From Escherichia phage NC35: a stretch of 6,039 nucleotides of DNA. Shown one piece after another: positions 1-6,039 of the stretch. The notes beneath the pieces are model-generated. The model worked only from the letters and a program-made list of their open reading frames with translations. It had not been told where the DNA came from and searched no databases. The number at the start of each line of letters is the position of its first letter. Positions within the stretch are counted from its first letter, which is position 1. Where the stretch lies: sequence record NC_007820.1, one strand, 5' to 3'. The position numbers were made by a program, and so were the translations under genes.

Positions 1-26
1 TTGTTGACATTCCCTGAACCCTTATG

Positions 27-64
27 AGACTCTTGCTTCAACGAAACGAAGTAGGAGTCTTTTT
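27..64 (+). terminator. Hairpin (about 12 bp stem, 28-39 pairing with 48-59, two G-U pairs, 8-nt loop) followed by TTTTT; possible intrinsic terminator downstream of gene H on the circular genome. Its right arm contains the Shine-Dalgarno of ORF 65..433.
   Basis: Seen in sequence: GACTCTTGCTTC (28-39) is complementary to GAAGTAGGAGTC (48-59), followed by a T-run at 60-64. By analogy, phiX174 has a terminator after H. Stability not computed. Confidence 0.4.
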
Positions 65-433
65 ATGAAACCAGCTCATCGCCTTTATCATCCTGTTCTC
101 GGTTCTTGGCTGTTCAAGTGCCCTGTTTATATCCGTTATGAGCATCTTCATCATGGTCGTCTTATCAAGGTTCGTGCTGTTCGTGACCTTTCTCCGCGTC
201 AGCAGTTGATTGCTAACCCTAAAAATTGCTTTGACGTTGTCATTGCTGAGATTGATGTTACTCACCTTTCTGTTACTTTGTACGATTTTGAAGCTGAGGA
301 GTATGCTGAGTGTGATTCCGGTACTATGGAGCTTCTTCTTTCTCAGGTAAATTCTGGCGAGGTTATTCGCTCCTCCGAAGACCTGTTTGTTGATGTTGAC
401 GATATGGATTGGCTTTATGAAATTGCGGAGTAA
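65..433 (+). CDS. Hypothetical protein, 122 aa, with a basic N-terminal half and a strongly acidic C-terminal half; not part of the canonical phiX174 gene set.
   Basis: ATG at 65 preceded by AGGAG (53-57) with 7-nt spacing; stop TAA 431-433. Third codon positions are T-rich, as in the known phage genes here. Same strand as all other genes. No recognisable similarity to phiX174 proteins by eye. Confidence 0.5.
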   Translation: MKPAHRLYHPVLGSWLFKCPVYIRYEHLHHGRLIKVRAVRDLSPRQQLIANPKNCFDVVIAEIDVTHLSVTLYDFEAEEYAECDSGTMELLLSQVNSGEVIRSSEDLFVDVDDMDWLYEIAE

Positions 434-436
434 ATT

Positions 437-526
437 ATGGAAACTGTTATCGGAAAACTTATTGCTCTGGCTGTTGTTGCTCTTATGCTGTATGGAATTG
501 CCCGTTTGATTTGGAGGTTTCCGTGA
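437..526 (+). CDS. Small hydrophobic peptide, 29 aa (METVIGKLIALAVVALMLYGIARLIWRFP), possibly a single-pass membrane peptide.
   Basis: ATG at 437 with GGAG (427-430) 6 nt upstream, starting 3 nt after the ORF1 stop. Hydrophobic core flanked by K and R/W residues; T-rich third codon positions. Below the length cut-off of the supplied ORF track, so translated by hand. Confidence 0.35.
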   Translation: METVIGKLIALAVVALMLYGIARLIWRFP

Positions 527-699
527 AATATTTTAGTTTGGTAGATGAACATTATGCTTACTGCCCTGATACAAGGATTTTGCACATCACTCGTAGTCGT
601 GTTTCTGACCCTCGCTATGAGCGTCGCTTTCTTACTGATGAGGAGCATTTTGCACTTTTGGATTGGTTGAAAAATCGTCCAATATACATCAATTCTTGA
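523..699 (+). CDS. Hypothetical protein, 58 aa, GTG start overlapping the stop of the preceding small ORF (GTGA).
   Basis: GGAGG (513-517) lies 5 nt upstream of GTG 523; GTG 523-525 overlaps TGA 524-526 of ORF 437..526, suggesting translational coupling. Phage-like codon bias. The ORF track gives 511..699 from a TTG start with no Shine-Dalgarno; I prefer the GTG start. Confidence 0.35.
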   Translation: MKYFSLVDEHYAYCPDTRILHITRSRVSDPRYERRFLTDEEHFALLDWLKNRPIYINS

Positions 700-729
700 C
701 AGATAGTTTTACTACGAGGACTTTTTCGT

Positions 730-2214
730 ATGGCTACTGAAGTTTTCTCTGATGTTGTTAAGACCGTCTGGTCCCACGCTACGGCTAAGCATGCCCATCT
801 TCGTATGGCTGTTCAGGTTGATAACCGCAGTCGCCTTCTTTCTGACCTTGTTTATCAGTTGGAAAAACGCCTTTCTGAAGAGACTCATTTAGATGATGAG
901 ACTCTTGCTGTTTATGAATCTCAGACCGCTCTTCTGGAAGACCATATGGCTCTGGTTCGGAAGTGTGCTGCCCAACTTGATAATAGTAACACTATAGACC
1001 ACCGTACCCCTTTGGATGCCGAATGTGTTTTCCTGTTTGAAATGATTTGCCCAGGTGTTCGCTACGGTAAAACGTTGAATTCTCTTTGGTCTAAGTATGT
1101 TGCTCAATGGCCTGAGAAGTTAATTCGTCAAGAGTTAGACATGGTTAAGCCTTTATCCTTTAAGGATGAGGTTGCTAAGTACATGGAGAAGATGCAGGAA
1201 AAAACACGTAAAAATCGCATGACTCAAAAAGTAATTAATGATATGCGTATTGCTCACCAAAAGGGCTGGTTTTTCGTATTTGATACGTTGACACTTGCTG
1301 ATGACCGTTTGCAGGCATTTAATGAAAACCCCAATGCTCTTCGTGATTATTTCAGGACTGTTGGTCGAGCTGTTCTGCGCGCTGAAGGTCGTTCGGTTAA
1401 GGATTCCTACAACGACTGCTATCGCTATCTTTGTGTGCCGGAGTTTGGAGGTCAGCACGGTCGTCTTCATTGGCACGTTGTGCATATGGTGCGGACTCTT
1501 CCTTTGGGAAGTCACGACCCTAATTTCGGTCGCAAGGTACGTAATTATCGCCAGATTAACTCGTTCCGTGGCATGTGGCCTTATGGCTTCACGCAACCGA
1601 TAGCTGTACGCTATCAACATGATGCTTATTCTCGCAAAGGTTGGTTGTGGCCTGTTGACAAATCAGGTAAAGCAATGCAGAGTAAGCCCTATCAGGCGGT
1701 CGCATGGTATGTGACCAAGTATGTAGCCAAGCAATCTGACCAGCGTCAGAAAGCTATTACTGAGAGACAAAAAAAATGCAAGAATCCACTTATGGCAATC
1801 TGTCTGAAAAAGGAATTCAGAGTTCGCAGCAGCCGGAAGCTCGGAATGGAGTTACCTTCGATGGCGCATCTCAGCAACAAAGTGCTTCTGGAACTGAGCC
1901 GAATCAGCTTCGATTCCAGTCCTCTGTATCAGATAGTGAAAGAGAACGCCAAAAAGCAATTGACCTTGAACATCGGCGCACTGCCTTTGCACGTCATTTT
2001 GGATGTGCGCCCGGAAGTGAGAAGTATGTTGAAAAATATCCGTCGTTTGATGAAAAAGACACCCGAGTTCAATTGGCAGAGTTCTATCGCTTCAATGACG
2101 GTCACCTTAAAAAATGGGGATATTTCTGATGAAGCACGTCAATACATTATTGATGCAGGAATTACGCCTTTTGATTTGCGAGCTAAAGCGACTCAAACTT
2201 TCGGCGGTAAGTGA
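730..2214 (+). CDS. A: Replication initiation protein A (rolling-circle HUH endonuclease), 494 aa.
   Basis: Clear similarity to phiX174 protein A across the conserved core (FVFDTLTLADDRL, NPNALRDYFR, GRLHWHVVH HUH-type motif, YVTKYVAK two-tyrosine active-site motif, C-terminal DISDE...AGIT...GGK). GAGGA (716-720) precedes ATG 730. An in-frame stop at 697-699 rules out a longer N-terminus. Confidence 0.95.
   Translation: MATEVFSDVVKTVWSHATAKHAHLRMAVQVDNRSRLLSDLVYQLEKRLSEETHLDDETLAVYESQTALLEDHMALVRKCAAQLDNSNTIDHRTPLDAECVFLFEMICPGVRYGKTLNSLWSKYVAQWPEKLIRQELDMVKPLSFKDEVAKYMEKMQEKTRKNRMTQKVINDMRIAHQKGWFFVFDTLTLADDRLQAFNENPNALRDYFRTVGRAVLRAEGRSVKDSYNDCYRYLCVPEFGGQHGRLHWHVVHMVRTLPLGSHDPNFGRKVRNYRQINSFRGMWPYGFTQPIAVRYQHDAYSRKGWLWPVDKSGKAMQSKPYQAVAWYVTKYVAKQSDQRQKAITERQKKCKNPLMAICLKKEFRVRSSRKLGMELPSMAHLSNKVLLELSRISFDSSPLYQIVKENAKKQLTLNIGALPLHVILDVRPEVRSMLKNIRRLMKKTPEFNWQSSIASMTVTLKNGDISDEARQYIIDAGITPFDLRAKATQTFGGK
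973..1002 (+). other. Viral (+) strand origin of rolling-circle replication, a 30-nt conserved element inside gene A; predicted nick between G979 and A980.
   Basis: CAACTTGATAATAGTAACACTATAGACCAC matches the phiX174 origin 30-mer (CAACTTG/ATATTAATAACACTATAGACCAC, recalled from memory) at 27 of 30 positions, in the equivalent place within A (encoding ...LDNSNTIDHR...). Confidence 0.85.
1219..2214 (+). CDS. A*: A* protein, an in-frame internal restart of gene A (332 aa), inferred by homology to phiX174.
   Basis: Internal ATG at 1219 corresponds to the phiX174 A* initiator position just upstream of the conserved HADGW/HQKGW segment. No strong Shine-Dalgarno seen; call rests on synteny only. Confidence 0.45.
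   Translation: MTQKVINDMRIAHQKGWFFVFDTLTLADDRLQAFNENPNALRDYFRTVGRAVLRAEGRSVKDSYNDCYRYLCVPEFGGQHGRLHWHVVHMVRTLPLGSHDPNFGRKVRNYRQINSFRGMWPYGFTQPIAVRYQHDAYSRKGWLWPVDKSGKAMQSKPYQAVAWYVTKYVAKQSDQRQKAITERQKKCKNPLMAICLKKEFRVRSSRKLGMELPSMAHLSNKVLLELSRISFDSSPLYQIVKENAKKQLTLNIGALPLHVILDVRPEVRSMLKNIRRLMKKTPEFNWQSSIASMTVTLKNGDISDEARQYIIDAGITPFDLRAKATQTFGGK
1776..2129 (+). CDS. B: Internal scaffolding protein B, 117 aa, encoded within gene A in a different frame.
   Basis: C-terminal similarity to phiX174 B (AEFYRF...GYF terminus), acidic and Gln-rich N-terminal half, nested in A as in phiX174. Confidence 0.9.
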   Translation: MQESTYGNLSEKGIQSSQQPEARNGVTFDGASQQQSASGTEPNQLRFQSSVSDSERERQKAIDLEHRRTAFARHFGCAPGSEKYVEKYPSFDEKDTRVQLAEFYRFNDGHLKKWGYF

Positions 2215-2290
2215 TCCGGATTTTTCTCAGGAGGAGATTCATGCTGAGCTCGACTCGTTACTACGCAAGTTATCGCGCTACTTTGACTAA
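2129..2290 (+). CDS. K: Protein K, 53 aa (MKHVNTLLMQELRLLICELKRLKLSAVSDPDFSQEEIHAELDSLLRKLSRYFD), overlapping the end of A and the start of C.
   Basis: ATG 2129-2131 overlaps the B stop TGA 2127-2129 (TGATG), the same arrangement as phiX174 B/K. Leu-rich N-terminus resembles phiX174 K (IKQELLLLVYELNRSGLL). Translated by hand; below the ORF-track cut-off. Confidence 0.7.
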   Translation: MKHVNTLLMQELRLLICELKRLKLSAVSDPDFSQEEIHAELDSLLRKLSRYFD

Positions 2291-2447
2291 GCAGCTGATG
2301 TTTTTGACTAAAGCTGACTTTACTGATGATGATGAAAAATGGCTTAATGCCTTTGGTAATTTGCTCCGTCAGTGGTTTCAGATTGAGGATTGGAAAGGTA
2401 ATCATAAAAAATTGCTTGACGATTTAAAAAAACGTGATTACATTTGA
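2241..2447 (+). CDS. C: Protein C (DNA maturation/packaging), 68 aa from the ATG start; an alternative GTG start at 2211 overlaps the A stop.
   Basis: Similarity to phiX174 C (YASYRATLT...DDDEKWLNAFGNLLRQWF versus YFATFRHQLT...DEEKWLNMLGTFVKDWF). Strong AGGAGG (2229-2234) 6 nt upstream of ATG 2241. GTG 2211 (GTGA with the A stop) would mimic the phiX174 ATGA overlap, but lacks a good Shine-Dalgarno. Confidence 0.8.
   Translation: MLSSTRYYASYRATLTKQLMFLTKADFTDDDEKWLNAFGNLLRQWFQIEDWKGNHKKLLDDLKKRDYI
2416..2444 (+). promoter_or_regulatory. Candidate sigma70-type promoter upstream of D (TTGACG -35, 17-nt spacer, TACATT -10).
   Basis: TTGACG at 2416-2421 and TACATT at 2439-2444; location in the 3' end of C is consistent with the phiX174 D promoter position. 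Motif match only. Confidence 0.2.
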
Positions 2448-2490
2448 ACTGTTTCAAGGTTTCTTACCCATTAAATGTTAGGAGAATGTT

Positions 2491-2949
2491 ATGTCTAATC
2501 TTGTTGCTACTGATGTTAACTTTGCTACTTCTGTTGCTGCTCTGAAGATGCTTCAGGCTTCTGCTGTTCTGGATATTACCGAGGAGGATTTTGATTTCCT
2601 GACTGGTGATAAAATTTGGATTGCTACTGACCGCAACCGTGCGCGTCGCTGTGTTGAGGCTTGTGTCTATGGAACGCTGGACTTTGTGGGATACCCTCGC
2701 TTTCCTGCTCCTGTTGAGTTTATTGCTGCCGTCATTGCTTATTATGTTCATCCCGTCAACATTCAGACGGCCTGCCTCATCATGGAAGGCGCTGAGTTTA
2801 CGGAAAACATTGTTAATGGCGTCGAGCGTCCGGTTAAAGCCGCTGAGCTCTTCGCGTACACCTTGCGTGTTAAGGCCGGATTCAAAGAAACGGTTCTGAG
2901 CGCTGAAGAGAATGCTCGCCAGAAACTTCGTGCAAGTGGAGTAATGTAA
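2491..2949 (+). CDS. D: External scaffolding protein D, 152 aa.
   Basis: Near-identity to phiX174 D over most of its length (for example CVEACVYGTLDFVGYPRFPAPVEFIAAVIAYYVHPVNIQTACLIMEGAEFTEN). AGGAG (2480-2484) 6 nt upstream of the ATG. Confidence 0.96.
   Translation: MSNLVATDVNFATSVAALKMLQASAVLDITEEDFDFLTGDKIWIATDRNRARRCVEACVYGTLDFVGYPRFPAPVEFIAAVIAYYVHPVNIQTACLIMEGAEFTENIVNGVERPVKAAELFAYTLRVKAGFKETVLSAEENARQKLRASGVM
2669..2899 (+). CDS. E: Lysis protein E, 76 aa, encoded within D in the +1 frame.
   Basis: MERWTLWDTLAFLLLLSLLLPSLLIMFIPSTF matches the phiX174 E N-terminal transmembrane domain (MVRWTLWDTLAFLLLLSLLLPSLLIMFIPSTF). The start is taken at the Met aligning with phiX174 E, not the upstream ORF-track start at 2606. 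Confidence 0.8.
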   Translation: MERWTLWDTLAFLLLLSLLLPSLLIMFIPSTFRRPASSWKALSLRKTLLMASSVRLKPLSSSRTPCVLRPDSKKRF

Positions 2950-2950
2950 T

Positions 2951-3025
2951 ATGAAGAAAGCTCGTCGTTCTCCTTCTCGTAAGAAAGGTGCCCGTCTCTG
3001 GTATGTAGGCGGTTCTCAATTTTAA
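2951..3025 (+). CDS. J: DNA-binding (packaging) protein J, 24 aa (MKKARRSPSRKKGARLWYVGGSQF).
   Basis: Highly basic peptide whose C-terminus matches phiX174 J (KGARLWYVGG-QF). Starts 1 nt after the D stop (TAATATG). The short length is typical of alpha3-like or G4-like phages, not phiX174 (38 aa). Confidence 0.85.
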   Translation: MKKARRSPSRKKGARLWYVGGSQF

Positions 3026-3030
3026 TTGAT

Positions 3031-3044
3031 GGGGCTTCGGCCCC
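3031..3044 (+). terminator. J-F intergenic hairpin GGGGC(UUCG)GCCCC; likely terminator or mRNA-stabilising stem-loop.
   Basis: Perfect 5-bp G/C stem closing a C(UUCG)G tetraloop, immediately followed by TATAAGGAT (the F Shine-Dalgarno). phiX174 has a J-F intergenic hairpin at the equivalent position. Confidence 0.5.
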
Positions 3045-3059
3045 TATAAGGATTTTTAA

Positions 3060-4343
3060 ATGTCAAATGTACAAACTTCCGCTGAGCGTATCCCTCATGA
3101 CCTGTCTCATCTGGTTTTTGATGCAGGCAAAATTGGTCGTTTAAAAGTTGTTTCTTGGACTCCTGTTGTTGCAGGTGATTCTTTTGAGCTTGATATGATT
3201 GGCGCTATTCGCCTCTCCCCGCTTCGTCGTGGTCTTGCTGTTGACTCTCGCGTTGACTTGTTCACGTTTTATGTTCCTCATCGTCATGTATATGGTGAGC
3301 AGTGGATTGAGTTTATGAAGCAAGGTGTTGATGCTGCTCCTCTGGCTCCTGTTCAGTGCTCTCGTGGTTGGGATAGTGCGCAGTATCTCGCTACTATTCC
3401 GTCTAGTAACTTAAAGGTTCCTAAGTTCCTTCATCAAGGTTACCTGAACATTTATAATAACTATTTTAAAGCTCCGTGGATGGATGACTTGACTTATGCT
3501 AACCCGTCCAATATGAAAGGTGAAGACGTTCGTTTTGGTGTTCGTGCATGTAACTTGAAAACTATTTGGACCGCTCCGCTTCCTCCGGACACTGAAACCT
3601 CTCATTCTATGGAGACTGAGTCTAACTCCATTGACATTATGGGTTTGCAAGCCGCTTATGCTCAATTACATACTGAGCAGGAGCGTGATTACTTCATGAC
3701 TCGTTATCGTGATATTGTTAATGAATTTGGTGGTAGTACTTCTTATGATGCGGATAATCGTCCTTTGCTTGTTATGCATTCTGAGTTCTGGGCCTCAGGC
3801 TATGACGTCGACGGCACCGACCAAAGCTCTCTCGGTCAGTTCTCCGGTCGTGTCCAGCAGACGTTTAAGCATTCAGTACCGCGATTCTTCTGTCCTGAGC
3901 ATGGCACTATGTTCACACTCGTATTGGTCCGCTTCCCGCCGACTCATGAAATGGAGATGCATTACTTAGTTGGTAAAGAAGATTTGACTTATACTGATTT
4001 GGCTTGTGACCCGGCTTTGATGGCTAACTTGCCTCCGCGTGAGGTTAATATGTCTCAGTTCTTCCATTCTGGAAGTGCTAGTGCTAAGTTTAAAATTGCT
4101 GAAGGCCAGTGGTATCGCATGCAGCCTGACCGTGTTGCGCTGCCGTATAACTATCTTGATGGTTTTCCGTTCTATAGTGCGATTCCGTCTGATGATATTA
4201 AGCAGCGTGTTCTGGTTAATACTGATAACTACGATGAGGTTTTCCAGTCTATGCAGCTTGCTCACTGGAATATGCAGACCAAGTTCAACTGCACGATTTA
4301 TCGTAATATGCCGACTACTCGTGATTCTATTATGACCTCTTGA
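3060..4343 (+). CDS. F: Major capsid protein F, 427 aa.
   Basis: Extensive similarity to phiX174 F from MSN-QT-AER-PHDLSH through the C-terminal NLPTTRDSIMTS; same length as phiX174 F. AAGGA (3048-3052) upstream of the ATG. Confidence 0.97.
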   Translation: MSNVQTSAERIPHDLSHLVFDAGKIGRLKVVSWTPVVAGDSFELDMIGAIRLSPLRRGLAVDSRVDLFTFYVPHRHVYGEQWIEFMKQGVDAAPLAPVQCSRGWDSAQYLATIPSSNLKVPKFLHQGYLNIYNNYFKAPWMDDLTYANPSNMKGEDVRFGVRACNLKTIWTAPLPPDTETSHSMETESNSIDIMGLQAAYAQLHTEQERDYFMTRYRDIVNEFGGSTSYDADNRPLLVMHSEFWASGYDVDGTDQSSLGQFSGRVQQTFKHSVPRFFCPEHGTMFTLVLVRFPPTHEMEMHYLVGKEDLTYTDLACDPALMANLPPREVNMSQFFHSGSASAKFKIAEGQWYRMQPDRVALPYNYLDGFPFYSAIPSDDIKQRVLVNTDNYDEVFQSMQLAHWNMQTKFNCTIYRNMPTTRDSIMTS

Positions 4344-4349
4344 TTATGT

Positions 4350-4363
4350 GGGGCTTCGGCCCC
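4350..4363 (+). terminator. F-G intergenic hairpin GGGGC(UUCG)GCCCC, identical to the J-F hairpin.
   Basis: Same 14-nt stem-loop as at 3031-3044, again followed by TTAAGGAT (the G Shine-Dalgarno). Confidence 0.5.
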
Positions 4364-4380
4364 CTTTAAGGATATTGATT

Positions 4381-4926
4381 ATGTTTCAAGTTTATGTTTC
4401 TAAGCATGTTTCTCCGTTCACCTCTATGAATCGTGCTTTTGGTATTACTCCTTCTAGCAATCCGACTGTTGTTAACTCTGGTGAAATTCAGGCTGGTCGT
4501 TCTACTTTTCGTATTGCCTCTTCCATTGGTGCCGCTTCCAATGGTCAAGGTTTTGCGTTTGTTCAAATGATGGACCCTTATTCTCCTGATAATCAGCAGG
4601 TTTTTTCTGTTGCTGCTTCCCTGTCTTTTAGTGTTGATTCGAACTATGTTCCTTGCGTTATTCGTTTTGAGACTGCTAGCACGCAGCCGACTAATATCGA
4701 TGTTTCTACTGCTGACTTTATTCCGCTTGAGTCTTCTGCTCTCTCTGCTCGTGCTCTCAGTGTTCGTGATTGTGTTACCGTTGATGTTAAGCCTCGCATT
4801 GAAGGTAATAACGTTTTCGTTGGTGTGGTTTTCTGTTCTGCTGGAGCTAGTGCTGGTAATGTCACTGGTGCTGTTTCGATGGCTCAGGTTGACCATGAAG
4901 TTACAGCTTTGCAGCCTCTTAAATAA
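4381..4926 (+). CDS. G: Major spike protein G, 181 aa.
   Basis: N-terminus MFQ(V/T)(Y/F)(V/I)S(K/R)H and C-terminus ...TALQPLK match phiX174 G (MFQTFISRH...ICLQPLK), plus the central RFE(T/S) and DCVT(V/I)DV motifs. ATG 4381 with AAGGA (4368-4372) upstream; the ORF-track start at 4348 is a GTG inside the hairpin and is rejected. Confidence 0.95.
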   Translation: MFQVYVSKHVSPFTSMNRAFGITPSSNPTVVNSGEIQAGRSTFRIASSIGAASNGQGFAFVQMMDPYSPDNQQVFSVAASLSFSVDSNYVPCVIRFETASTQPTNIDVSTADFIPLESSALSARALSVRDCVTVDVKPRIEGNNVFVGVVFCSAGASAGNVTGAVSMAQVDHEVTALQPLK

Positions 4927-5061
4927 AAGGCCGCCGCACTCCCGGTTATATGCCTGCCCAGTGTAGGGCGGACCGAGCCGTACGGAGATACCCGATAAAC
5001 TAGGAACGTGGAAGGCGCAAGCCGCCTTCCATCCTGCTAAGCCTAAAGGAGACTTTCAGCT
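4927..5061 (+). other. Structured, GC-rich G-H intergenic region (135 nt) with at least two hairpins and an 8-bp palindrome; candidate complementary (-) strand origin or primase recognition site.
   Basis: Hairpins at about 4954-4971 (CTGCCC / GGGCGG, 6-nt loop) and 5009-5031 (GGAAGGCG / CGCCTTCC, 5-nt loop), a CCGTACGG palindrome at 4978-4985, and CTG at 5034-5036 just 3' of the second hairpin. G4-type phages place a DnaG-dependent origin in an untranslated hairpin-rich region. Confidence 0.4.
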
Positions 5062-6039
5062 ATGTTAGGTGCCGTTGTAGGTGGTATTGCTTCAGCCTTA
5101 GCCGGTGGAGCCGCCTCTAAGTTATTTGGTGGTAAGTCTGCCCCTCAAGCCGCTACAGAGTCCGCTGGCCTATCTAATGGTCAAGGTGTTATTGGTATGG
5201 ACCAAGATGCCGGTATTCAGTCGGCTATTCAGGGTTCAAATGTCCCAAATGGTCAGATTCCCGCCCCCACGCAGACTGGTGGTGTTATGTCTGATGCTAA
5301 AAACATGATTAAGAATGCTGGTAAGGATTTGCTTGATGGTGTCATGACTGCTGGTAGTGACCGAGTCAAACAAGCTTTGGTTGATGGATTGAGTGGTAAT
5401 AATGCAAAGAAACAAGGACAAGCAACCCGTGATTACTTGGCTGCAGCCTTCCCTGAACTCAATGCATGGGAGCGTGCTGGAGCTGGTGCTTCCGGCGCCG
5501 GCTTGGAATCTTCCAGCCAGGACCAACAGAAAGAATTGATGCGAATGCAGTTGGACAACCAGAAAGATATTGCGAAGATGCAGATGCAGAATAATTTGCA
5601 GATTGCAGGTATTCAGTCCGCTACTTCTCGTCAAAATACGAAGGATTCTGTTTATGCACAGAATGAGATGCTTCAGTACAATCAGCGTGAGTCGCAAGCG
5701 CGTGTTGAGTCCATCCTCGCCAACACTGACCTTACGGTTAAACAGGCCACCCATGAAATCATGAGAATGGCCCTTACTCGTGCTCAGGAGACTGGTCAAC
5801 ATTTAACTAACTCTCAGATTATGGCATTGGAGAAAAAGGTTTATGCAGAAATCGGAAAAATTCATCAAGATACTCAAAACTCTCGCTATGGTAGCTCTCA
5901 AGTTACTGCTGCGGCGAAAGATGTTACAAATATGATTTCTGATGCTGTTGGCGGTTTTGCCGACTGGGCTTCCCAGCAATGGAATTCCTTCTTTAAGGAT
6001 GGTAAGTCTAATGGTATTCCTCTTAATACCAGAAAATAA
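5062..6039 (+). CDS. H: DNA pilot (minor spike) protein H, 325 aa.
   Basis: Strong similarity to phiX174 H: N-terminal glycine-rich hydrophobic segment (GGIASALAGGA-SKLFGG), central TRDYLAAAFPELNAWERAGA, and AGIQSATSRQNTKD-VYAQNEML. AAGGAG (5046-5051) upstream; stop TAA at 6037-6039 is the window end. Confidence 0.96.
   Translation: MLGAVVGGIASALAGGAASKLFGGKSAPQAATESAGLSNGQGVIGMDQDAGIQSAIQGSNVPNGQIPAPTQTGGVMSDAKNMIKNAGKDLLDGVMTAGSDRVKQALVDGLSGNNAKKQGQATRDYLAAAFPELNAWERAGAGASGAGLESSSQDQQKELMRMQLDNQKDIAKMQMQNNLQIAGIQSATSRQNTKDSVYAQNEMLQYNQRESQARVESILANTDLTVKQATHEIMRMALTRAQETGQHLTNSQIMALEKKVYAEIGKIHQDTQNSRYGSSQVTAAAKDVTNMISDAVGGFADWASQQWNSFFKDGKSNGIPLNTRK

What the first reader, a model, noticed from the sequence alone, without database searches (positions are those of the whole stretch)
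1..729. The H-to-A region carries a compact three-ORF module absent from the canonical phiX174 gene set
Upstream of gene A there are 729 nt containing three same-strand ORFs. They are tightly packed: ORF1 65..433, ORF2 437..526 starting 3 nt after the ORF1 stop, and ORF3 523..699 with a GTGA stop/start overlap. Each has a Shine-Dalgarno (AGGAG, GGAG, GGAGG) at correct spacing, and all share the T-rich third-position codon bias of the bona fide phage genes. This is operon-like architecture, not random open frame. phiX174 has only a short non-coding H-A spacer, so this is extra coding capacity of unknown function. Possible roles include host takeover, superinfection exclusion or anti-defence. 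I recall that alpha3-like microviruses have an expanded H-A region, but I cannot say from memory whether these ORFs are annotated or expressed.
Basis: partly seen in the sequence, partly recalled or inferred. Interest (0 to 1): 0.7.

Follow-up and report, generated by a model that had tools for sequence, protein, structure and literature searches.

The report
Three unannotated genes in alpha3-like microviruses
The 729 bases between genes H and A of this alpha3-like microvirus carry three real, evolutionarily conserved protein-coding genes of unknown function that most reference annotations leave blank, and in this genome a deletion has fused them into one transcription unit with the replication gene A.

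Summary
The window is a complete 6039-nt alpha3-like microvirus (Alphatrevirus).

All three ORFs are intact in 27 distinct alpha3-like genomes. The exceptions are a frameshift in St-1 ORF1 and one low-coverage ORF2-ORF3 fusion. ORF1 (dN/dS 0.2) and ORF3 (0.09-0.13) show purifying selection, only in the proposed frames, at the level of genes F, H and D. ORF2 encodes a 29-aa transmembrane peptide. Its stop always overlaps or lies 1 nt before the ORF3 start, across two different junction sequences.

AlphaFold gives a confident ORF1 model (pLDDT 91) with no PDB match. No homologues exist outside this phage clade, so function is unknown.

New here: the module sits between two copies of the microvirus cassette "TTGACA, hairpin holding the SD, U-run, ATG". 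The window alone has lost the -10 element and the 5' hairpin arm of the copy in front of gene A.

The ORFs are not new. GenBank record M25640 flags ribosome-binding sites here, and phage Lilleven annotates them as hypothetical proteins. Best guess: a conditionally useful accessory (moron-like) operon.

The parts
4..9 (+). TTGACA hexamer of cassette 1, a -35-like element directly after the gene H stop codon
   Evidence: It is TTGACA in 23 of 25 sequences and TTGACT in 2, while the following 10 nt vary. It sits where the -35 of P_A sits in phiX174 and G4-like ID2. No canonical -10 follows; the only candidate is TGn-GACTCT at 25-33. The promoter scan does not call it.
26..64 (+). 14-bp hairpin (26-39 paired with 48-61, loop 40-47) followed by a U-run. 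It is terminator-like and holds the ORF1 Shine-Dalgarno site (53-57) in its 3' arm.
   Evidence: RNA fold gives -21.1 kcal/mol, z -4.1, with 0 of 200 shuffles folding as well. The lower 8 bp are invariant in 25 sequences, and the 35/52 pair switches between G-U and G-C. phiX174 and ID2 have the same layout in front of gene A.
65..433 (+). ORF1: a 122-aa soluble protein. Residues 1-65 are basic and almost invariant (pI 9.7). Residues 66-122 are acidic (net charge -15.5) with a hypervariable patch at about 85-99.
437..526 (+). ORF2: a 29-aa single-pass membrane peptide with a hydrophobic core at residues 4-24 and a basic C-terminal tail
   Evidence: The ATG is invariant, and length is 28-30 aa in 27 of 28 sequences. 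Kyte-Doolittle hydropathy over 19-residue windows is 1.55-2.34. Second codon positions almost never change: 2 changes against 19 and 11 at positions 1 and 3. The coding signal is weaker because synonymous change is about 4-fold suppressed.
523..699 (+). ORF3: a 58-aa protein of four beta-strands and a C-terminal helix, with a GTG start overlapping the ORF2 stop (GTGA)
   Evidence: It is intact in 27 of 28 sequences. dN/dS is 0.08-0.13 in frame and about 1-1.9 out of frame. The AF2 model has pLDDT 80.7. The start is GTG in 19 sequences and ATG in 8, and the stop/start overlap or 1-nt gap is always kept.
697..729 (+). Remnant of cassette 2, the P_A region. The -35 TTGACA (697-702) overlaps the ORF3 stop. 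The site of a 29-nt deletion lies at 705/706. The hairpin 3' arm with the gene A Shine-Dalgarno site (GAGGAC, 714-719) and a U-run precede ATG730.
   Evidence: All 26 other sequences read TTGACA-18 nt-TATATT (one has TATAGT; L035 has 1 nt extra)-GCCCTC...GAGGGC-U-run-ATG, with compensatory stem changes. The window lacks the spacer, the -10 and the 5' arm. What remains does not fold (-4.6 kcal/mol, z 0.2). No promoter is called anywhere in 1-729.
417..509 (+). Alternative +1-frame ORF (30 aa, hydrophobic) overlapping the ORF1 end and ORF2. Its status is unresolved.
   Evidence: It is open, with a conserved ATG and a conserved stop (one codon earlier in L021), in 27 of 28 sequences; L044 loses the stop to its fusion deletion. 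This region has the lowest diversity of the neighbourhood. However, third-position T is only 17% and no Shine-Dalgarno site is evident.

Best explanation
The H-to-A region of alpha3-like microviruses is a lineage-specific accessory operon of three real genes, comparable to a "moron" of tailed phages. It lies between two copies of the standard microvirus regulatory cassette: TTGACA, then a hairpin whose 3' arm contains the Shine-Dalgarno site, then a U-run, then ATG.

**Transcription (inferred).** The module is transcribed in one of two ways. One is read-through of the leaky hairpin after gene H. The other is initiation at the cassette-1 promoter-like site, with a start inside the hairpin loop as annotated for phiX174 P_A. 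A start there would leave the ORF1 ribosome-binding site unpaired.

**Translation (shown as architecture, inferred as mechanism).** ORF1, ORF2 and ORF3 are translated in series. ORF2 starts 3 nt after the ORF1 stop, and ORF3 starts at or 1 nt after the ORF2 stop.

**Products (predicted).**
- ORF1 is a soluble beta-rich protein. It has an invariant basic half and an acidic half carrying a fast-evolving helix, which most likely contacts a variable host or competitor protein.
- ORF2 is a single-pass inner-membrane peptide with its basic C-terminus in the cytoplasm.
- ORF3 is a small cytoplasmic partner made in step with ORF2.

**Role (inferred).** The module is most likely dispensable for plaque growth in the laboratory but strongly selected in nature. 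I think its likeliest role is at the cell envelope or in host interaction, such as exclusion of superinfecting phage or countering a host barrier. No result here distinguishes among these.

**This genome.** A 29-nt slippage deletion removed the -10 element and the 5' hairpin arm in front of gene A. Gene A therefore has no promoter of its own, and its Shine-Dalgarno site is permanently unpaired. ORF1-ORF2-ORF3-A should form one transcription unit.
For: **Coding status.**
- The ORFs are intact in 27 distinct genomes.
- dN/dS is 0.18-0.21 for ORF1 and 0.08-0.13 for ORF3, in the proposed frames only. Control genes in the same genomes give A 0.05, D 0.10, H 0.15, F 0.21 and G 0.51.
- Third-position T bias is gene-like.
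- In-frame indels preserve the ORFs: 120-, 129- and 154-aa ORF1 variants and 28-30-aa ORF2 variants.
- On the window's own lineage ORF1 has 5 synonymous and 1 nonsynonymous unique changes.
- The AF2 models are confident from shallow alignments. An independent BFVD model of the Lilleven orthologue superposes with TM 0.98.

**Translational coupling.** Two unrelated ORF2/ORF3 junction sequences both keep the stop overlapping or 1 nt from the start. In L021 the ORF1 stop directly abuts the ORF2 start as TAAATG.

**Strength of constraint.** In the most divergent relative, ORF2 and ORF3 are 90% and 89% identical in nucleotides, while flanking H and A are 81% and 78%.

**ORF1 diversification.** ORF1 in L021 is only 34% identical in amino acids. 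Omega reaches 0.74 at residues 85-99.

**Cassettes.** The phiX174 record annotates a transcription start at 3962, inside the hairpin loop.

**Accessory status.** St-1 carries an ORF1 frameshift. phiX174-like and G4-like phages lack the module. No homologue was found in 5,426 E. coli genomes, PLSDB plasmids, GTDB genomes or non-alpha3 phages.

**Deletion.**
Against: **No expression data.** No transcript, ribosome-profiling or proteomic evidence was found or could be generated.

**No functional clue.**
- Pfam, PHROGs, NCBIfam and PADLOC gave no significant hit.
- PDB sequence searches found nothing.
- The proposed role is therefore a guess from protein properties.

**Cassette 1 is doubtful as a promoter.** It lacks a recognisable -10, and its U-run is short or broken in several relatives, for example GGAGTCTCTATC in L021.

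**ORF2 evidence is ambiguous.** Its omega is 0.36 in frame and 0.17 in the +1 frame.

**Dispensability is weakly supported.**
- The St-1 frameshift could be a sequencing error. The old alpha3 record X60322 had one, and it disappeared on resequencing.
- ORF2 and ORF3 are more conserved than essential genes, which fits uneasily with "accessory".
Confidence: 0.55

Rival explanations
1. The module is essential or near-essential for the alpha3-like life cycle, for example in replication or gene A control, because it sits directly in front of gene A and P_A. It would be a core gene set that annotation missed, not an accessory cassette.
For: ORF2 and ORF3 are more conserved than the flanking essential genes H and A in the divergent contig L021. 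All 27 genomes keep all three ORFs. The ORF3 stop lies inside the -35 of P_A. ORF1 has a basic half and an acidic half.
Confidence: 0.2
2. Only ORF1 and ORF3 are genes. The ORF2 frame is open because the stretch is conserved for another reason, either the overlapping +1-frame ORF (417-509) or a nucleotide-level element.
For: Synonymous change in ORF2 is about 4-fold rarer than in its neighbours. Diversity is lowest at 405-499. The +1 frame has omega 0.17 against 0.36 for ORF2, and it is open with a conserved start and stop in 27 of 28 sequences.
Against: The ORF2 ATG and an upstream GGAG are present in nearly all sequences (in L021 the ATG instead abuts the ORF1 stop). The ORF2 stop tracks the ORF3 start through two different junction sequences and several indels. 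The +1-frame synonymous sites that never vary are the ones where the ORF2 change would be radical (G6, K7, Y19, T3, M17). The +1 frame has no T-rich third position (17%) and no evident Shine-Dalgarno site. No stable RNA structure is present.
Confidence: 0.15
3. The region is non-coding spacer and the ORFs are chance open frames in T-rich sequence. This is the traditional annotation.
For: RefSeq and GenBank records of alpha3, St-1, phiK and the Rokyta-series phages annotate nothing here.
Against: Selection is frame-specific, third positions dominate the substitutions, indels preserve the frames, the structure models are confident, and codon bias is gene-like.
Confidence: 0.02

Closest known systems
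The H-A region of alpha3, St-1, phiK, WA13 and other Alphatrevirus genomes, including the three hypothetical proteins QBZ71502-QBZ71504 of phage Lilleven (MK629527)
   Same: The ORFs are orthologous, with the same order, lengths (122, 29 and 58 aa) and junctions. Nucleotide identity over 1-703 is 82-94%. Protein identity is 75-97% for ORF1 and 86-97% for ORF3.
   Different: The window lacks the 29 nt carrying the -10 and the 5' hairpin arm in front of gene A, which every other sequence has. It has three otherwise rare or unique residues: ORF1 L72, ORF2 W26 and ORF3 I54.
The phiX174 and G4 H-A intergenic cassette (P_A promoter overlapping the terminator hairpin after gene H, with the gene A Shine-Dalgarno site in the 3' arm)
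   Same: The order of elements is the same: TTGACA, about 17-18 nt, a hairpin whose 3' arm is the Shine-Dalgarno site, a U-run, then ATG. Alpha3-like phages have it in front of ORF1 and again in front of gene A.
   Different: In alpha3-like phages the first copy drives ORF1, not gene A. It has a longer hairpin (14 bp against 6-8) and lacks a recognisable -10. The window has lost half of the second copy.
Morons of tailed phages: extra genes with their own promoter and terminator, inserted between conserved genes
   Same: The genes are lineage-restricted, are inserted between conserved core genes, are bracketed by promoter-like and terminator-like elements, have no homologues in sister clades, and are probably dispensable in the laboratory.
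   Different: Morons are defined in temperate dsDNA phages and are expressed from the prophage. This is a strictly lytic 6-kb ssDNA phage, no lysogenic expression is possible, and independent transcription has not been shown.
Non-essential microvirus genes K and A*
   Same: They are small accessory products in a compact microvirus genome.
   Different: K and A* are overprinted inside gene A or A/C. ORF1-3 occupy their own non-overlapping stretch and share no sequence similarity with K or A*.

Membership tests
Alphatrevirus (alpha3-like Bullavirinae) conserved H-A ORF module | Located between the gene H stop and the gene A start on the coding strand of an alpha3-like genome | tested here: met
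   The window is colinear with NC3, WA13 and alpha3 at 86-94% identity. The module occupies 65-699, between H (ends 6039) and A (starts 730).
Alphatrevirus (alpha3-like Bullavirinae) conserved H-A ORF module | Orthology of all three products to those of other alpha3-like phages | tested here: met
   ORF1 is 75-97% identical and ORF3 86-97% identical to tblastn hits in 24-25 records. The first 21 residues of ORF2 are identical or differ at up to 3 positions from 27 other sequences.
Alphatrevirus (alpha3-like Bullavirinae) conserved H-A ORF module | Complete promoter/hairpin cassette (TTGACA, 18 nt, TATATT, GCCCTC...GAGGGC) between ORF3 and gene A | tested here: not met
   It is present in 26 of 26 other sequences. 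In the window a 29-nt deletion removes the spacer, the -10 and the 5' arm.
Protein-coding gene under purifying selection | dN/dS well below 1 in the proposed frame and near or above 1 in the other frames | tested here: met
   ORF1 gives 0.18 in frame against 1.4 and 2.1 out of frame. ORF3 gives 0.13 against 0.95 and 1.6. For ORF2 the test is inconclusive: 0.36 in frame, 0.17 in +1 and 4.5 in +2.
Moron (phage accessory gene cassette) | Absent from close relatives that share the flanking genes | tested here: met
   phiX174 has 63 nt and G4-like ID2 has 61 nt between H and A, with no ORF.
Moron (phage accessory gene cassette) | Own functional promoter and terminator, expressed independently of neighbouring genes | not testable with these tools
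   A conserved TTGACA and a terminator-like hairpin are present upstream. No canonical -10 is present and no transcript data exist.
Moron (phage accessory gene cassette) | Dispensable for lytic growth | tested here: inconclusive
   The only natural disruption is the St-1 ORF1 frameshift, which may be a sequencing error. ORF2 and ORF3 are never disrupted.
Known anti-defence, defence or superinfection-exclusion protein families | Sequence or fold similarity to a characterised member | tested here: not met

The most novel reading that the evidence does not exclude
ORF1-ORF3 form a previously unrecognised microvirus host-interaction system. A membrane peptide (ORF2) and its coupled partner (ORF3) are more constrained than the essential genes around them. 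With them sits a new-fold effector (ORF1) whose acidic helix evolves in an arms race. Together they provide exclusion or counter-defence in a 6-kb lytic ssDNA phage, and the ORF2 stretch may encode a second, overprinted peptide.
Probability: 0.2. Interest if true: 0.75.

Novelty: already known. Interest (0 to 1): 0.45.

Why it matters
Microviruses of the phiX174 group are treated as fully annotated model genomes of ten or eleven genes. The alpha3-like clade, however, carries about 640 nt of conserved coding sequence, roughly 10% of the genome, that RefSeq leaves blank and nobody has characterised.

The comparative evidence here is strong enough to justify annotating the three genes. It also gives concrete experiments: knockouts, 5'-RACE and proteomics.

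Several features make this a cheap test case for what accessory genes do in minimal lytic ssDNA phages:
- a confident ORF1 model with no known fold;
- an ORF2-ORF3 pair more conserved than genes H and A;
- a natural variant in which gene A has lost its own promoter.

The duplicated regulatory cassette also suggests how the module was acquired.

Tried and rejected
**Homology and structure searches that found nothing useful**
- Pfam, PHROGs, NCBIfam and PADLOC scans gave nothing significant.
- Searches of 5.8 billion proteins found only alpha3-like contigs.
- A profile search over 1.84 billion representatives added one divergent ORF1 homologue, P0029.
- PDB profile searches found nothing.
- tblastn and blastn against plasmids and E. 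coli genomes gave no match.
- A degenerate ORF2 pattern matched nothing in GTDB genomes and only the same 12 contigs in IMG/VR.
- ORF2 alone was too short for the protein search.
- Rfam found nothing in the whole window.

**Hypotheses tested and rejected**
- ORF1 and ORF3 as paralogues: the two models hit the same weak PDB matches, but hhalign gave 0.9% probability.
- Stable RNA structure as the cause of ORF2 conservation: z-scores are above 0.
- A zinc site in ORF3 or ORF1: the candidate residues H10 (ORF3) and C19 (ORF1) are not conserved.
- TTG511 as the ORF3 start: it is not conserved.

**Literature**
- Seven searches and several papers found no discussion of these ORFs.
- Rokyta et al. 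2006 is not held in the library, and Kodaira et al. 1992 did not surface in the searches.

**Slip in a control**
- My "gene C" control used a wrong frame and gave dN/dS 6.7. It serves only as an off-frame control.
Full report
**What the window is.** The 6039-nt window is a complete alpha3-like microvirus genome (genus Alphatrevirus), written from the base after the gene H stop codon.
- It is colinear with NC3 (94% identity), ID32, WA13, WA45 and ID21 (92-93%), and alpha3, St-1 and phiK (85-86%).
- No database sequence is identical to it.
- It is a mosaic. Positions 1-900 are closest to alpha3 (92-96%). Positions 900-4200 are closest to NC3, NC29, ID32 and WA13 (96-100%). Part of gene G is only 83% identical to the nearest relative.
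- Only 59 positions are unique to the window among 12 colinear genomes. In ORF1 these are 5 synonymous and 1 nonsynonymous. That pattern is what a naturally evolving lineage under purifying selection would show.

**Checking the observation.**
- The ORF list gives 65-433 (122 aa), 437-526 (29 aa) and an ORF ending at 699.
- The sequence shows AGGAG at 53-57, GGAG at 427-430, GGAGG at 513-517, and the GTGA stop/start overlap at 523-526.
Every relative has GTG or ATG at that aligned position, and the upstream TTG511 is not conserved.
- Third-position T content is 58%, 50% and 53% for ORF1, ORF2 and ORF3. Genes A, D, F, G and H give 43-67%, and off-frames mostly 15-32%.
- phiX174 has a 63-nt H-A spacer and G4-like ID2 a 61-nt one.
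- The description is accurate throughout.

**Are the ORFs genes?** I assembled the H-to-A region from 27 distinct alpha3-like sequences plus the window. The set comprised 13 GenBank genomes and contigs from IMG/VR, JGI, ENA and Logan.

*Integrity.*
- All three ORFs are intact everywhere, with two exceptions.
- St-1 has a 1-nt deletion that frameshifts ORF1 after codon 55.
- One 761-nt contig at 2x coverage has ORF2 and ORF3 fused in frame.
- The 1992 alpha3 record also splits ORF1, but the resequenced DQ085810.2 does not.

*Substitution pattern.*
- Parsimony counts on a neighbour-joining tree give 134, 78 and 366 changes at codon positions 1, 2 and 3 for ORF1, and 44, 24 and 124 for ORF3.
- Omega is about 0.18 for ORF1 and 0.13 for ORF3 in the proposed frames.
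- In the other frames omega is 0.95-2.1.

*Controls.* Pooled pairwise Nei-Gojobori estimates on 14 genomes give ORF1 0.21 and ORF3 0.086. In the same genomes gene A gives 0.05, D 0.10, H 0.15, F 0.21 and G 0.51.

*Indels.* Indels keep the frames:
- ORF1 variants of 120 and 129 aa;
- a 154-aa ORF1 variant with a 32-residue in-frame insertion after codon 3;
- ORF2 variants of 28-30 aa.

*Gene calling.* Independent gene calling on metagenomic contigs finds all three ORFs each time.

**ORF2 specifically.** ORF2 is too short and too conserved for dN/dS to decide. Omega is 0.36 in frame and 0.17 in the +1 frame. Other evidence supports translation:
- The ATG is invariant.
- Second codon positions almost never change: 2 changes against 19 and 11 at positions 1 and 3. 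That fits a hydrophobic helix.
- The stop follows the ORF3 start through two unrelated junction sequences. In 19 sequences the junction is ...GGAGGTTTCCGTGA, with a GTG start and a tail RRFP. In 8 sequences it is ...AGGACTTTGAAATGA, with an ATG start and a tail R(T/I)LK. ID32 has a 1-nt gap.
- In the most divergent contig, L021, the ORF1 stop directly abuts the ORF2 start (TAAATG) and the ORF2 stop overlaps the ORF3 start as ATGA.

Conserved coupling geometry across different sequences is hard to explain unless ORF2 is translated.

**An unresolved feature of the ORF2 stretch.**
- Positions 405-499 are the least diverse part of the whole neighbourhood, with pi 0.06-0.10.
- Synonymous change there is about 4-fold rarer than in ORF1 or ORF3.
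- No stable RNA structure explains this.
- A +1-frame ORF (ATG417 to TGA509, 30 hydrophobic residues) is open with a conserved start and stop in 27 of 28 sequences; in L044 the fusion deletion removes the stop.
- The variable sites are those that are silent or conservative in both frames. That fits dual coding.
- Against dual coding, the +1 frame has no T-rich third position (17%) and no evident Shine-Dalgarno site.
- I leave this open.

**The products.**

*ORF1 (122 aa).*
- AlphaFold2 on a 19-sequence alignment gives pLDDT 90.8 and pTM 0.83, with nine strands and two helices.
- The BFVD model of the Lilleven orthologue superposes with TM 0.98.
- Residues 1-65 are basic (pI 9.7), with omega 0.01-0.09.
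- Residues 66-122 carry a net charge of -15.5.
- Omega rises to 0.74 over residues 85-99, which is helix 85-96 and the loop after it.

*ORF2 (29 aa).* It has a hydropathy of 1.55-2.34 over 19-residue windows, an acidic N-terminus and a basic C-terminal tail. I read it as a single-pass membrane peptide with the C-terminus inside the cell.

*Relationship between ORF1 and ORF3.* They are not detectably paralogous.

**Distribution.**
- Family libraries gave no significant hit.
- Searches of 5.8 billion proteins returned only clusters on microvirus contigs or short fragments of them (up to about 6.3 kb).
- A full HMM scan of 1.84 billion representatives added a single divergent ORF1 homologue, P0029, at E 9e-16.
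- That homologue lies on contig L021, where the order H, ORF1, ORF2, ORF3, A is kept.
- In L021 the H tail and the A head are 81% and 78% identical to the window in nucleotides.
- In the same contig ORF1 is 58% identical in nucleotides and 34% in amino acids, while ORF2 and ORF3 are 90% and 89% identical in nucleotides.
- ORF2 and ORF3 are therefore more constrained than the neighbouring essential genes, and ORF1 is a fast-diverging gene.
- No homologue exists in non-alpha3 phages, PLSDB plasmids, 5,426 complete E. coli genomes or GTDB species genomes.

*The standard cassette.* In phiX174 and G4-like ID2, the short H-A spacer is a single cassette with these parts, in order:
1. TTGACA;
2. a 17-nt spacer and a -10 element;
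3. a GC-rich hairpin whose 3' arm is the gene A Shine-Dalgarno site;
4. a U-run;
5. the gene A ATG.

The phiX174 record annotates a transcription start at 3962, inside the hairpin loop.

*Cassette 1, in front of ORF1.*
- TTGACA lies at 4-9. It is conserved in 23 of 25 sequences although the following 10 nt vary.
- A 14-bp hairpin spans 26-61. It folds at -21.1 kcal/mol with z -4.1 and contains AGGAG in its 3' arm.
- A U-run follows, then ATG65.

*Cassette 2, in front of gene A.*
- All 26 other sequences read TTGACA, 18 nt, TATATT (TATAGT in ID32; 1 nt extra in L035), hairpin GCCCTC...GAGGGC, U-run, ATG.
- The stem shows compensatory changes, for example ATAG/CTAC against AAAG/CTTT.
- The ORF3 stop codon lies inside this TTGACA.

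*Inference.*
- The three ORFs sit between two copies of the same regulatory design. ORF1 occupies the place that gene A has in phiX174.
- By analogy with phiX174, transcripts reading through from gene H would fold hairpin 1. They would terminate partly and hide the ORF1 ribosome-binding site.
- Transcripts starting in the loop would leave that site free.
- Cassette 1 has no canonical -10, only TGn-GACTCT, and the promoter scan does not call it. Promoter activity there is therefore a hypothesis.

**What is peculiar to this genome.**
- The window alone lacks 29 nt between 705 and 706. These are the spacer, the -10 element and the 5' arm of hairpin 2.
- Relatives such as L018 and L035 read TTGACAGATAG...CATAGT. 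The deletion therefore looks like slippage between short direct repeats.
- What remains does not fold, so the gene A Shine-Dalgarno site (GAGGA, 714-718) is unpaired.
- No promoter-like site is called anywhere in 1-729.
- I infer that gene A must be transcribed from upstream in this genome. That makes ORF1-ORF2-ORF3-A a single unit.
- The loss of the terminator arm together with the promoter is a self-consistent change, but viability was not tested.

**Mechanism and confidence.**
- Very likely (above 0.9): ORF1 and ORF3 are expressed proteins under selection.
- Likely (about 0.8): ORF2 is translated.
- About 0.55: the best-supported overall reading is a lineage-specific accessory operon, comparable to a moron, with translational coupling. 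It makes a soluble fast-evolving effector plus a membrane peptide and its small partner.
- Weakest step: the specific role. I lean to a function at the envelope or in host interaction, such as exclusion of other phages or countering a host barrier. My reasons are the membrane peptide, the hypervariable acidic helix and the restriction to one clade. No result here tests this.
- Main rival (about 0.2): the module is a core function for this clade, which the extreme conservation of ORF2 and ORF3 would suit.

**Novelty.**
- The ORFs are not new as sequence features. Record M25640 marks four ribosome-binding sites in this region. Lilleven (MK629527) annotates all three as hypothetical proteins.
- Most reference records leave the region blank.
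- I found no paper in the held library that discusses these ORFs. Rokyta et al. 2006 is not held, and Kodaira et al. 1992 did not turn up in the searches.
- This analysis adds the selection evidence, the structure models, the two-cassette architecture, the contrast between ORF1 and ORF2/3, and the promoter-hairpin deletion.
- I rate the finding as already known in kind but uncharacterised, of moderate interest, and directly testable.

Noticed in passing
window 697-729 (deletion point 705/706): A 29-nt deletion, unique among 27 alpha3-like sequences, removes the spacer, the -10 (TATATT) and the 5' hairpin arm (GCCCTC) in front of gene A. Gene A is left with no recognisable promoter and an unpaired Shine-Dalgarno site. 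Short direct repeats (GATAG/CATAG) in related sequences suggest slippage.
   Followed up: partly
window 417-509, + strand, +1 frame relative to ORF2: A 30-codon hydrophobic ORF overlaps the ORF1 end and ORF2. Its start and stop are conserved in 27 of 28 sequences, and it coincides with a 4-fold drop in synonymous change and the lowest diversity of the region. It may be an overprinted gene or a by-product of conservation.
   Followed up: partly
window 1-6039 (whole genome): The genome is a recombinant mosaic. Positions 1-900 are alpha3-like. Positions 900-4200 are NC3/NC29/ID32/WA13-like, up to 100% identical over 300 nt. About 4500-4800 in gene G is only 83% identical to the nearest relative. 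Of 59 window-unique substitutions, 23 are nonsynonymous changes in G.
   Followed up: partly
L005 (St-1, NC_012868) 65-429: A 1-nt deletion frameshifts ORF1 after codon 55 in the St-1 reference. It is either real loss in a laboratory phage or a sequencing error. The 1992 alpha3 record had a similar split, which resequencing removed.
   Followed up: partly
L021 820-1475 (Logan SRR20337160 contig): A divergent alpha3-like contig has an ORF1 only 34% identical in protein (129 aa), while ORF2 and ORF3 are about 90% identical in nucleotides. That is more conserved than the flanking H (81%) and A (78%).
   Followed up: yes
L038 1501-1965 (P0017) and L044 298-534 (P0022): Two variant forms were seen. 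One is a 154-aa ORF1 with a 32-residue in-frame insertion after codon 3, together with a changed upstream hairpin. The other is an in-frame ORF2-ORF3 fusion on a 2x-coverage contig.
   Followed up: no
window 4927-5061 (G-H intergenic, 135 nt): This long non-coding gap lies between G and H. From memory, this is where the primase-dependent complementary-strand origin of alpha3, St-1 and phiK lies. Rfam has no model that matched it, and it was not examined further.
   Followed up: no

Follow-up and report, generated by a model that had tools for sequence, protein, structure and literature searches.

A conserved RNA hairpin between gene H and ORF1 of coliphage NC35 as a probable alpha3-group version of the phiX174 pA-TH-RBS element

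Immediately upstream of ORF1, the first open reading frame behind gene H of phage NC35, the DNA encodes a hairpin which is followed by a run of T residues and which holds the ribosome-binding site of ORF1 in its right arm. Does such a structure end transcription, does it control the translation of ORF1 or does it do both, and from which RNA is ORF1 then expressed? The window analysed here, 6039 nt in length, is the complete circular genome of NC35, an alpha3-like microvirus (genus Alphatrevirus). NC35 is said to have been described by Rokyta et al. in 2006; PMC13029530 cites it under the accession NC_007820. In a whole-genome BLAST search, 24 phage records cover at least 80% of the NC35 genome, the top relative being coliphage NC3 with 94% identity. 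Base 1 of the sequence directly follows the gene H stop codon. The spacer between genes H and A is long, as is typical of the alpha3 group, and it harbours the hairpin element. The features of this region are the following.

5062 to 6039, plus strand: gene H, from the list of open reading frames; its product is an exact match to NC35 gpH
6037 to 6039, plus strand: stop codon TAA of gene H; on the circle, 3 nt separate it from the -35 box and 26 nt from the base of the hairpin
26 to 39, plus strand: 5' arm of the hairpin, GAGACTCTTGCTTC, from RNAfold and from pair counts on 18 sequences
40 to 47, plus strand: hairpin loop of 8 nt, AACGAAAC, from RNAfold
48 to 61, plus strand: 3' arm of the hairpin, GAAGTAGGAGTCTT, from RNAfold and pair counts
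53 to 57, plus strand: AGGAG, Shine-Dalgarno (SD) sequence of ORF1, entirely within the 3' arm; 7 nt separate it from the ATG
60 to 64, plus strand: TTTTT, the T-run of the terminator-like element, one T fewer than in alpha3 and most relatives
65 to 433, plus strand: ORF1, conserved, 122 aa, with its translation start covered by the hairpin
437 to 526, plus strand: ORF2, a hydrophobic peptide of 29 aa in the same operon; a gene of 29-30 aa is found in most related contigs
523 to 699, plus strand: ORF3, 58 aa, its GTG start overlapping the ORF2 stop (GTGA); called in every related contig
730 to 2214, plus strand: gene A (replication initiator), from the list of open reading frames; its product is an exact match to NC35 gpA

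According to RNAfold, the stem between 26-39 and 48-61 consists of 14 pairs, 11 Watson-Crick and three G-U, with five G-C pairs among them, and the sense RNA folds at -20.1 kcal/mol. Dinucleotide shuffles reached a mean of -7.9 +/- 2.2 kcal/mol, which gives the hairpin a z of -5.56, and 0 of 200 shuffles were as stable. When local folds were ranked genome-wide in sliding 44-nt windows across the 6039 nt (mean -6.7, sd 3.4), the hairpin was the second most stable window, the sole stabler one being located inside gene H. An earlier sequence-only reading of this DNA had described a stem of about 12 bp followed by TTTTT upstream of ORF1. This agrees well with the 14 pairs found here, which become 12-13 without the closing A-U and G-U, and the positions given at the time (AGGAG 53-57, TTTTT 60-64, ATG 65) are correct to within one base. 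Its placing of the AGGAG within the right arm is likewise borne out, as the motif lies within the 3' arm (48-61) and is conserved. That reading had named a free energy too weak for a stable hairpin as grounds for dismissal; the computed value of -20.1 kcal/mol (z = -5.6) is not too weak.

The antisense RNA folds at only -11.8 kcal/mol (z = -1.6) and the antisense strand is devoid of a T tail. The plus strand as single-stranded DNA folds at -7.2 kcal/mol (z = -2.4). The structure is a feature peculiar to the sense RNA. A consensus terminator scan of the NC35 genome did not call the hairpin site, the reason being that the stem can take up two of the five Ts: T60 and T61 are able to pair with A27 and G26, leaving TTT beyond the fully extended stem. 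The identical scan flags the equivalent hairpin in alpha3, which is followed by 6 Ts, as the only terminator-like site in bases 1-900 of alpha3. In view of the control scans with alpha3 and phiX174, the negative scan of NC35 is not counted against function. A permissive Rfam search (E <= 1) of the whole genome yielded no RNA family match. Extending the RNA upstream by 60 nt left the cost of opening the SD unaltered, which means that this stretch offers no pairing in competition with the hairpin. A riboswitch or attenuator was considered and rejected, with no Rfam match and no competing pairing found.

The comparison drew on 14 GenBank relatives, to which searching with the ORF1 protein added genomes from IMG/VR, ENA and Logan. 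Between the H stop and the ORF1 ATG, 21 distinct versions of the sequence occur, and the hairpin folds in every one of them, with energies of -14.9 to -21.1 kcal/mol. In an alignment of 18 sequences, standard pairs occupy 94.8% of stem cells, a share that drops to 43-59% if the 3' side is shifted by 1-3 columns against the 5' side. Six stem pairs are invariant in this alignment. Pair 35/52 is seen as GU, GC, AU and UA, and pair 36/51 as CG, GC and GU. The lower stem, GACTCTT (28-34) with GGAGTCT (54-60), never varies, and the GGAG of the SD is invariant in all versions. Beside this invariant lower stem, the synonymous divergence of ORF1 between NC35 and many relatives amounts to up to 0.7-1.0. 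Measured against this divergence, the invariance of the lower stem is far beyond neutral expectation, while the covariation is modest and points in the right direction, compensatory change being limited to two upper pairs and the aligned sequences being closely related. In one lineage (L033-L035 and L042-L043) the apex is replaced by a 16-nt longer insert; the lower stem is kept and pair 35/52 is U-A. A27 is altered in phage Lilleven.

Concerning the T-run, 4-6 uninterrupted Ts stand directly 3' of the stem in 15 of the 21 versions. Some relatives have interrupted runs such as TTTGCTT and TTTATC, and the lineage of L042 and L043 is without a T-run (TCTC), yet keeps stem and SD. Termination therefore cannot be the sole selected function of the structure.

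The gene whose start lies under the hairpin is well preserved. ORF1 is intact (122 aa) in 13 of 15 GenBank genomes; it is frameshifted in the 1992 alpha3 record and in the St-1 record, and intact in re-sequenced alpha3. Its median pairwise dN/dS is 0.18, falling to 0.065 in the N-terminal half, and the variable columns are distributed over the three codon positions as 43/34/96. By these measures, ORF1 is a real gene under strong purifying selection. ORF1 proteins form 19 clusters, in each of which the longest contig does not exceed the size of a microvirus genome (about 6.3 kb or less). In phage Lilleven ORF1 is annotated as a hypothetical protein, and the alpha3 record M25640 carries an annotated ribosome-binding site at the equivalent of 53-57. 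A near-identical sequence, complete with this annotation, was made public with the alpha3 records. The stop codon of ORF3 lies inside the next TTGACA. Searches of Pfam and PHROGs gave no match for ORF1, ORF2 or ORF3. The AlphaFold model of ORF1 is confident (pLDDT 90.8, pTM 0.83), and a structure search with it found no significant structural neighbour. Most GenBank records leave the three-gene accessory module without annotation.

To estimate what the stem means for translation of ORF1, the energy needed to open the SD was computed. For 53-57 it amounts to 13.8 kcal/mol in read-through RNA of NC35, versus 3.7 kcal/mol in RNA from the predicted start (38-41). The corresponding values are 10.3 and 1.9 kcal/mol for phiX174, here with the annotated start (3962), and 10.9 and 3.7 kcal/mol for the gene-A-proximal SD of alpha3 with its predicted start. 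A cost of 13.8 kcal/mol far exceeds the range where expression falls, which makes occlusion of ORF1 in read-through RNA physically plausible. An RNA started at about base 40 would be without the 5' arm, and its SD is predicted to be left open.

Such a start could be provided by a probable promoter which overlaps the hairpin. From the H stop to the ORF1 start, NC35 reads TAA TTG TTGACA TTCCCTGAACCCT TATG A GACTCT TGCTTC AACGAAAC GAAGTAGGAGTCTT TTT ATG, the stop codon being the first triplet. The parts of the probable promoter are the following.

4 to 9, plus strand: TTGACA, a consensus -35 hexamer, positioned as the -35 of phiX174 pA
10 to 22, plus strand: promoter spacer, always 13 nt long (21 of 21 versions), with 11 of its 13 columns variable
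23 to 26, plus strand: TATG, an extended -10 of the TRTG type; a single base separates it from the putative -10, the same arrangement as in phiX174 pA
28 to 33, plus strand: GACTCT, putative degenerate -10, inside the 5' arm of the hairpin

The distance from the H stop to TTGAC(A/T) is 3 nt in all 21 versions, and the -35 box itself is TTGACA in 18 and TTGACT in three. Positions 23-26 read TATG in 17 versions, TGTG in three and TATT in one, and TRTG therefore holds in 20 of the 21; its TG is broken in phiK. The spacing from the -35 box to GACTCT is 18 nt in 21/21 versions, and GACTCT is invariant. As a -10 hexamer GACTCT is a poor one, matching TATAAT in 2/6 positions. The two bases kept, the A in second and the T in sixth place, are those that matter most in the sigma-70 -10 hexamer. 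The invariance of GACTCT is explained equally well by its pairing with the SD arm. The overlapping promoter was not called in a promoter scan of the NC35 genome; the genuine phiX174 pA was likewise missed by the same scan. Fixed spacing together with free sequence between invariant motifs is, across this alignment, the pattern that a promoter predicts. In our view a promoter probably overlaps the hairpin; it would start RNA at about base 40. By analogy with phiX174, the start is predicted at A40 or A41; a distance of 7 nt from the hexamer would lead to A40, where the loop begins, in agreement with the geometry of phiX174.

Taken together, bases 1-67 are in our view rather probably a composite transcription and translation signal, the alpha3-group version of phiX174 pA-TH-RBS. 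According to this model, late transcripts running through gene H would form the 26-61 hairpin, and on a fraction of them the U-run would act as an intrinsic terminator, with the hairpin remaining as a protective 3' end on the terminated gene H transcripts. Transcripts that read through would retain the hairpin, and the ORF1 SD would be buried in them, resulting in poor ORF1 translation. A weak sigma-70 promoter (TTGACA 4-9, 18-nt spacer, TATG-n-GACTCT) would start RNA at about A40. These RNAs, being without the 5' arm, would be neither terminated nor occluded and could serve as the message for ORF1, ORF2 and ORF3; in NC35 they probably carry gene A too. The termination and occlusion steps are suggested by the structure and by the phiX174 data. 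The promoter and gene A steps are put forward with less assurance, on the conservation of motifs and spacing.

The sequence-only reading had proposed a terminator which also occludes the ORF1 start. This proposal holds in so far as hairpin, T-run and SD overlap are conserved, the element begins 26 nt past the H stop, a place fit for a terminator of late transcripts, and phiX174 shows the same layout; what it overlooked is the kinship to pA/TH and the probable promoter. It had further expected ORF1 expression to be sensitive to whether transcription terminates at the structure or reads through it. This expectation captures only half of the logic, as the hairpin would block ORF1 twice on RNA coming through gene H, by termination and by occlusion. 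With a probable overlapping promoter, ORF1 expression need not depend on read-through.

The main alternative is a plain intrinsic terminator or 3'-end stabiliser for gene H RNA, in which the SD overlap is a side effect of a compact genome, a promoter is absent and ORF1 to ORF3 are expressed only at a low level from read-through. It would account for a hairpin with a T-run located 26 nt past the H stop and for the flagging of the equivalent alpha3 hairpin as terminator-like. It also sits well with the poor match of the putative -10, with a promoter scan that finds none here and with the near-consensus gene A promoter that relatives own further downstream. We nevertheless hold it to be unlikely, since it leaves unexplained the invariant position of TTGACA 3 nt past the stop, the fixed 13-nt spacer with its 11 variable columns and the TRTG in 20/21 versions. 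Moreover, at an SD cost of 13.8 kcal/mol, read-through RNA would hardly express the constrained ORF1, and NC35, whose downstream promoter is lost, must still express gene A. The opposite emphasis, a mainly translational operator in which the hairpin keeps ORF1 translation low and termination is minor or absent, draws on the L042/L043 lineage with its stem and SD but no T-run, on the interrupted T-runs of several relatives, on the large cost of SD opening and on an NC35 T-run below the length rule of the scan. This seems to us improbable to a clearly higher degree: 15/21 versions have 4-6 uninterrupted Ts after the stem, the element stands directly behind the last late gene, like phiX174 TH, where transcription drops by about 70%, and a permanently closed SD would leave the conserved ORF1 untranslatable.

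The hairpin might also be a structure of the single-stranded viral DNA, namely a replication or packaging signal, and not one of RNA. Microviruses package the plus strand as single-stranded DNA and intergenic hairpins can serve DNA functions, an example being the complementary-strand origin in the F-G region of phiX174 (2026 preprint). In DNA form, however, the stem has little stability (-7.2 kcal/mol, z = -2.4), it includes three G-T pairs, which barely stabilise DNA although their G-U equivalents stabilise RNA, and the changes from GU to AU and from GU to GC fit RNA pairing. Strong origin-like intergenic hairpins are found elsewhere in the genome, in the G-H spacer (4929-5043). A DNA-level function was rejected as the main reading on the weak DNA fold and the three G-T pairs, and we give it hardly any credence.

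The model gains a further aspect from a second cassette before gene A, present in all relatives, in the order TTGACA, 18 nt, TATATT, GCCCTC(ATAG)...(CTAC)GAGGGC, TTTTT, CGC, ATG. Its promoter in relatives scored 11/12 (alpha3 scan). Compared with the cassette behind gene H, the gene-A-proximal one has the same design, with a near-consensus -10, a shorter stem and a different sequence. In NC35 a remnant is left, as seen in alignments with at least 14 relatives.

696 to 729, plus strand: remnant of the second cassette

TTGACA (696-701) is kept and is followed by the junction GATAG (702-706), and the gene A SD, GAGGA (716-720), is unpaired. NC35 alone is without 29-30 nt of the second cassette, a block that takes in the greater part of the spacer together with the -10 (TATATT) and the 5' arm (GCCCTC); the sequence left by the deletion is TTGACAGATAGTTTTACTACGAGGACTTTTTCGTATG. 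In L044, the closest relative for this segment, ATAG stands on both sides of the block that is missing in NC35, which indicates a deletion by microhomology. The deletion junction has no exact match in viral contigs. A scan of metagenome contigs with the 17-mer of the junction returned 120 loci, none of them NC35-like, and these were discarded as chance matches. Opening the gene A SD costs 3.7 kcal/mol in NC35 versus 10.9 kcal/mol in alpha3 read-through RNA. On the plus strand of NC35 between 1 and 730, the promoter scan found no other promoter-like site.

NC35 is deposited as an isolated coliphage. An isolated phage that has lost the second promoter probably has its gene A on RNA starting at or passing the hairpin element, and gene A of NC35 thus probably depends on such transcription. 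From this we infer that the loss of the second cassette has raised the local importance of the hairpin in NC35. A bolder version states that the "promoter inside terminator" arrangement sorts RNAs by their origin, late-gene RNA being halted or, where it leaks past, left untranslatable and RNA begun at about base 40 escaping both fates, and that the NC35 deletion rewires gene A into the ORF1-ORF2-ORF3 operon, with the element as its only gate. This we offer as a tentative idea that may well prove wrong. If it were true, NC35 would be a natural example of promoter loss offset by the unmasking of a ribosome site.

The wider meaning of these observations lies in the phage family. The overlap of promoter, terminator and ribosome site of phiX174 would be a design conserved across all three coliphage microvirus groups, which in the alpha3 group has been duplicated and placed ahead of a conserved three-gene accessory module. 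It offers a testable model of how tiny genomes reset transcription after the late genes and still express the next operon. As a natural deletion mutant of the second cassette, NC35 is convenient for gauging the supply of gene A via the first. The value of these results is modest: they refine the annotation and the regulation models of a well-studied phage family and introduce no new mechanism.

The closest known counterparts are found in phiX174 and G4. Behind the H stop, phiX174 reads CCGTCAGGA TTGACA (17 nt, ending TATG T) TTTCAT GCCTCCAA ATC TTGGAGGC TTTTTT ATG (gene A), and G4 reads TGC TTGACT (18 nt) TAATAT GCCTCC CATCAAAC GGAGGC TTTTC ATG (gene A). By the annotation of the phiX174 RefSeq record, transcription starts at 3962, which is where the 5' arm ends. 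Logel and Jaschke reported that the end of phiX174 pA immediately abuts the stem of the TH terminator, that the pA-TH element takes away some 70% of the transcription current, 'resetting' it ahead of gene A, and that all phiX174 terminators are leaky. A 2026 preprint on complete mutagenesis places the parts of phiX174 pA at 3927-3932 (TTGACA), 3945-3948 (TATG) and 3950-3955 (TTTCAT) and identifies all three as mutation-sensitive promoter parts, the TATG (TRTG extension) being almost wholly intolerant of change and essential for fitness. According to the same preprint, the 3' stem of TH overlaps the ribosome-binding site (RBS) of gene A, and detrimental mutations make up 63% in the TH 3' stem versus 13% in the 5' stem. 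The hairpin itself may contribute little to fitness under some conditions. A published study (PMC4824070) found repression of a terminator only where no more than a few bases part it from the stop codon. With a 26-nt gap from the H stop to the stem, the NC35 hairpin should form behind the terminating ribosome.

In phiX174 and G4 as in NC35, the element stands immediately after the gene H stop with TTGAC(A/T) at most 10 nt away, and the GGAG for the following gene lies in the 3' arm, with a T-run and the ATG behind it. In phiX174 and G4 the hairpin sets in at the -10. PhiX174 further shares with NC35 a TATG extension and a degenerate -10, in NC35 a putative one, which abut or overlap the 5' arm, as well as an SD that is, by computation, hidden in read-through RNA and accessible in RNA from the annotated or predicted start. 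The gene served is a different one: it is gene A in phiX174, whereas in NC35 it is ORF1, which is found only in alpha3-like phages. The NC35 stem is longer than that of phiX174 (14 versus 8 pairs) and more stable. Its putative -10 is a weaker match and lies inside the 5' arm, whereas the phiX174 -10 lies just before the arm. A second cassette before gene A, with a near-consensus promoter, is usual in alpha3-like phages, unlike phiX174. PhiX174 is the only one of these phages in which the function of the element has been shown experimentally.

Looser likenesses exist to other systems. The initiation hairpins of the coat genes of MS2 and Qbeta also bury the SD in a stable stem (for Qbeta, PMC2978339). 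For the NC35 hairpin no opening driven by protein or ribosome is known or needed; relief is proposed to come from transcripts that start past the 5' arm. With the Rho-independent terminators of E. coli, the NC35 element has in common a stem-loop with G-C near its base and an 8-nt loop, and a U-rich tail on the sense strand past a stop codon; unlike the canonical ones its U-run is short (five, two of them pairable), and leakiness is expected. Judged by the order and arrangement of its parts, the NC35 element is the alpha3-group member of the known phiX174 pA-TH-RBS composite.

In the relatives of NC35, the promoter and hairpin cassette that precedes gene A (730-2214) is laid out as TTGACA-18-TATATT-GCCCTC...GAGGGC-TTTTT-CGC-ATG. 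An alignment of these relatives reveals a block of 29-30 nt of this gene-A-proximal cassette that is present in every one of them and absent from NC35 alone, leaving the second cassette of NC35 without a -10 and without the 5' arm of the hairpin. The features around the deletion are:

437-526, ORF encoding a hydrophobic 29-aa peptide, 3' of ORF1
523-699, ORF encoding a 58-aa protein, whose GTG start overlaps the preceding stop codon (GTGA)
696-729, remnant of the second cassette, with the deletion junction GATAG at 702-706

Since ATAG flanks both sides of the missing block in the closest relative (L044), the sequence suggests that the block was lost by a microhomology deletion. After the deletion the Shine-Dalgarno sequence of gene A is unpaired in NC35, the computed energy of making it single-stranded being 3.7 versus 10.9 kcal/mol. 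A G-to-A change subsequent to the deletion, GAGGGC to GAGGAC, creates TTGACA-17-GACTTT (696-731), in which GACTTT is similar to GACTCT, the putative -10 of the first cassette located behind gene H. As a start 6-7 nt 3' of GACTTT would coincide with or adjoin the gene A ATG (730), it is conceivable, in pure speculation, that NC35 produces a leaderless gene A RNA from this element.

In the second cassette, the TTGACA contains the stop codon of the 58-aa ORF. Most related contigs have both the 29-aa and the 58-aa ORF among their gene calls, and the 58-aa ORF is called in all of them. Upstream of both lies ORF1 (65-433), which encodes a conserved 122-aa protein confined to alpha3-like microviruses and is left without annotation in most GenBank records. 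ORF1 exhibits a dN/dS of 0.18 and yields a confident AlphaFold model (pLDDT 90.8), for which searches of PDB and BFVD revealed no significant structural neighbours apart from its own family.

Among the relatives, one lineage (L033, about 1927-2110; L042, about 4043-4225) carries an ORF1 of 154 aa with 34 additional N-terminal residues, again opening with MKP, while the former start is altered to FKP or SKS. The apex of the hairpin preceding ORF1 is 16 nt longer in this lineage, and in two of its members (L042 and L043) the T-run is lost (TCTC). ORF1 is frameshifted in the 1992 alpha3 record (L002, X60322/NC_001330) and in the St-1 record (L005), giving 47 and 94 aa in the region of about 66-435; it is intact in re-sequenced alpha3 (DQ085810). 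For alpha3 at least, the frameshift is probably a sequencing error in the older record.

Judged by sequence comparison, the genome of NC35 is a mosaic. The H-A spacer (1-703) is nearest to alpha3 (93.8% identity versus 91.5% for NC3), whereas most of the remaining genome, compared over 900-4200, is nearest to NC3, WA13, NC29 or ID32 with 96-100% identity in segments of 300 nt. In a portion of gene G (4501-4800), identity to any relative compared is just 83%.

Among local RNA folds of 44 nt, the one with the greatest stability in the genome (5464-5507, -24.4 kcal/mol) lies inside the coding sequence of gene H. Two strong hairpins of -16.8 and -19.7 kcal/mol are located at 4929-5043 in the G-H spacer, an intergenic region of 135 nt to which the primase-dependent complementary-strand origin has been mapped in St-1, phiK and alpha3.

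Follow-up and report, generated by a model that had tools for sequence, protein, structure and literature searches.

Are the two short, overlapping open reading frames (ORFs) between genes H and A of an alpha3-like microvirus genuine protein-coding genes, or is the stretch that holds them conserved for some other reason? Genomes of the Bullavirinae are textbook examples of 'fully annotated' genomes, and the subfamily is usually described with exactly eleven genes. Synthesis has even been used to test how complete the phiX174 annotation is (PMC6883844). The window studied here, meaning the whole stretch of DNA that was analysed (6039 nt), is a whole alpha3-like microvirus genome that megablast places in Microviridae, Bullavirinae, Alphatrevirus, with identities of 94% to NC3, 93% to ID32 and WA13 and 86% to alpha3. 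By the NC3 annotation, gene A occupies 730..2214 and gene H 5062..6039; since A begins at 730 and H ends at 6039, positions 1-729 form the long H-A intergenic region. A long region of this kind is typical for Alphatrevirus, whereas in phiX174 merely 63 nt separate H and A.

An initial annotation, made from the sequence alone, had described a hydrophobic 29-aa ORF coupled through a GTGA overlap to a 58-aa ORF with GGAGG 5 nt upstream of its start, and the coordinates, both lengths, the overlap and the GGAGG are all in the sequence as claimed (Table 1). ORF1 (65..433) was overlooked there, as was the membership of the pair in a larger arrangement: ORF1, ORF2 and ORF3 form a tightly packed three-ORF cassette, of which ORF2 and ORF3 are the distal two-thirds. 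The reading that we favour, with a probability of about 0.62, is that ORF2 and ORF3 are genuine, genus-specific accessory protein genes of the alpha3-like microviruses and the last two members of a three-gene cassette.

Table 1. Positions of the cassette and neighbouring features in the window, with strand and remarks.
Feature	Position	Strand	Remarks
Terminator-like hairpin	26..61	+	Directly 3' of gene H; ORF1 Shine-Dalgarno (SD) motif AGGAG (53-57) in 3' arm
ORF1	65..433	+	122 aa; first gene of the cassette; stop 3 nt 5' of the ORF2 ATG; same frame as ORF2
Alternative +1-frame ORF	417..509	+	ATG417..TGA509, MKLRSKLWKLLSENLLLWLLLLLCCMELPV; overlaps ORF2
ORF2 SD core GGAG	427..430	+	6 nt 5' of ATG437; within the last codons of ORF1
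ORF2	437..526	+	ATG437..TGA526; 29 aa; hydrophobic peptide METVIGKLIALAVVALMLYGIARLIWRFP
ORF3 SD GGAGG	513..517	+	5 nt 5' of GTG523; within ORF2 codons 26-27
GTGA stop/start overlap of ORF2 and ORF3	523..526	+	
ORF3	523..699	+	GTG523..TGA699; 58 aa; predicted soluble, four strands and a C-terminal helix
TTGACA, gene A promoter -35 in relatives	696..701	+	Includes the ORF3 stop codon (697-699)
29-nt deletion junction, window-specific	702..703	.	-10 box and 5' arm of the gene A leader hairpin lost

The cassette is bounded by a hairpin 3' of gene H on one side and by the promoter of gene A on the other. The hairpin with its T-run obtained a terminator-like score in a scan of NC3; the window hairpin has an identical stem and was left uncalled because its T-run is one base shorter. 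At the other end, a TTGACA-N18-TATATT promoter scores 11 of 12 matches in NC3; downstream of it, the relatives have a GCCCTC..GAGGGC-T5 hairpin with the gene A SD inside. The same promoter-hairpin-SD order lies upstream of gene A in phiX174 (PA), where the mapped transcription start falls within the hairpin. The 29 nt missing from the window are kept in all other unique H-A sequences, the deletion junction was not found among IMG/VR and JGI metagenome contigs, and a promoter scan detected no remaining promoter-like site in positions 1-800 of the window.

The first member of the cassette, ORF1, is clearly coding and under purifying selection as judged from its substitutions, with diversities of 0.143/0.098/0.314 at the first, second and third codon positions. 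Its N-terminal half is basic and conserved and its C-terminal half very acidic and hypervariable, and a confident fold is predicted by AlphaFold2 (AF2; pLDDT 90.8). No match to ORF1 was found in Pfam, PHROG, NCBIfam or PDB, and its homologs are confined to alphatreviruses. Overlapping fold hits raised the question of paralogy between ORF1 and ORF3, which was rejected at a profile-profile probability of 0.9%. A read-through fusion of ORF1 and ORF2, which share a frame with TAA and one codon between them, was also considered and judged unlikely, since relatives retain the TAA and an SD of its own precedes ORF2.

For the comparison with relatives, 47 H-A loci were taken in from isolates and metagenomes, amounting to 33 distinct sequences; the sources were 13 complete isolate genomes and one dog-faeces assembly, together with IMG/VR, Logan, ENA and JGI contigs. 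The frames and the stop/start overlap, whose conservation the initial annotation had put forward as a check, are kept in these relatives, ORF2 (28-30 aa) and ORF3 (58 aa) being open in 33/33 unique H-A regions. In the old phiK record, TGG stands in place of the ORF3 stop and lengthens the ORF to 70 aa. The junction between the two ORFs takes three forms. The first, ..GGAGGTT(T/C)CCGTGA, has a GTG start and a 4-nt overlap; the second, ..AGGA(C/T)T(T/C)TGA(A/G)ATGA, overlaps by 4 nt as well but starts ORF3 with ATG, has an ORF2 of 30 aa with an RTLR/K end, and uses AGGA in place of GGAGG as the ORF3 SD; the third, found in ID32 (..AGGACTTGAAATG), reads TGA-A-ATG, with the stop 1 nt 5' of the ATG and an ORF2 of 28 aa. 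Thus a 4-nt GTGA or ATGA overlap is present in every unique sequence save the ID32 type. Further, the frames of both ORFs withstand 2-nt and 3-nt indels at the junction, and the ORF3 start, at a single aligned position, is GTG in some sequences and ATG in others, as would be expected for a real co-translated pair.

The signals for initiation are likewise preserved. The ORF2 SD is conserved in the alignment, with GGGG and GGAA variants in single sequences. In the window, an SD core lies 4-10 nt upstream of 19 of the 262 plus-strand ATG and GTG codons (7%), and ORF1, ORF2 and ORF3 are among them. The first ORF3 start in the mechanical ORF list, TTG511, is unique to the window and derives from a private CGG->TGG change; the alignment indicates that the conserved start is GTG523, replaced by ATG in some relatives. 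Nucleotide diversity is 0.075 in ORF2 and 0.089 in ORF3, which is on a par with the low values of the essential genes C and D and much lower than in F, G and H. Also, ORF2 is predicted by gene callers on many independent metagenomic contigs, and its consensus form was recorded from 30 contigs. The initial interpretation is thus partly supported, in that both ORFs are genuine conserved features.

These observations leave very little room for the view that both frames are open only by accident in T-rich spacer DNA without coding function, a reading that we consider highly improbable. Hydrophobic open segments are indeed frequent in this genome, and the RefSeq records of the genus carry genes A to K only, with nothing listed at the H-A region. 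However, chance frames would not be expected to stay intact in 33 unique sequences while the amino-acid divergence of ORF3 reaches 19% (P0007), nor would they account for codon-periodic substitutions, three SD motifs and a junction preserved through indels. For ORF3, this explanation is already effectively refuted.

ORF3 is very likely a gene, and by its substitution pattern it is clearly coding and under strong purifying selection. Pairwise pN/pS is 0.18 in its own frame, compared with 0.91 and 1.94 in the other frames; parsimony changes number 48/19/133 by codon position, and the corresponding diversities are 0.056/0.024/0.188. An AlphaFold2 model from a nine-sequence alignment (pLDDT 82) has four strands followed by a helix. 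Searches of Pfam, PHROG and NCBIfam returned no significant match for ORF3 (best PHROG E = 0.43), the best comparison with PDB sequence profiles reached only E = 0.04, and the sole match in BFVD was the ortholog from Escherichia phage Lilleven. A word-indexed search gave nine clusters, none of them on a contig longer than about 6.1 kb, in keeping with the size of alphatrevirus genomes. When 1.84 billion representatives were searched exhaustively with a profile, the search recovered the cluster of ORF3 itself and one weak repeat-protein match, to helicase-associated-domain-like repeats (P0029), which was discounted as a shared amphipathic-helix motif. Similarly, tblastn against 50,697 phage records matched alphatreviruses only, and no ORF3 homolog outside Alphatrevirus was found in the databases searched.

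ORF2 is probably translated as well, in view of its codon usage and conserved signals. Its codon-usage log-likelihood ratio (LLR) is +8.2 bits, as opposed to -13.8 bits in the +1 frame, and the proportion of T at third positions (T3) is 0.52, similar to the 50% of genes A, D, F, G and H, compared with 0.10 in the +1 frame. In codons 1-7, polymorphism is found mainly at the third position. Replacements in the core are all of the I/V/L/F/A/S/T kind, which is weaker evidence than it looks, because first-position changes in NTN codons are automatically conservative; the argument that the hydrophobic character of the putative peptide is maintained by selection is correspondingly weaker than it looks. 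No Pfam-A match to ORF2 was obtained at E <= 1, NCBIfam gave nothing significant, and the best PHROG match was non-significant (E = 0.03). In the phage collection, tblastn with ORF2 matched alphatreviruses only, all other matches having E values of at least 3.

Whether the product of ORF2 enters the membrane is a closer question; we regard membrane insertion as slightly favoured but speculative, and toxicity, lysis timing and exclusion as speculative too. The initial annotation had described a hydrophobic core of roughly 20 residues, but the uncharged stretch between K7 and R23 proved to be 15 residues only (L8-A22), compared with about 19 or more needed to span a bilayer. The best 19-residue Kyte-Doolittle mean (KD19) is 2.34. 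Values of at least 2.0 occur in 15 of the 143 open segments of at least 19 aa in this T-rich genome, and since hydrophobic open segments are so frequent, hydrophobicity alone carries little weight.

Within ORF2, the synonymous positions behave in a manner that its coding role does not explain. In codons 8-22, diversity at the three codon positions is 0.124/0.000/0.019, so that the third position is nearly frozen, while across ORF2 the second position is essentially invariant (0.000 in 14 genomes). Non-singleton polymorphic sites in the core are distributed 6/0/0 over the three positions in 26 sequences and 6/1/0 in all 33, and parsimony changes 26/3/4. The pN/pS ratio is 0.40 for ORF2 and 0.18 for the +1 frame. 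The substitution pattern within ORF2 does not single out its own frame.

Codon preference was considered as the cause by examining the preferred T-ending codons GTT, GCT, ATT, CTT and ACT in ORF2 and in the other genes of the same 14 genomes. Third-position variation was observed at 1/12 of these codons in ORF2 versus 177/293 elsewhere (Fisher p = 4e-4), and at 31/64 in gene A, a slowly evolving gene (Fisher p = 0.011 against ORF2). Preferred codons are therefore unusually frozen in ORF2, so codon preference is no explanation and some other constraint overlaps the ORF. The viral-strand origin within gene A, itself a cis element, was used as the internal positive control: in sliding windows, third-position diversity is 0.02-0.05 at the origin (near 970-1005) and 0.00-0.07 over ORF2 codons 1-20. 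These frozen positions lower our confidence that ORF2 alone explains the conservation. We entertain, tentatively, the possibility that the stretch 437-505 is dual, encoding the ORF2 membrane peptide and carrying a second function that fixes the synonymous sites, either an overprinted product of the +1 frame or a signal that acts in cis on replication, packaging or regulation.

It could also be supposed that ORF2 is non-functional and that 437-505 is purely a cis-acting element, for single-stranded DNA (ssDNA) replication, membrane attachment or packaging, or an mRNA element serving an ORF3 that is real and has its own SD. The resemblance of the invariant third positions to those at the viral-strand origin would be accounted for in this way, as would the freezing of preferred codons, and there is precedent in the H-A intergenic region of phiX174, which carries a cis-acting 'reduction' sequence. 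Nevertheless, we consider this unlikely, because the variation is strictly period-three, with a variable first position and an invariant second one, which is not expected from a sequence element, and because the conserved SD, ATG and stop/start junction would be left unexplained. Nor does structure speak for it: RNA and ssDNA folding were no better than shuffles (z = -0.16 and +0.99), no Rfam match was found at ORF2, and no repeat of the stretch was detected elsewhere in the genome. In the minimum free energy (MFE) fold of the window, the start of ORF2 pairs with that of ORF3 over 8 bp; as a coupling switch this pairing was rejected, because the fold is no better than shuffles, most relatives are mismatched and the second junction type exists without it.

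Translation of the +1 frame, whether this frame is the true gene and ORF2 is not, or is a second, overprinted gene in a dual-coding arrangement like D/E, A/B or A/K, would give the frozen sites a different meaning, since frozen ORF2 third positions are the pattern expected under +1-frame coding. The frame is open in 26/26 unique sequences checked, its pN/pS is below that of ORF2, the common core polymorphisms fall on its third position, and overprinting is typical of this virus family. On balance, this reading is rather improbable. The +1 frame has no SD 5' of ATG417, its T3 and codon-usage ratio are low, as given above, and its unbroken hydrophobic run is just 12 residues. In its N-terminal half, radical changes (R/W, L/S, S/L and E/G) occur where ORF1 and ORF2 change synonymously. 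Similarly, Lilleven, a viable cultured isolate, differs at three ORF2 third positions without any change to the ORF2 product, whereas the +1 frame receives L->P within its Leu-rich core, S->L and P->L. In addition, in the proven D/E and A/B overlaps of the same genomes, it is the third position of the primary frame that is most variable (0.135 and 0.111), so that the pattern in ORF2 is unlike known dual coding.

Taking ORF2 and ORF3 as accessory genes, which is the reading that we prefer, a plausible course of expression can be outlined. Terminators of phiX174 are leaky, and scans of the window and of NC3 found no promoter-like site upstream of the cassette; we therefore infer that the cassette would be transcribed as the distal part of late transcripts, by read-through of a leaky hairpin 3' of H. 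Ribosomes ending ORF1 could restart 3 nt downstream at ORF2, and those ending at the ORF2 UGA could restart on the overlapping GUG or AUG of ORF3, for which the SD lies within ORF2 codons 26-27. The two products would thus be made together through coupled translation. The ORF2 product may form a single short inner-membrane helix with its N-terminus outside and its basic tail (R23, R/W26 and R27) in the cytoplasm, the latter placement following from the positive-inside rule, and the ORF3 product may be its small, soluble cytoplasmic partner. As a guess, the pair would serve a dispensable accessory function at the inner membrane, where exclusion of superinfecting phages or modulation of a host envelope protein would seem likelier than lysis, a role made less likely by the protein E already present. 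Any specific function assigned to the pair is doubtful at best, and neither the homologs nor the fold matches that the searches returned point to one.

The stop/start arrangement has well-known counterparts. NTGA overlaps mediate termination-reinitiation coupling in bacterial and phage operons, for instance at junctions of the trp operon, and ORF2 and ORF3 share this geometry: a 4-nt overlap, with the downstream SD inside the final codons of the ORF that precedes it, an arrangement that relatives keep. The coupling is judged from geometry alone, however; ID32 has a 1-nt gap, and the strong SD of ORF3 would allow independent initiation.

Protein E offers a close comparison for ORF2 within the subfamily: it is a small phage peptide in which one hydrophobic helix near the N-terminus precedes a basic segment, and the putative ORF2 peptide would have the same layout. 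As the initial annotation had stated, E is encoded separately (2669..2899, within D), and ORF2 is unrelated to it. The helix of E, which causes lysis through inhibition of MraY, is longer, with a KD19 of 2.79 against 2.34, and has a functionally essential proline, whereas the core of ORF2 has no proline. The setting would differ too, E being overprinted inside gene D in the +1 frame, and ORF2 lying in the H-A region with apparent coupling to a downstream gene. ORF2 does not belong to the E family (Pfam Microvir_lysis): Pfam yields no hit, the gene lies at another locus, and the putative helix lacks proline. Other small membrane proteins include the T4 superinfection-exclusion proteins Imm and Sp and the bacterial KdpF (29 aa). 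ORF2 resembles these in its size class, its predicted single hydrophobic helix and its accessory, lineage-restricted nature, but it has no sequence similarity to them and is predicted to have a dedicated soluble partner gene.

The cassette is not wholly new to databases, although it is mostly unannotated. All three H-A ORFs are annotated as hypothetical proteins, by automatic annotation, in Lilleven (MK629527), where QBZ71503.1 (29 aa, 90% identical) and QBZ71504.1 (58 aa, 86-88%) are direct orthologs of ORF2 and ORF3 with the same overlap and position. The paper describing Lilleven does not discuss ORF1-3. In the dog-faeces record, a feature of the H-A region is marked 'similar to hypothetical protein'. 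M25640, an alpha3 H-gene record from the 1980s, has ribosome-binding sites marked at the corresponding positions. A 2026 description of a new alphatrevirus lists only A to K and omits the H-A ORFs (PMC13029530). No paper discussing ORF1-3 was found in the literature searched, and earlier discussion in older papers is possible.

The biology of the pair is probably ordinary, that of genes which annotation has passed over in a model group of phages. With no homologs elsewhere, the pair is of modest practical importance. The frozen synonymous sites of ORF2 are a real oddity, a constraint element that is open to recoding, and a second function in 437-505, if true, would add a new functional element to a phage subfamily used as a model. 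ORF1-3 also provide three small, easily knocked-out candidates for accessory roles such as exclusion, host range or anti-defence. For the alpha3-like genus as a whole, about 640 nt (65-699) between H and A appear to be conserved, selected coding sequence, and the recognition of ORF1-3 as genes would change the gene count of the genus.

ORF1 (window 65-433) encodes a conserved 122-aa protein for which a confident AF2 model was obtained (pLDDT 90.8), with neither a PDB fold match nor a family match. The protein has a basic N-terminal half that hardly varies, and a hypervariable, very acidic C-terminal half (18 D/E versus 1 K/R), a pattern known from host-interaction or anti-defence proteins. A 32-aa N-terminal extension of the protein is present in some metagenomic relatives (loci L039 and L040). 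A 1-nt deletion shifts the ORF1 reading frame in the 1992 alpha3 record (L004, NC_001330) and in the St-1 record (L006). The ORF is intact in resequenced alpha3 (DQ085810.2), so that, for alpha3 at least, the frameshift can be put down to a sequencing error. These frameshifts may have helped to keep the ORFs of this region out of reference annotations.

In ORF2 (window 437-505), third codon positions vary as little as they do across the viral-strand origin within gene A, and among preferred T-ending codons the third position varies in only 1/12 within this stretch, as against 177/293 elsewhere (p = 4e-4). A second dip in synonymous diversity, to 0.06-0.11, is seen in ORF3 at window 616-650 (approximately codons 33-44, FLTDEEHFALLDW). 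Amino-acid changes private to the window occur in both ORFs: ORF2 has R26W (CGG to TGG, 512-514), a substitution that also generates the spurious start TTG511, and ORF3 has T54I (682-684). The phiK record (L014) has TTGGCA where TTGACA is expected at the ORF3 stop, by which the stop is lost (giving 70 aa) and the -35 of the gene A promoter is weakened; this may be an old sequencing error.

At 702/703 (context 690-735), the window alone lacks 29 nt that are present in all other unique relatives and read ACCTTTAAAATACCCTCTATATTGCCCTC in the close relative NC3. Without this stretch the gene A promoter has no -10 box, and the hairpin sequestering the gene A Shine-Dalgarno (SD) sequence loses its 5' arm; no promoter-like site is left in window 1-800. 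The deletion may represent either genuine variation or an error of assembly; its junction was not found among IMG/VR and JGI metagenome contigs. With both elements deleted, gene A in the window would need read-through transcription, and its SD would be permanently exposed.

Two further hairpins, identical to each other, lie after genes J and F and presumably represent terminators TJ and TF. NC29 (L011, 2480-2712) carries approximately 190 nt more between genes C and D than its relatives do.

Hexamer and hairpins located in the window
Feature	Window position	Setting
TTGACA	4-9	before post-H hairpin
Hairpin, then T-run	26-61	SD in 3' arm, ahead of ORF1 ATG
Identical 15-nt palindromic hairpin, TGGGGCTTCGGCCCC	3030-3044 and 4349-4363	after gene J; after gene F

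At the start of the H-A region, window 1-64 shows the same promoter-hairpin-SD order that precedes gene A both in relatives and in phiX174; no acceptable -10 hexamer was found there. An exact 14-nt direct repeat, ATGAGACTCTTGCT, is located at 24-37, in the 5' arm of the post-H hairpin, and at 896-909, inside gene A, and the chance expectation for such repeats is approximately 0.07 in 6 kb. The recurrence of the gene A layout in window 1-64 suggests that the three-ORF cassette was inserted with, or is flanked by, a duplicated copy of a gene A-type control region.

What the first reader, a model, noticed from the sequence alone, without database searches (positions are those of the whole stretch)
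2669..2899. Lysis protein E has a conserved transmembrane domain but a shortened C-terminal region
The first 32 residues are almost identical to phiX174 E, the region I recall as sufficient for MraY inhibition. The protein ends after 76 residues, against 91 in phiX174, with a divergent basic tail (RPDSKKRF). Because E is embedded in D, the changes in E are constrained by D, which is nearly invariant here. This is a compact example of overlapping-gene constraint.
Basis: partly seen in the sequence, partly recalled or inferred. Interest (0 to 1): 0.25.

Follow-up and report, generated by a model that had tools for sequence, protein, structure and literature searches.

The report
Ordinary alpha3-type phage lysis gene E
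This is the normal lysis gene E of an alpha3-like coliphage, nested out of frame inside scaffolding gene D; its 76-residue length is the standard for that phage group and its sequence is identical to genes already in GenBank, so it is ordinary.

Summary
ATG 2669 to TGA 2897-2899 encodes a 76-aa protein in the +1 frame of gene D (2491-2949). Its residues 1-32 match phiX174 E at 31 of 32 positions.

It is not a peculiarity of this genome. The window is an Alphatrevirus (alpha3/WA13-like) genome, at best 94% identical to phage NC3. The 228 coding bases of E are 100% identical to the annotated gpE of NC3 and WA45. All 18 distinct alpha3-like genomes examined have an E of 75 or 76 aa; phiX174 has 91 and G4 has 96.

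The ATG and its GAGG ribosome-binding site are conserved in every genome. Four relatives carry an in-frame TAG five codons upstream, which rules out a start at GTG 2606.

A 76-aa E from ID21 (65/76 identical) has a solved structure in the MraY-E-SlyD complex (PDB 8G01).

The overlap constraint is real and runs both ways:
- The E transmembrane segment suppresses synonymous change in D: 9/32 variable third positions against 34/38 outside the overlap, p=1e-7.
- The E cytoplasmic domain absorbs D's synonymous changes.
- The divergent tail lies where D itself changes, so D is not "nearly invariant" there.

The gene is already known and of low interest.

The parts
2669..2899 (+). Gene E (lysis protein), 76 codons plus TGA, in the +1 frame relative to D
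   Evidence: Translation. Identical to the annotated gpE of NC3 (AAZ49044.1) and WA45 (YP_512424.1). Pfam PF04517, PHROG 1472.
2656..2659 (+). GAGG Shine-Dalgarno element, 9 nt upstream of the E start codon ATG
   Evidence: Read from the sequence. GAGG and ATG are present at the same spacing in all 30 Bullavirinae loci scored, including phiX174 and G4.
2669..2764 (+). E residues 1-32: N-terminal transmembrane domain, with hydrophobic core LAFLLLLSLLLPSLLIMFI at residues 10-28 and Pro21
   Evidence: 31/32 identical to phiX174. The best 19-residue Kyte-Doolittle window is 10-28, mean 2.79. Of E residues 10-29, all but 19 and 26 are invariant in 19 genomes; those two differ only in G4. D third-position variability is suppressed here.
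2765..2896 (+). E residues 33-76: basic cytoplasmic domain, net charge +11, prolines at 35, 58, 65 and 70
   Evidence: Charge and proline positions. Pfam PF04517 matches residues 35-74. This domain absorbs most D-synonymous substitutions.
2897..2899 (+). E stop codon TGA, formed across D codons Leu136 (CTG) and Ser137 (AGC)
   Evidence: The stop sits at codon 77 in all WA13-like genomes scored (TGA, or TAA in ID21 and L033) and at codon 76 (TAA) in all alpha3-like ones.
2491..2949 (+). Gene D (external scaffolding protein, 152 aa), the host frame that contains E
   Evidence: ORF list. Pfam PF02925 gpD, 262 bits. 99-100% identical to D of NC3, WA13 and ID32.
2606..2608 (+). GTG at the head of the mechanical 97-aa ORF; rejected as the E start
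   Evidence: ID21, NC28, phiK and Lilleven have an in-frame TAG 5 codons upstream of the ATG, so nothing upstream of that can be the conserved start. phiX174 has no start codon at the equivalent of 2606. No GGAG or GAGG lies upstream of 2606.
2900..2944 (+). Fourteen further open codons in the E frame after the TGA, ending at TAA 2942-2944, the position of the phiX174 E stop (codon 92)
   Evidence: The D sequence here allows a +1-frame stop at only two codon junctions (L146/R147 and V151/M152). The open frame is therefore not evidence of read-through (inference).

Best explanation
Window 2669-2899 is gene E of an alpha3-like (Alphatrevirus, WA13-like) coliphage. It is translated from its own GAGG-N9-ATG site inside the D mRNA, in the +1 frame.

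The product is a 76-residue single-pass inner-membrane protein. Its N-terminal transmembrane helix (residues about 10-29, kinked at Pro21) binds the host lipid I synthase MraY and blocks its active site, so peptidoglycan precursor synthesis stops and the growing cell lyses. The basic cytoplasmic domain (residues 33-76, net charge +11) is held by the host FKBP-type chaperone SlyD, which stabilises E.

The 75-76 aa length is the clade-typical form, not a truncation peculiar to this genome.

Shown here: identity of the gene, its start, its stop, its conservation and the two-way overlap constraint with D. Inferred from relatives and the literature: MraY inhibition and SlyD dependence.
For: - The genome is an Alphatrevirus, at best 94% identical to NC3, with the full gene order A-B-K-C-D-E-J-F-G-H.
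- The E coding sequence has 0 differences in 228 nt from NC3 and WA45, both annotated 'gpE, cell lysis protein'.
- Family matches: PF04517 at 70.9 bits, PHROG 1472 at 2.7e-40.
- PDB 8G01 chain B is ID21 gpE, 76 aa plus tag, and aligns over residues 2-76 at E=5.7e-34. 8G01 is the E. coli MraY-protein E-SlyD complex made with E from ID21 (PMC10914600). In that complex E occupies the MraY active site (PMC12506998).
- The N-terminal 29 residues carry MraY inhibition and Pro21 is critical (review PMC5039524). The window is 31/32 identical to phiX174 there and keeps Pro21.
- The start ATG and GAGG are conserved in all loci, and four relatives have a TAG 5 codons upstream.
- The stop is conserved at codon 76 or 77 in 18/18 distinct alpha3-like genomes, including two metagenome and two IMG/VR contigs.
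- Selection on the E frame: D third positions (which are E second positions) vary at 9/32 sites under the transmembrane domain against 34/38 in non-overlapped D22-59 (Fisher p=1.2e-7). Within Alphatrevirus the figures are 8/32 against 24/38, p=0.002.
- An alpha3 E gene is used as a lysis gene in the laboratory (PMC11126076).
Against: No experiment was done on this particular sequence. MraY inhibition and SlyD dependence are transferred from phiX174 E and ID21 E. The primary papers (Orta et al. 2023, Tanaka & Clemons 2012, Zheng et al. 2008) were not held in the library, so their content is cited through secondary papers. The reduced synonymous variation in D under the E transmembrane segment could in part reflect another nucleotide-level constraint, such as mRNA or ssDNA structure, rather than E alone. 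One report claims that lysis by E proteins of other clades persists in a slyD knockout (PMC11126076), so SlyD dependence of this E is not certain.
Confidence: 0.96

Rival explanations
1. E initiates upstream at GTG 2606 (or another upstream GTG/TTG), giving a 97-aa protein with a 21-residue N-terminal extension.
For: The mechanical ORF is open from 2606, and several in-frame GTG/TTG codons lie between 2606 and 2669.
Against: ID21, NC28, phiK and Lilleven have an in-frame TAG 5 codons upstream of the ATG. phiX174 has no start codon at the 2606 equivalent. The GAGG-N9-ATG arrangement is conserved in all loci. No Shine-Dalgarno sequence precedes 2606. The ID21 E chain in PDB 8G01 starts at the ATG-encoded Met. 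The upstream openness follows from D's conserved sequence.
Confidence: 0.02
2. The 76-aa ORF is a decaying or attenuated remnant of a 91-aa E: the stop is a recent nonsense mutation and the protein is impaired.
For: The E frame stays open for 14 codons after the TGA and ends exactly where phiX174 E ends.
Against: The stop is present in all 18 alpha3-like genomes, which differ by up to about 15% in DNA. It persists through three different Leu136 codons in D (CTG, TTG, TTA), all of which preserve it, and through a one-codon shift between subclades. The cytoplasmic domain keeps net charge +11, the same as phiX174. The 76-aa ID21 E forms the inhibitory MraY-SlyD complex. These phages are viable plaque-formers isolated on E. 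coli.
Confidence: 0.02
3. Low-level read-through of the TGA at 2897 yields a minor 91-aa isoform with a function of its own.
For: TGA is the leakiest stop codon in E. coli (general knowledge). Fourteen open codons follow it, up to TAA 2942-2944.
Against: The alpha3 subgroup, ID21 and L033 use TAA, not TGA. The downstream openness is explained by D's sequence, which permits +1-frame stops at only two codon junctions. The post-stop peptide shows no conservation beyond what D imposes.
Confidence: 0.02

Closest known systems
gpE of coliphages NC3 (AAZ49044.1) and WA45 (YP_512424.1), Alphatrevirus
   Same: Identical 76-aa protein and identical 228 coding bases. Same position in D (offset 178 nt) and the same TGA stop.
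   Different: Nothing within E. The surrounding genomes are only 92-94% identical, with a mosaic pattern.
gpE of coliphage ID21 (YP_512384.1; PDB 8G01 chain B, MraY-E-SlyD 'YES' complex)
   Same: Same length (76 aa), same start and stop positions, 65/76 identical, and same P21, P29, P35, P58, P65 and P70.
   Different: Eleven substitutions, six of them in residues 1-32 (E2G, R3H, W7S, D8G, T9I, S30L). The stop is TAA instead of TGA, and an in-frame TAG lies 5 codons upstream of the ATG.
phiX174 lysis protein E (NP_040709.1; PDB 8G02)
   Same: Same nested +1-frame position in D, same GAGG-ATG start, 31/32 identity in the transmembrane domain and 27/33 over residues 33-65. The cytoplasmic net charge is +11 in both.
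   Different: 91 aa against 76 aa. Residues 66-76 are only 2/11 identical. In phiX174 D codons 136-137 are Thr-Asp (ACT GAC), so the E frame reads through to codon 92.
alpha3 / St-1 / phiK lysis protein E (75 aa)
   Same: Same genus and the same short architecture, with a tail of the form ...DSKK.
   Different: One residue shorter. The stop is TAA, formed one codon earlier across D Val135 (GTA) and the next codon (Met/Ile136, ATG/ATT). There are 12-17 substitutions.
G4-like lysis protein E (91-103 aa)
   Same: Same nested position and the same conserved core LAFLLLLSL(L/F)LPSLLI.
   Different: Longer, running past the D stop in G4. The cytoplasmic domain is much more divergent (26/44 differences) and less basic at +6.

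Membership tests
Microvirus (Bullavirinae) lysis protein E, Pfam PF04517 / PHROG 1472 | Sequence match to the family profile above the curated threshold | tested here: met
   PF04517 scores 70.9 bits (cut-off 25) over residues 35-74. PHROG 1472 gives E=2.7e-40 over residues 1-75.
Microvirus (Bullavirinae) lysis protein E, Pfam PF04517 / PHROG 1472 | Gene nested in the +1 frame inside external scaffolding gene D, starting at D codon 60 | tested here: met
   The E start is 178 nt after the D start, as in phiX174, G4 and all WA13-like phages. D is confirmed by PF02925 at 262 bits.
Microvirus (Bullavirinae) lysis protein E, Pfam PF04517 / PHROG 1472 | Single N-terminal transmembrane helix with the essential Pro21 | tested here: met
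   The hydrophobic core spans residues 10-28 (mean Kyte-Doolittle 2.79) and Pro21 is present. Identity to phiX174 is 31/32. The role of Pro21 is taken from review PMC5039524.
Microvirus (Bullavirinae) lysis protein E, Pfam PF04517 / PHROG 1472 | Basic, proline-containing cytoplasmic C-terminal domain | tested here: met
   Residues 33-76 have net charge +11 (12 Lys/Arg), with prolines at 35, 58, 65 and 70.
Microvirus (Bullavirinae) lysis protein E, Pfam PF04517 / PHROG 1472 | Own ribosome-binding site and ATG, conserved across the subfamily | tested here: met
   GAGG 2656-2659 lies 9 nt before ATG 2669 and is conserved in all loci scored.
Microvirus (Bullavirinae) lysis protein E, Pfam PF04517 / PHROG 1472 | Inhibits MraY and causes lysis; stabilised by host SlyD | not testable with these tools
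   Inferred from ID21 E (65/76 identical) in the MraY-E-SlyD structure 8G01 and from phiX174 genetics.
Alphatrevirus-type short E (75-76 aa) | Stop at E codon 76 or 77, about 50 nt before the end of D | tested here: met
   The stop is at codon 77 in the window. All 18 distinct alpha3-like genomes have it at codon 76 or 77.

The most novel reading that the evidence does not exclude
The short E of alpha3-like phages may be held at 75-76 residues by selection, not merely inherited. The stop is kept through three different D Leu136 codons (CTG, TTG, TTA), never CTT or CTC, which would extend E to 91 aa. It also sits one codon earlier, in a different D codon pair, in the alpha3 subgroup. The shorter cytoplasmic domain has the same +11 net charge as the 59-residue domain of phiX174. 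On this reading the charge of the tail, and hence its SlyD- or membrane-proximal behaviour and lysis timing, is the selected property.
Probability: 0.3. Interest if true: 0.2.

Novelty: already known. Interest (0 to 1): 0.06.

Why it matters
It matters little. The gene, its exact sequence, its length class and the structure of a close homologue bound to its target are all already public. The D/E overlap has been a textbook case since 1976-1979 (Barrell et al.; Fiddes & Godson; reviewed in PMC8227390). The value of this check is negative: the 'shortened C-terminus' is the alpha3-clade norm and needs no follow-up. The frame analysis does give a clean quantitative picture of the asymmetric, two-way constraint. 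The E transmembrane domain freezes D's synonymous sites, and the E cytoplasmic domain absorbs them.

Tried and rejected
- A start at GTG 2606 was rejected on comparative evidence.
- The pseudogene or recent-truncation reading was rejected because the stop is conserved in 18/18 clade genomes.
- TGA read-through was considered unlikely. Several clade members use TAA, and the downstream open frame is explained by D's sequence.
- I tried to read the primary papers (Orta et al. 2023, PMC12747129 / PMID 37440661; Tanaka & Clemons 2012, PMC3429702 / PMID 22742425; Zheng et al. 2008, PMC2581948). None is held, so I could not state which ID21 E residues are resolved or contact SlyD.
- Whether the short or the long E is ancestral cannot be decided. 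No outgroup has an E gene, and the three Bullavirinae clades give no polarity.
- MG945254 has a frameshifted or permuted D N-terminus at its record origin (an UNVERIFIED record). It was excluded from the D22-59 statistics.
- I did not run the large protein-database searches or a structure prediction. Exact identity to annotated genes and a solved homologue made them unnecessary.

Full report
**What is there.** The window is essentially a whole microvirus genome. The ORF list shows the gene order A (730-2214), B, K, C, D (2491-2949), J, F (3060-4343), G and H (5062-6039). Megablast against 50,697 phage records finds 24 records covering at least 80% of the window. All but one (an unclassified Microviridae record from dog faeces) are named alpha3-like coliphages, and those whose records were fetched are classified in the genus Alphatrevirus. 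The best is NC3 at 94.0% identity, followed by ID32, WA13, WA45, ID21, NC29, ID62 and NC28. alpha3, St-1 and phiK are at 84-86%. phiX174-like and G4-like phages match only across D-J-F, at about 75%.

**The observation.** Translating 2669-2899 gives a 76-residue protein followed by TGA at 2897-2899. It lies in the +1 frame of D, starting 178 nt after the D start, exactly as in phiX174, G4 and the WA13-like phages.
- Identity to phiX174 E is 31/32 for residues 1-32 (only V2E differs), 27/33 for residues 33-65 and 2/11 for residues 66-76.
- Profile matches are decisive: Pfam PF04517 at 70.9 bits against a cut-off of 25, PHROG 1472 at E=2.7e-40, and PDB chains 8G01_B and 8G02_B at E=6e-34 and 4e-32.

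**Is it unusual?** No. I extracted the annotated D and E genes from 13 reference genomes.
- The window's E protein is identical to the annotated gpE of NC3 and WA45, and the 228 coding bases have zero differences from either.
- E is 76 aa in every WA13-like phage (NC3, WA45, WA13, ID32, NC29, ID21, ID62, NC28, MG945254).
- E is 75 aa in alpha3, St-1, phiK and Lilleven.
- E is 91 aa in phiX174 and an ID2-like contig, 96 aa in G4 and 103 aa in one G4-like contig.
- Two IMG/VR contigs (L022, L023) and two metagenome contigs found with a degenerate pattern specific for alpha3-type D (L032, L033) also give 75, 75, 75 and 76 aa.

That makes 18 of 18 distinct alpha3-like genomes with the short form. 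The 'shortened C-terminus' is therefore the genus norm.

**Start codon.** In all loci scored the ATG is preceded by GAGG at the same spacing; in the window this is GAGG 2656-2659, then 9 nt, then ATG 2669. In ID21, NC28, phiK and Lilleven an in-frame TAG lies five codons upstream of the ATG, and phiX174 has no start codon at the position equivalent to 2606. The deposited ID21 E chain in 8G01 aligns from residue 2 onward with the ATG-initiated protein. The upstream start is rejected.

**Stop codon.** In the window, D codons Leu136 (CTG) and Ser137 (AGC) create the TGA in the E frame.
- Across WA13-like phages D136 is CTG, TTG or TTA. All three keep a stop (TGA or TAA), whereas CTT or CTC would open the frame.
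- In the alpha3 subgroup the stop is TAA one codon earlier, across Val135 (GTA) and the first base of codon 136 (Met ATG or Ile ATT).
- After the window's TGA the E frame stays open for 14 codons, to TAA 2942-2944. This is the position of the phiX174 E stop.
- The D sequence here permits +1-frame stops at only two codon junctions, so this openness needs no special explanation (inference).

**Which frame absorbs the substitutions.** E codon position 2 is D codon position 3, so D-synonymous third-position changes are nearly always non-synonymous in E.
- Within the WA13-like group (window against ID21, NC29 and ID62), 24 of 28 differences in the overlap are D-synonymous and E-non-synonymous. Only one changes D.
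- Across 19 non-redundant Bullavirinae, the variable D third positions number 34/38 in non-overlapped D22-59, 9/32 under E residues 1-32 and 39/44 under E residues 33-76. Fisher's test for the transmembrane domain against the non-overlapped region gives p=1.2e-7. Within Alphatrevirus the figures are 8/32 against 24/38, p=0.002.
- Of E residues 10-29, 18 are invariant; positions 19 and 26 each differ only in G4.

So the E transmembrane segment constrains D's silent sites about three-fold, while the E cytoplasmic domain is free to absorb them. This is the classical asymmetric pattern described for D/E by Fiddes & Godson and later authors (review PMC8227390). The T-rich D third position (38% T), which becomes the E second position and yields a Leu-rich protein (24% Leu), is also reproduced here.

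Against phiX174 there are 25 nucleotide differences in the overlap. Seventeen lie in the last 39 nt (E residues 64-76). There D itself changes at residues 123, 128 and 131-136 (GFKETVL against GNTDVLT), and only V108I changes elsewhere in the overlap. The divergent tail and the stop therefore come from substitutions that alter both proteins, not from silent changes in an invariant D. Despite being 15 residues shorter, the cytoplasmic domain has the same net charge (+11) as that of phiX174.

**Mechanism.** The following steps are established for relatives and inferred here.
- Protein E of phiX174 is a single-pass membrane protein whose N-terminal 29 or so residues carry MraY inhibition, with Pro21 critical (review PMC5039524).
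- SlyD is needed for E stability (Bernhardt et al. 2002, as cited in PMC4825663).
- The cryo-EM MraY-E-SlyD complex shows E occupying the MraY active site (PMC12506998). Entry 8G01 was made with E from ID21 (PMC10914600).
- ID21 E is 76 aa and 65/76 identical to the window's E. The short form is therefore sufficient for the full complex.
- The window keeps R3 and L19, the positions named as SlyD-bypass changes in phiX174 (L19F is coupled to D A79S; PMC4825663). I therefore expect SlyD dependence (inference).
- One paper reports lysis by E genes of several clades persisting in a slyD knockout of strain Nissle (PMC11126076), so that step is uncertain.

**Verdict.** This is a correctly identified, already known gene with a clade-typical length. 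Novelty is 'already known' and interest is low.

**Seen in passing.**
- A 29-nt deletion unique to the window removes the spacer and -10 hexamer of the strong promoter-like site upstream of gene A that relatives have.
- A conserved, mostly unannotated 122-codon ORF (65-433) in the so-called H-A intergenic region shows a clear coding signature.

Noticed in passing
window 695-730 (deletion junction between 703 and 704): The window has a unique 29-nt deletion relative to all 7 WA13-like relatives aligned. In NC3 the deleted stretch carries the spacer and -10 hexamer of an 11/12 sigma-70 match (TTGACA-18-TATATT, L001 697-726), about 30 nt upstream of the gene A ATG. In the window only TTGACA remains, and the scan finds no promoter-like site in 560-800. 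It may be a real loss or rearrangement of the gene A promoter, or a sequencing or assembly artefact.
   Followed up: partly
window 65-433 (+): A 122-codon ORF lies in the 'H-A intergenic region'. It is found only in alpha3-like phages (25 records). It is intact in all but St-1 and the old alpha3 record X60322; the resequenced alpha3 record DQ085810.2 has it intact. Nucleotide diversity by codon position is 0.073/0.022/0.301 for codons 1-62 and 0.219/0.177/0.329 for codons 63-122, a protein-coding signature. It is unannotated in the Rokyta records and is a 'hypothetical protein' in Lilleven. It has no Pfam or PHROG match. [quoted passage not shown]
   Followed up: partly
window 511-699 (+): A second ORF (62 aa) lies in the same region and ends at the TTGACA hexamer. 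Lilleven annotates hypothetical proteins at the corresponding place (5769-6031). It has no Pfam match.
   Followed up: no
whole window vs relatives: Identity to relatives is mosaic. It is 99% to NC3 at 1000-2000 and 2500-3000 but 86% at 500-1000 and 4500-5000. WA45 and ID32 are the closest in other segments. This suggests recombination among alpha3-like phages. No record in the phage collection is more than 94% identical overall.
   Followed up: no
window 2448-2490 (C-D intergenic region): This region is an indel hot spot. NC3 has about 30 extra bases and NC29 about 190 extra bases relative to the window, and ID62 lacks 16.
   Followed up: no
L027 (IMGVR_UViG_2534682327_000003), E frame codon 7: This is a phiX174-type contig with TAG at E codon 7 (MVRWTL*). 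It looks like the laboratory lysis-defective amber strain of phiX174 rather than an environmental phage.
   Followed up: no
E residues 3 and 19 across loci (window 2675-2677, 2723-2725): Natural variants reproduce the phiX174 SlyD-bypass substitutions. His3 occurs in WA13, ID21, G4 and L031. Phe19, coupled to D A79S, occurs in G4. The window has Arg3 and Leu19, like wild-type phiX174.
   Followed up: no
L014 (MG945254.1) record origin: This UNVERIFIED dog-faeces record starts inside gene D and gives a frameshifted D N-terminus when circularised. An assembly junction error is the likely cause.
   Followed up: no

Follow-up and report, generated by a model that had tools for sequence, protein, structure and literature searches.

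Twin UUCG hairpins on either side of capsid gene F in the alpha3-like phage NC35 are probable counterparts of the phiX174 elements TJ and TF

Introduction

The rho-independent terminators TJ, TF, TG, and TH of phiX174 are located in the J-F, F-G, G-H, and H-A spacers, respectively, and TJ, TF, and TG stop only 20% to 40% of transcription (bioRxiv 10.1101/2020.03.05.979765). The passages of PMC3335065 that cite Hayashi, Hayashi & Muller 1983 state that readthrough at TJ amounts to 68% of transcripts at 37 °C, that the transcripts with the greatest stability are those that end at TJ, and that disruption of the J-F hairpin in phiX174 and G4 leads to faster mRNA decay. An adaptive substitution that lengthens the TJ tail by one T has also been described (PMC3606162).

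Here, we examine a hairpin that occurs in two copies, ahead of genes F and G, in the 6,039-nucleotide sequence of Escherichia phage NC35 (NC_007820.1), which is referred to in its entirety as the window.

Results

Two identical hairpins flank gene F

The window comprises the whole genome of an alpha3-like microvirus, with 94% identity to coliphage NC3. Gene J is located at positions 2951-3025 on the + strand and ends with the stop codon TAA (3023-3025). It is followed on the same strand by the open reading frame of gene F (3060-4343, stop codon TGA at 4341-4343), which encodes the major capsid protein of 427 amino acids, and by gene G (4381-4926), which encodes the major spike protein of 181 amino acids and matched the annotated G of NC3. 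The F protein was 95% to 99% identical in amino acid sequence to the F proteins of ID32, WA13, and NC28. An earlier note on this DNA had assigned genes J, F, and G correctly.

The same note had drawn attention to a duplicated 14-nt element, and the sequence GGGGCTTCGGCCCC was indeed present in exactly 2 copies on the + strand of the window, at 3031-3044 (hairpin 1) and 4350-4363 (hairpin 2). No third copy was found anywhere in the window, even with 2 mismatches allowed. None of 200 dinucleotide-preserving shuffles contained 2 matches, and a chance origin of the exact repeat is excluded. Both copies consist of a 5-bp G/C stem, with the arms GGGGC and GCCCC, and a UUCG loop on the C-G closing pair that defines the UNCG class. 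The predicted RNA folding energies of the 2 hairpins were -10.4 to -10.8 kcal/mol in a 22-nt context and -9.6 to -10.8 kcal/mol over all predictions, and the predicted pairing probability was 0.99 in 130 to 450 nt of native context, whereas the DNA version was predicted to fold with -6 kcal/mol. The Rfam covariance models gave no match to the window at E <= 1, which is unsurprising for a hairpin of only 14 nt.

The hairpins belong to 2 intercistronic modules that we read from the sequence and from alignments. The J-F module of 40 nt (3023-3062, +), which was aligned over 16 alpha3-like genomes, contains in order the J stop codon TAA, an AT-rich linker of 5 nt, the hairpin, the dinucleotide UA, the Shine-Dalgarno region TAAGGAT (3047-3053, +), and the start codon of gene F at 3060. 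The F-G module of 43 nt (4341-4383, +) likewise contains the F stop codon TGA, a 6-nt linker, the hairpin, CUU, the Shine-Dalgarno region TAAGGAT (4367-4373, +), and the start codon of gene G at 4381. The hairpins thus begin 5 nt past the J stop codon and 6 nt past the F stop codon, and the start codons are located 15 and 17 nt 3' of the respective stems. The 2 modules were identical in 33 of 43 aligned columns. The combination of hairpin and Shine-Dalgarno sequence that had been noticed ahead of both capsid genes is present as described.

The letters TTGAT, which the earlier note had listed as a shared prefix, are found at both sites. They abut hairpin 1 (3026-3030) but are located 5 nt upstream of hairpin 2 (4340-4344), where they include the F stop codon, and in the relatives, the J-F site reads TTAAT, TTAAC, or TTAT instead. 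The unequal distances and the absence of conservation rule out TTGAT as a component of the module. Two tiny open reading frames span the hairpins, from the ATG at 3029 to the TAA at 3049 (MGLRPL) and from the ATG at 4346 to the TAA at 4369 (MWGFGPL). They were rejected as functional genes, as WA13, NC3, WA45, and phiX174 have no such upstream ATG, the alpha3-type phages have another frame, and the ATG has no Shine-Dalgarno sequence ahead of it.

The proximity to the ribosome-binding sites raises the alternative that the hairpins act chiefly on translation. A stable hairpin upstream of the Shine-Dalgarno sequence would sequester G/C-rich sequence and shield the AT-rich ribosome-binding sites of F and G from long-range pairing, or serve as a standby platform, and it would set the geometry of re-initiation from the J or F stop codon 33 to 37 nt upstream. 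The spacing is always narrow, with 2 to 6 nt between the hairpin and TAAGGA or TGAGGA and 15 to 19 nt between the hairpin and the AUG in every genome compared, and TAAGGA is kept upstream of F in the alpha3-like and G4-like genomes, with TGAGGA in phiX174. The short distance of 5 to 6 nt from the stop codons implies that a terminating ribosome would have to melt the hairpins. In silico, the stretch spanning the Shine-Dalgarno sequence and the AUG was predicted to be unpaired with a probability 3 to 10 times higher for the native hairpin than for a mutant 5' arm, although this effect rests on a single arbitrary mutant and the absolute accessibilities were low, 0.03 to 0.07 for F and 0.001 for G. 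Moreover, genes D, H, and A of NC35 have Shine-Dalgarno sequences without a comparable hairpin, and the effect of disrupting the J-F hairpin in phiX174 and G4, where it is described in PMC3335065, was faster mRNA decay. We consider a chiefly translational function unlikely; a contribution to translation would be compatible with terminator and stabiliser functions and is not exclusive of them.

The J-F hairpin is conserved across the Bullavirinae

A hairpin was found at the J-F site in every Bullavirinae genome examined, and the order of J stop codon, hairpin, and F AUG is common to phiX174, G4, the ID2-like, and the alpha3-like genomes. Hairpin 1 of NC35 is identical to the phiX174 J-F hairpin at 14 of 14 positions and is located at the equivalent position, so that it shares the sequence of TJ, which is a well-studied weak terminator and mRNA stabiliser of phiX174. 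The same 14-mer was present in ID2-like phages and in 5 further phiX-like genomes (ID1, NC1, NC41, WA4, and GR8), in which it was invariant despite variation in the adjoining bases. The set of relatives was extended by a search of IMG/VR with a looser J pattern, which returned 95 stretches, nearly all of them fortuitous hits in large contigs; after restriction to contigs with an F protein as well, 1 new genome was gained (L047). A metagenome search with the G protein yielded no relatives, and a scan of species genomes with the J 3'-end pattern gave no match.

Among 27 distinct hairpin sequences, the 5 core pairs were kept in all but one cell, and 5 of 7 pairs had changed on both sides of the stem in the covariation analysis. 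The pair adjoining the closing pair was G-C in 16 sequences, C-G in 9, and A-U in 2. The covariation score of 0.318 was not reached in any of 500 shuffles, for which the score was 0.104, and it dropped to 0.166 or less once the partner was slid. Judged by this pattern, the J-F stem is maintained by compensatory substitutions across 3 genera. The closing pair was C-G in all 27 sequences and the loop was UUCG in 23, with UACG, CGCG, CACG, and UUUG in one each. UNCG loops confer added stability on RNA but not on DNA, and the conservation of the loop and its closing pair therefore points to a function in RNA.

Covariation alone does not separate this from a function in DNA, since the packaged genome is the + strand, as is the mRNA. 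The hairpins might accordingly work as structures in the single-stranded virion DNA, in packaging, in the exclusion of SSB, or as nuclease or A-protein sites, and the predicted DNA hairpin is stable. Yet the near-universal UNCG loops on a C-G pair are a signature of RNA stability, and we know of no benefit of this combination in DNA. In addition, the window does not contain the ACTTGA motif found at the A* site of phiX174, and the candidate origin of complementary-strand synthesis is already accounted for by the G-H spacer. Taken as a whole, a role in DNA, whether as such structures or as junctions for the swapping of F and G by recombination (see below), appears extremely improbable.

The F-G hairpin is confined to the alpha3-like phages

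The F-G hairpin was present in all 17 alpha3-like genomes with a readable F-G spacer and absent from the F-G spacers of the phiX-like and G4-like genomes compared. WA13 and ID32 have hairpins identical to those of NC35. Since it is found in all of these genomes and in both of the divergent F lineages, the proteins of which are 66% identical in amino acid sequence, it is old and maintained. The comparison of spacers that the earlier note had proposed among phiX-like, G4-like, and alpha3-like genomes thus recovered the J-F hairpin throughout and the F-G copy in the alpha3-like phages only. The note had reasoned that unrelated spacers in the relatives would make the identity a matter of chance or of very recent events; instead, the pair was found in every readable alpha3-like genome, so the arrangement is old and is due to neither.

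The F-G spacer is 33 to 37 nt long in the alpha3-like phages (37 nt in NC35) and 110 to 136 nt in the phiX-like and G4-like phages, and sequence comparison revealed no homology between the NC35 spacer and that of phiX174 or G4. Alignment and folding instead identified the homologue of the G4 F-G spacer, which we take to be the primase-dependent origin of complementary-strand synthesis, in the G-H spacer of NC35 (4927-5061, +), with a mean column identity of 86% among NC35, G4, and alpha3. The NC35 F-G spacer is short because this homologue is situated between G and H, as it is in the alpha3-like phages that have the F-G copy; this is also where a TG-equivalent structure would be expected.

The F-G unit probably arose long ago by duplication of the J-F unit, which would make hairpin 2 a paralogue of hairpin 1. 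Beyond the hairpin, the flanks of the 2 NC35 modules shared 19 matches versus 16.2 +/- 1.7 in composition-matched shuffles, 190 of 2,000 of which reached 19, and the similarity was not significant in this genome. It was significant in most of the relatives, with for example 0 of 2,000 shuffles in alpha3, L047, and L021, and a duplication is likely for this reason. Convergent constraint on a stop codon, an AT-rich linker, a Shine-Dalgarno sequence, and an AUG is a tenable alternative source of the likeness.

The identity of the 2 copies could also be upheld by concerted evolution, that is, by gene conversion or recombination between the short repeats, rather than by independent selection, as in the homogenisation of the spacers that the earlier note had envisaged. 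The stem type was equal at both sites in 12 of 17 alpha3-like genomes (GGGGC in 9, GGGCC in 3), NC28 had GGGCC at both sites despite its WA13-type F-G flanks, and a naive permutation over all 16 genomes gave p = 0.003. However, the 12 matching genomes reduce to a few lineages, p was 0.17 inside the WA13-type group, and the stems differed in MG945254, alpha3, L047, St-1, and NC29 (5 of 17). Only about 3 stem states are in use, so frequent matches are expected; GGGGC, GGGCC, and GGCCC cover nearly all copies, which makes the identity less remarkable. Across the whole spacers, the mean number of differences was 9.1 within and 9.8 between genomes, and the J-F spacer of NC35 differed at 10 positions from its own F-G spacer but at only 7 to 8 from alpha3-type F-G spacers. 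As spacers within a genome are scarcely more alike than those between genomes, ongoing homogenisation finds no support, and an identical tract of just 14 nt offers very little for homologous recombination to act on. We therefore regard concerted evolution as very improbable.

Exchange at the modules themselves would fit the distribution of divergence, with 55% to 74% identity between 2 alpha3-like lineages in F and G versus 78% to 95% in the A gene and the H-A and G-H spacers. L022 has a third type of G, the divergence of which starts about 10 nt past the G start codon, beside the module. The islands of identity at the modules extend over the conserved ends of the F protein, at the N- as well as the C-terminus, and much of this identity is explained by constraint on the protein. 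A further reading treats the whole 38- to 43-nt stretch that runs from stop codon to start codon, with the UUCG hairpin and the Shine-Dalgarno sequence in between, as a portable cassette. It would have been copied from J-F to F-G in the ancestor of the alpha3-like phages, with its homologue of the G4 F-G spacer between G and H, and the resulting islands on either side of F and ahead of G would now be preferred junctions for homologous recombination through which whole F and G genes are exchanged. We consider this quite improbable; if true, it would account for the exchange of F and G between microviruses that are otherwise 90% to 95% identical, with the mosaics of alpha3-type and WA13-type and the third G type of L022 as examples.

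The hairpins have weak terminator features

Both copies are predicted to form the G/C-rich stem-loop of an intrinsic terminator. The following 8 nt contained 2 U in the J-F tail UAUAAGGA and 3 U in the F-G tail CUUUAAGG, as compared with 4 for phiX174 TJ, and neither site had the U-run of typically at least 4 to 5 within 8 nt. The J-F site, the F-G site, and phiX174 TJ all fell below the threshold of a classical terminator discriminant, of which we used only the ranking and not the threshold. A consensus terminator scan flagged the J-F site solely through an extension of the stem and missed the F-G site. By these features, the NC35 hairpins would at best be weak, non-canonical terminators, and as their U-tracts are weaker than that of TJ, stabilisation may outweigh termination. 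The earlier suggestion of selection for a terminator or an mRNA stabiliser gains from the identity to TJ and the compensatory changes in the stem, while its terminator half is weakened by the poor U-tracts. For 40-nt modules, the substitute tail UUUUUUUU was conceived, with which termination can be gauged apart from stability.

The sole strong terminator-like site of the series was a canonical TH-like intrinsic terminator at 26-65 (+), just downstream of TTGACA (4-9), with a 14-bp stem followed by UUUUU and a predicted fold of -21.1 kcal/mol (z = -5.2; 0 of 200 shuffles).

Discussion

We think that the 2 hairpins are probably leaky intrinsic terminators that double as 3'-end stabilisers of mRNA, each fused to the next ribosome-binding site, and that they lower the dosage from D/J to F to G. 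As the equivalents of TJ and TF in the alpha3 lineage, they would form in the polycistronic + strand mRNA directly past the J and F stop codons, where each would stop a minority of RNA polymerases and bar 3'-to-5' exonucleases from 3' ends produced either by this termination or by processing. The D-J and D-J-F transcripts would thereby outlive longer transcripts, and with the contributions of the structured G-H spacer and of the strong TH-like terminator past H, the mRNA dosage would fall stepwise as D/J > F > G > H. Packing of the hairpin against the Shine-Dalgarno sequence would join stop, hairpin, ribosome-binding site, and start in a single unit of 38 to 43 nt. For termination and stabilisation in NC35, we infer from the experiments of others on phiX174 and G4.

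The twin hairpins around F in the alpha3-like phages are a known kind of element, and the finding is an ordinary one, which places TJ- and TF-equivalent regulatory hairpins in an alpha3-like genome and has little import beyond annotation. The TJ hairpin ranks with the non-coding elements that are best conserved in the Bullavirinae, and its module has a second copy in the alpha3 lineage, at the site that in phiX174 and G4 is origin and terminator in one. Because the U-tracts are so poor, 3'-end stabilisation may be separated from termination more cleanly in the natural hairpins of NC35 than in phiX174 TJ. The second copy and the poor U-tracts are of possible interest for the refactoring of microvirus genomes and for models of microvirus expression.

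Outside the microviruses, C(UUCG)G hairpins have reportedly been described in the intercistronic regions of T4 and in E. coli intrinsic terminators, by Tuerk et al. in 1988 and d'Aubenton-Carafa et al. in 1990. They share with the NC35 hairpins the short G/C stem, the C-G closing pair, the UUCG loop, the location between cistrons or at transcript ends, and an exceptional stability for their size, but the loci are unrelated, and what they have in common is a mechanism and a motif rather than an ancestry.

Closer in position are phiX174 TF and the F-G spacer of G4, which like hairpin 2 are located after F and before G, at a presumed second step-down in transcript dosage. They differ in that their hairpins are other ones, unrelated in sequence, that overlap the complementary-strand origin or PriA site, whereas the F-G spacer of NC35 resembles its J-F module. 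The J-F hairpin of G4 occupies the place equivalent to that of hairpin 1, with a different but compensated stem. The closest counterpart is phiX174 TJ, the orthologue of hairpin 1, which is found at the same junction of J stop and F start, with the 14-nt sequence in common and the same order of hairpin, short U/A-rich tail, Shine-Dalgarno sequence, and AUG, although the tail is shorter and poorer in U in NC35 (UAUAAGGA versus UUACUUGA in phiX174) and the linker between hairpin and Shine-Dalgarno sequence is 2 nt in NC35 and 5 nt in phiX174.

The repeated hairpin module in the genome

The 6,039-nt window represents the entire genome of an alpha3-like microvirus (Bullavirinae, Alphatrevirus), linearised immediately 3' of gene H, and the nearest record is coliphage NC3, 94% identical with 100% of the length covered. 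Based on ORFs and the NC3 annotation, gene A was placed at 730-2214, D at 2491-2949, J at 2951-3025, F at 3060-4343, G at 4381-4926 and H at 5062-6039.

The sequence GGGGCTTCGGCCCC occurred exactly twice, at 3031-3044 in the J-F spacer and at 4350-4363 in the F-G spacer, and no third site was present in the window even with two mismatches allowed. Two matches were reached in none of 200 shuffles. The hairpins start 5 nt (J) and 6 nt (F) past the preceding stop codon, each is followed by TAAGGAT (3047-3053 and 4367-4373), and the stem-to-start-codon distance is 15 nt for F and 17 nt for G. This confirmed the identical hairpin and Shine-Dalgarno module that the earlier note had described before both genes. 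The TTGAT prefix claimed for both copies was indeed present near each of them, but its distance is unequal, it holds the F stop codon in one case and it is not conserved in relatives. Folded as RNA, the 14-mer formed five G-C/C-G pairs and a C(UUCG)G loop (about -10.4 to -10.8 kcal/mol), with a stem pairing probability of 0.99 in 60-200 nt of native flank per side.

The hairpin may also insulate the AT-rich ribosome-binding site, a translational role that could coexist with termination and mRNA stabilisation. The spacing from hairpin to Shine-Dalgarno is constant, and the in silico comparison of native and one-arm mutant sequences, in which the Shine-Dalgarno-to-AUG stretch was unpaired 3-10 times more often in the former, hints weakly at such a role.

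Conservation and covariation of the J-F hairpin

The comparison set consisted of 16 distinct complete alpha3-like genomes and two partial contigs, five G4-like genomes, phiX174 and five phiX-like relatives, and the unclassified Lilleen. Alignment of the spacers across phiX174-like, G4-like and alpha3-like genomes, which the earlier note had put forward as a check, recovered the J-F hairpin in every genome and contig, Lilleen included, and judged by sequence the J-F copy in the window is the TJ hairpin of phiX174. The identical 14-mer was common to phiX174, all phiX-like genomes, the ID2-like G4 relatives and the WA13-like phages, and the bases directly upstream varied among them. Stem changes in the remaining lineages were compensated: GGGCC/GGCCC in phiK, NC28 and the relative L021, GG(G)CCC/GGGCC(C) in alpha3 and the relative L047, GAGCCC/GGGCTC in St-1, GGGGGC-UACG-GCCCCC in the relative L007, GUGGGAC-CGCG-GUCCCAC in G4 and GUGGGAC-CACG-GUCCCAC in Lilleen.

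All five core pairs were intact throughout the 27 distinct 20-mers, save for one cell, a 1-nt deletion in NC29. The closing C-G pair was invariant, and the pair beside it was G-C in 16, C-G in 9 and A-U in 2 sequences. The covariation score was 0.318 versus 0.104 in shuffles (reached by 0 of 500), and at most 0.166 once the partners were slid. Covariation alone would look the same for mRNA and same-sense virion DNA. The loop was UUCG in 23 of the 27 sequences, and since UNCG loops gain their added stability in RNA and not in DNA, this favours a function in mRNA.

It was also noted that the partial alpha3-like metagenome contig NFYY01001704.1 has a UUUG loop, the sole loop variant found on the 5-bp GGGGC stem, and GUAGGAG in place of UAAGGA as the Shine-Dalgarno sequence before F.

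Origin of the F-G copy

The F-G hairpin was confined to the alpha3-like clade, where it was present in all 17 genomes with a readable F-G spacer. This spacer is 33-37 nt long, whereas the F-G spacers of phiX-like and G4-like phages are 110-136 nt and unrelated to it. From stop to start codon, the J-F and F-G units of the same alpha3-like genome shared 30-35 identical positions in 39-43 columns, compared with 20-26 matches in 41-48 columns for the 40-nt stretches preceding D, H, A, J or ORF65. For most genomes, similarity outside the hairpin was above that of composition-matched shuffles (0 of 2,000 in alpha3, L047 and L021); that of the window itself was not (reached by 190 of 2,000). The F-G unit would therefore most simply derive from the J-F unit by an old duplication, the alternative being convergence on one functional layout.

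The earlier note had also raised homogenisation between the spacers. With the 5' arms denoted A (GGGGC), B (GGGCC) and C (GG(G)CCC), the J-F/F-G states were A/A in the window, ID32, WA13, ID21, NC3, WA45, ID62 and the relatives L022 and L019, A minus one G/A in NC29, A/B in MG945254, B/B in NC28, phiK and L021, and C/B in alpha3, L047 and St-1. Genomes with matching stems fall into few lineages, and with only three stem states in use, matches are often expected. Across the whole spacer, the two copies differed at 9.1 positions within genomes versus 9.8 between genomes (permutation p = 0.17 within the WA13-type and 0.035 within the alpha3-type group), and the J-F unit of the window showed 7-8 differences from alpha3-type F-G units versus 10 from its own. 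Ongoing concerted evolution was therefore unsupported, and it is enough to assume that two old paralogues are under the same purifying selection.

Genome mosaicism

Whole-genome alignment of the 16 alpha3-like genomes revealed strong mosaicism. Identity between alpha3-type and WA13-type genomes was 90-95% in gene A, 78-95% in the H-A and G-H spacers, about 82% in D, 76-79% in H, 60-74% in F and about 55% in G. A DNA-level role or a recombination junction at the modules is suggested by this mosaic structure, its only pointer, but much of the conserved island can also be put down to conservation at both ends of the F protein. NC29 and NC3 contained extra sequence in the C-D region. Two relatives, L022 (metagenome contig SKEH01002404.1) and L019, joined a WA13-type F, 95% identical in amino acids to that of the window, to a third type of gene G; in L022, this gene was 52-60% identical in nucleotides to both known alpha3-like types, diverging from about 10 nt past the start codon.

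The G-H spacer and the H-A region

The G-H spacer (4927-5061) is a homologue of the G4 F-G spacer (86% mean column identity, three-way alignment), which we take to be the primase-dependent complementary-strand origin, and the element thus lies one gene farther downstream in the alpha3-like group. After H, a 14-bp hairpin at 26-61 followed by UUUUU forms a canonical terminator (-21.1 kcal/mol, z = -5.2). It is preceded by TTGACA at 4-9, and this promoter-then-terminator order (4-65) resembles pA-TH of phiX174.

The "intergenic" H-A region (1-729) contained conserved ORFs that are unannotated in the GenBank records of NC3, alpha3, phiK, St-1, ID21 and WA45. ORF 65-433 (122 aa), with AGGAG just upstream and its Shine-Dalgarno within the 3' arm of hairpin 26-61, was open in 14 of 16 alpha3-like genomes, and its variable sites per codon position (43/31/80) are a coding signature. 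ORF 437-526, a 29-aa hydrophobic peptide, was open in all 16, and frame 523-699 (58 aa, GTG start at 523, GGAGG upstream) showed a third-position excess. Three frames were searched against Pfam and PHROGs (65-433, 437-526 and an overlapping one at 545-670), and none gave a match.

Possible termination and stabilisation, and comparison with phiX174

The post-stem tails in the window, UAUAAGGA (2 U in 8) and CUUUAAGG (3 U in 8), are poorer in U than the phiX174 TJ tail UUACUUGA (4 U in 8). Both sites ranked below phiX174 TJ and G4 by a classical hairpin-plus-T-tract score, used for ranking only. A consensus terminator scan missed the F-G site and picked up the J-F site only when the stem was extended. 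From the tails, scores and scan, termination at both sites would be expected to be very leaky, and a stabilising role as exonuclease barrier probably outweighs it. Because the hairpins start so close to the stop codons, a ribosome parked on the J or F stop codon would keep the hairpin open, so that hairpin action should vary with how tightly translation trails transcription.

In phiX174, four rho-independent terminators, TJ, TF, TG and TH, occupy the J-F, F-G, G-H and H-A spacers, and transcription falls by only 20-40% at each of TJ, TF and TG (bioRxiv 10.1101/2020.03.05.979765). Read-through at TJ was 68% at 37 C by qPCR (PMC3335065), and the same article, citing Hayashi, Hayashi & Muller 1983, describes transcripts ending at TJ as the most stable and mRNA decay as faster when the TJ structure is disrupted. 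An adaptive substitution lengthened the T-tail of TJ (PMC3606162), and TJ was without mutation in 16 viable machine-designed phiX-like genomes. However, a model fitted to RNA-seq data puts TJ termination strength near zero (PMC11527146), and of the single substitutions in phiX174 terminators, only 14.6% reduced fitness. Orthology with TJ and covariation support a reading of both hairpins as putative terminators and mRNA stabilisers, by analogy with phiX174, in line with the earlier suggestion of either role. Sequences identical to these hairpins are already in published genomes, and the element is of an established type, with an orthologue whose function has been studied.

Follow-up and report, generated by a model that had tools for sequence, protein, structure and literature searches.

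The 135-nt spacer between genes G and H of Escherichia phage NC35 is very probably a complementary-strand origin of the alpha3 type, with orthologues in the dnaG-dependent origins of alpha3, St-1 and phiK and a homologue in the oric of G4. Judged by sequence comparison, we give this reading a probability of roughly 93%. The preliminary description had put the G-H spacer forward as a candidate primase-dependent complementary-strand origin, and the proposal is supported by homology to known origins, by a unique match of a covariance model and by covariation. Conserved geometry and purifying selection on the spacer are further observations made in NC35. The element itself is already known and is not new.

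The window, i.e. the whole stretch of 6039 nt that was analysed, is a complete genome of an alpha3-group microvirus (Alphatrevirus) and aligns with its relatives end to end. Whole-genome identity is 94.0% to NC3, about 92-93% to ID32, WA13, WA45, ID21 and NC29, and 84.5-86% to alpha3, St-1 and phiK. Gene names were taken from the annotation of NC3 and other relatives. The spacer and its surroundings are as follows:

4381-4926: gene G, stop codon TAA at 4924-4926, by position and relatives' annotation
4927-5061, + strand: G-H intergenic spacer, 135 nt; predicted complementary-strand (minus-strand) origin module, with the ribosome-binding site of H at its 3' end
5047-5051, + strand: AGGAG Shine-Dalgarno sequence of gene H, read from the sequence; inside the spacer, outside the origin homology
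5062-6039: gene H, ATG at 5062, by position and relatives' annotation
3026-3059: J-F spacer, 34 nt
4344-4380: F-G spacer, 37 nt

The location of the G-H spacer is identical in 13 annotated relatives, and it is non-coding DNA of the viral (+) strand. All three spacer lengths agree with those given in the preliminary description, and so does the statement that the G-H spacer is richer in G+C than its flanks. Its G+C content is 58.5% as compared to a genome mean of 44.7% (sd 4.9), which is the maximum among all 6039 circular 135-nt segments. Secondary-structure prediction for the single-stranded DNA, proposed earlier as a check, gave a minimum free energy of −24.9 kcal/mol, the lowest among 394 sliding 135-nt segments of the genome (mean −11.7, sd 4.0), and hairpin I, described below, was predicted to be paired. 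Relative to shuffles of the spacer itself the folding energy has a z of −2.2.

When the phage collection was searched with the spacer by sensitive blastn, 29 records were found, all of them alpha3-like or G4-like. In the part aligned by blastn the G-H spacers of alpha3-like phages are 91-99% identical to that of NC35 (alpha3 91%, St-1 95%, phiK 93%), and in the genome alignment the whole 135-nt spacer shows 87-99% identity to 13 alpha3-like genomes. The F-G spacer of the G4-like phages ID52, NC6 and vB_1081 was matched at 78.9% identity (E 6e-20). With the G4 spacer as the query, blastn returned G4-like records only, and it was the reverse search that linked both groups. The link to G4 is based on the alignments and on the covariance model rather than on the blastn search with the G4 spacer.

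The NC35 spacer aligns end to end with the F-G spacer of G4, and hairpin I falls on G4 positions 3972-3992. The RefSeq record of G4 (NC_001420) places an "RNA primer of replication" at 3970-3997 and an "origin of compl. strand synthesis" at 3998, both inside the F-G spacer, in agreement with the location between F and G that the preliminary description gives for the G4 origin. The CTG at 5034-5036 of NC35 is aligned column for column with the CTG at 3996-3998 of G4, T3997 being the T of this CTG. At G4ori, SSB and primase are sufficient for priming, synthesis starts at the T of a CTG located 3' of stem-loops, and a primer of up to 28 nt is made and then extended by Pol III (PMC6783573). Alignment to the origins of G4, alpha3, St-1 and phiK, another of the checks suggested beforehand, showed that the spacer is homologous to them over its full length.

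The same searches bear on the possibility that the spacer is a primosome assembly site of the phiX174 type, bound by PriA (protein n') and needing DnaB, DnaC, DnaT, PriB and PriC before primase can act. It is general knowledge that phiX174, a single-stranded DNA phage of the same subfamily, uses such an intergenic hairpin site, and the task would be the same, i.e. to start the complementary strand on SSB-coated DNA. The protein requirements of the phiX174 site differ from those of G4-type origins. However, none of the 29 records is phiX174-like, sensitive blastn detected no sequence similarity to the phiX174 site, and the region is homologous to origins that are documented as needing SSB and primase only. 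We regard a primosome assembly site as extremely improbable.

Covariance model R1 was built from only the four experimentally studied origins (alpha3, St-1, phiK and G4), with stems I and III as its structure. Searched with filters off, the window contains a single match to the model: positions 4927-5061 on the + strand, 158 bits, E about 1e-48, covering model positions 1-135. The runner-up in the window, with 9.6 bits, is the reverse strand of hairpin I. There was no second candidate origin in the long H-A region or elsewhere in the window in this search. An origin elsewhere, such as in the H-A region, had been named beforehand as what would speak against the proposal; the sole R1 match is the spacer. 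Rfam models gave no match in the whole window at permissive E-value thresholds, and the spacer was without a match in the RefSeq complete genomes of E. coli.

The position of the alpha3-type origin, on which the preliminary description was unsure, can be settled by hairpin I. The minus-strand origins of alpha3, St-1 and phiK, which depend on primase, were sequenced in 1979. In PMC13037366, with reference to Sims, Capon and Dressler (1979, J Biol Chem 254:12615), the origins of St-1 and alpha3 are described as having a hairpin I with a stem of 8 bp around GCGTTAGC, the counterpart in G4 being GCGAAAGC. The motif GGAAGGCGTTAGCCGCCTTCC occurs once per genome in alpha3, St-1 and phiK, always in the G-H spacer. 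Because the published hairpin I is unique there in each genome, the alpha3-type origin is placed between G and H. As judged from this secondary description and the sequence match, the published origin of alpha3 and St-1 is the G-H spacer. We found no paper in the open full-text literature that words the alpha3 origin as lying between G and H. Kodaira et al. (1992) are said to have stated this location.

The predicted priming site consists of a hairpin and the trinucleotide that follows it:

5009-5031, + strand: hairpin I, a perfect 9-bp stem (5009-5017 / 5023-5031) with a 5-nt loop; in relatives 8 bp (5010-5017 / 5023-5030)
5034-5036, + strand: CTG, primase initiation trinucleotide; predicted primer start opposite T5035

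The core of hairpin I at 5010-5030 reads GGAAGGCG-CAAGC-CGCCTTCC, a G+C-rich 8-bp stem around a GCGNNAGC loop region. More specifically, the loop region GCGCAAGC (5015-5022) matches the GCGNNAGC mini-hairpin motif, which is described in PMC13037366 and for which Table 1 of that paper gives melting temperatures. In all 25 aligned sequences the loop varies only at the N positions of GCGN(N)AGC, where CA, TT, TA, AA, A or T are found. With DNA parameters, hairpin I has a pairing probability of 0.98-1.00 in each of the 17 sequences that were folded (20 sequences less NC19, NC6 and ID52). It is the only perfect stem of at least 8 bp with a loop of 3-8 nt in the genome. Because about 10% of whole-genome dinucleotide shuffles contain a stem of at least 9 bp, hairpin I alone is only mildly unusual and not decisive.

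The 8-bp hairpin and the CTG directly after it had both been noticed in the preliminary description. The hairpin is present, with 9 bp in the NC35 genome and 8 bp in all relatives, and the CTG begins after a gap of 2 nt from the 9-bp stem. Counted from the 8-bp stem, T5035 lies 5 nt downstream, as in G4. The sequence CTGC is invariant in 25 of 25 aligned sequences. A second CTG of the spacer is located at 4954-4956.

NC35 shares with the origins of alpha3, St-1 and phiK the genus, the G-H position, the 8-bp core of hairpin I, the CTGCTAAGCC context, stem III and the lack of hairpin II. The loop of hairpin I is GCGTTAGC in these three phages, whereas NC35 has GCGCAAGC, a variant common to NC35, NC3, ID32, WA13, WA45 and MG945254. 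NC35 also differs from them by two substitutions that are private to it among the 25 aligned sequences, C-to-A at 5031 and C-to-T at 5043. A5031 adds a ninth base pair to hairpin I, otherwise 8 bp long, and the distance from the stem to the CTG thereby shrinks to 2 nt. Neither substitution touches the CTG or breaks a stem.

In the 5' half and the centre of the spacer the following elements were distinguished:

4929-4935, + strand: 5' arm of stem III, GGCCGCC, with its long-range partner at 4967-4974
4967-4974, + strand: 3' arm of stem III, GGCGG-A-CC, with A4972 bulged
4954-4971, + strand: alternative local hairpin CTGCCC/GGGCGG, arms 4954-4959 / 4966-4971, a rival of stem III for 4967-4971
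4976-5008, + strand: central block, conserved in sequence and without a conserved hairpin, located where G4 has hairpin II
4978-4985: palindrome CCGTACGG, within the central block

Covariation was studied in an alignment of 25 sequences (17 alpha3-like, 5 G4-like and 3 from plasmids). For stem III 99.4% of the cells are paired, and compensatory changes are found at two pairs (C-G / T-A / G-C at one, G-C / A-T at the other). In hairpin I there is one compensatory change, a pair that is A-T in alpha3-like and C-G in G4-like phages. When hairpin I and stem III are taken together, 96.8% of the cells are paired, as compared to 35-57% with slid partners. The two stems contain 17 double-change cells, a number that was reached in none of 500 shuffles. 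In WA45 (L010) the 3' arm of stem III reads GGGCATGCC in the part aligned to 4970-4973, and not GGGCAGACC. The bulge is moved by one position and changed from A to T (GA to TG), and all seven pairs can still form.

The 6-bp stem hairpin of the preliminary description is probably CTGCCC/GGGCGG. There is no perfect 6-bp inverted repeat here, the candidate containing a T.G mismatch, and as a functional element the local hairpin was rejected since it shows no compensatory change in the 25 sequences. When alpha3, ID32 and St-1 are folded with DNA energy parameters, it competes with stem III thermodynamically or is preferred to it, and therefore both pairings may exist. The pairing of the 5' half that phylogeny supports is the long-range stem III and not the local hairpin.

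Scanning 185,579 species-representative genomes with the stem III core pattern gave 23 matches, about 17 being expected by chance (18 specified bases, 596 Gb). These were rejected as chance matches because R1 matched none of them beyond the seeded 21-mer. In a pattern scan of viral contigs 16 loci were found, of which all but two belong to known phages or to alpha3-like UViGs whose G-H spacer is the same. The two others, L027 and L033, are unrelated chance matches within other sequence.

Stem III is also shared with the G4 oric (NC_001420, V00657), together with about 79% identity over about 130 nt, a hairpin I with a GCGNNAGC loop, the distance of 5 nt from the stem to the CTG, and the location in a non-coding spacer on the viral strand. 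However, the G4 element lies between F and G and that of NC35 between G and H; the 37-nt F-G spacer of NC35 contains only a GGGGCTTCGGCCCC hairpin. Stem III of G4 is two pairs longer, stem I of G4 has a C-G pair where NC35 has A-T, and hairpin II of G4 (CGGAGA/TCTCCG) has no counterpart in NC35. Since the pairs of hairpin II are unpaired in 14 of 14 alpha3-like sequences, the NC35 element belongs to the alpha3 subtype and not to the G4 subtype.

No part of the spacer is better conserved than the central block, which takes the place of hairpin II: in 14 alpha3-like genomes its mean identity is 98.6%, and 88% of its columns are invariant. The perfect palindrome pointed out earlier does exist at 4978-4985 but does not stand as a functional element. 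An 8-nt palindrome is expected by chance about 0.5 times per 135 nt (simple arithmetic), and CCGTACGG is not intact in ID62, phiK and WA45, nor in any of the G4-like phages or plasmid homologues. It is for this reason not a constrained feature, and it was rejected as not conserved.

Selection was analysed in a whole-genome alignment of 14 alpha3-like genomes. In the spacer core (4927-5044) 81% of the columns are invariant, as compared to 84% of the second codon positions of H and to 34% and 24% of the third codon positions of H and G, respectively. The 3' tail with the ribosome-binding site of H (5045-5061) has 29% invariant columns and is the least conserved part of the spacer. Against alpha3, St-1, phiK and Lilleven, identity is 87-90% in the spacer, 58% in G, about 70% in F and 79% in H. 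The degree of conservation in the spacer core resembles that of second codon positions and is far above that of synonymous sites, i.e. the core is under purifying selection.

These data have to be weighed against the view that the GC-rich spacer is a product of chance, functionless in itself and with accidental hairpins. The occurrence of a stem of 9 bp or longer somewhere in a tenth of the shuffled genomes would fit such an explanation, as would the palindrome being at chance level. It is already contradicted by the conservation, which goes far beyond that of synonymous sites, and by the compensatory changes; moreover, the homology spans two phage genera and a plasmid family. We consider a spacer of no function to be highly unlikely.

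Small plasmids of E. coli from livestock faeces, 8-9.6 kb in size, were found to contain full-length homologues of the origin module; in them the element is non-coding and antisense to all genes. In the 9653-bp plasmid pRHB29-C22_2, present in two copies in the plasmid collection, the whole spacer was matched at 79.9%. The element is present in two related plasmids (8.0 and 9.0 kb) as well; the named examples are pRHB29-C22_2, pRHB34-C15_2 and an 8-kb plasmid. R1 scores of the three plasmids are 71-87 bits over the full model length. The matches are located as follows:

L040 (CP057337.1), 1067-1201, minus strand: plasmid homologue, R1 match
L064 (NZ_CP062904.1), 1347-1481, minus strand: plasmid homologue, R1 match
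L065 (CP057168.1, locus coordinates), 1835-1968, minus strand: plasmid homologue, R1 match

All three plasmid homologues share with NC35 stem III, in which they have further compensatory changes, as well as the CCCTCCTGC context around the CTG and the spacing. Just downstream of this context pRHB34-C15_2 has TCAGCC rather than TAAGCC. What differs is hairpin I, which is rebuilt around a GCGAAGC core, and the setting, a double-stranded plasmid whose genes are all on the other strand; here the element would be a putative priming signal. G4-type single-strand initiation signals (ssi) occur on R1/R100-type plasmids. Rfam gave no match at gathering thresholds in the three plasmid loci. The plasmid family is typed as non-mobilizable and encodes an AlpA-like HTH protein, an Sf6-like small terminase subunit and a resolvase, with an HNH endonuclease added in one relative. 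Pfam and PHROGs scans of the plasmid open reading frames revealed no recognisable Rep or other replication protein. It is conceivable, with chances that we put slightly below even, that the primase-recognition module of about 130 nt is a mobile cassette that occupies the F-G junction in G4-like phages, the G-H junction in alpha3-like ones and a non-coding region in plasmids with no recognisable Rep gene.

The plasmid homologues are antisense elements in non-coding DNA and therefore point to a function in DNA and not in mRNA. This is of importance for the explanation that the spacer acts mainly as RNA, its hairpins ending or stabilising the G transcript or tuning the translation of H, while priming takes place elsewhere. 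The + strand has the sense of the mRNA and the hairpins would form in RNA too; the Shine-Dalgarno sequence of H is located at the end of the spacer; and terminator-like hairpins are present in two other spacers of this genome, J-F and F-G. In the scan of 4927-5061, however, no terminator-like site (hairpin plus T run) and no promoter-like site was found, and there was no Rfam match. The sequence directly 3' of hairpin I is ATCCTGCTAAGCC, which does not contain the T run of a terminator. The part adjoining the start of H is the one least conserved, and the invariant CTGC at a fixed distance from hairpin I is a feature whose meaning for primase is known. Because the module is found at another gene junction in G4 and is antisense to the plasmid genes, a role at the level of DNA rather than mRNA is favoured. 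A mainly RNA-based function is very improbable in our view; the spacer may have a secondary role in RNA besides priming.

The hairpins of the two shorter spacers deserve a description of their own. Both J-F (3029-3047) and F-G (4348-4366) contain the identical GGGGCTTCGGCCCC hairpin, at 3031-3044 and 4350-4363, respectively. It is followed by TAAGGAT and the start of the next gene, forming a repeated cassette of a hairpin plus a ribosome-binding site. The J-F copy scores as terminator-like.

For the complementary-strand origin, the biochemical steps and the primer sequence can be predicted for NC35 by analogy with G4. After entry of the + strand, SSB would coat the circle except at stable structures, in this case hairpin I (5009-5031) and the region of stem III (4929-4974). 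These structures would phase SSB, and the SSB-free DNA would bind DnaG without DnaB, DnaC or PriA. Primase would then begin an RNA primer opposite T5035 in the CTG and copy leftward through hairpin I for about 28 nt. Extension of the primer around the circle by DNA polymerase III holoenzyme would give the replicative form. The stretch concerned is:

5008-5035, − strand: predicted RNA primer template, the reverse complement of the stretch aligned with G4 3970-3997

By analogy with the 28-nt primer of G4, AGUAGGGACGGCGGCUUUCGCCGUCCAU, the predicted primer is 5'-pppAGGAUGGAAGGCGGCUUGCGCCUUCCAC (AGGAUGGAAGGCGGCUUGCGCCUUCCAC). Its 5' end would be pppA opposite T5035, in a sequence starting with AGGAUGGAAGG.

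Some further observations concern other parts of the genome. The sequence CAACTTGATAATAGTAACACTATAGACCAC at 973-1002, inside gene A, closely resembles what we take to be the conserved 30-nt viral-strand origin that is cut by protein A in phiX174-type phages. If this is true, about 4 kb lie between the plus- and the minus-strand origin, which is also the case in G4. The H-A region (1-729) is 91-94% identical to that of alpha3, St-1 and Lilleven, and only 82-86% identical to that of ID32, WA13, WA45, ID21, NC29, MG945254, ID62 and NC28. Genes F and G (3060-4926) show the opposite pattern, with identities of 90-96% and 80-85%, respectively, to the WA13-like set versus about 70% and 58% to alpha3 and St-1. 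In sequence terms, such mosaic relatedness of the NC35 genome suggests recombination between alpha3-like lineages. The H-A region contains small open reading frames at 65-433 (122 aa), in the region 437-526 (about 30 aa) and at 511-699 (62 aa), and their counterparts in phage Lilleven are annotated as hypothetical proteins.

With the reading proposed here, the one long non-coding GC-rich spacer in the structural-gene block of NC35 gets a function that was established more than 40 years ago for alpha3, St-1, phiK and G4. The by-products of the comparison are modestly useful in that they help to delimit what a primase-only priming signal requires: it is stem III and not the local hairpin that covaries, variation in the loop of hairpin I is limited to the free positions of GCGN(N)AGC, hairpin II of G4 is dispensable across a whole genus, and a diverged copy is present in a plasmid family. 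If the plasmid copy is functional, microviruses and plasmids have exchanged a priming signal for the host primase. The needs of DnaG would in that case be isolated as stem III, a hairpin with a GCGN(N)AGC core and a CTG at fixed spacing, while neither hairpin II nor the exact stem of hairpin I would be required.
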